In this document: positions 1-32,000 of the stretch, in pieces | Position numbering within the stretch: the stretch's first letter is position 1 | How the letters are laid out: each line of letters starts with the position of its first letter | Position numbers and translations under genes: made by a program | NCBI GenBank assembly: GCA_020632335.1 | Contig: JACKFV010000001.1 | Span: 270,001-302,000, forward strand | DNA from: Candidatus Saccharimonadota bacterium | Lineage (GTDB): Bacteria; Patescibacteriota; Gracilibacteria; UBA4473 | DNA length: 32,000 nt | Direction of reading: 5' to 3' | The notes under the pieces: model-generated | Database searches by the model: none | Told to the model about the DNA's origin: nothing | Seen by the model: only the letters and a program-made list of their open reading frames with translations

Positions 1-957
1 GACGCGCTGGGGGGGCTGCATGCCTTCATGGGGTGGGAGGGGCCGATTATCACCGATAGTGGCGGCTTCCAGGTCTACTCCCTGCAGCAGAAGAAGATCA
101 CTGATGCAGGGGTGCGGTTTCGCAATCACCTCAATGGGGACGAGCTGTGGCTGGATGCTGAGGAGAGCATGCGGATCCAGCACAGCATCGGCAGTGATGT
201 GCTGATGACCTTTGACGACTGTCCTCCTAGCTTCCCGCGGGATGAGGCCGTCAGTAAGCGCAAGCAGCAGCGGGTCCGTGATGCGCTCACCCGCACACAG
301 GCCTGGGCGGAGCGGTGCTGCCAGTATCACTTTGCGCGCTACCCGCAGACCCTCAGCGTGACGGAGCGGCCCCAGCTCTTCGGTATTGTGCAGGGGGGGT
401 GTGATATCTCGCTCCGCCAACAGAGTCTGGAGGGGCTGCTGCAGCTCCCCTTTGACGGCTATGCCATGGGCGGCCTGGCGGTAGGGGAGCCGCCGGAGGA
501 TATGTACCGCGTGCTCAGCGCCACTATGCCCCTGCTGCCGGTGGAGAAACCCCACTACCTCATGGGGGTGGGCACGCCGCGTGACTTGCTGGAGTGTATT
601 GCTCGTGGGGTGGATATGTTCGACTGCGTGATGCCCATGCGTAATGCTCGCCACGGCACGCTGTTTACCGACGCTGGGGTGCTGAAGGTAACCGCCGCAC
701 GCTATCGCACAGACGAGAAAGTCATAGACCCGCACTGCGACTGCCCTGCCTGCATTGCGGGTTATAGCCGCAGCTATCTGCACCATCTGCTACGGGTGGG
801 CGAGGTAACGGGCCAGCGGCTCTGCACGCTGCATAACCTGCGCTATTACCTGCGGCTGATGGAGGACGCCCGGGCGGAGATACTCGCCCAGCGCTACCAC
901 CCCTGGATGGCCGAGAAACTGGCGGGGTGGGGCTACCCTGTGTACACTGCAGAGTAA
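1..957 (+). CDS. tgt: queuine tRNA-ribosyltransferase (tRNA-guanine transglycosylase), 5' end cut by the window edge
   Basis: Frame 1 is open from base 1, with DALGGLHAF preceding the listed ORF. Tgt hallmarks are present: IITDSGGFQV, MTFDDC, GLAVGE and the zinc site CDCPAC...H near the C-terminus. Confidence 0.92.
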   Translation, partial: DALGGLHAFMGWEGPIITDSGGFQVYSLQQKKITDAGVRFRNHLNGDELWLDAEESMRIQHSIGSDVLMTFDDCPPSFPRDEAVSKRKQQRVRDALTRTQAWAERCCQYHFARYPQTLSVTERPQLFGIVQGGCDISLRQQSLEGLLQLPFDGYAMGGLAVGEPPEDMYRVLSATMPLLPVEKPHYLMGVGTPRDLLECIARGVDMFDCVMPMRNARHGTLFTDAGVLKVTAARYRTDEKVIDPHCDCPACIAGYSRSYLHHLLRVGEVTGQRLCTLHNLRYYLRLMEDARAEILAQRYHPWMAEKLAGWGYPVYTAE

Positions 958-975
958 AGAAAACCCCTGTTACAT

Positions 976-1263
976 CTACCGTATCTCCTCTATCCCCACT
1001 ATCCCCTCACACTGGCGCTGCACACGCTCCAGTATGGCCTCTCGGTGCATCATAAATGCCCCTCGTGCCGCTGCGCTCTGCACCCGTATGCTGATGACCC
1101 CCTCACGGTGCTGCACGGCCACGCACTGCTCTGCCAGTGCGGGGAGTACCTCCGCGATGGCCCTATTACACACCCCACACACCATGATGGCATGGGTCTG
1201 GTGCTGGAGCCCAAACTTCCTCGTGCTCTGGATCAGGTGGCTGGCGGCAAGAGAGAATCCCAT
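976..1263 (-). CDS. DUF721-like small protein
   Basis: The 95-aa ORF follows the DUF721 pattern (...VAVQHREGVISIRVQSAAARGAFMMHREAILERVQ...IEEIR), comparable to 'v..dgvLtv.v.ssawa.eL......il.kln'. It has its own leaderless-type promoter. The overlapping + strand ORFs have junk composition. Confidence 0.5.
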   Translation of the reverse strand: MGFSLAASHLIQSTRKFGLQHQTHAIMVCGVCNRAIAEVLPALAEQCVAVQHREGVISIRVQSAAARGAFMMHREAILERVQRQCEGIVGIEEIR

Positions 1264-1271
1264 ATACCGGC

Positions 1272-1299
1272 ATCATACGCCAGCGCCTTGCGTTGACAA
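1272..1299 (-). promoter_or_regulatory. sigma70-type promoter predicting a leaderless DUF721 mRNA
   Basis: On the minus strand: TTGTCA (1299-1294), 16 nt, TATGAT (1277-1272), 8 nt, then ATG at 1263. No SD is present. Confidence 0.4.
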
Positions 1300-1322
1300 G
1301 TCCTGCCCGGAGGCTCTAGAGT
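1293..1322 (+). promoter_or_regulatory. sigma70-type promoter predicting a leaderless aldolase mRNA
   Basis: TTGACA (1293-1298), 18 nt, TAGAGT (1317-1322), 6 nt, then ATG at 1329. Confidence 0.45.
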
Positions 1323-1328
1323 AAGACT

Positions 1329-2324
1329 ATGCACGATATGTTCACCACCATCGACCACCTCTTCACGCCCGGCAAGGGCATCTTAGCCGCTGATGAGAGC
1401 AAGACGAGCATCGGGAAGCGCTTCCGAGAGCTGGGGATAGCAGACACCCCTGAGCTCCACCGCCAGTACCGCGAGTGTCTTTTCTCGACCCCAGAGCTGG
1501 AGGAGTACATCAGTGGGGTCATCCTCAGCGATGAGACGATCCACCAGACTATGAGCGACGGGACGCCCTTTGCTGCCTCCTTGCAACAGCGGGGGATGCT
1601 CCCGGGCATCAAGGTAGACCGTGGCCTCACGCCCGCAGCACTGAGCGACGCCGAGCAGTGGACCGAGGGCCTGGATGGCCTGAGAGAGCGCCTCCAAGCC
1701 TATAAAGCACTGGGGGCCGTCTTTGCCAAGTGGCGAGCGGTATTCGTCATCAGTGAGAGTACTCCTACGCTCGGCAACCTGCAGGCCAACTGCCAGACCC
1801 TCGCGCGCTATGCGGCCCTGTGTGAAGAGGCGGGCATCGTGCCGATCGTGGAGCCAGAGGTGCTCTATGACGGGACGCACTGCCTCAGCCAGAGCTATGA
1901 AGTGCACGAACAGGTCTGGCGAGAACTGGTGTATCAGCTCTACCAGCAGGGGGTGAGCTTCGAGACGACGATCCTCAAGGCCTCTATGGTACTGAGCGGC
2001 AAGGAGCACCACCATGCTGATGCCGTTGAGGACGTAGCCGCTGCGACCATCCAGGGGCTGAGCCACACGCTGCCGGCATCGCTGGGGGGGGTAGTGTTCC
2101 TCAGTGGTGGGCAGAGCAATGAGCAGGCCTACGCGCACCTGAATGCCATGTGCCGCGACTATACCGGGTTGCCATGGGCCCTCACCTACAGCTATGGGCG
2201 GGCGCTGCATGCCCGTGCTATGGCGGCCTGGGGAGGACAGGAAGCACATATTCCCGCTGCCCAAGAGGCACTGCTAGCCGATGCCCGGGCGTGTAGTCTG
2301 GCCAGCCGGGGGGCACTCAGCTAG
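1329..2324 (+). CDS. fba: fructose-bisphosphate aldolase, class I (Schiff-base type)
   Basis: It carries the GILAADES signature, is collinear with class I aldolases, contains the Schiff-base lysine context ILKASMV, and has a C-terminal ..YSYGRAL motif. Confidence 0.9.
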   Translation: MHDMFTTIDHLFTPGKGILAADESKTSIGKRFRELGIADTPELHRQYRECLFSTPELEEYISGVILSDETIHQTMSDGTPFAASLQQRGMLPGIKVDRGLTPAALSDAEQWTEGLDGLRERLQAYKALGAVFAKWRAVFVISESTPTLGNLQANCQTLARYAALCEEAGIVPIVEPEVLYDGTHCLSQSYEVHEQVWRELVYQLYQQGVSFETTILKASMVLSGKEHHHADAVEDVAAATIQGLSHTLPASLGGVVFLSGGQSNEQAYAHLNAMCRDYTGLPWALTYSYGRALHARAMAAWGGQEAHIPAAQEALLADARACSLASRGALS

Positions 2325-2338
2325 TGCTGTGATGGTCT

Positions 2339-2344
2339 TATAAT
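2339..2344 (+). promoter_or_regulatory. perfect -10 hexamer upstream of the K+ channel gene
   Basis: TATAAT lies 11 nt before ATG 2356. I found no convincing -35, and read-through from the aldolase gene is also possible. Confidence 0.3.
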
Positions 2345-2355
2345 ACCGCAATCTC

Positions 2356-3159
2356 ATGCGACAGTCTCTCTATACCGCGCTCTGGGAGTACACCGGCAAG
2401 CCTGGCAGAGCAGTGGCGTGGGCGCTCTCCTTGCTTATCTTCGTGGCTATTGCGGCCTTTGCGGTCGAGACAACCCCCGTGGGAGCCGCTCACCCGGGGG
2501 TCTTCCGCGTCATTAACTCCGTGCTTTTTGCGCTCTTTGGGCTGGAGTATCTGCTCCGGCTCTATGCTGCGCCAGACCGCTGGCGATTCCTCTTCTCCTT
2601 CACGGGCATGGTGGATTTGCTCGTGGTGGTGGGTTATGGGGGGGTCTTTATGAATGTGGCCTTCCTCCGAGGATTCCGCATTTTACGTATCCTCCAGGTG
2701 ATGCGCCTGGTACGGTATAACGAGGTCATGGGCAACTTCATGCGGGCCTTTCGCGCGTACAGAGACGAGCTGAGTATCTTCGTGGTCACGCTCAGCCTGG
2801 TGCTGCTCTTTAGCTCTAGCATCCTCTATGAGCTGGAGCATACCATTAACCCGGCGTTTGCGTCGCTGCCAGATGCGCTGTGGTGGGCCATTGTGACCAT
2901 CTCCACGGTGGGCTATGGCGATGTGGTGCCCATGACGGTGATCGGTAAGGTCTTCGGCGCGCTCATTATCATCATTGGGCTGAGTACCATGGCGATCATG
3001 ACGGCCATCATCACCAAGGTGTTTCTCGACCACTTCTTCTCAGCAGAGGAGCGCCGAGACATACGCCGGCTGCAGCGCAAAGAGGGGCAAGACGCTATTT
3101 GTCCGCACTGTGGGCTCCTTAAAGATGCAAGCCAAAAGCACCCACTCCCTCCAGAGTAG
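2356..3159 (+). CDS. voltage-gated K+ channel, 6TM Kv/KvAP-like
   Basis: S1-S6 hydrophobic segments are present. S4 reads LRGFRILRILQVMRLVRY with R at every third position (nt 2662-2715). The selectivity filter TVGYGD lies at nt 2905-2922. Confidence 0.88.
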   Translation: MRQSLYTALWEYTGKPGRAVAWALSLLIFVAIAAFAVETTPVGAAHPGVFRVINSVLFALFGLEYLLRLYAAPDRWRFLFSFTGMVDLLVVVGYGGVFMNVAFLRGFRILRILQVMRLVRYNEVMGNFMRAFRAYRDELSIFVVTLSLVLLFSSSILYELEHTINPAFASLPDALWWAIVTISTVGYGDVVPMTVIGKVFGALIIIIGLSTMAIMTAIITKVFLDHFFSAEERRDIRRLQRKEGQDAICPHCGLLKDASQKHPLPPE

Positions 3160-3197
3160 ATGCTTCTTAATAGGCGATAGTATATGCAGCGCTGGCC

Positions 3198-5096
3198 CTA
3201 CTGTTGCACGGGCACCAGGTTTTCGTAGTCCTCCACATACATCTCGGGTATCACTACCGGGTAGCCGAGAGAGGTTGCTGTCATAGGCTCGGCGCTCATC
3301 ATGCTGCCCTCGCGTCGGTCATCGGCCATGATGCCCATACGCTGCCGCAGGGTGTAGTAGGCCTGTTCTTCCTGGCTGGTGTAGGTCTGGCGGTAGCGCA
3401 CCCCACGGAAGGAACGCTGGATCCCCCGCACTCGGCTGCCTCCAATAGGGTAACGGGTGTCATCTATCACGGGCATTGTGGGCATAGTGGTGGGCGCTGT
3501 CATCCCCTCCGGCGCGGGCATCCCCCAGCCAAAGAGCGGCGATACCACCTCCAGGAAGGCCGAAAGTGGCTGAGCCCCCACCGGCGGCGTGATGGTACTG
3601 CGGTAGCGTGGCTCAGTCTTCTGCGTCATGGTGACGGTCAGCGCATCCTTGATAAAGCGCCGTACACCATAGGTATCCTCTACCCCCAGGGTAAAGTCCA
3701 CGATCACGTCTTCATTATTCATGCCCATCTGCAGGCGGTGAATATCCAGCACGTACATATCCGGGTCATAGCTAAAGTTAGATGCCAGGCGGATACTCCC
3801 CTCGTACACCTCATAGGCATCACTGCGGATGAGGTCAATAACCATCAGTGGGAAGCGCTCGGTGTCCTGAATCTTGGGATTATACACCTCTCCGTAGAGT
3901 CTAGCATCTATACGGTTATCGGCCCAGGTGCCCTCCAGCACGGTGTCTTTGTTCTTCTGCACGAGGATGCGGTCAGCGTTGTACTGGAAGAGCATGGTGT
4001 CGCCGTTCATCACCACCGTCGCGCGGAAGAGCTCTGGGGCTATCTCTACCATGAGTGTGCCCTCTACTTCACCCGTGATACCGCTCAGCAGTACGCCGCT
4101 GAGGGTCATCTGGCGCATGTCGCTCTGGTTGATGCGCAGCTCGCCAGAGAAGACCACGGTGGGCTCTGTAGTGGCGATTTGGTCGTCCATACTCTGGAGC
4201 ATCGCCTCCACCATCCCCATCGGGCCAGACATACCGCTCGTCATCAGCCCTGGTACTTGGGCCTGCACAAAGTGCGCGTAGGCCTGCACCATAACGCGAA
4301 TGTTCTGCATCATCTGGACATCTGTCATCTGCACTGGCACGATGATACTGCGTCCATCTCGCGTGAGGTCCCCCGCGCTCTGCAGCAGCGTCATGCTCTC
4401 CAGCGCCGTGCGCATCTGAGTGAGGAAGGTTTCTTGCTGGGCTTTGCTGTCCAGCGCGAGGAGGGCGGTGAGCATCTGGCCCACCAGAGGCGTCATCTCC
4501 GTCGGCATGCCCAGGGCAGCCATGTCGCTCTCGTTCAGCGTGAACCACTGCGCTACGACGCTCTGGTAGCTGTTTTTGCGGTCGCTCGTCCAGCGGGTGA
4601 TCTCGAGTTCTGGGAAGGTAGACTCCAGCTCGCTCACGCGGAAGTAACGGTCATCTCCCTTCTGCAGGAGGTCTGCGTTGGTCTTGAATACCCGATGAGT
4701 ATCCATCTCTCGTGAGGGCATCGCCTCCTCTGAGTAGTCTGCCTCTAGCTGCAGCGCTAGATTCAGCGTGCCGCTGGGCTCCCCATTATAGGCATACTGC
4801 TGGTCATTCTGCGTGAAGGCCGTCTGCTGCAGGCCCATGGTCAGTGCCAGGCGCTCTATATCCGCCTTGTCGTCAAAGGCCCCAGGCATCAGCGAGGCCT
4901 TGAGGTCTGTAGTGCGGTAGTAGTTATCCGGCATCATCGCTACCTGGTGCTCCAGATCAGTCATAATGCTGTCTACCAGCTGGCTGTGGAGGGCGGTGAG
5001 TACCTCGTCACTGGTGCTGGGCATCAGCGGGAGGGCGCTATAAGAGCACCCCGACACCGCTAGCCCCAGAGCCACAAGAAGAGAAAGTCGTTGCAT
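3198..5096 (-). CDS. methionine-rich lipoprotein, function unknown
   Basis: The long minus-strand ORF is listed as 3198-5147 from a TTG start. The ATG at 5096 gives a classical lipoprotein signal, MQRLSLLVALGLAVSGC, with lipobox VSGC. I recognise no domain. Confidence 0.6.
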   Translation of the reverse strand: MQRLSLLVALGLAVSGCSYSALPLMPSTSDEVLTALHSQLVDSIMTDLEHQVAMMPDNYYRTTDLKASLMPGAFDDKADIERLALTMGLQQTAFTQNDQQYAYNGEPSGTLNLALQLEADYSEEAMPSREMDTHRVFKTNADLLQKGDDRYFRVSELESTFPELEITRWTSDRKNSYQSVVAQWFTLNESDMAALGMPTEMTPLVGQMLTALLALDSKAQQETFLTQMRTALESMTLLQSAGDLTRDGRSIIVPVQMTDVQMMQNIRVMVQAYAHFVQAQVPGLMTSGMSGPMGMVEAMLQSMDDQIATTEPTVVFSGELRINQSDMRQMTLSGVLLSGITGEVEGTLMVEIAPELFRATVVMNGDTMLFQYNADRILVQKNKDTVLEGTWADNRIDARLYGEVYNPKIQDTERFPLMVIDLIRSDAYEVYEGSIRLASNFSYDPDMYVLDIHRLQMGMNNEDVIVDFTLGVEDTYGVRRFIKDALTVTMTQKTEPRYRSTITPPVGAQPLSAFLEVVSPLFGWGMPAPEGMTAPTTMPTMPVIDDTRYPIGGSRVRGIQRSFRGVRYRQTYTSQEEQAYYTLRQRMGIMADDRREGSMMSAEPMTATSLGYPVVIPEMYVEDYENLVPVQQ

Positions 5097-5218
5097 AAGA
5101 GGGAGGGTAAAACGCTGGCACTGTAGCATCACCGCAGTAAAGCGCAAGGGAATCTCCGCCCTATTTAGCTTGTAATAGTGGGGGAAATCAGTAGCATATT
5201 TACAATTTTTTCACCACT

Positions 5219-6190
5219 ATGTGGAACCGTTTCATCGCTGTCATGGGGTACTTTTTTCTCTTTTGCCTGCTGCTGCTCATCGCGGGGTATGCCGTCTTCG
5301 GCCATGAGCGCATGGGGAGCGCCATCCGCAGCCTGCTGCTGCCGGAGGTAGCGCCGTCGGAATTCAGCGCCGTGACGCCTGAGGAGATAGCCACCGTGCG
5401 CGCCAAGCTGACTGAAATCCAGCAAGAGAGTGCTGCAGAGGAAGCCCCAGGCGACCCCTACACCGTGTGGAATACCACCATGGAACTCCGCACCGAGAAG
5501 CCCCAAGACAAGCACGAGGCCGTGCGTGAGCTGCTAGCCAATGCCGGCGCGCAGAACCTCAACTCCAACTGCTGGGCGGACTACTACAACCAGGTGGAGG
5601 AGCGTCATGGGCAGGTGCAGTGCAGCGTGAGTGGGAATGTCCCGCTCGAGAACCAAGACCAGCTGGAGAAAGACCTGGCGAGATTTGGGGAAGTGATGAA
5701 CCGCTTCCGTAACAGCTACAGTAACCGTGAGGGCTATAGGTACAACCTGACCGAGCTGGAGTCGCTCTATCGCACACGGCTACTGCTCTTTGAGTCGCTG
5801 AAGGCTAGTGCGCCCGAGTCGGCACTGCTGCTCACCCAGCAACTGACGGACAACCAGCAGCAGATCACCGGTATGGAGCAACAGCGTCGCCAGCAGGATA
5901 TGGAGCGCACGGCACCCTACTTCAACATCACGCTCTACCCCGAGGGCTGGACGGGCGGCTCTGGCCCCATGCCAATGCCCATGCCGGTGGACGAGCCCAT
6001 CTACCGCATAGAGCCCCTGGAAGACGCCGCGGCTATCCTCGACCAGGTGACCGAAATGCTGGACCAAACCGAGCAGGATTTCCTCCCGGTTGAGGACGCT
6101 GGCGATACGCCGGTTACCACTCCTCTAGCCCCAGAAGCGGGCAATAGCACCGGCACCAGCACGATTACTCCCGCACCGTCACGCCGCTAG
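5219..6190 (+). CDS. N-terminally membrane-anchored hypothetical protein with a Gln-rich coiled-coil region and a PMPMPMP tract
   Basis: The 323-aa ORF has an N-terminal TM helix (FIAVMGYFFLFCLLLLIAGYAVF). The antisense ORFs have junk composition. No family is recognised with confidence. Confidence 0.55.
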   Translation: MWNRFIAVMGYFFLFCLLLLIAGYAVFGHERMGSAIRSLLLPEVAPSEFSAVTPEEIATVRAKLTEIQQESAAEEAPGDPYTVWNTTMELRTEKPQDKHEAVRELLANAGAQNLNSNCWADYYNQVEERHGQVQCSVSGNVPLENQDQLEKDLARFGEVMNRFRNSYSNREGYRYNLTELESLYRTRLLLFESLKASAPESALLLTQQLTDNQQQITGMEQQRRQQDMERTAPYFNITLYPEGWTGGSGPMPMPMPVDEPIYRIEPLEDAAAILDQVTEMLDQTEQDFLPVEDAGDTPVTTPLAPEAGNSTGTSTITPAPSRR

Positions 6191-7375
6191 GGGGCTACTC
6201 ATGAGCTGCTGGTAGAGGCGTTTGCGCGTGTCGCTGAGGCTGTAGTGCTGCTCGACAAAAGTCCTGCCATACCGCGTGTAGGGCGCATAGAGACCGAAGT
6301 GCTCCTGTATATGCAGGAGTTTTTCGGCCAGGTGCTCGGGCGACTGGGGCACGATGAGCGACGGCAACTCCTCCCCATGCTGCTGCACGGCATAGCGCAT
6401 GAACTGCTCCACGATCTCCCTGGGGCCGTGCTCGTCATAGGTGAGCACCAGTTTATTCAGGCTCAGCGCCTCGAGGACCACCCGGCCGAAGGCTTCCTCC
6501 CGCTGGGGCAGCGTCACGAGCATATCCGCCACGAGGATCTCCTCATATGGGGCATCGGTCTCGGGGTCAAAGTGCACCGTCGGCAGCTGCCACTTGGCCT
6601 GGAAGTCCTGCATCTGCTGCCAGTAATCAGCGCACTTGGGGTCACTCATAAACCGTGCCCCCACGAAATGAAAGGCCATATCAGCAGTGCTGCTGGCCAG
6701 TATGCGCGCCGCACAGAGCATATCCAGCTGCCCCTTCTGCGGGTCATAGCGGCCGAGCATGAGCACCCGCTGCAGGCGCTCTGGTGGCAGTGGCGAGGGC
6801 ACGCGAGTAAGGTCTACACCGTTCTCGATGATGCGCAGCTTGCGCTCGTTATCTACCCCCAGGTAGGGGCGGATCTGCTCAGCAAAGCGGAGATTGACGC
6901 AGATGATGGTATCTGCCTGGGCAAAAATCATACGGTTGATGGTGTGGTGCAGGCCCTCCCACGCGGCCTTCTGCGTGACCATATCGTGCATGATGAGGCT
7001 CCAGTGGGCGCGCATACCGCCAAATAGTCGTGCCATCAGGACGATAAAGTGCCCCCGCGCGGTGTTGCTCAGCACCTGGCTGACGTGCTCCTGACGGACT
7101 ATCCTGGCTAGCCGCAGCCCCGCACGGAGGATCTGCAGGCTGCTGAGGGCCTTGCGAATAACCCCGCCCTTCACTGACGGGAAGGGAAAGCCAGTGTCTA
7201 CAATGAGGTACTCGTTGAGGCCCTGGCGGTAGCGCGGGCTCTTGCCCCCGAGGACGGTCAGCCCGAGAGCCCGCACGTCGCTCTCACTGAGGCTGAGGAG
7301 AAAGTCCTGCATATAGAGTTCGGCCCCGCCCATGATCTCTGCTTGGTCGAGGATGAGGGTCTTGCGGCGCTTCAT
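6179..7375 (-). CDS. glycosyltransferase, GT-B fold, family 4 like
   Basis: The N-terminus has a GGAE nucleotide-sugar motif (IMGGAELY). The C-terminus has an E-x7-E-type motif (EAFGRVVLEALSLNKLVL). The length is typical for GT4. Confidence 0.8.
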   Translation of the reverse strand: MKRRKTLILDQAEIMGGAELYMQDFLLSLSESDVRALGLTVLGGKSPRYRQGLNEYLIVDTGFPFPSVKGGVIRKALSSLQILRAGLRLARIVRQEHVSQVLSNTARGHFIVLMARLFGGMRAHWSLIMHDMVTQKAAWEGLHHTINRMIFAQADTIICVNLRFAEQIRPYLGVDNERKLRIIENGVDLTRVPSPLPPERLQRVLMLGRYDPQKGQLDMLCAARILASSTADMAFHFVGARFMSDPKCADYWQQMQDFQAKWQLPTVHFDPETDAPYEEILVADMLVTLPQREEAFGRVVLEALSLNKLVLTYDEHGPREIVEQFMRYAVQQHGEELPSLIVPQSPEHLAEKLLHIQEHFGLYAPYTRYGRTFVEQHYSLSDTRKRLYQQLMSSPLAA

Positions 7376-7381
7376 GCCGGC

Positions 7382-7409
7382 ATTCTAGAGCGTGCCCACA
7401 GGGTGTAAA
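7382..7409 (-). promoter_or_regulatory. sigma70-type promoter predicting a leaderless GT4 mRNA
   Basis: On the minus strand: TTTACA (7409-7404), 16 nt, TAGAAT (7387-7382), 6 nt, then ATG at 7375. Confidence 0.45.
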
Positions 7410-7433
7410 GGGGGGAGAATATGCTCTGAGAAC

Positions 7434-7461
7434 TTGACAGATACCCCCTGGGGTATAGATT
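7434..7461 (+). promoter_or_regulatory. sigma70-type promoter predicting a leaderless mRNA for the CsoR-like gene
   Basis: TTGACA (7434-7439), 16 nt, TAGATT (7456-7461), 6 nt, then ATG at 7468. An alternative -10, TATAGA, lies at 7454-7459. Confidence 0.45.
7441..7456. promoter_or_regulatory. candidate CsoR-family operator (inverted repeat)
   Basis: ATACCCC-CT-GGGGTAT has perfect 7-bp arms and sits exactly between the -35 and -10 of the repressor gene's own promoter. It resembles the ATACCC...GGGTAT C/G-tract operators known for CsoR-type repressors. Confidence 0.5.
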
Positions 7462-7467
7462 CCTCGC

Positions 7468-7707
7468 ATGGACTGCAAGCAGCTCACCACGCATATTGCC
7501 CGGCTGGAGGGGCAGCTCCGCGCGCTACGGACGCAGATAGAGACCGAGCAGAGCTGTACGCACATTGTGCCCCTGGCGCTGGCGGCGGCCAAGTCCTTTG
7601 ACTCGCTCCGGGCCAAGATGCTGGAGCACTACGTCAGTACGCAGCTGTGCCTGCCAGAGTCACACCAAGAGCAGCTCCAGCAGATGCTCAAGCTCGCTAA
7701 AGCCTAG
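7468..7707 (+). CDS. CsoR/RcnR/FrmR-family (DUF156) metal- or thiol-sensing transcriptional repressor
   Basis: The 79-aa all-helical ORF contains RLEGQLRALRTQIE..SC...LEHYVSTQLC, which is collinear with the CsoR segment RIEGQIRGL....C....H...C. A palindromic operator lies in its own promoter. Confidence 0.65.
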   Translation: MDCKQLTTHIARLEGQLRALRTQIETEQSCTHIVPLALAAAKSFDSLRAKMLEHYVSTQLCLPESHQEQLQQMLKLAKA

Positions 7708-7725
7708 ATATATTGTTCCCTCCCT

Positions 7726-8265
7726 ATGCCCTACGGTAGTGTTATCCCCGGTCTGGAGATCCATGGTGTGAGCGCGCCATACCCAGTGGTGAACGAGCGG
7801 GCCATTCGCGCCACTGCGGGGCTCATGCTCGTCATTGGGCTCAGTACCTTCTGGTATGTTTTCTTGACCAAGGACTACACCCCTATGCCCTATGTAGTGG
7901 GGGCCTTCTGGCTGGATTTTTTCCTCAAAACCGTCCTTGGCCCGCAGTGGAGCTACTTTGGGCTCATCGGCCGGTGGCTGGTGCGGGGGCAACGCGCCGA
8001 GTATGTGGGAGCCGTACAGAAGCGCTTTGCGTGGGGGATGGGCCTGCTGATGGCCAGCGCGATGCTGGTAGTGGGCGTCTGGCTAGAGATACGCGGCATA
8101 GCCCCCATGGCCATCTGCCTGACCTGTCTCTTCTTTATGTGGCTGGAGAGCGCTGCCGGAGTCTGCGTAGGGTGTAAGATCTACAACGGGCTGGTCAAGC
8201 GCGGTATCCTCCCCAGGCCACAGCACCAGCCCGCGTGCCCTGGCGGGAGCTGTAGTATTTCTTAG
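7726..8265 (+). CDS. DUF4395-like four-TM membrane protein with a Cys-rich C-terminus
   Basis: It has about four hydrophobic helices, a KRFAWG motif and a terminal GVCVGCKIY, which resembles the DUF4395 pattern 'prFAq...GfClGCe.Y'. It also carries an extra ACPGGSCS tail. Confidence 0.5.
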   Translation: MPYGSVIPGLEIHGVSAPYPVVNERAIRATAGLMLVIGLSTFWYVFLTKDYTPMPYVVGAFWLDFFLKTVLGPQWSYFGLIGRWLVRGQRAEYVGAVQKRFAWGMGLLMASAMLVVGVWLEIRGIAPMAICLTCLFFMWLESAAGVCVGCKIYNGLVKRGILPRPQHQPACPGGSCSIS

Positions 8266-8285
8266 GAGCGGGAGAGCTGCTCTCT

Positions 8286-9461
8286 CTAGAGGTTCTCCAG
8301 CCCCTGTAGCCCGGGCATGGGCTTACCACTGAGGTACTCCAGCATAGCTCCGCCACCAGTGCATACATGGCTGAACTGCTGTGGGTCTATATCTTCTCGC
8401 TGCAGGGCCTCCAGGCTATCTCCCCCACCGATGAGCGTGGTACCACTGTTCTTTGCAATGGCGGTGAAGATCTCCCGCGTGCCGGCTGCAAACCGCGGGT
8501 GGGTGTTCACTCCCATGGTTCCATTGCAGATGATAGCGCTGCTGTGGGCGATGATTTCTCGGAAGCTAGCGATGGTATGCGGCCCGATATCTAACATCTG
8601 CATGCTGCCCATCACGTCCTCCACGGGGGCATCCAGCACCAGGGGCGACTCCAGGCCATCCGCACAGCGCACGTCTACCGGCAGGTGCACGCCAGTGCCA
8701 GACTGCTCGGCCTGCAGCAGTATCTCCATCGCGTCGTCGGTCATCTCGGCCTCATAGAGCGAGCTGCCGGGGTCATAGCCCTGCGCCGCCAGGAAGGTAT
8801 TCGCCACCGCACCACCGATGAGCATCTGCTCGGCTACCCCCGTAAACTGGCGCAGCACGGGGATTTTCGTCTCCATCTTGGCCCCCCCCAGCACCACGGT
8901 AAGCCCAGGTATAATGCGCTTCTCGGGGATGACATAGGGGCTGAGGGCGCGCACTTCCTTGAGGACCAGAAGCCCCGCGTAGCACGGCACCTGCCCGTGG
9001 AAGCCCACCATGCTGGCATGCGCGCGGTGGCTGGTGGCAAAGGCATCGTTGACGTATTTCTCCGGCGAGAGACCCCGTAGCTGCGCGCGGAAAGCCGGGT
9101 CATTACTCTCCTCCCCTGCGAAAAACCGCAGATTCTCGTGCAGCTGCACCGGCGCGTCACTGGCGGTCAGGTCCTCGCGGAAGGCCACCTTCACCCCCAG
9201 ATGCTCCTCCAGCAGTGGCAGCAGCACACGGGTAGAGAGCTCCGGCACGCGTCGTCCCTTCGGCCGGCCAATATGCGTGAGGATATGCAGCTGCCGTGGC
9301 TCGTCATTCAGCAGGGTCTGCAGCGTAGGCAAACTCTCTAGCACGCGCGTAGGGTCGGTGATGTGGCCCCCCTCTAGCGGGACGTTCATATCAACGCGCA
9401 CTACAACGCACTGGCCCTCTGCGGAGGGGAAGACTGATGGCGGCTCGGCGTCTGGGGTCAT
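8286..9461 (-). CDS. pgk: phosphoglycerate kinase
   Basis: Motifs VRVDMNVPL, NDAFATSHRAHAS and GGGDS are present, and the length is collinear with Pgk. Confidence 0.95.
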   Translation of the reverse strand: MTPDAEPPSVFPSAEGQCVVVRVDMNVPLEGGHITDPTRVLESLPTLQTLLNDEPRQLHILTHIGRPKGRRVPELSTRVLLPLLEEHLGVKVAFREDLTASDAPVQLHENLRFFAGEESNDPAFRAQLRGLSPEKYVNDAFATSHRAHASMVGFHGQVPCYAGLLVLKEVRALSPYVIPEKRIIPGLTVVLGGAKMETKIPVLRQFTGVAEQMLIGGAVANTFLAAQGYDPGSSLYEAEMTDDAMEILLQAEQSGTGVHLPVDVRCADGLESPLVLDAPVEDVMGSMQMLDIGPHTIASFREIIAHSSAIICNGTMGVNTHPRFAAGTREIFTAIAKNSGTTLIGGGDSLEALQREDIDPQQFSHVCTGGGAMLEYLSGKPMPGLQGLENL

Positions 9462-9469
9462 ATAGCTCT

Positions 9470-9498
9470 ATAGTACGGGGCTGCTGGCTTGGGGTCAA
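9470..9498 (-). promoter_or_regulatory. sigma70-type promoter predicting a leaderless pgk mRNA
   Basis: On the minus strand: TTGACC (9498-9493), 17 nt, TACTAT (9475-9470), 8 nt, then ATG at 9461. Confidence 0.4.
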
Positions 9499-9517
9499 TA
9501 CCCGCAGGAGGGAAACG

Positions 9518-11428
9518 CTAGAGCATCTGCCGGAGGGACTCGAGCTGCTTCTCGGTGAGGATTTCTCGTAGCGCAGTTTCCTCTGCCACGCGCACCCCAC
9601 GCACACTGCCAAAGCGCTGCAGGAGCTTTTTTTTGGTCTGGGGGCCGATGCCAGGCACTGCATCCAGCTGGCTCTTGACCTGCGCCTTAGCTCGTAAATT
9701 GCGGTTATAGCTGAGGGCAAAGCGGTGCGCCTCATCACGGACCCGCTGTAGCAGCTGTACCGCGGGGTGATCTGTGCCCAGTATAAGTGGCTCTCGCTCC
9801 CCCACGCGGTAAATGGCCTCCTCCTGCTTGGCCAGGGCGATGATCTGCTCGGCCGGGTTGAAGCCCTCGGGGAAGGGGTGTGACGCGCCATAATCCCGCA
9901 CGGCGTCCAGCACACGGCTCAGCTGGCCGGCTCCACCGTCGATCACGATGAGGTCTGGGGTGCGGTCAGCAAAGCTCCCCCCCCGGTCCTCCAGCCGAGC
10001 AAAACGGCGCGAGAGTACCTCATACATGGCCTGGTAGTCGTCTATCTGCCCCTCGGTAAGGGACTGGATCTTGTAACGTCGGTACTGGGACTTCTGCGGC
10101 TCTCCGTCGAGAAATACCACCTGCGACGCTACCGTGTGCGTGCCCCCCAGGTGCGAGATGTCATAGCACTCGATGCGGCGCGGAGGCGTGTCTAGCCCCA
10201 GCGCAGCGGTAAGCGACGGCACCGCACGGCTGAATACCTGGCTATGGCTCTGCTGCTCTATGGCGTCTTTCTCGGCTGCGTGGGCGGCATTGCGCTGGGC
10301 GAGTTCGAGAATACGGCGCTTCTCCCCCTTCTGCGGTACGTGCAGGTGGCAGCGGTATGGGGTGCCCGTCACCTGCTGGAGGTAGTCCAGGAGGGCCTCA
10401 TTGTCCTCGGGGAGTGCGGGCACATAGAGCTCTCGCGGGAGCTCATCTACCGCCGCATAGAACTGCAGCAGGCACTGGGTGATGATCTCCTCATCAGGAG
10501 TGTCAGCGCTGGCGGTCAGCCGCAGGGGGGTCTGGTCCAGCAGCTTCCCTCCACGGAAGCTCAGCCGCACCCCGTGCACATTACGGCCCATGGGGTCCTC
10601 GTGACGCGCATAGTGGAGAAAATCCCGTGTGATGCCATCGGTGAACTCCACCTGCTGGCGCTGCACGGTGTCGTCGATGCTCTGCAGGAGGTCACGGTAC
10701 TTGGCGGCTGCCTCATAGGCCTGGGTACTCACAGCGGTCTGCATCTTCTCCAGGAGCGTCGTCTTGACGGCTCGGGTGTCACCGCGTAGGAACTGCTTCA
10801 TCTGCTGCAGGCGCTGCTGGTAGTCGGTTACCGAGATCTCTCCCGCACAAGGCCCCGTGCAACGGCGGATGTGGTAGTCCATACAGGGCAGCGAGCGGCG
10901 CTCGGGGTTGGCGGTGACGGTGACGCGATTATCCTCATCGGTGGTCATCTGCAGCCGGCAGGTACGGATGCCAAAGAGCTGCTGGCACAGGCGGAGCGTC
11001 TTGCGCAGCGCACGGCTATTAGTCCGCGGGCCCATGTAGAAGGAGCCGTCACGCACGATGCGCCGGGTGACCATGATCCTCGGCACGGGGTCTTTGGTAA
11101 TACGCAGGTAGAGGAAGGTCTTGTCATCGCGCAGGAGCACGTTGAACTTGGGGGCACAGGACTTGATGAGGTTATTCTCGAGGATGAGCGCCTCCATTTC
11201 GCTCTGCACGATGCGGGTCTCTATCCGGGCGATTTTGCTCACCATCAGCTGGATGCGCTGGGATTTCTTCGTGCCGCTGAAGTAGCTGCTCACGCGCTTG
11301 CGCAGGTGCTTGGCCTTGCCCACGTAGAGGAGCTCGCCGGCCGCGTCGTAGTAGAGGTAGCACCCGGGGGATGCGGGGATGAGCGTGCGGTCGTAGTGGA
11401 ACGGAGCCTCCGTCATAACCATCACCAT
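9518..11428 (-). CDS. uvrC: excinuclease ABC subunit C
   Basis: It has an N-terminal GIY-YIG domain (PGCYLYYDAAGELLYVGKAKHLRKRVSSYF), a UvrB-binding region, an Endo V-like domain and a C-terminal (HhH)2. The true start may be the ATG at 11416 (MTEAPF). Confidence 0.95.
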   Translation of the reverse strand: MVMVMTEAPFHYDRTLIPASPGCYLYYDAAGELLYVGKAKHLRKRVSSYFSGTKKSQRIQLMVSKIARIETRIVQSEMEALILENNLIKSCAPKFNVLLRDDKTFLYLRITKDPVPRIMVTRRIVRDGSFYMGPRTNSRALRKTLRLCQQLFGIRTCRLQMTTDEDNRVTVTANPERRSLPCMDYHIRRCTGPCAGEISVTDYQQRLQQMKQFLRGDTRAVKTTLLEKMQTAVSTQAYEAAAKYRDLLQSIDDTVQRQQVEFTDGITRDFLHYARHEDPMGRNVHGVRLSFRGGKLLDQTPLRLTASADTPDEEIITQCLLQFYAAVDELPRELYVPALPEDNEALLDYLQQVTGTPYRCHLHVPQKGEKRRILELAQRNAAHAAEKDAIEQQSHSQVFSRAVPSLTAALGLDTPPRRIECYDISHLGGTHTVASQVVFLDGEPQKSQYRRYKIQSLTEGQIDDYQAMYEVLSRRFARLEDRGGSFADRTPDLIVIDGGAGQLSRVLDAVRDYGASHPFPEGFNPAEQIIALAKQEEAIYRVGEREPLILGTDHPAVQLLQRVRDEAHRFALSYNRNLRAKAQVKSQLDAVPGIGPQTKKKLLQRFGSVRGVRVAEETALREILTEKQLESLRQML

Positions 11429-11455
11429 AGGCAGGATAGCACTCCTGTAAATGCT

Positions 11456-12736
11456 CTAGGTGATATCAGCCCCCAGACTACGCAGATTGGCGGCAAAGTG
11501 TTCGTAGCCACGGTCTATCCAGTGGATGTCTGTCACGGTGGTGGTCCCCTCGGCTATCAGCCCCGCGAGTACCATAGACGCCCCCGCACGGAGGTCCCAG
11601 CTGTGTACCATCGTCCCCCGCAGCTGCACCGGCCCGGTGATGTCTGCCTGGTGGGGGTTTAAAATGCGTACCTGCGCCCCCATGCGTTTGAGCTCCCAGA
11701 GGTAGCCAAGGCGCCCCTCGTACATCCAGTCAAAGAGCTGGGTAGTGCCCGCACACTGGGTCAGCAGTACCGCCATCGGGCTCTGGATGTCGGGTATCAG
11801 CCCCGGGTAGATATTTGGCTTGACTACCCGTACGGCGCGCAAATCATGCGGGCCGTGCACCCGCAGCGTGTTTTCCTCGGTCGTGGGAGCCTCATGGCAG
11901 GTGAAGCGCACCCCCAGCCGCTGCAGCACTCCGTAGAAGCTATAGAGGTCCCGGTGGGGCACATTAGTGAGGGTGACGTCTCCCCCGGTGATGGCCGCCG
12001 CAATGGCATAGGTGCCTGTAGCGGTCACGTCTGGCGTCACGGTGAAGCGTCCCCCCCGCAGCGTATGGCTCCCCGTGATGCGCAGGTGGTGCGTGCCGAT
12101 GCCCTCTACTGTCGCGCCCATGCTCTGCAGCATATGGAGGGTCGTCTGCACCTGGGGGTCCGCTGCGGCAAAGGTGATCTCGCCCGTGGCCGCCACCCCT
12201 GCCAGGAATACCGCAAGCGTCTCAGTACCCGTGACGCTCGCTTCGTCCAGCATCATACGGGGGCTCTGCAGCCCCGTGCGGGCATAGCGCAGGTGGAGGC
12301 AGTCACTGGCCTGCAGCACCTCTACCCCAAAGGTCTCCAGCCCCTCCAGGTGCGTGTGCAGCGGCCGCACCCCAATGGTATCGCCGCCGGGCATGGGCAT
12401 GCGCACCTCCCCAAAGCGTGCCACCAGCGCCCCCGCCATGATGATATTGGCTCGCGTTTTGCTGAGCTGACTACAGCGCTCTATCTTCTCGGGGGTGATA
12501 TCCGCACACTGCACGGTCACGGTTTTGGCGTTTTTGTCCCACGCTACACGGGCGCCAATGGCCTCCAGCGTCTCGAGGAAATACTGCACGTCGGAGATCT
12601 CCGGCACGTCACACAGGGTACAGGGCTCGCTCGTCAGCAGCGTACAGGCGATCATCGGCAGTACCGAGTTTTTCTCCCCACTGATGCGCAGCGTCCCGTG
12701 GAGCGGCCGGCCACCCTGGATAGTATAGACAGACAT
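11456..12736 (-). CDS. murA: UDP-N-acetylglucosamine 1-carboxyvinyltransferase
   Basis: MSVYTIQGGRPLHGTLRISGEKNSVLP is collinear with the E. coli MurA N-terminus. The listed ORF extends to a GTG at 12763, but the ATG at 12736 matches homolog N-termini. The active-site loop reads PGGDTIGVRP. Confidence 0.93.
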   Translation of the reverse strand: MSVYTIQGGRPLHGTLRISGEKNSVLPMIACTLLTSEPCTLCDVPEISDVQYFLETLEAIGARVAWDKNAKTVTVQCADITPEKIERCSQLSKTRANIIMAGALVARFGEVRMPMPGGDTIGVRPLHTHLEGLETFGVEVLQASDCLHLRYARTGLQSPRMMLDEASVTGTETLAVFLAGVAATGEITFAAADPQVQTTLHMLQSMGATVEGIGTHHLRITGSHTLRGGRFTVTPDVTATGTYAIAAAITGGDVTLTNVPHRDLYSFYGVLQRLGVRFTCHEAPTTEENTLRVHGPHDLRAVRVVKPNIYPGLIPDIQSPMAVLLTQCAGTTQLFDWMYEGRLGYLWELKRMGAQVRILNPHQADITGPVQLRGTMVHSWDLRAGASMVLAGLIAEGTTTVTDIHWIDRGYEHFAANLRSLGADIT

Positions 12737-12791
12737 GATAAGAGAGAAGCGTAACCCTCCCACTGTAGACCAGTAATGACGGAGCGCAAGG

Positions 12792-12819
12792 TGGACTTGG
12801 GGAAGGGAATGGCTAGACT
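12792..12819 (+). promoter_or_regulatory. sigma70-type promoter predicting a leaderless mutL mRNA
   Basis: TGGACT (12792-12797), 16 nt, TAGACT (12814-12819), 6 nt, then ATG at 12826. Confidence 0.4.
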
Positions 12820-12825
12820 CACAGC

Positions 12826-14580
12826 ATGAGTATTATCCACCGCCTGCCACAGAGCGTTGCCGACCAGATAGCCGCGGGAGAAGTCGTGGAGCGGCCCGCC
12901 AGCATCGTGAAGGAACTCATCGAGAATAGCCTGGACGCCGGCGCCACCCAGGTAGCTATAACGCTGGAGCGGGGAGGCAAGCAGCGCCTGAGCGTGCACG
13001 ACAACGGCCAGGGTATGAGCCAGGAGGACCTGCCCCGCAGCATAGAACGCCACGCCACTAGCAAGATACGCCGCATAGAGGATCTCTTCCGGGTGCAGAG
13101 TTTTGGCTTCCGGGGGGAGGCTCTGGCGGCCGTAGCCAGCGTGAGCAGCCTCACCATTACCTCTCGGCAGGCGGCAGATAGCACCGCTCATCAGCTACGT
13201 GTGCGGCACGGGGCGCCCTCTCCCGTCACTCCTACAGCGGCTAACCCGGGCACTACGGTGCTGGTGGAGGAGCTCTTTGCGTCGGTGCCGGCACGGCTGC
13301 AGTACCTCAGGACGGACAGTACCGAACGGTCGCACATCTACGCCACGGTGCAGGCCCTGGCGCTGCAGCATGTGGGGGTGGGGTTCCGGGTGGAGAGCGA
13401 GGGTAAAACCGTGCTGGACTACCCCCCGGGCGATGAGCTCTCGCGGTTGCAGGCCATACTGGGGGAGAGCGCGGGGCAGCTCATACCAGTGGAGTACCAC
13501 GCGCAGACCCTGCGGATAGAGGGCTACACGGCGCACCCGCAGCAGCTCAGTAACCATAAGCGACACCAGTACCTGTATGTGAATGGCCGGCCGGTGGAGG
13601 ACTGGCGGCTGGCACATGCGGTACGAGAGGCCTATGCGCAGAGTAGCGGTATCCCCAAGGGGAGTCAGCCCTGGTGGGTACTGCGGCTGCAGTTGGACCC
13701 TATCCTCGTGGATATCAACGTCCACCCGCGCAAAACCGAGGTGAAATTCGCTGAGCCCAGTGAGATCTACCACCACGTGCAGCGCGCGGTACGGGCCGCC
13801 ATCGCTACGATCAGTGGCCAGCGCGCCCCCGGTATGCCTGCTCCAGACCCCCTCGCCCGCCTGTCCTCACGCTCTGGTAATACGCCCCAGCAGCCTCTTG
13901 TGCCTGGGTTGGCGGTGAGTTTTGCGGAGCGGTTTGCCGCCCGAGACCGGGGGCCATTACCGAGTACCACGCCAAGTACTCCCCCCGCAGCCACGCTGCC
14001 ACCCAGCCAGGAGCTGCGGTACCTTGGCCAGGCGGGGAGAAAGTTCCTCCTGGCCGAGAGCGACACGGGGCTCTATCTCTTTGACCAGCACGCGCTGCAC
14101 GAGCGCCAGCGGTTTGAGCAGCTGTACCGTGAGCTCCGAGAGGGAACCTTCAGCGTGCAGGGGCTGCTGAGTCCCGTCATCGTACCGCTGAGCCTGGCAG
14201 AGGCAGAGGCGCTGCAGGAGCATGCTGGGGTCTTCTCTCAGATGGGGATAGTAGCGGAGATCGGCCAGCAGGAGGTCACCATAGAGGCGCTTCCCACGCT
14301 GCTCGCGGGGAGTGACAGCGCGCAGATGGTGCATGATATCCTCGGATACATCACCCAGCATGGTACTACGGAGCTGCCCCTGGAGCGTGTACTCCGGGTG
14401 CTGCTGGAGTATAAATCCTGCCGAGGCGCGGTGAAATTCGGCGATGCGCTGAGCCCCACTGAGGCTGAATATCTGCTCCAGCAGCTGGATAACACGGTGT
14501 GGGCGCTGCTATGCCCGCATGGCCGGCCCAACTACCAGTACTGGAGCTGGGAGGAACTGGAGCGCCTCAGTGGCCGCTAA
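12826..14580 (+). CDS. mutL: DNA mismatch repair protein MutL, endonuclease-type
   Basis: The GHKL ATPase N-terminus is present (IAAGEVVERPASIVKELIENSLDAGAT). The C-terminal endonuclease motif DQHALHERQRFE (DQHAxxExxxxE) is present, along with SCRGAVKFGD and CPHGRP. Confidence 0.95.
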   Translation: MSIIHRLPQSVADQIAAGEVVERPASIVKELIENSLDAGATQVAITLERGGKQRLSVHDNGQGMSQEDLPRSIERHATSKIRRIEDLFRVQSFGFRGEALAAVASVSSLTITSRQAADSTAHQLRVRHGAPSPVTPTAANPGTTVLVEELFASVPARLQYLRTDSTERSHIYATVQALALQHVGVGFRVESEGKTVLDYPPGDELSRLQAILGESAGQLIPVEYHAQTLRIEGYTAHPQQLSNHKRHQYLYVNGRPVEDWRLAHAVREAYAQSSGIPKGSQPWWVLRLQLDPILVDINVHPRKTEVKFAEPSEIYHHVQRAVRAAIATISGQRAPGMPAPDPLARLSSRSGNTPQQPLVPGLAVSFAERFAARDRGPLPSTTPSTPPAATLPPSQELRYLGQAGRKFLLAESDTGLYLFDQHALHERQRFEQLYRELREGTFSVQGLLSPVIVPLSLAEAEALQEHAGVFSQMGIVAEIGQQEVTIEALPTLLAGSDSAQMVHDILGYITQHGTTELPLERVLRVLLEYKSCRGAVKFGDALSPTEAEYLLQQLDNTVWALLCPHGRPNYQYWSWEELERLSGR

Positions 14581-14597
14581 TACCTATATACGTGTAT

Positions 14598-15254
14598 ATG
14601 AGACTCGCGCAGCAACTGGGATTCTTCCAGACCACCGACCTCGAGCCGCTGATGAGCTACGTCACGCAGCAGGCAGCGCCGGGCGACGTGCCGGGGGTGC
14701 TCCGGGCACTGGAAACCTATGGCACCACGGTAGCGTACATGATGCACCTGGGGCCCCACGCGCGGCAGGTGCTGGAGCAAGTACTGCGCGAGCACCGCCC
14801 CCGGCGGATCCTGGAGATAGGCATGTACTGTGGCTACTCCAGCCTCTGTATGGCCCACGCGCTGCCCAGCAGCCGCATCACCGGTATCGAGCACTCCCGC
14901 AGCTCTCCCGCGCTCTGCCAGGCGCTCTTTGCTTATGCGAGGGTGGAGCAGCAGATAGAGATCATCCGTGCCAGGGCCGAGAAGGCCATACCTACGCTGC
15001 CTACTGCCTATGACCTCGTGCTGATGGACCACAATAAATCGCTCTACCTACAGGATTTCACGCTGCTGCTCCTGCACCAGAGGCTCGCTATGGGAGGGGT
15101 CATAGTAGCGGATAATGTGAATCTGGGGGCCGCAAAAGCCTTCACCGAGCACCTGCAGTCACGCCCAGACTTCTCGGTGACGGTACACGTCTTCCCTCGG
15201 CATGGTGACCCCGAGCAGACTGACAGCATGCTGGTAGGGGTATACCAGCCCTAG
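14598..15254 (+). CDS. catechol O-methyltransferase-like SAM-dependent methyltransferase
   Basis: It is collinear with animal soluble COMT as I recall that sequence (YV.Q.A.PGD...VL.A..TY; LE(I/L)G.YCGYS; MDHNK versus LDHWK; ADNV). The start is set at ATG 14598 because the listed 14499 start overlaps mutL. Confidence 0.75.
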   Translation: MRLAQQLGFFQTTDLEPLMSYVTQQAAPGDVPGVLRALETYGTTVAYMMHLGPHARQVLEQVLREHRPRRILEIGMYCGYSSLCMAHALPSSRITGIEHSRSSPALCQALFAYARVEQQIEIIRARAEKAIPTLPTAYDLVLMDHNKSLYLQDFTLLLLHQRLAMGGVIVADNVNLGAAKAFTEHLQSRPDFSVTVHVFPRHGDPEQTDSMLVGVYQP

Positions 15255-15261
15255 AGCATGG

Positions 15262-15636
15262 CTATGCTGGCTTGGTAGTAAGGCGCCTATAGTGCACGTG
15301 CAGCAGGAGGAGCACCCCTCCGAGGATGCCCATATCTCGCACCAGGAGCGTCCCCTGTACGCTCATCAGCACCCCCAGGAAGGCCAACAGCAGCACGCCA
15401 TACGGCCACGCGCCCCCCACACCAAAGAGAATCGCCAGCGCGCAGAGGATCTCTACCCCGCCGTGTATCTGCACGAGGGTGTCGGGGTTGCCTAGGCTGT
15501 CCGTCCAAGCCGGGAGCAGCGTGCTGTACTCGCCAGGGTTCAGGATGCTGGTGATACCAAAGTAGAGAAACACCCCCATGAGGAGGAGTTTCGCTACAAA
15601 GTATAGGGCCTTACTACGGCTAAAAAATGCCTGCAT
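15262..15636 (-). CDS. DoxX-like small membrane protein
   Basis: The 124-aa ORF has four predicted TM helices and a DoxX-like pattern (AKLLLMGVFLYFG...GGVEILCALAILFGVG). Its start lies 1 nt after the stop of the upstream cytochrome-b5-like gene. Confidence 0.5.
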   Translation of the reverse strand: MQAFFSRSKALYFVAKLLLMGVFLYFGITSILNPGEYSTLLPAWTDSLGNPDTLVQIHGGVEILCALAILFGVGGAWPYGVLLLAFLGVLMSVQGTLLVRDMGILGGVLLLLHVHYRRLTTKPA

Positions 15637-15637
15637 A

Positions 15638-16030
15638 TTACTGGGCTAGCGTACCGATCTCAAAGCCCGCGAGTGTCTGCTCTGGGCGGCGTTCACCGCC
15701 ATGTTTCCCTTCAAAGGCTGCCGTACCGTCAATCCCACAGATGCGCAGGATATTGCGGTCCCCCCCCGGGTGCTGATGTACATAAGCGGTAAGGTCATAC
15801 ACCAGGCCATTAATGGTGGTGTAGCAGTCTTCCTCGGTCGCGTGCTCGGCCACCTGCGCCAGAGTGAAGGACGGCATTGGCGTAGTGTCGGTCGTACTCG
15901 CGGTGGTAGCGGTAGTAGTGCTCCTCGTGGTAGTGGTAGCAGCGTCATCCCCATTTCTGGACTTGCCCCACTGCATAGCGAGAAGAATAACCGCCGCAGC
16001 GATGATGAGAACGAGAATGGCTTTTTTCAT
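15638..16030 (-). CDS. membrane-anchored cytochrome b5-like heme-binding domain protein
   Basis: It has an N-terminal TM helix, a Thr-rich linker and then a b5 core, VYDLTAYVHQHPGGD...FEGKHGG. Both axial His positions (HPGG and the second GH) are retained. Confidence 0.75.
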   Translation of the reverse strand: MKKAILVLIIAAAVILLAMQWGKSRNGDDAATTTTRSTTTATTASTTDTTPMPSFTLAQVAEHATEEDCYTTINGLVYDLTAYVHQHPGGDRNILRICGIDGTAAFEGKHGGERRPEQTLAGFEIGTLAQ

Positions 16031-16168
16031 ACAGGAGAGAATACAGCGCTCACATTAGCAAGATAATATTTCTTGTCCAGTCCATGTAATCAATACCTCT
16101 CCACGGAGGGAAAGGCCTCCCCTTGCCCAAAGGGAGAAACAGAGTACCTTCTCAGAAAGAGGTTCCCC

Positions 16169-16834
16169 ATGCGCCATTGTATTACACCCTTTAACCAACC
16201 TGCCTTCCTCTACAGCTGTATCACCTCTCTGGCACTGCTGCTGTGTAGCTTTGTCGTGAATATCTATGCGGGGCTCTATGCCACCGAAAAAGCCAGTAAC
16301 CCCGTGACTGACATCGTGCTGAGTAACATCCCGGCAGTAGATGTCTCCCTCGTCTTCATCTATGGGCCTTTTATCCTTTGGGCGCTGGTGGCAGGCCTGT
16401 GCATACAGCAGCCCTATCGCATTCCCTTTACGCTCAAGAGTATCAGCCTCTTTGTGCTTATTCGTTCGGTGTTCATCAGCCTCACGCACATTGGGCTCTT
16501 CCCCACGGCTACTGATTTTACCTCCGCCACCAGCCTGGGGGAGGTCATGCAGCTCTTTACCTTTGGGGGTGATCTCTTCTTCTCTGCCCATACAGGGCTC
16601 CCCTTCCTCATGGCGCTGCTCTTCTGGCCACTGCCCTTCTGGCGATGGTTCTTTACGCTCTCGGCGGTGTTCTTTGGCGTCATTGTGCTACTGGGGCACC
16701 TGCACTACTCTATAGATGTGCTCGCGGCATTCTTCATCACCTATACCATCGCCCACATAGCGCGGTGGACCTTCCCGGTAGACGCGCGTCTCTTTGACAG
16801 CGTCACCCCTGTGTCTTCTCCCACCACGTTATGA
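16169..16834 (+). CDS. PAP2_C / sphingomyelin-synthase-like lipid phosphotransferase
   Basis: It is a multi-TM protein carrying GGDLFFSAHT (compare SMS motif CGDxxxSGHT, nt 16565-16594) and HLHYSIDVLAAFFITY (compare HYTxDV, nt 16697-16744). The start is set at ATG 16169, preceded by AGAAAGAGG 7 nt upstream, which is the only clear SD site in the window. Confidence 0.6.
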   Translation: MRHCITPFNQPAFLYSCITSLALLLCSFVVNIYAGLYATEKASNPVTDIVLSNIPAVDVSLVFIYGPFILWALVAGLCIQQPYRIPFTLKSISLFVLIRSVFISLTHIGLFPTATDFTSATSLGEVMQLFTFGGDLFFSAHTGLPFLMALLFWPLPFWRWFFTLSAVFFGVIVLLGHLHYSIDVLAAFFITYTIAHIARWTFPVDARLFDSVTPVSSPTTL

Positions 16835-17574
16835 CCCCTTCTCTCAGCATCATTATCATCACGCTGAATGAAGCCGAGCGCATCACTGGCATCCTGCGGG
16901 ACCTGCAGCGACAGAGTTTTCAGGAGTTTGAGGTCATCATAGCGGATTCGAAGAGCACGGATGCAACGGCTCTGCGAGTGCTGGAGATGGCGCCGTACTT
17001 TCGGCAGTGTCGCTTTACCAACTTCCAGCAGACACTGGGGCCGTCGTATGGTCGCAACTACGGCGCGGCAGAAGCGCAATATGAGCAGCTGCTCTTCCTC
17101 GATGCCGATACCAGAATCCCCGACCAGCGCTTCCTCGAGCGATTCATGCACCTCACCAGTGCCCCCCAGGCCCCTGAGGCTGGTGCCATGTACCTGCAAC
17201 CGGGGAGTCCCTCACTGCGCTCCTGGGCCGTCTATGGGGTGATGAATCTCGGGTTTTTCCTTACCCAGTATGCCTCGCCTACGGCATGTGGGGCGTGTAT
17301 GTTCTCGACCCAGACCGTGCATCGGGCCATTGGTGGCTTCCGAGAAGACGTCTGCCTCGCAGAAGACTGTGACTACGTACGCGACGCCAAACGCCAGGGA
17401 TTCCGCGTAGGGATGCTCCCGCTACGCTACCAGTTCTCTGAACGGCGCCTCCAGCAAGACGGCTACCTGCGCACCAGCTGGACCTATCTCCAATCGCACC
17501 TGGTGCGGTTCATTACCGGCAGGAGCGTCGAGAAGGCCTCCATCCCCTATGCCTTTGGGCACTATAAATCCTAA
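16831..17574 (+). CDS. glycosyltransferase family 2
   Basis: It has the GT-A N-terminus LSIIIITLNEAERI...EVIIADSKSTD and a DxD-type motif LDAD. Its ATGA start overlaps the preceding gene by 4 nt. Confidence 0.8.
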   Translation: MTPSLSIIIITLNEAERITGILRDLQRQSFQEFEVIIADSKSTDATALRVLEMAPYFRQCRFTNFQQTLGPSYGRNYGAAEAQYEQLLFLDADTRIPDQRFLERFMHLTSAPQAPEAGAMYLQPGSPSLRSWAVYGVMNLGFFLTQYASPTACGACMFSTQTVHRAIGGFREDVCLAEDCDYVRDAKRQGFRVGMLPLRYQFSERRLQQDGYLRTSWTYLQSHLVRFITGRSVEKASIPYAFGHYKS

Positions 17575-17583
17575 GTACTGCTG

Positions 17584-18240
17584 ATGAGCCTGACCACCAC
17601 TATAGAGAGCTGGCTGCCCGTCATTGCAGAGCACCAAACACTAGCGTACGGCGTGCTCTTCCTTGGGTCATACCTGGAGACCATCATCGGTGTGTGCTTC
17701 TTTATCTATGGGGAGGTGTTCTTCTTAGCAGGGAGCATTGCAGCGGGTGCGGGCACACTTGATATCTCTCTGGTGACGGGCGTGCTGCTGCTGGGGGGAG
17801 TGCTGGGAGACATCACCAGCTACTTCCTGGGGGAGTGCTATGGGTATAGGTGGTACCGCGCGCTGGAGCATATTCCCTTCATCCGGCACTACATAACGGA
17901 AGAGAACTACCTCAAGGGCTGCAGATTCTTTGAGCAGCATGGGGCAAAGAGCGTCTTTTTTGCCCGGCTACTAGGCCCTCTCTCCTGGATAACCCCTTTC
18001 CTCAGCGGTATCTACCGCCTGCCATTCCGGTCCTTCCTCCCCTATGACGTGCTGGGGGTTGTCGTCGGCATTGGGCAGTTTATCGTGGTGGGGTACTTCT
18101 TTGGCGTCCACTATGACCGTATCCTCCCCGTGATGTCGGAGTACCTGAGCATCGCCGTAGGAGGCATCCTACTCCTGCTGGTGCTGCGCTATCTCTCCCG
18201 TGCCAGGGCATTCCGTAAAGAACCCCCTGCTCAAGAGTAA
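17584..18240 (+). CDS. DedA / SNARE-associated family membrane protein
   Basis: DedA motifs are present: ETIIGVCFFIYGE and FFEQHGAKSVFFARLLGPLSWITPFLSG. Confidence 0.85.
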   Translation: MSLTTTIESWLPVIAEHQTLAYGVLFLGSYLETIIGVCFFIYGEVFFLAGSIAAGAGTLDISLVTGVLLLGGVLGDITSYFLGECYGYRWYRALEHIPFIRHYITEENYLKGCRFFEQHGAKSVFFARLLGPLSWITPFLSGIYRLPFRSFLPYDVLGVVVGIGQFIVVGYFFGVHYDRILPVMSEYLSIAVGGILLLLVLRYLSRARAFRKEPPAQE

Positions 18241-18257
18241 GGGAAGTAATAATAGTC

Positions 18258-18347
18258 TGGTGCACAGGAGAGGACTCGAACCTCCACGAGAAAAAATATC
18301 TCACAAGACCCTCAATCTTGCGCGTCTACCAATTCCGCCACCTGTGC
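18258..18347 (-). tRNA. tRNA-Leu (anticodon GAG), type II with a long variable arm and genomically encoded CCA
   Basis: The reverse complement folds by hand. The acceptor stem is GCACAGG/CCTGTGC and the D arm is GCG-GAATTGGTAGA-CGC. The anticodon stem CAAGA/TCTTG carries the loop TTGAGGG. The variable arm is GAGA...TCTC, the T arm is GGAGG-TTCGAGT-CCTCT, and the discriminator A is followed by CCA. Confidence 0.88.
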
Positions 18348-18448
18348 ATAAAAGAACCCCCTGCAGGATAGGAGTCCCCACAAAGCTGTCAAAACAATTT
18401 GCCTTCTCTCATAGAGAGGTCTATACAGGTGCCGTACACTCATCTGGT

Positions 18449-20455
18449 ATGGAACAGAGTCCGTTTTTCCTCTATACTCTCTCGTTTTTGCTGCTGCTGG
18501 GCATAGCGTGCATCGTGCAGCTCTTTATGCAGAAGATCCGCCAGCCGGCCAGCCTGGGGCTGCTGCTGACGGGGATTATCCTCAGCCTGCTGCACACCAC
18601 GCCCATTGGGCAGTACTTCGTGCTGGAGTTCAGCCCCGAGCTACTGCTGTATATTTTCCTCCCGACGCTGATTTTTGAGTCGGCCTCCAGCCTGAAACTC
18701 CGTACGCTGCGGTCACTGCTGCCTGAGATTCTCTCACTCGCCACGGTGGGGCTGGTGCTCTTTATCCTCATTATGGGGGTCACGCTACACTATGTGGTGG
18801 GGTTCCGCTGGGCGCTGAGTTTCCTCTTTGCCAGCATCATCGCGCCCACAGACCCCACTGCGGTAGTGGGAGTGCTCAAGCGCATTAGCCTGCCGCAGAA
18901 GCTCCGAACGCTCATCGAGGGGGAGAGCCTGGTGAACGACGGTACGTCAGTGGTGGTGTTTCAGATCCTCCTGGGGGTCATCGTCGCAGCAGAGCTGCAC
19001 TTTACTCCGGGGTTTTTCCTCGTCCAGGCCGAGCATACCTTCCGGCATATCTTCGGTGCGCTAGCAGTGGGGGGCGTGATGGGGGGGGCTTTTCTCCTCG
19101 CGCTGCGTAACACGCACTACCGGCCGGTACAGCTGGCTATTAGCTTCCTGCTGGCGCACAGTACTTTTCTCATTGCGGAGGGGATTTTTCACGTCTCGGG
19201 CATCATCGCTACCCTCACTGCGGGGCTTATCCTCGGGAATCTCATCGGGGGCCGTATGGAAGAAAAATCAGCGGAGATCTTCCACGAAGTGTGGAATTTC
19301 CTCGGGTTTCTCTCCCATGCCATGATCTTCCTGCTCCTGGGGATGAAGATCGGTACGCTGGATTTCCTCCCCTACTGGAAGGAAATCCTGGTCACGAGCC
19401 TACTGGTGATCTTCTTCGGCCGACCGCTGAGCGTACTGCTCAACCTCTGGGTGACTAATCTCTTCCGCCCTGCTGCACAGAAGATCAGCCTCACGCACCA
19501 GGGGATCATCATCTGGGGGGGGCTCCGTGGGGCGCTGAGTGCGGCCATGGTGCTGCTGGTGCCCAGCACGCTCCCCTACGCAGACCTGCTCGTAGTGCTG
19601 GTGACGGGCTGCATTATGCTCACTTTCCTCATCAACGCCACCACGCTGGAGACCGTGATGAAGAAAGTCCACGAGCGCCAGCGCGGCTTCTCAGACTCTG
19701 TGCGAGAGATGGAGACCGATATTCTCGTCGACGAGCAACTGCGCCTGGAGCTAAAAGAGCTCTCAGAGAAGTCACTGCTGTCTCCTCCGGTCTACGCCGC
19801 CATGGAGAAGCGCTATGCCAAGCATGAGCGCAGCACCGCTAAGCGCCTGGCGGAGATACAGAACCAGCTGAGTGGCGAGGAAACCCGTGAGATAGAGAAG
19901 ATGCTGAACTACCACGTGCTGATGATAGAGCTGCAGGAGTACCACAAGCTCTTCCAGCTGAAGGAGATCTCTGAGAAGCGACTGCAGGTGCTGCAGGAGA
20001 GCATCTGGCGGCAGGTAGACCGACTGGAGCTGGATATCCTCCCCGAGGAACACGAGAAGATCGGTGGCAAGACGGCCCCCCACATCCCCAAGCAGTGCCG
20101 CTGGCAGCAGAGTACGCTCTTTGGCCTGCCCTATAAGTGGTGGCGTCGCAAGCGCCAGAAGCAGATCTTGGAGCGGCTAGACCACTACCGCGCACGGGCG
20201 CTTTCGGGCAGGGCTGTCATCCAGCAACTCCAGCACATGCACCAGATGAAGGAGCTCCAGTGCGAGTGGCCTATGATAGACCGTATCATCGCGCGCTATG
20301 TCGCCTGGGTGGCCAACGCCGAAGAGAAGGCAGAGGCCCTGCGGACGGAGTACCCCGAGCTGCTCTTTGAGGCCGAGATGCAGGTGGCCGAGCACTACTG
20401 CTGCCTGCGGGGGCAAGAGCTGCGTGACGAGATCTCCGCCATGCGCCACGCCTAA
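18449..20455 (+). CDS. Na+/H+ antiporter, CPA1 (NhaP-type) with a long helical cytoplasmic C-terminal domain
   Basis: There are roughly 11-12 TM segments with FASIIAPTDP and GESLVNDGTSVVVF motifs. The start is set at ATG 18449 because the listed start at 18200 runs through the tRNA gene. Confidence 0.85.
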   Translation: MEQSPFFLYTLSFLLLLGIACIVQLFMQKIRQPASLGLLLTGIILSLLHTTPIGQYFVLEFSPELLLYIFLPTLIFESASSLKLRTLRSLLPEILSLATVGLVLFILIMGVTLHYVVGFRWALSFLFASIIAPTDPTAVVGVLKRISLPQKLRTLIEGESLVNDGTSVVVFQILLGVIVAAELHFTPGFFLVQAEHTFRHIFGALAVGGVMGGAFLLALRNTHYRPVQLAISFLLAHSTFLIAEGIFHVSGIIATLTAGLILGNLIGGRMEEKSAEIFHEVWNFLGFLSHAMIFLLLGMKIGTLDFLPYWKEILVTSLLVIFFGRPLSVLLNLWVTNLFRPAAQKISLTHQGIIIWGGLRGALSAAMVLLVPSTLPYADLLVVLVTGCIMLTFLINATTLETVMKKVHERQRGFSDSVREMETDILVDEQLRLELKELSEKSLLSPPVYAAMEKRYAKHERSTAKRLAEIQNQLSGEETREIEKMLNYHVLMIELQEYHKLFQLKEISEKRLQVLQESIWRQVDRLELDILPEEHEKIGGKTAPHIPKQCRWQQSTLFGLPYKWWRRKRQKQILERLDHYRARALSGRAVIQQLQHMHQMKELQCEWPMIDRIIARYVAWVANAEEKAEALRTEYPELLFEAEMQVAEHYCCLRGQELRDEISAMRHA

Positions 20456-20515
20456 GGGCTTTGACACCCCTGCCCCCCCGGGTATACCTGAGGCTGCATC
20501 TTCTCTTAGCGCGTC

Positions 20516-22828
20516 ATGAAACACCTGGTTATCGTCGAGTCCCCCGCCAAAGCCAAGACCATAGAGCAGTACCTGGGGAAGGATTACACGGTTATGAGCT
20601 CCTTTGGGCACATCCGTGACCTGCCCAAGAGCGGGCTGAATATCGACATCAGTGATAACTTCACGCCGTACTATGAGGTGACCGCGGACAAAAAAAAGGT
20701 AGTACGAGAGCTGAAAGCCGCAGCCAAGAAGGCCGATACCGTGTGGCTCGCCAGCGATGAAGACCGTGAAGGAGAGGCCATCGCCTGGCATCTCTCGGTG
20801 GCGCTCAGCCTGCCGGAGGAGAAGACCCGGCGTATTGTCTTCCATGAGATCACGAAAAGCGCCATCCTCCACGCTATAGAGACCCCGCGCAGTATCGCCA
20901 TGCCGCTAGTGGACGCGCAGCAGTCGCGCCGCGTGCTAGACCGCCTGGTGGGCTATGAGCTGAGCCCGGTACTGTGGAAGAAGATCCGCACGGGGCTGAG
21001 CGCCGGCCGGGTACAGAGCGTGGCGGTGCGGCTGATCGTCGACCGTGAAGCCGAGCGTGACGCGCATAAGAGCCTGAGCAGCTACCGCGTGACGGGGGAT
21101 TTCAGCACAGCGGACTATACCGTGAGCGCCGAGCTGAACCAGAAACTGGAGGACATCCCCGCTGCGGAGCGCTTCCTCACCCACTGCATGCGCGCTGTGT
21201 TCACCGTGGGGGAGGTAGTCAGCCGCCCCACCAAGCGCACGCCTGCCGCACCCTTCACTACGTCTACGCTGCAGCAAGACGCGCACCGGAAGTTCGGCTA
21301 TAGCGTGAAGCAGACCATGCAGCTGGCGCAGCGCCTGTATGAGGCCGGGCACATCACCTATATGCGTACGGATTCGGTGAACCTGAGCACCCTCGCCCTC
21401 AGTATGGCGGAGAAGCTCATCACCCGGGAGTACGGGAAACCCTACCACAAGCGCCGCACCTACACCACCAAGAGCGCCAACGCCCAAGAAGCGCACGAGG
21501 CTATACGCCCCACCGACCTCAGCCGAGAAACCGCCGGGAGCGACGACCAGCAGCGCCGGCTCTATGACCTCATCCGCAAGCGCACGCTGGCCAGCCAGAT
21601 GGCCGACGCCGAGATAGAGCGCACCACGGCGCACATCACCATCAGTGAGGAGGAGCGCTATTTCATCGCCAAGGGGGAGGTGATTACCTTTGAGGGATTC
21701 TTGGCGGCGTATGAGGTAAGTACCGATGACGAAGCGCAGGACGCCAAACGCCTGCCGCCCCTCCGCACGGGGCAGGTACTCACGCGGGAGGAGATCACCG
21801 CCCGTGAGCGCTTCTCTCAGCCGCCGGCTCGCTACTCCGAGGCCACCCTGGTGAAGGCCCTGGAGGAGTATGGCATCGGCCGGCCGTCTACCTACGCGCC
21901 GACCATCAGCACCATTCTCAGCCGCGGATACGTGGAGAAGGGCCAGAGCGAGGGTGAGGAGCGCCCCTACACCGTGCTGACGCTGCAGGAGAGCACCATA
22001 ACCCAGACCCGCCCGAGCGAGAAAACCGGTAGTGACAAGGGTAAACTGGTGCCTACGGAGATCGGGAAAATCGTGAATCAATTCCTGGTGGAGCACTTTG
22101 GGGAGGTGGTGGACTACCAGTTCACGGCTAAGATGGAGGAGAGCTTTGACGAAATTGCGCAGGGCAACGTAGCCTGGCAACAACCCGTGCGGGAGTTCTA
22201 CGCGCCCTTCCATGCGCTCATAGAGCAGTCGGCGGATATCAAGCGAGAAGAGGTACTGCAGGTACGGCAGCTGGGCACAGACCCGAAATCCGGCCGACCG
22301 GTATTCGTGCGCATGGCGCGCTTTGGCCCCGTGGTGCAGGTGGGCACTAAGGACGACGAGGAGAAGCCCGTATTTGCCAGTCTGCTGCCGGGGCAGAGCA
22401 TGGATACCCTCACCTTTTCCCAGGCGATGACGCTGCTTGCCCTCCCCAGGGTCGTGGGTACCACCGCTGACGGACAGGAGATAAAAGCCAACTTCGGGCG
22501 CTTTGGCCCCTATGTGCAGGTGGGGTCGCTCTACGCCAGCATCCCCAAAGGCAGTGACCTCACGCCCTTCACCATAGACGAAGCTAGCGCCCGAGCGCTC
22601 ATCACCGAGAAGCAAGAGAAGGAGGCCAATAAGTACATTAAGGTGTTTGAGGGCAGTACGCTGCAGATCCTCAACGGGCACTGGGGGCCCTACATCCGCG
22701 ACACCAAGGGGAAGAAAAACGCCAAACTCCCCAAGGACATCACCGACCCCAGCAGCCTGACCCTGGCCGAGGCCGAGAAGATCTACGCCGAGTACAGCCC
22801 CAAGCGTCGCCCGAAGAAGAAATCCTAG
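20516..22828 (+). CDS. topA: DNA topoisomerase I
   Basis: The TOPRIM N-terminus is LVIVESPAKAKTIEQYLG and the active-site Tyr lies in GHITYMRTDS. The C-terminus has zinc-free repeats (ARFGPVVQVG and GRFGPYVQVG) and a Lys-rich tail. Confidence 0.95.
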   Translation: MKHLVIVESPAKAKTIEQYLGKDYTVMSSFGHIRDLPKSGLNIDISDNFTPYYEVTADKKKVVRELKAAAKKADTVWLASDEDREGEAIAWHLSVALSLPEEKTRRIVFHEITKSAILHAIETPRSIAMPLVDAQQSRRVLDRLVGYELSPVLWKKIRTGLSAGRVQSVAVRLIVDREAERDAHKSLSSYRVTGDFSTADYTVSAELNQKLEDIPAAERFLTHCMRAVFTVGEVVSRPTKRTPAAPFTTSTLQQDAHRKFGYSVKQTMQLAQRLYEAGHITYMRTDSVNLSTLALSMAEKLITREYGKPYHKRRTYTTKSANAQEAHEAIRPTDLSRETAGSDDQQRRLYDLIRKRTLASQMADAEIERTTAHITISEEERYFIAKGEVITFEGFLAAYEVSTDDEAQDAKRLPPLRTGQVLTREEITARERFSQPPARYSEATLVKALEEYGIGRPSTYAPTISTILSRGYVEKGQSEGEERPYTVLTLQESTITQTRPSEKTGSDKGKLVPTEIGKIVNQFLVEHFGEVVDYQFTAKMEESFDEIAQGNVAWQQPVREFYAPFHALIEQSADIKREEVLQVRQLGTDPKSGRPVFVRMARFGPVVQVGTKDDEEKPVFASLLPGQSMDTLTFSQAMTLLALPRVVGTTADGQEIKANFGRFGPYVQVGSLYASIPKGSDLTPFTIDEASARALITEKQEKEANKYIKVFEGSTLQILNGHWGPYIRDTKGKKNAKLPKDITDPSSLTLAEAEKIYAEYSPKRRPKKKS

Positions 22829-22850
22829 GTCTGGAGTAGCCGGTAAAGTC

Positions 22851-22890
22851 TGCAGACAGGGCAAGTCTGCATTGACGATTTTCTCGTTTT
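22851..22890 (+). terminator. candidate intrinsic terminator downstream of topA
   Basis: The stem TGCAGAC (22851-22857) pairs with GTCTGCA (22865-22871) across the 7-nt loop AGGGCAA. The T-rich tract TTGACGATTTTCTCGTTTT follows. The stem is short and the T-tract is interrupted. Confidence 0.3.
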
Positions 22891-22900
22891 AGGGTATAGA
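22872..22900 (+). promoter_or_regulatory. sigma70-type promoter predicting a leaderless or near-leaderless mRNA for the kinase/formyltransferase-like fusion gene
   Basis: TTGACG (22872-22877), 17 nt, TATAGA (22895-22900), 8 nt, then ATG at 22909. Confidence 0.45.
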
Positions 22901-22908
22901 GAGAGGGT

Positions 22909-24027
22909 ATGAAGAAGCAGAATATTATCCTCATCGGGTTCCACGGATGTGGGAAAGAACTCTTCGGGAAGGAGCTGGCACGGCAGCTGGATTTGCCCTA
23001 CGCGGAGCTGGATACCGAAGTGGAGTACCTTATCGGGTGGAAGACCCTGCCCTTTGTGGAGGCCTTTGGCTGGCAGGTATATAAGGAGCTGGAACAGCGC
23101 GTGGTGCATGATTTCTCACGGAACTTCAGTGGCGTGGTGGCCAGTGGCGTGACCACAGTGGAGAACAGCAAGAACCTGGATAACCTGCAGAAGACCGGGT
23201 TTTTCCTCTTCCTCAAGCCGGACTTTGAGCAGATAAAGCAGCGCATCCTCGAGAAAGAGGTGCACTATCCGCTCATGCGCCTGCACCCCATGATGAGCCT
23301 GGAGCAGGAGCTGGAGATCATGTGGAACCAGCGCAAAGACATCTATAGCGCCATAGCCGACAAAGAAGTGGTATATGACCTGGACGGCGACATCACCGCT
23401 GAGGTAGCCAAAGTAGTGGAGGGGCTGGATACCTTCGAGAAGCCGCACGCACTGGGCAGCAAGAGCGTGGTATTCTTCTGCGACCGGCACGTGCAGCAGC
23501 TGGAGGAGCTGGTGAAGCTGCAGAGCCGCGGGCGCATCCCTCACCTGGACGTGCAGGCTATCGTGACTACCACCCCGTCTGAGGCGCTGGAGCAGCACGC
23601 CAAGGCGCTGAATACCCGGCATCTCATTCACCTCAGCCAAGACGGCACCGATAGCGACAGCTACCACCGAGAGATCCTCGGGATTATCCGTGAGTATCAG
23701 CCTGATGGCGTGGTGCTGAAGAGCTGGAGTGAGGATTTCTCGCCCCTGTACCTGGACCAATACGGCGAATTCACCTATAAGATCTACCCCTGGATAGAGC
23801 CCAAAATGCGCGATATGGACCGCGATGCCATTTTTTATAACCTCATAGACGATGCACACAAGTACGCCGGGGTGACCATACAACGGCTGCAGGGCATGAG
23901 CGGCGACAGCGAGAATGTGCTCCAGCGCAAGATCCTCATCCAGACCGACCACACCCCAGAGACGCTCCGTGCGAGCATAGAGCGCCAAGAGGCCCTGGGG
24001 GTCTGTGAACTGCTGGAGCGACGCTAG
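22909..24027 (+). CDS. fusion protein: shikimate-kinase-like P-loop domain plus PurN/formyltransferase-N-like domain, both with non-canonical catalytic residues
   Basis: Residues 1-175 are collinear with AroK (IILIGFHGCGKELFGKELARQLDLPYAELDTEVE). Residues 185-370 are collinear with PurN (VVLKSWSEDFSPLYL...KIYPWIEP compared with VVLAGFMRILSP.F....NIHPSLLP). Confidence 0.7.
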   Translation: MKKQNIILIGFHGCGKELFGKELARQLDLPYAELDTEVEYLIGWKTLPFVEAFGWQVYKELEQRVVHDFSRNFSGVVASGVTTVENSKNLDNLQKTGFFLFLKPDFEQIKQRILEKEVHYPLMRLHPMMSLEQELEIMWNQRKDIYSAIADKEVVYDLDGDITAEVAKVVEGLDTFEKPHALGSKSVVFFCDRHVQQLEELVKLQSRGRIPHLDVQAIVTTTPSEALEQHAKALNTRHLIHLSQDGTDSDSYHREILGIIREYQPDGVVLKSWSEDFSPLYLDQYGEFTYKIYPWIEPKMRDMDRDAIFYNLIDDAHKYAGVTIQRLQGMSGDSENVLQRKILIQTDHTPETLRASIERQEALGVCELLERR

Positions 24028-24926
24028 AGCTGGATGCGTATGCCGCCCTCATCGTCAAAGCGCTTCTCTATCACCCGGTCGCGCAGGGGTCTGGTGGTGG
24101 GAATGGGTGTCTCTTCCAGAGCGTGCCGCTCGGCCTCCAGCGCTGCTAGGCGTGCCCGGAGTGCATCAAGGTCCTCTGCCACTGGGGGGGGAGAATGCAC
24201 CGGGGCTGTCGGCTGCAGTGGCAGCTCCTGCGCGGTCTCAGTGCCCGTGACGTGCCGGCCGATGAGATTGGTCAGCAGGCTCTTGATGCCCGTGTCCTCC
24301 TGCAGATTCTTCTGGTGGACCATACGCTCGCAATAGGCCTCTATGCGCTTAGCGACGCGGTCTGGGTGGGGGAGTTTATCAAAGATATGGATATCCCCCC
24401 CAGCGGCCTTGAGGAAGTGGAGCGTCCCGTAGCCGTAGACAAAGGCGCGCCAGCCACGCTTCTCCACGGCTATTTCATCGAGGTTCCAGTAGTCTATCCG
24501 CACTGCGCGGCGGTTGAGAAAGCTCTGCCACTCCACAATCATGAGGTTAGCGTTGGTCAGCAGCAGGGCATTAAACCACCACCACAGCAGGTGCCGGAGG
24601 ATTTTTACTCCCCCCAGAGCGAGCAAAAAGAGTGTCACCAGCAGCAGCCCCTGCCGCACCTGCTGGCTATAGATGGGACACTGCACGGCGTCAGAGTAGA
24701 GCGAAAACCGGGCGCTGAGGCCCTCGCCGCAGTTGTAGGGGTAGAAGTAGTAGAGCAGCCCCGCCAGCACAAAGAAGACACAGGCGCTGAGCAGTATGCG
24801 GCTGAGCGTGAAGGTCAGGCGCTTGCGGTACACGGCCTCCACGTACTCCTCGGCCTCCAGCATGCCCCCAAACCCCAGGTAGCCGTGGGTCAGCGGACGA
24901 AGCCAGGCACGCAGCGCGTTGATCAT
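24024..24926 (-). CDS. membrane-flanked bacterial PH domain (bPH_2/YdbS-like) protein with a C-terminal coiled coil
   Basis: Two TM helices are followed by LLTNANLMIVEW...RAFVYGYGTLHF, and the tail contains DLDALRARLAALEAERHALEE. Its ATG abuts the rluD stop codon (TAGATG). Confidence 0.55.
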   Translation of the reverse strand: MINALRAWLRPLTHGYLGFGGMLEAEEYVEAVYRKRLTFTLSRILLSACVFFVLAGLLYYFYPYNCGEGLSARFSLYSDAVQCPIYSQQVRQGLLLVTLFLLALGGVKILRHLLWWWFNALLLTNANLMIVEWQSFLNRRAVRIDYWNLDEIAVEKRGWRAFVYGYGTLHFLKAAGGDIHIFDKLPHPDRVAKRIEAYCERMVHQKNLQEDTGIKSLLTNLIGRHVTGTETAQELPLQPTAPVHSPPPVAEDLDALRARLAALEAERHALEETPIPTTRPLRDRVIEKRFDDEGGIRIQL

Positions 24927-25886
24927 CTACCTCATGGTAGTGAGATCTCTGAGCCTGTCTATGCCCGCGGTCACCTCCTCTTGCCCTCCTCCCGCAGCGG
25001 TGAGGCAGAAGGGGTCATATACCCACTGACGATGCGAGGGCGCGTCGGGATTATCAAAGCCCAGCGCCGTAGCATAGAGCCGCAGTCCTTGGCTAGAGGC
25101 CTCCCCGCCATAGAGCGCATCCCCCACAATGGGAAAGCCGAGTGACGAGAGATGCACGCGTATCTGGTGTGTACGCCCGGTGTGCAACCGACAGAGTAGG
25201 AGCGCGGTACTCCCCTGCTGCTGCAGCCGGAGGAAACTGGTGCGCGCGGGTTTGGCGTCGGGGTGGGTGTCGTCTACCATCATGCGCTGGCGGCGTAGCG
25301 GGTCACGGCGTATACCGGCCTCTATAACCCCCTGCGGCGGTGGCGTGCCGTGTATCCAGGCCAGATAGTACTTCTCCACACTGCCCCACTGAGACTGCAG
25401 CTGCGCGTGCGTAGCGGTCGTTTTGGCCACCAGTATGAGCCCCATGGTGGGCTTATCAATGCGGTGGACGAGCCCCGGGCGCTCCACCACCTGGCCCTCT
25501 ATGAGGTCCGTAGCCTGGCTGAGCCCCGTGCCAAAGTGGTGCACGAGGATATTCACCAGCGTCTGCTGCCCGGGCTGGGAGGGGCTGGGGTGCATGGCGA
25601 TGCCCGCGGGCTTATGCACCACGCACCAGGTGTCGCTATCGGCCAGTATCTCTAGCGGGGCGGCGTAGGGGAGCAGCTTCCCACTCAGGCGCTGCCCCGG
25701 TGTGCAGGCTACCTCCCACACCTGTCCCTCTTGTACGCGTGTCTTGGGTTTCTGTAGTTGCGCCGCGTGGGTAAAGACCCCCTGGGCCGTCCAGCGGCTA
25801 CGAGAAATAGCCGGAAATCGCTCAGCGCACACGGCGTCTATGCGGGTACTGGCCTCCGCAGCGGTGATGGTGATAGTCTGCCTCAT
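24927..25886 (-). CDS. rluD: RluA-family (RluD-like) 23S rRNA pseudouridine synthase
   Basis: It has an N-terminal S4-like domain, the catalytic motif HRIDKPTMGLILVAKT, and HTGRTHQIRVHL. Confidence 0.88.
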   Translation of the reverse strand: MRQTITITAAEASTRIDAVCAERFPAISRSRWTAQGVFTHAAQLQKPKTRVQEGQVWEVACTPGQRLSGKLLPYAAPLEILADSDTWCVVHKPAGIAMHPSPSQPGQQTLVNILVHHFGTGLSQATDLIEGQVVERPGLVHRIDKPTMGLILVAKTTATHAQLQSQWGSVEKYYLAWIHGTPPPQGVIEAGIRRDPLRRQRMMVDDTHPDAKPARTSFLRLQQQGSTALLLCRLHTGRTHQIRVHLSSLGFPIVGDALYGGEASSQGLRLYATALGFDNPDAPSHRQWVYDPFCLTAAGGGQEEVTAGIDRLRDLTTMR

Positions 25887-26356
25887 GAGGATAGGGGCGG
25901 GTAGCGAAGGGCGTAGAGCGCAATGCCGGCCGCCACACTCACATTCAGCGAGTGCTTGACCCCGTGCATGGGTATCTGCGTATGGAGGAAAGTGAGCGCG
26001 AGTGCCTCAGGGGTACAGCCGTCGACCTCATTCCCTACCAGCAGCGCCAAGCGGTCATAGCGGTGCCAGGGGTGGGTGAAGATATCACCGGCTTGTGGGG
26101 TTTGCTCCAGTGCCACCACGGTATAGCCCTCAGCCGTCAGCTGCTGTATGCAGATGAGCGCGTCGGGCATGGCCTGCCAGGGGAGCGTCTTCTCCGCCCC
26201 GAGGGAGACCTTCTCCAGGCGTCTATCCGGCGGCGTACCGGTATACCCGCAGAGGAAAAGCTTCTCTCCTCCCACAGCGTCTAGGGTACGGAAGAGCGCT
26301 CCCACATTATGCAGCGAGCGTATATTCTCCGCAATGACTACCAAGGAGCGTGGCAT
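25883..26356 (-). CDS. SpoU/TrmH-family RNA 2'-O-methyltransferase
   Basis: SPOUT motifs are present: NIRSLHNVGALFRT, LLVGNEVDG and IPMHGVKHSLNVSVAAGIALY. It overlaps rluD by 4 nt. Confidence 0.85.
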   Translation of the reverse strand: MPRSLVVIAENIRSLHNVGALFRTLDAVGGEKLFLCGYTGTPPDRRLEKVSLGAEKTLPWQAMPDALICIQQLTAEGYTVVALEQTPQAGDIFTHPWHRYDRLALLVGNEVDGCTPEALALTFLHTQIPMHGVKHSLNVSVAAGIALYALRYPPLSS

Positions 26357-26614
26357 CTACGCTGTGGGGGCTGCAGCGGCCTCCAGCGCCGCGACCTCCT
26401 CCTGCAGCAGGGCCTCGGCTTCTCGGTCCCATTTCTTCAGCGTACGGATGGCCTTGGCGCTCAGCGTCACGCGCTCTGTACGACCAGACAGGGGGTTAAA
26501 CACCCGCACCTTAAAGAGATTGGGGCGGAAGACACGCTTGGTGCGTTTGAGCGAGAAGGGTTTATTATTCCCCGCTTTAGGAGCCTTGCCAGTCAGCGCG
26601 CATCGTCGTGCCAT
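26357..26614 (-). CDS. rpmB: 50S ribosomal protein L28
   Basis: MARRCALTGKAPKAGNNKPFSLKRTKRVFRPNL...VTLSAKAIRTL is the canonical L28 pattern. A short acidic/Ala-rich C-terminal extension follows. Confidence 0.9.
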   Translation of the reverse strand: MARRCALTGKAPKAGNNKPFSLKRTKRVFRPNLFKVRVFNPLSGRTERVTLSAKAIRTLKKWDREAEALLQEEVAALEAAAAPTA

Positions 26615-26658
26615 GGGTACAGATTACTGCGGCCACGGTATACACGCCGGGCGCGGTG

Positions 26659-27099
26659 TCAAGAGGATTTCGTGCCGTGGCTATCCAGTAGCGCCGCCAG
26701 GTTCTCGATGGTATTACTCGCCACCGCCTCCTTCCCCGTGAGGACCTGCGCAGGGGCCTCCGTCAGGCGAAAGCTCTGCGTCACGCTCACGAGCGGCTCG
26801 CCCGAACCCATCTGCCAGTAGCGCCGGGAGGGACGGAAAAAGAGCTGCTCTGAGAGCGTTAAGATGAACTGCACCAGCGTCATTTCTTGGTAGGTGAAGA
26901 AGGCAAACGCCGCCGCAATACCGAGCGGAAACCACAGCAGCACTGACTCGATGAGGTTGAGCGCGTAGAGCTTGCCCACCGAGGTATAGAGCCCGTAAGA
27001 CGCAAAGAAGCCGATGAGCAGGTAGATCAGCTGCCGAAAAGACACAAACCAGAAGATCTTGTCTTCGCGGTCTATGTCTTGGGGAACTTTGAATCGCAT
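26659..27099 (-). CDS. PrgI-family (VirB3-like) small membrane protein
   Basis: The N-terminus MRFKVPQDIDREDKIFWFVSFRQLIYLL matches the PrgI-family signature (..KVPqnId.EDKi...lt.rQ..yl) and is followed by two TM helices. Confidence 0.65.
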   Translation of the reverse strand: MRFKVPQDIDREDKIFWFVSFRQLIYLLIGFFASYGLYTSVGKLYALNLIESVLLWFPLGIAAAFAFFTYQEMTLVQFILTLSEQLFFRPSRRYWQMGSGEPLVSVTQSFRLTEAPAQVLTGKEAVASNTIENLAALLDSHGTKSS

Positions 27100-27105
27100 C
27101 AGTGC

Positions 27106-27134
27106 ATACTAGCAGATACCCGGCCAAAAGGCAA
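27106..27134 (-). promoter_or_regulatory. sigma70-type promoter predicting a leaderless PrgI-family mRNA
   Basis: On the minus strand: TTGCCT (27134-27129), 17 nt, TAGTAT (27111-27106), 6 nt, then ATG at 27099. Confidence 0.4.
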
Positions 27135-27167
27135 TAGCAAGCGCCTCCTCGCCCCCAGTGGCAACGG

Positions 27168-29459
27168 CTAGCGGCAGTCCTGCGGGCCGTCACACTGCTG
27201 GTAGGCATGCTGCCCCACCCACTGCTGCACGCAGGTGTCGGGAGTGGTGCCGGCGTCCATACAGCGCTGGAAGGCCGCCCAGGGCATAGAGCCGTCGTTC
27301 TGCGGGGTGGATACCTTACACGGGTAGCCAGCCTGCACCAGATAGCCAAAGCTGGTGGGATTCACGGCCTCCTCACAGATGCCCACGCTCGGCATAGCGA
27401 CGTCACCGGTGTTCTGGCTGGCCAGCGGGGTGATGCGGTAGCTGGTGCCGAGGGAGTTGAAATCGCTCTCGGTCACGTGCACGCAGTACTTGGTGATCTC
27501 ACAGCTTAGGTCGTTGCGGGCCTCTAGGTAGTCAGTACCCGCGGGGTGGTCATAGGGCAGGCAGGATTTCATCACCACGCACTGCTGCTCGGGGCTCTGG
27601 TAGTAGGGCTGGTTATTCACCCACTCGCCTTCCCCGATCTCCTTATGCTTGCAGTAGATGGCGTCATCGTAGGCAAAGCAGTTGAAGGTCACCGGTACCG
27701 GAGCGGGTGTAGTACAGCTGCCCAGGGAATCCCCATGGCTCAGGTGGCCCTTCAGCGAGTTCTCATCTACCGTGATGGTCTCGGCTTTGGAGGTGTCTGG
27801 CGCGTGGCAGAGGGTGATTTTGTCGGTGGGGGCACCACAGTCGGTGTCGCTCCCACACATGCGGTAGCCCTGGCTGACGGCCCACTCCGCGCTACAGTCT
27901 ACGGCAGATTTCTTACTATTCTGCATACAGAGGGCGAATCGCGCATAGCCGGGGTCTGTAGGTTGTGGCCGGCGCGCCGTACACTGGGCATCGGTACAGA
28001 TGTTCACCGCGACAATGTCTGACTCGGTGAAGGTCACCAGCTCCACCGGACCGGTATAACCATTATCCGGGAGCTCGGGGCACTGGGAATCCGCCGTGCA
28101 CGTCATGCGGTTATTCTTCTCGCCATAGGCAGCGTAGCAGTCGTCCAGAGGGGCCTGGTTGTACTTCACACACTTATAGAGCTCGTCATACCCCGGCGAA
28201 TAGGGGTCGACGATGTCCTCTATGCACTGCTGGCCATAGTTACAGTAGCCAATGGTGAGGGTTTCTCCCTCAGGGGCCCCTCCCCCAGAACCGCCACCGC
28301 ATTCGTTATCAGTACTGCAGCTGCTCAGGCCATTTGCCTCTGCCCACGCCGCGCCACAGGTAGCCGCGTCGCCGGTGGACTGCATACAATCCAGTAGATC
28401 TGCGTACCCGGCACTCCCCGGCTGGGGCAGCTGTGGCACACAGGCAGGCGCCCCGAGGGTACTGACACCACAGGTACTCACGAGTGGAGCAGTGGGGTCA
28501 TCCGTAGGCGGCGCGTCTACCCCTGCCACACATGAGGCTCCATCAGAGCCACTTACGCTATCCCCGGTGTCCAGCAGTGTGCTGACGCCAGTAGCGGTAT
28601 TAGAGAGGAAGAGCTTTCCGTCATTCTGGTAGAGGTAGAGCCGGCCATCTGCATGGAAGAATGCCGCCCCTGCCGAGCCCTGCACGGCCGTCTGCGCGGG
28701 GCCAACGTAGCTGGTGGTCCCGGTATTGGGGTTGATCTTCACGAGGCGATCTGTGCCGCTATCAAAGGCGTACCAGTAACCATCAAGCGGATTACGCGCG
28801 ATGTCGGCGATATTGGGGACGCTCCCCCCCGGAGGCGCTATCAGTGGCACCTGCTGGGTCACTGTGGGCGGAGTAGCGGTGACATCAATGAACTGCAGGG
28901 GGCTGGTACCGCCATTCACCAGGTAGGTTCCGTCAGCCAAGAAGGCCCCCGAGAAGGCGCCGCTCTGTACCCCGGTGATGGCTCCCACCACTGCTTCTTC
29001 ATCGTTGGCGCCTATGCGCAGCAGGTCACTCCCCGCTATGGCGTAGATAAAGCCGTCCACGGGGTTAAACGCCGTGGCGTTATACGCGGTGCTCGAGGTG
29101 CCCACAACCGTGCTGGTCATGGCTCCGCTGCCGTCTACCACCAGCCGCTGGAGCGTTGTGCTCCCTCCACTAGTGAGCGAGAGATAGAGGTCTGCATTAC
29201 ACGCAAAGGGAGTCGGTGATGCCCCAGTGCCAGCAGCCGGGGATTTTTTTACCCCGTTATTATTTTCATTCGTTGTGGCGTTGCTGTTGGCATTCGTGTT
29301 GGCATTCCCCGTGCCGGCGCTCTCCTTGCCCACGGCCTGCGCTTGGAGCTGCTCCCCCTGCAGGGCGGCGAGTTCTCTGGTCTGCTGGTCATAACGCACA
29401 TAGAACATCCCCGCGAGAAAAGCGAGTGCGAGGCCAAACAGGAGAGAGAATCGACGCAT
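27168..29459 (-). CDS. large secreted or anchored Cys-rich surface protein of unknown function
   Basis: The 763-aa ORF has an N-terminal signal/anchor (MRRFSLLFGLALAFLAGMF) and an Asn-rich linker. A propeller-like region follows, with recurring YNA.AFNP.DGF.Y, DGYWYAF and DGRLYLY blades. After that come four six-Cys modules and an ICH..HGD motif. Confidence 0.7.
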   Translation of the reverse strand: MRRFSLLFGLALAFLAGMFYVRYDQQTRELAALQGEQLQAQAVGKESAGTGNANTNANSNATTNENNNGVKKSPAAGTGASPTPFACNADLYLSLTSGGSTTLQRLVVDGSGAMTSTVVGTSSTAYNATAFNPVDGFIYAIAGSDLLRIGANDEEAVVGAITGVQSGAFSGAFLADGTYLVNGGTSPLQFIDVTATPPTVTQQVPLIAPPGGSVPNIADIARNPLDGYWYAFDSGTDRLVKINPNTGTTSYVGPAQTAVQGSAGAAFFHADGRLYLYQNDGKLFLSNTATGVSTLLDTGDSVSGSDGASCVAGVDAPPTDDPTAPLVSTCGVSTLGAPACVPQLPQPGSAGYADLLDCMQSTGDAATCGAAWAEANGLSSCSTDNECGGGSGGGAPEGETLTIGYCNYGQQCIEDIVDPYSPGYDELYKCVKYNQAPLDDCYAAYGEKNNRMTCTADSQCPELPDNGYTGPVELVTFTESDIVAVNICTDAQCTARRPQPTDPGYARFALCMQNSKKSAVDCSAEWAVSQGYRMCGSDTDCGAPTDKITLCHAPDTSKAETITVDENSLKGHLSHGDSLGSCTTPAPVPVTFNCFAYDDAIYCKHKEIGEGEWVNNQPYYQSPEQQCVVMKSCLPYDHPAGTDYLEARNDLSCEITKYCVHVTESDFNSLGTSYRITPLASQNTGDVAMPSVGICEEAVNPTSFGYLVQAGYPCKVSTPQNDGSMPWAAFQRCMDAGTTPDTCVQQWVGQHAYQQCDGPQDCR
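27174..28472 (-). repeat. four protein-level copies of a six-cysteine module within the 763-aa ORF
   Basis: Modules lie at aa 330-387, 406-460, 488-541 and 695-762 (nt 28299-28472, 28080-28244, 27837-27998, 27174-27377). The shared spacing is C-x(4-19)-C-x(17-18)-C-x(9-10)-C-x12-C-x5-C. A conserved PGY/GY and an aromatic residue three positions after the fourth Cys are also shared. Confidence 0.7.
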
Positions 29460-29552
29460 GATAGTGAGAATACGCTCCCACTATAGAGACTGCGCCCGGG
29501 GCAGAAAGTCACTTCACCCAGTTTATCTTTACAAGGGCGTAGTAGTGTACTT

Positions 29553-30119
29553 TTATAGTACTACCGCACCACCAGATACCCACCAGTAGAACCCGATGCC
29601 AAAGCCCACCAGGCACAGCACTCCGAGGGCGTGGTCCAGTGGCGAGCCAGTAGGCACCCGCCAGCCGCGAGGCACCACATGCCGGCACTGGGTGATGCGC
29701 AGCAGCGGCCAATAGAGTGGCACTCCGTGGGGTGTCATAGCGTCCAGCAGCAGGTGGCTTGTATACCCGAAGAAGAACGCCAGTGCACTGAGCCACGGCG
29801 TGGGGGCGGAGAGCAGCAGCGCTATACCCCCTACCAGCAGGCCTCCTATAAGAGCAGCCACCAGCGTATGGGTATAGGTGCGATGTGCAAAGAGCCGGCT
29901 GCCGAGCACACACAGCGGCATAAAGGGCTTAAAGGTGAAGCGACGGGTCAAGCGTAAGCCCATATGCGCCACGGTGGCCTGCTGCCCAGAGGCGTCAAAG
30001 TCAGGAAAAACGCCCCCCAGGCCTGCCAGCGCCACATGGGTCAGGCTGAGTTCGCCCGCCAGTGGAGCCACCAAAAGGCTCATACACAGGCCGGCGGCCA
30101 GGTGCGTACGGCCTATCAT
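29553..30119 (-). CDS. YdjM-family (DUF457) membrane-bound metal-dependent hydrolase
   Basis: The N-terminus contains GRTHL. Motifs FPDFDA, FAHRTYTHTLV and GYTSHLLLDAMTPHGVPLYWP are collinear with E. coli YdjM (LPDIDH, FGHRGFTHSLL, GYLSHILADMLTPAGVPLLWP). Confidence 0.8.
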   Translation of the reverse strand: MIGRTHLAAGLCMSLLVAPLAGELSLTHVALAGLGGVFPDFDASGQQATVAHMGLRLTRRFTFKPFMPLCVLGSRLFAHRTYTHTLVAALIGGLLVGGIALLLSAPTPWLSALAFFFGYTSHLLLDAMTPHGVPLYWPLLRITQCRHVVPRGWRVPTGSPLDHALGVLCLVGFGIGFYWWVSGGAVVL

Positions 30120-30994
30120 GCCCCCGTGCGGAAGTGGTAGATCTCCTGCGCTACGGACTCCGCGTGCGGAATAACCCTCAGTCGCGTGACGCCCTGGGTA
30201 GCGGAGTTGATCTTGAGCGTGCCATAGCCGAATACCCAGCCCCAGAAGCCGGCTTTTTCTGCTGTTACCTTCCCGAGGGTAGCCCAGAGCTCGGACTGCC
30301 GCCAGGTGCCAAAGAGCTCTCTATTCTGTACAATCAGTCGCTCAGACGTGAGAAAAAGCAGGTCGTGGTTATAGTCCAGCCAGTGCCCCCAGAAGAAGAT
30401 CAGCGCCGACACCCCAAAGCACGCCGCAAATATATGCCCCCAGAGGCTGCCCGGTAGTGCCCACCACATATAGATGGCCGCCATCATACAGAGGAGCACC
30501 ACGCCCATACCCCGGTAGAACACCACCGGGTGGTGCTGCACCACCGCCAGCAGGCGCTCACCAGGGAGCGGCGCATACACATGCCCCTCCACCGCAGCGG
30601 CGCGGTCAGCACTGGTGACCTCACTCCCTCCGTAGAGGCGGGCAAACTTGGCTATCCGTAAGATACGCAGTGGCGCAAACACCGGCGGGATGAGGTCTAC
30701 CCCCACCAGCGGCAGGTAGAACGGCACCACCGCGAGGAAGTCGATCAGCCCCCACCAGCTGAAGATATACCGCAGGCGGTCCCTCGCCGAGAGGATACGC
30801 AGAACGTACTCCACGGTGAAGAGCCCCAGCGCCAGGCGTTCGAAGGTCTGTACCAGCGGCCACTGCTGCGCGCTCCCCCAGATCTCAAAGGGCAGCAGCG
30901 CCACCGAGAGCAAGATCACCAGCACCAGCAGCCCGTGGAAGAGGCGACTCAGCGGCCGGAAGGGTTGGAAGAGGAGACGGTGCAGCCATGCCAT
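30116..30994 (-). CDS. pore-less voltage-sensor domain (S1-S4) fused to a membrane-flanked bPH_2 domain
   Basis: Residues 17-121 are collinear with S1-S4 of the K+ channel at 2356. S2 has FTVEYVLRIL, S3 has WGLIDFLAVVPF, and S4 reads LRILRIAKFARL with R/K at every third position. Residues 146-288 form two TM helices plus LFLTSERLIVQ...WVFGYGTLKIN. There is no TVGYG-type P-loop. Confidence 0.7.
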   Translation of the reverse strand: MAWLHRLLFQPFRPLSRLFHGLLVLVILLSVALLPFEIWGSAQQWPLVQTFERLALGLFTVEYVLRILSARDRLRYIFSWWGLIDFLAVVPFYLPLVGVDLIPPVFAPLRILRIAKFARLYGGSEVTSADRAAAVEGHVYAPLPGERLLAVVQHHPVVFYRGMGVVLLCMMAAIYMWWALPGSLWGHIFAACFGVSALIFFWGHWLDYNHDLLFLTSERLIVQNRELFGTWRQSELWATLGKVTAEKAGFWGWVFGYGTLKINSATQGVTRLRVIPHAESVAQEIYHFRTGA

Positions 30995-31000
30995 ATGCTA

Positions 31001-31028
31001 ATTATGCAGCTTATGAGAAATACCGCAA
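31001..31028 (-). promoter_or_regulatory. sigma70-type promoter predicting a leaderless mRNA for the voltage-sensor/bPH gene
   Basis: On the minus strand: TTGCGG (31028-31023), 16 nt, CATAAT (31006-31001), 6 nt, then ATG at 30994. Confidence 0.4.
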
Positions 31029-31048
31029 GGCAAAACGCAGCGCTGGCA

Positions 31049-31076
31049 TTGCTCAGTGGTCATGGTTTTTTATCAT
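31049..31076 (+). promoter_or_regulatory. sigma70-type promoter predicting a leaderless SLH-protein mRNA
   Basis: TTGCTC (31049-31054), 16 nt, TATCAT (31071-31076), 6 nt, then ATG at 31083. Confidence 0.4.
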
Positions 31077-31082
31077 ACGGGT

Positions 31083-32000
31083 ATGGTGTGTCCTCGCATT
31101 CTTCGCCTTCGGAGTGGGTATCTGGCGTGGGGTATCTCTCTCGGGATCCTCAGTATATTGCTGCCACTGCAGAGCCTAGCAATAGGATTTAGTGATAATA
31201 GCGCTATTCCCTCCTGGGCGGGGCCGGCCATCTATTCGCTGGGGGAGCGGGGTATCATCACCGGGAATGGCGATGGGAGCTTTGCCCCTGACCGGCCGGT
31301 GAACCGCGCGGAGTTCGCGAAGCTCTTTGTCGGTCTGCACAATCTGCCGGGAGCGGCACTGGCCGCGGGGCAGTTTACTGACGTCAGCGGTGACGAGTGG
31401 TATGCCCCTTACGTGGGGGCCGCGGTGGCCAAGGGCTGGCTGAATGGCTATAGCGACAAGACCTTTCGCCCGGGGGACCCCATCAACCGTGCCGAGGTAG
31501 CGAAAATCATCGGGGAGGCGCTGGACGAGCCCTTTAAAAGTGATATCCCTGCCGGAGCGCCGTGGTATGATAAGTACTTCTATAAGCTGAATGATACCGG
31601 GCTGATGGCGCACGGAACGGATTTCTCCAACGCCGAGCCGGCCGTATACCCCACCCGCGCCGAGGTGAGCGAGCAGCTCTTCCGGTATATGATCTACCGG
31701 CAGTTCCTCACCACAGAGGATCTGCAGCCCTTTGACGGCTTTGACCCGTATACCGCTACGGGGGGCGTGATGGTGGTGAGTGACAGCCTCAGCAGCACAG
31801 ACCCCCTAGCAGATGCGAGCATGTACGAGTATATTGAGCCCTTCCCGCTGCGCTACCCCATCAGCCCCAATGCCGGCACGATGCATATACAAGACACCGG
31901 GCAGCTGGAGGCGGGCTATTATCTAGAGCCAGACGAGCGGAATATCGCGCTGCACTCGCTGCAGTTTACGTGTGAGAAGACGGCCGAGTGCAAGCTCTAC
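31083..32000 (+). CDS. SLH-domain surface protein, 3' end cut by the window edge
   Basis: Frame 3 is open from 31017 to the window end. The ATG at 31083 gives the signal peptide MVCPRILRLRSGYLAWGISLGILSILLPLQSLA. SLH repeats follow: FSDNSAIPSWAGPAIYSLGERGIITGNGDGSFAPDRPVNRAEFAKL and FTDVSGDEWYAPYVGAAVAKGWLNGYSDKTFRPGDPINRAEVAKI. ATG 31062 is an alternative start. Confidence 0.8.
   Translation, partial: MVCPRILRLRSGYLAWGISLGILSILLPLQSLAIGFSDNSAIPSWAGPAIYSLGERGIITGNGDGSFAPDRPVNRAEFAKLFVGLHNLPGAALAAGQFTDVSGDEWYAPYVGAAVAKGWLNGYSDKTFRPGDPINRAEVAKIIGEALDEPFKSDIPAGAPWYDKYFYKLNDTGLMAHGTDFSNAEPAVYPTRAEVSEQLFRYMIYRQFLTTEDLQPFDGFDPYTATGGVMVVSDSLSSTDPLADASMYEYIEPFPLRYPISPNAGTMHIQDTGQLEAGYYLEPDERNIALHSLQFTCEKTAECKLY

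Follow-up and report, generated by a model that had tools for sequence, protein, structure and literature searches.

The window, by which we mean the whole 32,000-nucleotide stretch of DNA that was analysed, contains at positions 27168..29459 on the minus strand a gene encoding 763 amino acids and a stop codon. Its identification rests on the ORF list and on a 100% self-match in the protein database, where the identical sequence is recorded as a hypothetical protein of a Candidatus Peribacteria bacterium (MCB9809630.1, H6771_01470). A preliminary description of the locus proposed the same real gene with exactly these boundaries, and every peptide that it quoted is present in the translation. 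The C-terminal 456 residues (aa 308-763) are found at 100% identity in two independent assemblies (Logan SRR12358675 and SRR12358676). Because both assemblies reproduce this part of the protein, the repeat region within it is not an assembly artefact. The only tandem repeat at the DNA level in the gene is a 12-bp unit at 29267-29307, which encodes an Asn-rich linker.

The protein contains 34 cysteines, and 32 of these are located within the last 434 residues. Cys content is therefore 7.4% in the C-terminal 434 residues and 4.46% overall, versus 1.18% in the 25 other genes of the window. The tally per sub-unit is always even (2 + 6x4 + 2 + 6 = 34), and all 34 cysteines are presumably engaged in disulfide bonds. 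The product is an exported surface protein, probably tethered to the membrane, and the bacterium that encodes it is an uncultured, ultra-small member of the CPR. Its parts are described below in order from the N terminus, and all are encoded on the minus strand.

Residues 1-22 (29394..29459) consist of MRR and an 18-residue hydrophobic stretch (FSLLFGLALAFLAGMFYV), which the AF2 model includes in a continuous helix spanning aa 2-42. This segment presumably functions as a signal-anchor or signal peptide with N-in/C-out topology. Inspection of the N-terminal sequence reveals no A-x-A cleavage site; if the peptide were cleaved, the protein would be set free or would be retained by another of its parts. 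The segment is followed by aa 23-84 (29208..29393), a helical segment and then a low-complexity Asn/Thr-rich linker (GNANTNANSNATTNENNNG), modelled as disordered with pLDDT 30-48. We propose that aa 23-84 form a stalk. The anchor and Asn-rich linker of the preliminary description are thus both in place. In the only full-length homologue, termed P0005, an equivalent 18-residue hydrophobic segment is present, and the linker at the equivalent place is acidic and Thr-rich.

A propeller-like domain, perhaps of the DUF6923 type, had been guessed from recurring blade-like motifs, and this guess proved right. Pfam family PF21959 matches aa 97-311 with 102.3 bits (gathering cut-off 27) and an E-value of 4.6e-29, covering model positions 7-233 of 234. 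The domain as a whole occupies aa 85-312 (28524..29207), with Cys87 and Cys310 at its borders, and is modelled by AF2 as a beta-propeller with pLDDT of about 75-90, 20 strands and either 5 or 6 blades. Foldseek comparison of this model with the PDB retrieves six-bladed propellers of the YWTD and NHL types with probability 1.00 (LRP6, E 9e-9), and further matches include PknD, nidogen and Pizza6. Cys87 and Cys310 are invariant in five of five aligned DUF6923 proteins, and a disulfide between them probably closes the propeller.

A literature search on DUF6923 found no paper on the domain. A word-seeded database search with the full-length protein returned DUF6923 relatives only, and scans of genomes and metagenomes with an alignment of the protein and P0005 produced 11 DUF6923 loci. 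These come from Deinococcus, Dokdonella, Photobacterium, Dyadobacter and contigs of actinobacterial and Bacteroidota type. One of them (L009) was suspected from its few ORFs to use an alternative genetic code, but it is a low-GC Bacteroidota-type contig in which a giant ORF extends past the end of the locus.

The DUF6923 proteins of other phyla are long surface proteins in which this domain forms the N-terminal head and DUF11 or CARDB repeats follow. Such proteins from Actinomycetota, Bacteroidota, Deinococcota and Vibrionaceae (for example, P0002-P0004, L009 and L010) share with the Peribacteria protein an N-terminal propeller after an export signal (24-35% identity), the flanking Cys pair, an extracellular nature and a long C-terminal extension. 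The extensions differ, however, consisting of Ig-like DUF11, DUF7507 or CARDB repeats, thrombospondin type 3 (TSP3) repeats, or lectin domains, and the six-Cys module described below is absent from all fetched loci by HMM scan. The orientation can also differ: P0002 has an LPXTG-type C-terminal end, whereas the protein studied here has its anchor candidate at the N terminus, the propeller proximal and the Cys modules distal.

The C-terminal region was described in the preliminary description as four copies of a module with fixed Cys spacing, each preceded by one more Cys, with the fourth copy at the extreme C terminus. All of this holds. The pattern C-x17/18-C-x9/10-C-x12-C-x5-C occurs four times (aa 340-387, 412-460, 493-541 and 714-762), and the extra Cys residues at 330, 406, 488 and 695 lie 9, 5, 4 and 18 residues earlier, respectively. 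Module 1 spans aa 328-389 (28293..28478; Cys 330, 340, 358, 368, 381 and 387), module 2 spans aa 404-462 (28074..28250; Cys 406, 412, 430, 441, 454 and 460), module 3 spans aa 486-543 (27831..28004; Cys 488, 493, 511, 522, 535 and 541), and module 4 spans aa 693-763 (27171..27383; Cys 695, 714, 733, 743, 756 and 762). The four copies score 65-76 bits against an HMM of the module, with 72 bits for module 1 and 76.5 bits for module 4.

Chance repetition of the module is excluded. If 32 Cys residues are placed at random in 434 positions, the pattern is expected 0.00015 times, versus four occurrences observed. When the Cys positions are kept constant, the score of the other residues in the four copies lies at z = 10.9 above shuffles, and none of 20,000 shuffles reaches the observed value. 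The modules are old duplications, with 16-37% identity among them.

Module 1 is modelled with a pLDDT of 87.1 as a beta-hairpin and two helices. The full-length model shows this helix pair in every one of the four copies (for example, aa 424-433 and 436-446 in module 2, and aa 505-514 and 519-529 in module 3); its C-terminal 450 residues have pLDDT 20-40, so it does not convey the arrangement of modules relative to one another. Each module presumably contains three disulfides. The assertion that the module belongs to no named family also stands. Single modules match nothing in Pfam at E-values as high as 10, or in NCBIfam at E-values as high as 1, and among the families without a profile match in these collections are EGF, ShK, Kazal, saposin and the Myxococcus Cys-rich repeat. 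A profile of the module yields nothing significant among PDB sequences, and Foldseek reports no fold match in the PDB or BFVD. The module is an undescribed, very rare mini-domain without a known family.

The sole PDB sequences retrieved by the module profile were the CHCH proteins Mdm35 and TRIAP1, which were rejected because their E-values (0.55-1.7) are insignificant. CHCH (twin CX9C) proteins are small helix-turn-helix units stapled by disulfides, as is presumed for the module. However, CHCH proteins have two CX9C motifs, one on each helix, whereas in the module Cys3 and Cys4 are on different helices and the sole x9/10 spacing bridges the inter-helix turn. The module further differs in having a beta-hairpin and six Cys residues and in being extracellular and bacterial. 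A looser analogy is offered by the LDL-receptor family and nidogen, in which an extracellular beta-propeller is likewise followed by small six-Cys, three-disulfide modules. In structure, their YWTD propellers match the propeller model best, at 10-15% sequence identity. Their EGF modules, however, are all-beta, have other Cys spacings and do not match the protein, whose module is a hairpin with two helices.

What lies between modules 3 and 4 (aa 545-692) is not spacer, and here the preliminary description was incomplete: it recognized the four modules but missed two further Cys-bearing elements, a two-Cys motif of the form C-H...H-L-x-H-G-D-x-x-G-x-C and a beta-rich six-Cys domain. The motif (KITLCHAPDTSKAETITVDENSLKGHLSHGDSLGSC) is found within aa 545-585 (27705..27827), for which a strand-strand-helix arrangement is predicted with low confidence (strands 549-552 and 558-564, helix 566-572). 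It falls in a gap of the alignment with P0005 and is absent from that protein. The same two-Cys motif terminates a Rufibacter protein with thrombospondin type 3 repeats (VLICHKGQTLCVAQSAVKAHLAHGDEVGAC). The beta-rich domain and a linker occupy aa 586-692 (27384..27704), with Cys residues at 594, 603, 627, 633, 653 and 659; the strands are predicted with low confidence. Neither element has a Pfam match. The beta-rich domain is retained in P0005 (second BLAST segment, E 3e-25) with four Cys residues conserved, and the remaining pair lies at different positions in the two proteins. Relocation of a pair, rather than of a single Cys, is as expected for disulfide partners.

To gauge the spread of the module, 1.84 billion proteins were searched exhaustively with a profile at a limit of E = 0.001. 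Beyond the protein studied here, the module is present in only two proteins, P0005 and P0006, and the three come from unrelated samples. Seven copies are known: four in the protein itself (P0001), two in P0005 and one in P0006. All seven share the framework Cys1-x4..18-Cys2-x17..23-Cys3-x9..11-Cys4-x12-Cys5-x5-Cys6, in which the x12 and x5 spacings are invariant, as well as an aromatic residue ahead of helix 1 and a Trp or Tyr three residues past Cys4. The Cys spacing is therefore conserved in related proteins, rather than being a low-complexity coincidence.

P0005 (28% identity, E 3e-48) has the same order of parts: anchor, linker, DUF6923 (93 bits), module, beta-rich Cys domain and terminal module. 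Its terminal module has the Cys spacing 18-18-9-12-5, the same as module 4, to which it is 30% identical, and the two are orthologous. In P0006 the module adjoins an SLH cell-wall-binding domain, lying directly upstream of it. The score of P0006 (37.7 bits) is close to the limit of E = 0.001, so diverged single-copy members were probably missed by the exhaustive search. The fourth match of that search (P0007) was discarded, because this leucine-rich-repeat protein aligns with module positions 11-31 only (SSGYAPFYEC) and lacks the Cys framework. Word-seeded database searches with the C-terminal 434 residues alone, or with the alignment of seven modules, returned nothing. Searches of this kind evidently cannot see the module. 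HMM scans of all six-frame ORFs in the 11 DUF6923 loci, and of the rest of the window, revealed no further copy. The module family is extremely rare, and its role therefore cannot be general to this bacterial group.

CPR bacteria (Patescibacteria) are believed to spend their lives attached to other cells, and few of their surface proteins are understood. The best explanation of the architecture, to which we assign a probability of roughly 0.55, is that the gene encodes a Sec-exported surface protein of Candidatus Peribacteria that most likely serves in attachment to, or recognition of, another cell or surface. The N-terminal signal-anchor helix would fix the protein in the cytoplasmic membrane with its N terminus inside and its C terminus outside, and the helical and Asn-rich low-complexity stalk would raise the remainder off the membrane. 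The DUF6923 propeller would be the main ligand- or partner-binding head, and the resemblance of its model to YWTD and NHL binding propellers is consistent with this role. Beyond it would extend a chain of rigid disulfide-stapled units, namely three tandem modules of ~60 residues, the CH...HGD...C motif, the beta-rich six-Cys domain and the fourth module. The modules are most likely oxidation-stabilised structural or binding units that would maintain the fold of the distal part outside the cell. A second binding surface may be provided by the conserved C-terminal unit, consisting of the beta-rich domain and terminal module. A role in attachment is in keeping with the symbiotic way of life that has been proposed for such bacteria.

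This presumed adhesive function, which the preliminary description had also put forward in suggesting an adhesin or partner-interaction protein, agrees with the use of DUF6923 as a head domain elsewhere and with the published view of Peribacteria, which encode Cys-rich extracellular proteins thought to serve in attachment, together with one disulfide-bond-formation protein (PMC4736985). The Cys-rich set of Ca. Peribacter riflensis (Anantharaman et al. 2016) has 7.2% Cys and a length of about 1,655 amino acids, is encoded in a 14-gene block, and shows weak similarity to Myxococcus Cys-rich repeats or pappalysin (PMC4736985). Like these proteins, which belong to the same bacterial class, the protein studied here is exported, strongly enriched in Cys relative to the proteome, and proposed to function in attachment, and some members of the set carry propeller-type annotations (FG-GAP, lactonase). 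It combines an N-terminal export signal with raised Cys content, as do the proteins placed in that class (PMC4736985). However, the set is a descriptive class and not a homologous family, and the present protein is less extreme (4.5% Cys, 763 amino acids). None of the Ca. Peribacter riflensis proteins is among the matches of the exhaustive module search, and no Cys-rich gene cluster surrounds the gene within the window, where its neighbours are not Cys-rich. Because Cys-rich attachment proteins of Peribacteria were described in 2016, the kind of protein is already known, and only the module is new.

The gene neighbourhood hints at a possible, more specific role. The preliminary description overlooked type IV secretion system (T4SS) genes beside this family. 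Downstream, after a gap of 68 nt, follows a gene of the same orientation (26659..27099, minus strand) that encodes a PrgI-family (VirB3-like) membrane protein of type IV secretion (Pfam PF12666, E 3.5e-13; named PrgI family protein by NCBI). No convincing terminator was found between the two genes, and the counts from a promoter and terminator scan are no better than those from shuffles. In P0005, a gene for a VirB4-type ATPase (DUF87 / P-loop_TraG) lies about 70 nt ahead on the same strand, on contig Ga0535650_0022011 of JGI 3300055726, which is otherwise non-syntenic with the window and has 41% GC versus 60%. The GT4 glycosyltransferase genes near both loci are not orthologous.

PrgB-type adhesins have a contact role in Gram-positive conjugation systems. 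The protein might take the same part as a T4SS surface accessory of Patescibacteria, an adhesin or contact factor that brings the secretion machine into position on the cell of a host or partner. Like the PrgB-type adhesins of MPF-FATA systems, it would be surface displayed and encoded beside T4SS genes, but it has no sequence or domain similarity to them in Pfam; its C terminus, ...CDGPQDCR, contains no LPXTG sorting motif. Monoderm T4SSs depend on surface adhesins, none of which has been detected in Patescibacteria (PMC12102498), and the protein would fill this gap. The supplement of the T4SS paper mentions neither DUF6923, propellers nor cysteine.

Several observations argue against such a role. 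The association involves only two loci, each adjoining a different T4SS gene, and a complete T4SS cluster is present at neither. The rest of the window is housekeeping in nature (L28, SpoU, RluD, YdjM), with no VirB4, VirB6 or TrsD in the 32 kb. VirB3 genes of the related class Gracilibacteria usually lie scattered, apart from virB4 (4.7% associated), and in Ca. Peribacter riflensis the genes on either side of virB4 are pspA-like and RecJ-like. A comparison with that organism shows no conserved synteny around either L28 or virB4. Moreover, the module family has three known members, whereas T4SSs are near-universal in the phylum. The position beside secretion-machine genes is a weak lead, and we consider a T4SS accessory role rather unlikely. 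It is doubtful, too, that the protein is specifically the missing T4SS adhesin or contact factor of some Peregrinibacteria-like lineages, kept beside PrgI or VirB4 to dock the machine on a host or partner, with the module as host-facing tip.

A cell-envelope or S-layer structural component, instead of an adhesin, is likewise a rather unlikely identity. The Cys modules would then attach to the wall or S-layer of the cell that makes them and keep the propeller at its surface. Wall-binding modules often sit at the extreme C terminus, where the terminal module is located both here and in P0005. The placement of the P0006 module directly upstream of an SLH domain favours this function, as does a gene for an SLH-domain protein about 1.6 kb upstream on the other strand (ORF 31050-32000), and Peribacteria encode S-layer proteins (PMC4736985). 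However, the obvious anchor in P0006 is the SLH domain and not the module, for which polymer binding is putative. Pfam finds neither an SLH domain nor any other wall-binding domain in the protein studied here, which already possesses an N-terminal membrane anchor candidate.

A secreted enzyme with a lactonase- or lyase-like propeller, or a sensor resembling the extracellular domain of PknD, is very unlikely: one Cys-rich Peribacter protein is annotated as a lactonase (PMC4736985) and the PknD sensor domain is one of many propellers that the model resembles, but the top matches by structure are propellers with a binding role (YWTD of LRP6 and LDLR, nidogen, NHL) and not enzymes, searches of Pfam and NCBIfam give no enzyme family, and the cytoplasmic part of only about 4 residues leaves the protein with no signalling output domain.

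As a putative attachment or recognition protein, the product of this gene provides a defined example of a CPR surface protein, one that joins a recognizable binding head to a previously undescribed disulfide-rich domain. The module, which is modelled with confidence and has no structural relative in the PDB, could be registered as a new family and is a tractable subject for structure determination. If the link to type IV secretion fails, the protein would be one more lineage-specific surface protein of the type noted in 2016. If the association with PrgI and VirB4 proves true in a wider survey, it would be a concrete candidate for how the essential, adhesin-less T4SS of Patescibacteria contacts its target.

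The target protein (763 amino acids; window 27168-29459, minus strand) is identical to a hypothetical protein of a Candidatus Peribacteria bacterium in NCBI (MCB9809630.1, H6771_01470), encoded on a contig of 630,865 bp. Candidatus Peribacteria is a class within the CPR phylum Peregrinibacteria. All peptides quoted in the preliminary description are found in this open reading frame. Of its 34 Cys residues, 32 lie within the last 434 residues, where the spacing C-x17/18-C-x9/10-C-x12-C-x5-C occurs four times (residues 340-387, 412-460, 493-541, and 714-762), each time with an extra Cys 4-18 residues upstream, as had been claimed. When 32 Cys are placed at random in 434 residues, this pattern is expected 0.00015 times. 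With Cys positions held fixed, the score of the four copies at non-Cys residues exceeds that of shuffles by 10.9 standard deviations. Thus, a chance origin of the pattern is excluded. Pairwise identity between the copies is 16-37%, which indicates old duplications; the sole tandem repeat at the DNA level in the gene is a 12-bp unit encoding the Asn-rich linker. The repeat region is not an assembly artefact, as residues 308-763 are encoded identically in two independent assemblies of public runs. The Logan assemblies of SRR12358675 and SRR12358676 both end exactly at window nucleotide 28538 (residue 308), where the propeller gives way to the Cys-rich half. No 20-mer at this break is repeated within the window; either variation among strains in the sequence encoding the propeller or a repeat located elsewhere in the genome could explain it.

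Word-seeded searches with the C-terminal region returned nothing. A four-copy profile, run exhaustively with HMMER against 1.84 billion cluster representatives (E <= 0.001), recovered three proteins besides the target. One of these (P0007), a leucine-rich-repeat protein whose short matching stretch lacks the Cys framework, was rejected. P0005 (626 amino acids) is a true homologue that shares the target's architecture: an anchor, an acidic linker, DUF6923, one module, a β-rich Cys domain, and a terminal module whose Cys spacing is exactly that of module 4 of the target (28% overall identity, E 3e-48). The third protein, P0006 (37.7 bits), carries a single clear module upstream of an SLH domain. 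Its contig starts and ends in Nextera transposase adapter (positions 1-19 and about 1530-1566, AGATGTGTATAAGAGACAG / CTGTCTCTTATACACATCT); thus, the public assembly was not adapter-trimmed, and P0006 is an N-terminally truncated fragment. Among about 15 billion sequences, each real module-bearing member stands alone as a singleton, and none of the 11 DUF6923 loci retrieved from genomes and metagenomes, nor any other open reading frame in the window, contains the module. Hence, the six-Cys module is real and conserved but very rare. Because single diverged copies, such as that of P0006, score close to the detection limit, sampling of the family is probably incomplete.

The four modules of the target occupy residues 328-389, 404-462, 486-543, and 693-763. 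All seven known copies, including those of the homologues, keep the framework Cys1-x4..18-Cys2-x17..23-Cys3-x9..11-Cys4-x12-Cys5-x5-Cys6, and share a Pro-rich stretch past Cys2, an aromatic residue that precedes helix 1, and Trp or Tyr at Cys4+3. AlphaFold2 modelled module 1 confidently from the seven-copy alignment (mean pLDDT 87.1, pTM 0.61) as a β-hairpin carrying Cys1 and Cys2, two helices carrying Cys3 and Cys4, and a short tail carrying Cys5 and Cys6. In the full-length model, whose C-terminal half is otherwise of low confidence, each of the four copies shows this helix pair. No isolated piece matches Pfam at up to E = 10 or NCBIfam, the whole protein matches no PDB sequence, and a fold search with the module matched nothing in PDB (best E 8) or BFVD. 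The only PDB sequences hit by the module profile were CHCH proteins, at insignificant scores (E at least 0.55). The preliminary description could not assign the module to a family, and indeed it belongs to no named or characterised Cys-rich family and is an undescribed domain.

Two further elements separate modules 3 and 4. Residues 545-585 (window 27705-27827) contain a motif with two Cys, KITLCH...HLSHGDSLGSC, predicted to form strand-strand-helix (consensus [IL]CH-x(9-12)-[TL]-x-V-x(6,7)-HL-x-HGD-x-x-G-x-C). P0005 lacks this motif, which recurs as the extreme C-terminus of an unrelated, plasmid-encoded thrombospondin-type-3-repeat protein of Rufibacter tibetensis (WP_062546166, VLICHKGQTLCVAQSAVKAHLAHGDEVGAC; 1501-1605 of locus L014). 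Neither Pfam nor NCBIfam has a model for the motif; it thus seems to represent a mobile mini-domain, so far unannotated, that occurs in secreted proteins from different phyla. The β-rich region that follows (residues 586-692) is conserved in P0005. Each protein has six Cys there, with one pair at differing alignment positions (C627/C659 in the target versus the positions of W613/Y620 in P0005), as expected of bonded partners. This relocation, the extracellular context, and the even Cys count of every unit (2 + 4x6 + 2 + 6 = 34) indirectly support three putative disulfides per module, as does the one disulfide-formation protein reported for the class Peribacteria (PMC4736985).

The N-terminus also agrees with the preliminary description, which proposed a signal or anchor and an Asn-rich linker. 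Residues 1-22 consist of MRR and an 18-residue hydrophobic stretch, modelled within one long helix (residues 2-42). They lack an obvious A-x-A cleavage site and presumably serve as a signal-anchor, N-in and C-out. A helical segment and a disordered Asn/Thr-rich linker (residues 23-84) lead to the region described as propeller-like (residues 85-312), which matches the DUF6923 β-propeller family PF21959 at 102 bits (cut-off 27 bits; E 4.6e-29). This region was modelled confidently from a five-sequence alignment (pLDDT about 75-90) with 20 β-strands, and Foldseek relates the model to YWTD- and NHL-type β-propellers, among them LRP6 (E 9e-9), the sensor domain of PknD, nidogen, and Pizza6, a designed protein. 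Five four-stranded blades would fit the strand count, whereas the best structural matches are six-bladed. Cys87 and Cys310, which flank the domain and are conserved without exception in the five DUF6923 proteins that were aligned, plausibly form a ring-closing disulfide.

In other phyla, DUF6923 forms the head of long surface proteins at their N-terminus and is followed by Ig-like repeats (DUF11 or CARDB), by TSP3 repeats, or by lectin domains; one of these proteins ends in an LPXTG-type C-terminus. This arrangement supports a role of the propeller as a binding head. We favor, at a probability of about 0.55, a membrane-tethered surface attachment protein in which the propeller would bind and the chain of disulfide-stapled mini-domains would supply rigidity and, possibly, another surface for binding. 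The observation and the structural reading of the preliminary description hold, and its adhesin-type interpretation is a reasonable hypothesis. The target also falls in a descriptive class of Cys-rich extracellular proteins, with a proposed role in attachment, that Anantharaman et al. (PMC4736985) reported from Peribacteria; they described a proteome with 1.67% Cys, twenty proteins averaging 7.2% Cys, and S-layer genes. The Cys content is 4.46% in the target, 7.4% in its C-terminal half, and 1.18% in the other window genes. The target is smaller than those proteins, is not part of a Cys-rich cluster, and has no detectable homology to them.

The window encodes mostly housekeeping functions (TGT, aldolase, PGK, UvrC, EPSP synthase, MutL, topoisomerase I, shikimate kinase, RluD, SpoU, and L28), together with ion channels and glycosyltransferases. 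Open reading frames at 3198-5147 (-), 5219-6190 (+), and 24024-24926 (-), of 649, 323, and 300 amino acids, have no significant Pfam match; the 649-residue product is Met-rich with a lipoprotein-like N-terminus (LVALGLAVSGCS), and the 300-residue product has two hydrophobic segments. The GTG-started Na+/H+ exchanger frame at 18200-20455 overlaps an opposite-strand tRNA-Leu(GAG) gene (18258-18347), and its true start is probably downstream of 18200. Upstream of the target, about 1.6 kb away and on the opposite strand, a frame running off the window end (31050-32000, +) encodes two strong SLH domains (Pfam E 1.6e-28), a domain also present on P0006; it diverges from an ion-channel gene (30116-30994). 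The wall polymer that SLH domains bind is made by enzymes of the polysaccharide pyruvyl transferase family. A partial gene convergent with that of P0005 (6392-6751, -, of contig L012) has a weak, sub-threshold match to this family (E 0.004).

The target lies in a co-directional run (YdjM, target, PrgI, L28, SpoU, RluD), 68 nt upstream of a PrgI-family (VirB3-like) type IV secretion gene (26659-27099, -). Independently, the gene of P0005, the only full-length homologue of the target (L012 4499-6379, +), lies ~70 nt downstream of a co-oriented gene for a VirB4-type ATPase (DUF87 / AAA_10 / P-loop_TraG; 2368-4428, +), on a contig of 41% GC without other synteny to the window. A 2025 survey of Patescibacteria type IV secretion systems (T4SSs; PMC12102498) describes PrgI and VirB4 as core components that are essential in a cultivated Saccharimonadia strain; it states that monoderm T4SSs need surface adhesins and detected none in Patescibacteria. 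This neighborhood is a lead worth recording, though a thin one: there are two loci with a different T4SS gene beside each, no T4SS gene besides PrgI in 32 kb, no such neighbor in Ca. Peribacter riflensis, and a module family far rarer than T4SSs. In the Gracilibacteria, a related class, VirB3 also mostly lies apart from virB4 (PMC12102498). That the target is a T4SS-linked contact factor is unlikely.

That the target is a structural protein associated with the wall or S-layer is similarly improbable. It is very unlikely to be an enzyme or sensor. The target is of a kind of protein already known; its module is an undescribed domain, and its architecture is a new variation.

Follow-up and report, generated by a model that had tools for sequence, protein, structure and literature searches.

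A pore-less Kv-type voltage-sensor domain joined to a YdbS-type membrane hairpin and PH module in Patescibacteria

The gene at 30116..30994 on the minus strand of the window (the whole 32,000-nucleotide stretch analysed here) encodes a 292-residue protein in which a voltage-sensor domain is followed by two further membrane helices and a bacterial PH domain, and not by a pore. This pore-less arrangement was pointed out in a preliminary description of the DNA and is confirmed. The protein is best explained as two modules with six helices in the inner membrane, predicted from its sequence and structural model to be a Kv-type S1-S4 sensor and a complete YdbS-type module. Its most likely role, at a probability of roughly 0.6, is that of a voltage-controlled effector, in which the sensor would drive the YdbS-type 2TM-PH module.

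The 292-residue open reading frame was recovered on the minus strand at 30116-30994 as originally reported, with the stop codon inside these coordinates, and the sequence quoted for it matches. An identical protein is present in NCBI on a 630-kb contig, annotated as 'ion transporter [Candidatus Peribacteria bacterium]'. Besides the MAG, the identical gene was assembled independently from two sequencing runs, and its base composition agrees with that of the surrounding chromosome. NCBIfam profiles gave no match to the 292-residue protein, and neither the gene nor its neighbours matched a defence system in PADLOC.

The voltage-sensor domain comprises residues 14-122 (30629..30955, minus strand). 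Pfam Ion_trans (PF00520) was matched on residues 17-124 at profile positions 2-112 of 241, with a score of 53.7 bits (cutoff 25) and E=2.3e-14, and was matched in 43/43 family members. A PDB sequence search with the single protein returned S2-S4 of Kv4.2 and Kv4.3 (E~1e-7), and the family profile returned S1-S4 of Kv4 (E~1e-21). The 60 best PDB matches of this profile were all Kv, Nav or Cav chains, the sensor being closest by sequence to Kv4, Kv2 and Kv3. An AlphaFold monomer model was produced from a 43-sequence alignment (pLDDT 90.7, pTM 0.86). Sensor helices were placed with high confidence at residues 14-32, 42-69, 80-97 and 103-122, and the top Foldseek matches of the model were Shaker, Kv4.2, Kv1.3 and Kv2.1 (probability 1.00). 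The proposal that a complete S1-S4 sensor forms the N-terminus is borne out by both the sequence and the structure matches.

Signature residues of the sensor were scored in the 43-member alignment. S2 (residues 42-69; 30788..30871, minus strand) carries an outer acidic residue, E52 (E/D in 39/43), the charge-transfer phenylalanine F59 (39/43), an inner acidic residue, E62 (E/D in 43/43), and R66 (K/R in 40/43). S3 (residues 80-97; 30704..30757, minus strand) contains the countercharge D85 (40/43) and an invariant proline, P91 (43/43); just ahead of this helix, S79 is present in all 43 members. Basic residues occur at every third position of S4 (residues 103-122; 30629..30688, minus strand), namely R110 (39/43), R113 (K/R in 43/43), K116 (K/R in 38/43) and R119 (K/R in 23/43). 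The four R/K positions had been assigned to nucleotides 30635-30670, which is correct and corresponds to residues 109-120. Most members have three to four basic residues in register, and four members have only two. Across the 43 members, both the S4 charges (R110, R113, K116) and the S2/S3 positions of the charge-transfer centre (F59, E62, D85) were found to be conserved. This full set is kept by 34/43 members despite overall identities of 18-36%, implying selection on the voltage-sensing machinery itself. We infer from the sequence that the sensor would move with voltage and that this movement may reach the PH module.

A second gene in the window, at 2356-3159, was used for comparison with the sensor. 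Its description as a true K+ channel is upheld by matches to Ion_trans (3-233) and Ion_trans_2 and by a TVGYGD filter. The reported alignment of its S1-S4 with the sensor is confirmed; it spans 105 residues at 33% identity with 5 gap positions (E=7e-10). Prokaryotic 6TM voltage-gated K+ channels of this kind share a homologous S1-S4 sensor and six membrane helices with the 292-residue protein, but the latter has no S5-P-loop-S6, no Ion_trans_2 match and no filter between its helices. Neither the pore half of Ion_trans nor Ion_trans_2 was matched by Pfam in the protein or its family. In the model, the two membrane helices beyond S4 form a simple hairpin whose loop is 4 residues long and not re-entrant, in agreement with the earlier reading that no pore is present after S4. 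It had also been stated that a TVGYG-like filter occurs nowhere in the protein. This holds between the last two membrane helices, where a selectivity-filter motif is absent, but not for the protein as a whole: one G-Y-G, the only one, is present at residues 256-258 (FGYGT). It is not a selectivity filter, because its place is within a beta-hairpin of the PH domain in the cytoplasm and not between membrane helices.

The full architecture was found in approximately 40 cluster representatives (50% identity clusters), which are 18-36% identical to the 292-residue protein. The family-profile protein search returned mainly ordinary channels and added only two members. Genomes were scanned for homologs with a 12-sequence subset of the 43-sequence alignment; genomic occurrence was confined to Peribacteria, Gracilibacteria and related Patescibacteria, in 11 species genomes. 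No pore-domain remnants were found by tblastn near the gene or its homologs. The view that the reading frame is intact and is no channel remnant is in line with these results, since the divergent representatives share one collinear architecture. A recent truncation of a full channel is likewise contradicted by the identity range of these representatives and by flanks free of pore remnants.

The two modules are joined by a cytoplasmic linker of approximately 25 residues (123-145; 30560..30628, minus strand) containing a short helix at 128-137. This is the sole soft region of the model, where residues 121-140 have a mean pLDDT of 62-69, and both its sequence and its length vary across the family, with the exception of an aromatic residue at position 140. 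The membrane hairpin follows. TM5 (residues 156-179; 30458..30529, minus strand) is continuous, with pLDDT >90, and is hydrophobic without a conserved charged residue in the family alignment. TM6 (residues 184-210; 30365..30445, minus strand) has small residues recurring at 186, 190 and 197 and conserved K203, W205 and D207 at its cytoplasmic end. In the model the helices are connected by only 4 residues (180-183), close to the joint of about 5 residues originally estimated. Positive-inside analysis put the N-terminus in the cytoplasm together with the linker and PH domain.

The hairpin interrupts the PH domain, one conserved Glu-bearing strand of which (residues 146-155) comes ahead of the two helices. 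This N-terminal element (30530..30559, minus strand) comprises E146 (43/43), a modelled strand at 148-153 and a K-H-P-type motif with H155 (39/43). The cytoplasmic core (residues 211-291; 30122..30364, minus strand) has a PH-like fold in the model, with seven strands within residues 212-276 and a C-terminal helix at 278-291 (pLDDT ~95). D211, T216, R219 and G258 vary little or not at all in the family alignment. By Foldseek the model aligns with 3dcx_A, a bacterial PH domain of solved structure (85 columns, 2.7 A, probability 1.00). Bacterial PH domains feature a buried Glu with Thr and Arg partners, and solved examples form oligomeric rings of C5 and C12 symmetry (PMC2817789). E146, T216 and R219, present in 43/43 members, would fit this buried triad. 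With the 292-residue protein alone, bPH_2 (PF03703) scored 15.2 bits against a cutoff of 22 (E=0.025). At E<=0.01 bPH_2 was matched in 26/43 family members (best E=2.9e-11), and bPH_3 was matched in 27/43. Lipid binding by the PH domain, as had been considered, is unsupported by the present results.

Relatives of the C-terminal module were then compared as a set of the 73 closest sequences. The module is collinear with this set, and the conserved E, D, T, R and G positions are spaced identically in both; the residues equivalent to the triad E, T and R are at least 90% conserved. bPH_2 was matched in 67/73 of these relatives, which, together with the 26/43 matches within the family, substantiates the earlier YdbS/bPH_2-type assignment. 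YdbS consists of 2 TM helices and one PHb2 domain (PMC8657885). Residues 146-292 correspond to one such unit, and a complete YdbS-type module is the most fitting description of the effector. Unlike the 292-residue protein, YdbS/YdbT and DdE/DdF (COG3402/COG3428; bPH_2) lack a sensor at the N-terminus. YdbS and YdbT are also encoded as a gene pair, and their homologs DdE and DdF are needed to export a leaderless bacteriocin (PMC8657885). In contrast, no YdbS/YdbT-like partner gene was found beside the gene or its homologs.

In 49/73 of the closest C-terminal relatives, a cyclic-nucleotide-binding domain (CNBD) takes the place of the voltage sensor. The CNBD lies N-terminal to the Glu-strand-hairpin-PH unit, and no other output domain is present. 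An 'E-x6-[RK]-[RK]-H-[WP]' element, the counterpart of the N-terminal PH element at residues 146-155, was found ahead of each membrane hairpin in these CNBD-bPH_2 relatives. Proteins of CNBD-(2TM-bPH_2)x2 type, such as MBC7264659.1 (Chloroflexota), are the closest relatives of the module and, like the 292-residue protein, have a classical channel-gating sensor directly N-terminal to it; they differ in the CNBD as sensor and in duplication of the module. That the 2TM-PH module follows a voltage sensor in one group of proteins and a cyclic-nucleotide sensor in another is new here. Occurrence of a CNBD at the sensor position in these relatives suggests that the 2TM-PH module is a sensor-controlled effector.

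A YdjM-family membrane protein gene (29553..30119, minus strand; PF04307, E=2.6e-22) lies downstream, with a 4-nt overlap with the stop codon. The pair is present in two independent assemblies, and YdjM is absent beside 11/11 genomic homologs; YdjM is a lineage-specific neighbour. DUF6923, PrgI, SpoU and SLH were also searched for beside these 11 homologs, and none was found. Their flanks are varied and mostly convergent or divergent, with dnaK, a thioredoxin-reductase-like gene, an M23 peptidase, 7TM_transglut-PKD and DUF3352 among the flanking genes, and a conserved operon partner was rejected. On the minus strand, a CATAAT hexamer that is a candidate -10 box (31001..31006) ends 6 nt before the ATG. 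A scan upstream of the gene on this strand found no consensus sigma-70 promoter, and no Shine-Dalgarno sequence is visible ahead of the ATG. Because of the position of the hexamer and the lack of a visible Shine-Dalgarno sequence, a leaderless transcript is plausible, but only that.

As a voltage-controlled effector, the protein might work as follows. A change in membrane potential would carry the S4 charges R110, R113 and K116 past a charge-transfer centre formed by F59, E62 and D85. Through the linker of approximately 25 residues, the cytoplasmic end of S4 would be tethered to E146 and strand 148-153, with which the split PH domain begins and which are predicted to pack on T216 and R219 at the base of the hairpin. 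Given this tether and this packing, S4 movement would alter the conformation of the hairpin and PH ring, or the way they pack in an oligomer, and this change would be the output. The linker is variable and of low model confidence, and coupling could be loose. As to what the output achieves, our best guess, which is speculative, is gating of a conduit formed by a 2TM-PH oligomer or an envelope-protective function upon depolarisation. Membrane-anchored PH families have been proposed as 'transporters or pores' (PMC2817789).

Several observations were counted against a voltage-controlled effector. The hairpin is uniformly hydrophobic, without conserved polar residues, unlike an ion-conducting lining. 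S4 has only three to four charges, and two in four members. Finally, the gene has no conserved neighbour that would link it to a pathway.

Among known systems, the voltage-sensing phosphatases may offer the closest analogy for the working of the protein. Ci-VSP and its relatives likewise have a pore-less S1-S4 sensor, in which a short linker on the cytoplasmic side joins S4 to an effector domain in the cytoplasm. They differ in that this effector is a PTEN-like phosphatase, where the present protein has a membrane hairpin and bacterial PH domain, and in host, which here is bacterial (CPR) and not eukaryotic. No PTEN-like phosphatase or C2 domain was matched by Pfam in the protein or its family. 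The sperm Na+/H+ exchanger SLC9C1, with a VSD and a CNBD, is similar in that a sensor regulates something other than a tetrameric P-loop pore, and is described as the only known transporter under voltage-sensing-domain regulation (PMC10620092). It is, however, a eukaryotic protein whose effector has a well-understood exchanger fold. A 751-aa Na+/H+ exchanger encoded in the window was considered as an SLC9C1-like, sensor-bearing protein and was rejected, having no similarity to the sensor family.

A broader reading is tentative and rather unlikely. Here, 2TM-bPH_2 modules in general would be an unrecognised class of gated conduits, free of a P-loop and assembled through a PH ring, for which the S4 sensor in this CPR family and the CNBD in the Chloroflexota-type relatives were recruited independently; the gene would then encode a new voltage-gated channel or exporter.

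It is unlikely that the voltage sensor itself conducts protons or cations through its own crevice, with the 2TM-PH part as an anchor or oligomeriser. Hv1 does so without a pore, as does the isolated Shaker sensor (PMC5092046). The protein resembles Hv1 in having a voltage sensor but no pore and in the small number of its S4 charges, and differs from it in the two additional membrane helices and the PH domain beyond S4. Pfam gave no other recognisable permeation domain in the protein, and bacterial PH domains do oligomerise, as this reading would have it. Yet S4 reads LRILRIAK, without the RxWRxxR motif or its Trp, the hydrophobic plug F59 is conserved, and Hv1 and VSP chains are absent among the 60 best PDB matches. 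Ser, not Asp, is found in 40/43 members at S1 position 30, which seemingly corresponds to the Hv1 selectivity residue Asp112. Moreover, the CNBD-bPH_2 relatives keep the same module though they have no sensor able to conduct, an indication that activity resides in the module.

TRP channels have sensor-like domains that do not sense voltage. By the same token S1-S4 could be a structural membrane anchor that has lost voltage sensing, the protein being a YdbS-type protein with four extra helices. The weakly kept fourth S4 charge (23/43) and the four members with only two in-register charges fit this idea. It is nevertheless very unlikely: the strongest conservation in the N-terminal half falls on residues of a working sensor (E52, F59, E62, D85, R110, R113 and K116), and a mere anchor has no need of charges buried in the membrane. 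A functionless gene, left over from a potassium channel by decay or truncation or produced by chimeric assembly, might be suspected from the 33% sensor identity to a real channel in the same window and from the NCBI label 'ion transporter', but is effectively refuted by the intact reading frame, the recurrence of the architecture in approximately 40 cluster representatives and 11 species genomes, the lack of pore remnants, the identical gene in two independent assemblies and the MAG, and a composition that agrees with the chromosome around it.

The pore-less voltage-sensor proteins found described in the literature (Hv1, the voltage-sensing phosphatases, HVRP1/TMEM266 and SLC9C1) are all eukaryotic, as the preliminary description had it for the characterised ones. 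As a member of a small conserved family, the present protein is a rare bacterial candidate for converting membrane voltage to something besides classic channel opening. A conserved bacterial Kv-type sensor attached to a non-channel module would show that bacterial voltage signalling extends beyond the opening of P-loop pores. The occurrence of a voltage sensor or a CNBD before the bPH_2 module provides two defined stimuli with which the module could be switched in vitro and its output read. If the gated-conduit reading is true, this would be a first handle on the role of YdbS/YdbT-type proteins. At 292 residues and a single gene, the protein is also an attractive minimal system for electromechanical coupling and perhaps for voltage-controlled tools.

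The gene at 30116-30994 (-) is an intact open reading frame, and the 292-residue protein sequence quoted for it in the preliminary description was confirmed. With a probability of roughly 0.6, its product is a voltage-controlled effector of the YdbS type. The architecture in this reading is established: an S1-S4 voltage-sensor domain is followed by a two-helix membrane hairpin and a bacterial PH domain (VSD-bPH). The proposed sensor identity of S1-S4 held. Pfam Ion_trans aligned to residues 17-124 with 53.7 bits against a cutoff of 25 (E=2.3e-14), covering profile positions 2-112 of 241 only; the pore half was unmatched, and the Pfam scan returned no Ion_trans_2 match. The single protein matched S2-S4 of Kv4.2 and Kv4.3 at E~1e-7 in a PDB sequence search. 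A profile of the family matched S1-S4 chains of Kv4, Kv2.1, Kv3.1, Nav and Cav with E down to ~1e-21, all chain matches being restricted to profile positions ~3-134. The same genome holds both this pore-less protein and a canonical K+ channel, a 267-aa 6TM voltage-gated-type protein at 2356-3159 (+) with Ion_trans over residues 3-233, Ion_trans_2 and a TVGYGD filter at residues 184-189. The alignment claimed earlier between the two sensors was reproduced at 33% identity over 105 residues (E=7e-10). Nothing beyond a voltage sensor is present in the N-terminal half.

The gating charge-transfer centre of Kv channels consists of an S2 Phe, its acidic neighbour and an S3 Asp. Across the 43 aligned family sequences, conservation in S2 was 39 for E52 (E/D), 39 for F59, 43 for E62 (E/D) and 40 for R66 (K/R); D85 in S3 was kept in 40. 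The S4 counts were 39 for R110, 43 for R113 (K/R), 38 for K116 (K/R) and 23 for R119 (K/R), most members having three or four in-register charges. The complete set of F59, E62, D85, R110, R113 and K116 was retained by 34/43 members. That the sensor itself conducts, in the manner of the likewise pore-less Hv1, is unlikely. The conserved polar residue of S1 is Ser30 (40/43 members), presumably as in Shaker-type sensors, and not what we take to be the Asp that confers proton selectivity on Hv1; what we take to be the Hv1 S4 motif, RxWRxxR, is absent from the target S4. No Hv1 or phosphatase chain was found among the best 60 PDB matches of the family profile. Judged from the 43-member conservation, the sensor appears to be kept under selection as a sensor, and an S1-S4 unit serving as a non-sensing anchor is more doubtful still.

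AlphaFold gave a poor model from four sequences (pLDDT 66.5) and a confident one from the 43-member alignment (pLDDT 90.7, pTM 0.86). The latter places S1 at residues 14-32, S2 at 42-69, S3 at 80-97 and S4 at 103-122, followed by a soft linker with a short helix (123-145; pLDDT 62-69 over 121-140), a strand of the split PH domain (148-153), TM5 (156-179), a loop (180-183), TM6 (184-210), a seven-stranded domain (212-276) and a C-terminal helix (278-291). The top Foldseek PDB matches were Shaker, Kv4.2, Kv1.3 and Kv2.1 (probability 1.00, best E 5.5e-5). Only the sensor superposes, as shown by a global TM-score of ~0.36 and an rmsd of ~14 A. The model fitted a solved structure of a bacterial PH domain, 3dcx_A, at 2.7 A over 85 columns. 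Loop charges satisfy the positive-inside rule with the N-terminus, S2-S3 loop, linker and PH domain cytoplasmic. As proposed, no pore follows S4, the model showing no re-entrant loop. There is likewise no selectivity filter; the protein does have one G-Y-G, at 256-258, but this belongs to a hairpin of the PH domain, and its G258 is invariant across the family.

For the C-terminal half, the target alone scored 15.2 bits with bPH_2, below the cutoff of 22; the bPH_2 assignment is supported at family level, with matches in 26/43 members (best E=2.9e-11), and bPH_3 was matched by 27/43. Of the nearest proteins matching this half only, 67/73 were bPH_2 proteins. YdbS has two membrane helices and one PHb2 domain, and YdbT three such units (PMC8657885). 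Bacterial PH domains have a buried, conserved Glu that makes bonds with a Thr and an Arg, both likewise conserved (Xu et al., PMC2817789). E146, T216 and R219 were present in 43/43 family sequences, and the C-terminal relatives conserve the E, D, T, R and G residues with the same spacings as the family (65, 5, 3 and 39 residues). E146 and strand 148-153 come before the membrane hairpin, which thus splits the PH domain; as a consequence, S4 is tied to a core part of the PH fold. In the family alignment the hydrophobic hairpin has small residues at packing positions 186, 190 and 197 and no conserved polar residues, a make-up which suggests helix packing or oligomerisation rather than an aqueous ion path. 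Many members, P0002, P0003 and P0004 among them, carry a highly charged, probably helical C-terminal tail of 30-90 residues past the PH domain, absent from the window protein (family alignment A2, columns ~370-468).

The same module occurs behind another sensor. An N-terminal cyclic-nucleotide-binding domain (CNBD) was present in 49/73 closest relatives of the C-terminal module (alignment A4). P0056 (MBC7264659.1, from a Chloroflexota MAG), P0062 and P0065 consist of a CNBD and two hairpin-PH units; with 46 others they make up a large, apparently uncharacterised group of this layout. P0056 runs CNBD, ~20 residues, 'PGE...RKHW', hairpin, 'DWRNDYYVVTNKR', and the window protein matches this layout with 'PGE...QHHP', hairpin, 'WLDYNHDLLFLTSER'. 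The CNBD relatives contain no output domain besides the hairpin-PH unit, so the ligand would have to control that unit; by the same logic, the voltage sensor would control it in the target. Of the arguments for the mechanism proposed here, we give this analogy the most weight.

An exhaustive profile search returned 45 representatives at E<=1e-30. Some 40 proteins of 290-400 residues matched end to end, collinear with the window protein at 18-36% identity. Among the best 80 of 550 loci, full-length matches came from 11 of 185,579 species genomes (7 Peribacteria, 1 Gracilibacteria, 1 'Altimarinota', 1 Patescibacteria-group (UBA4473) and 1 further MAG); the remaining loci matched in the sensor only, as with ordinary channels. 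Peribacteria are part of candidate phylum Peregrinibacteriota. Members go by 'ion transporter' in some source records and by 'membrane protein YdbS with pleckstrin-like domain' in others; either name covers only half of the protein. NCBI lists an identical protein ('ion transporter [Candidatus Peribacteria bacterium]', 630-kb contig), and the gene with the same downstream gene was assembled independently from two sequencing runs; these recoveries exclude an assembly artefact. No pore-domain remnant was found near the target gene or its homologs. The gene is a member of a family and not a remnant, and a degraded channel or artefact can be dismissed as extremely improbable. Separately, three metagenomic proteins among the hits of the exhaustive profile search have other voltage-sensor architectures and are possibly pore-less: P0082 (two sensor stretches in 264 aa, without Ion_trans_2), P0067 (two sensor stretches and a weak Bestrophin_2 match, E=2e-4) and P0081 (236 aa, Ion_trans alignment ending at profile position 145).

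The window is ordinary chromosome, with genes for TGT, aldolase, UvrC, MutL, topoisomerase I and shikimate kinase, and GC at 30116-30994 (~0.60-0.63) is like the remainder. A YdjM-family membrane protein gene (29553-30119 (-), PF04307 E=2.6e-22) overlaps the target stop codon by 4 nt; its product has weak similarity to Zn-dependent phospholipase C. The pairing was seen in two independent assemblies and at none of the homolog loci checked. Just downstream of the operon lie genes for a Cys-rich protein of 763 aa that looks secreted and has a DUF6923 repeat domain (27168-29459 (-)) and for a small membrane protein of the PrgI family, which is associated with type IV secretion (26659-27099 (-)). 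Divergently upstream is an SLH-motif surface protein (~31062-32000 (+), running off the window; SLH recognised by eye from the translation) with a signal-peptide-like N-terminus. A putative 63-aa ORF in the divergent intergenic region (30988-31179 (+)), with one hydrophobic helix (WSWFFIIRVWCVLAFFAFGVGIW), overlaps at its start the opposite-strand start codon of the target. A Na+/H+ exchanger (18200-20455 (+), PF00999; true start probably Met at residue 84) has a charged helical C-terminal extension of ~260 residues without a Pfam match; no similarity to the sensor family was found.

Most genes flanking the homologs are convergent or divergent to them. A gene recognised by eye as dnaK, its product starting like DnaK, lies divergently upstream at 4/11 loci (L001, L005, L008 and L009), probably as local synteny among related genomes. 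Thioredoxin-reductase-like, M23 peptidase and 7TM_transglut-PKD protein genes each flank two loci, and a DUF3352 gene one. A 922-aa SLH/DPBB/CAP protein is encoded on the same strand directly upstream of homolog P0013 (L081:1206-3974, L082:477-3245); with the window SLH protein, this is possibly a weak recurrence of cell-surface neighbours. Most probably, the target protein works by itself or as a homo-oligomer.

In the voltage-controlled effector, we infer that the linker would relay S4 movement to the hairpin and the split PH domain. Ring assembly is described for bacterial PH domains, and a role as 'transporters or pores' has been proposed for PH families anchored in the membrane (PMC2817789); leaderless bacteriocin export needs DdE and DdF (PMC8657885). 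On these analogies a gated conduit or envelope-protective role would be a plausible, if speculative, output. No paper describing a VSD-bPH protein was found in a literature search covering few subscription journals. In literature mostly outside such journals, the pore-less voltage-sensor proteins described (Hv1, phosphatases, HVRP1/TMEM266, SLC9C1) are all eukaryotic. A voltage sensor on a non-pore effector is a kind already known; what is new is the effector and its occurrence in bacteria.
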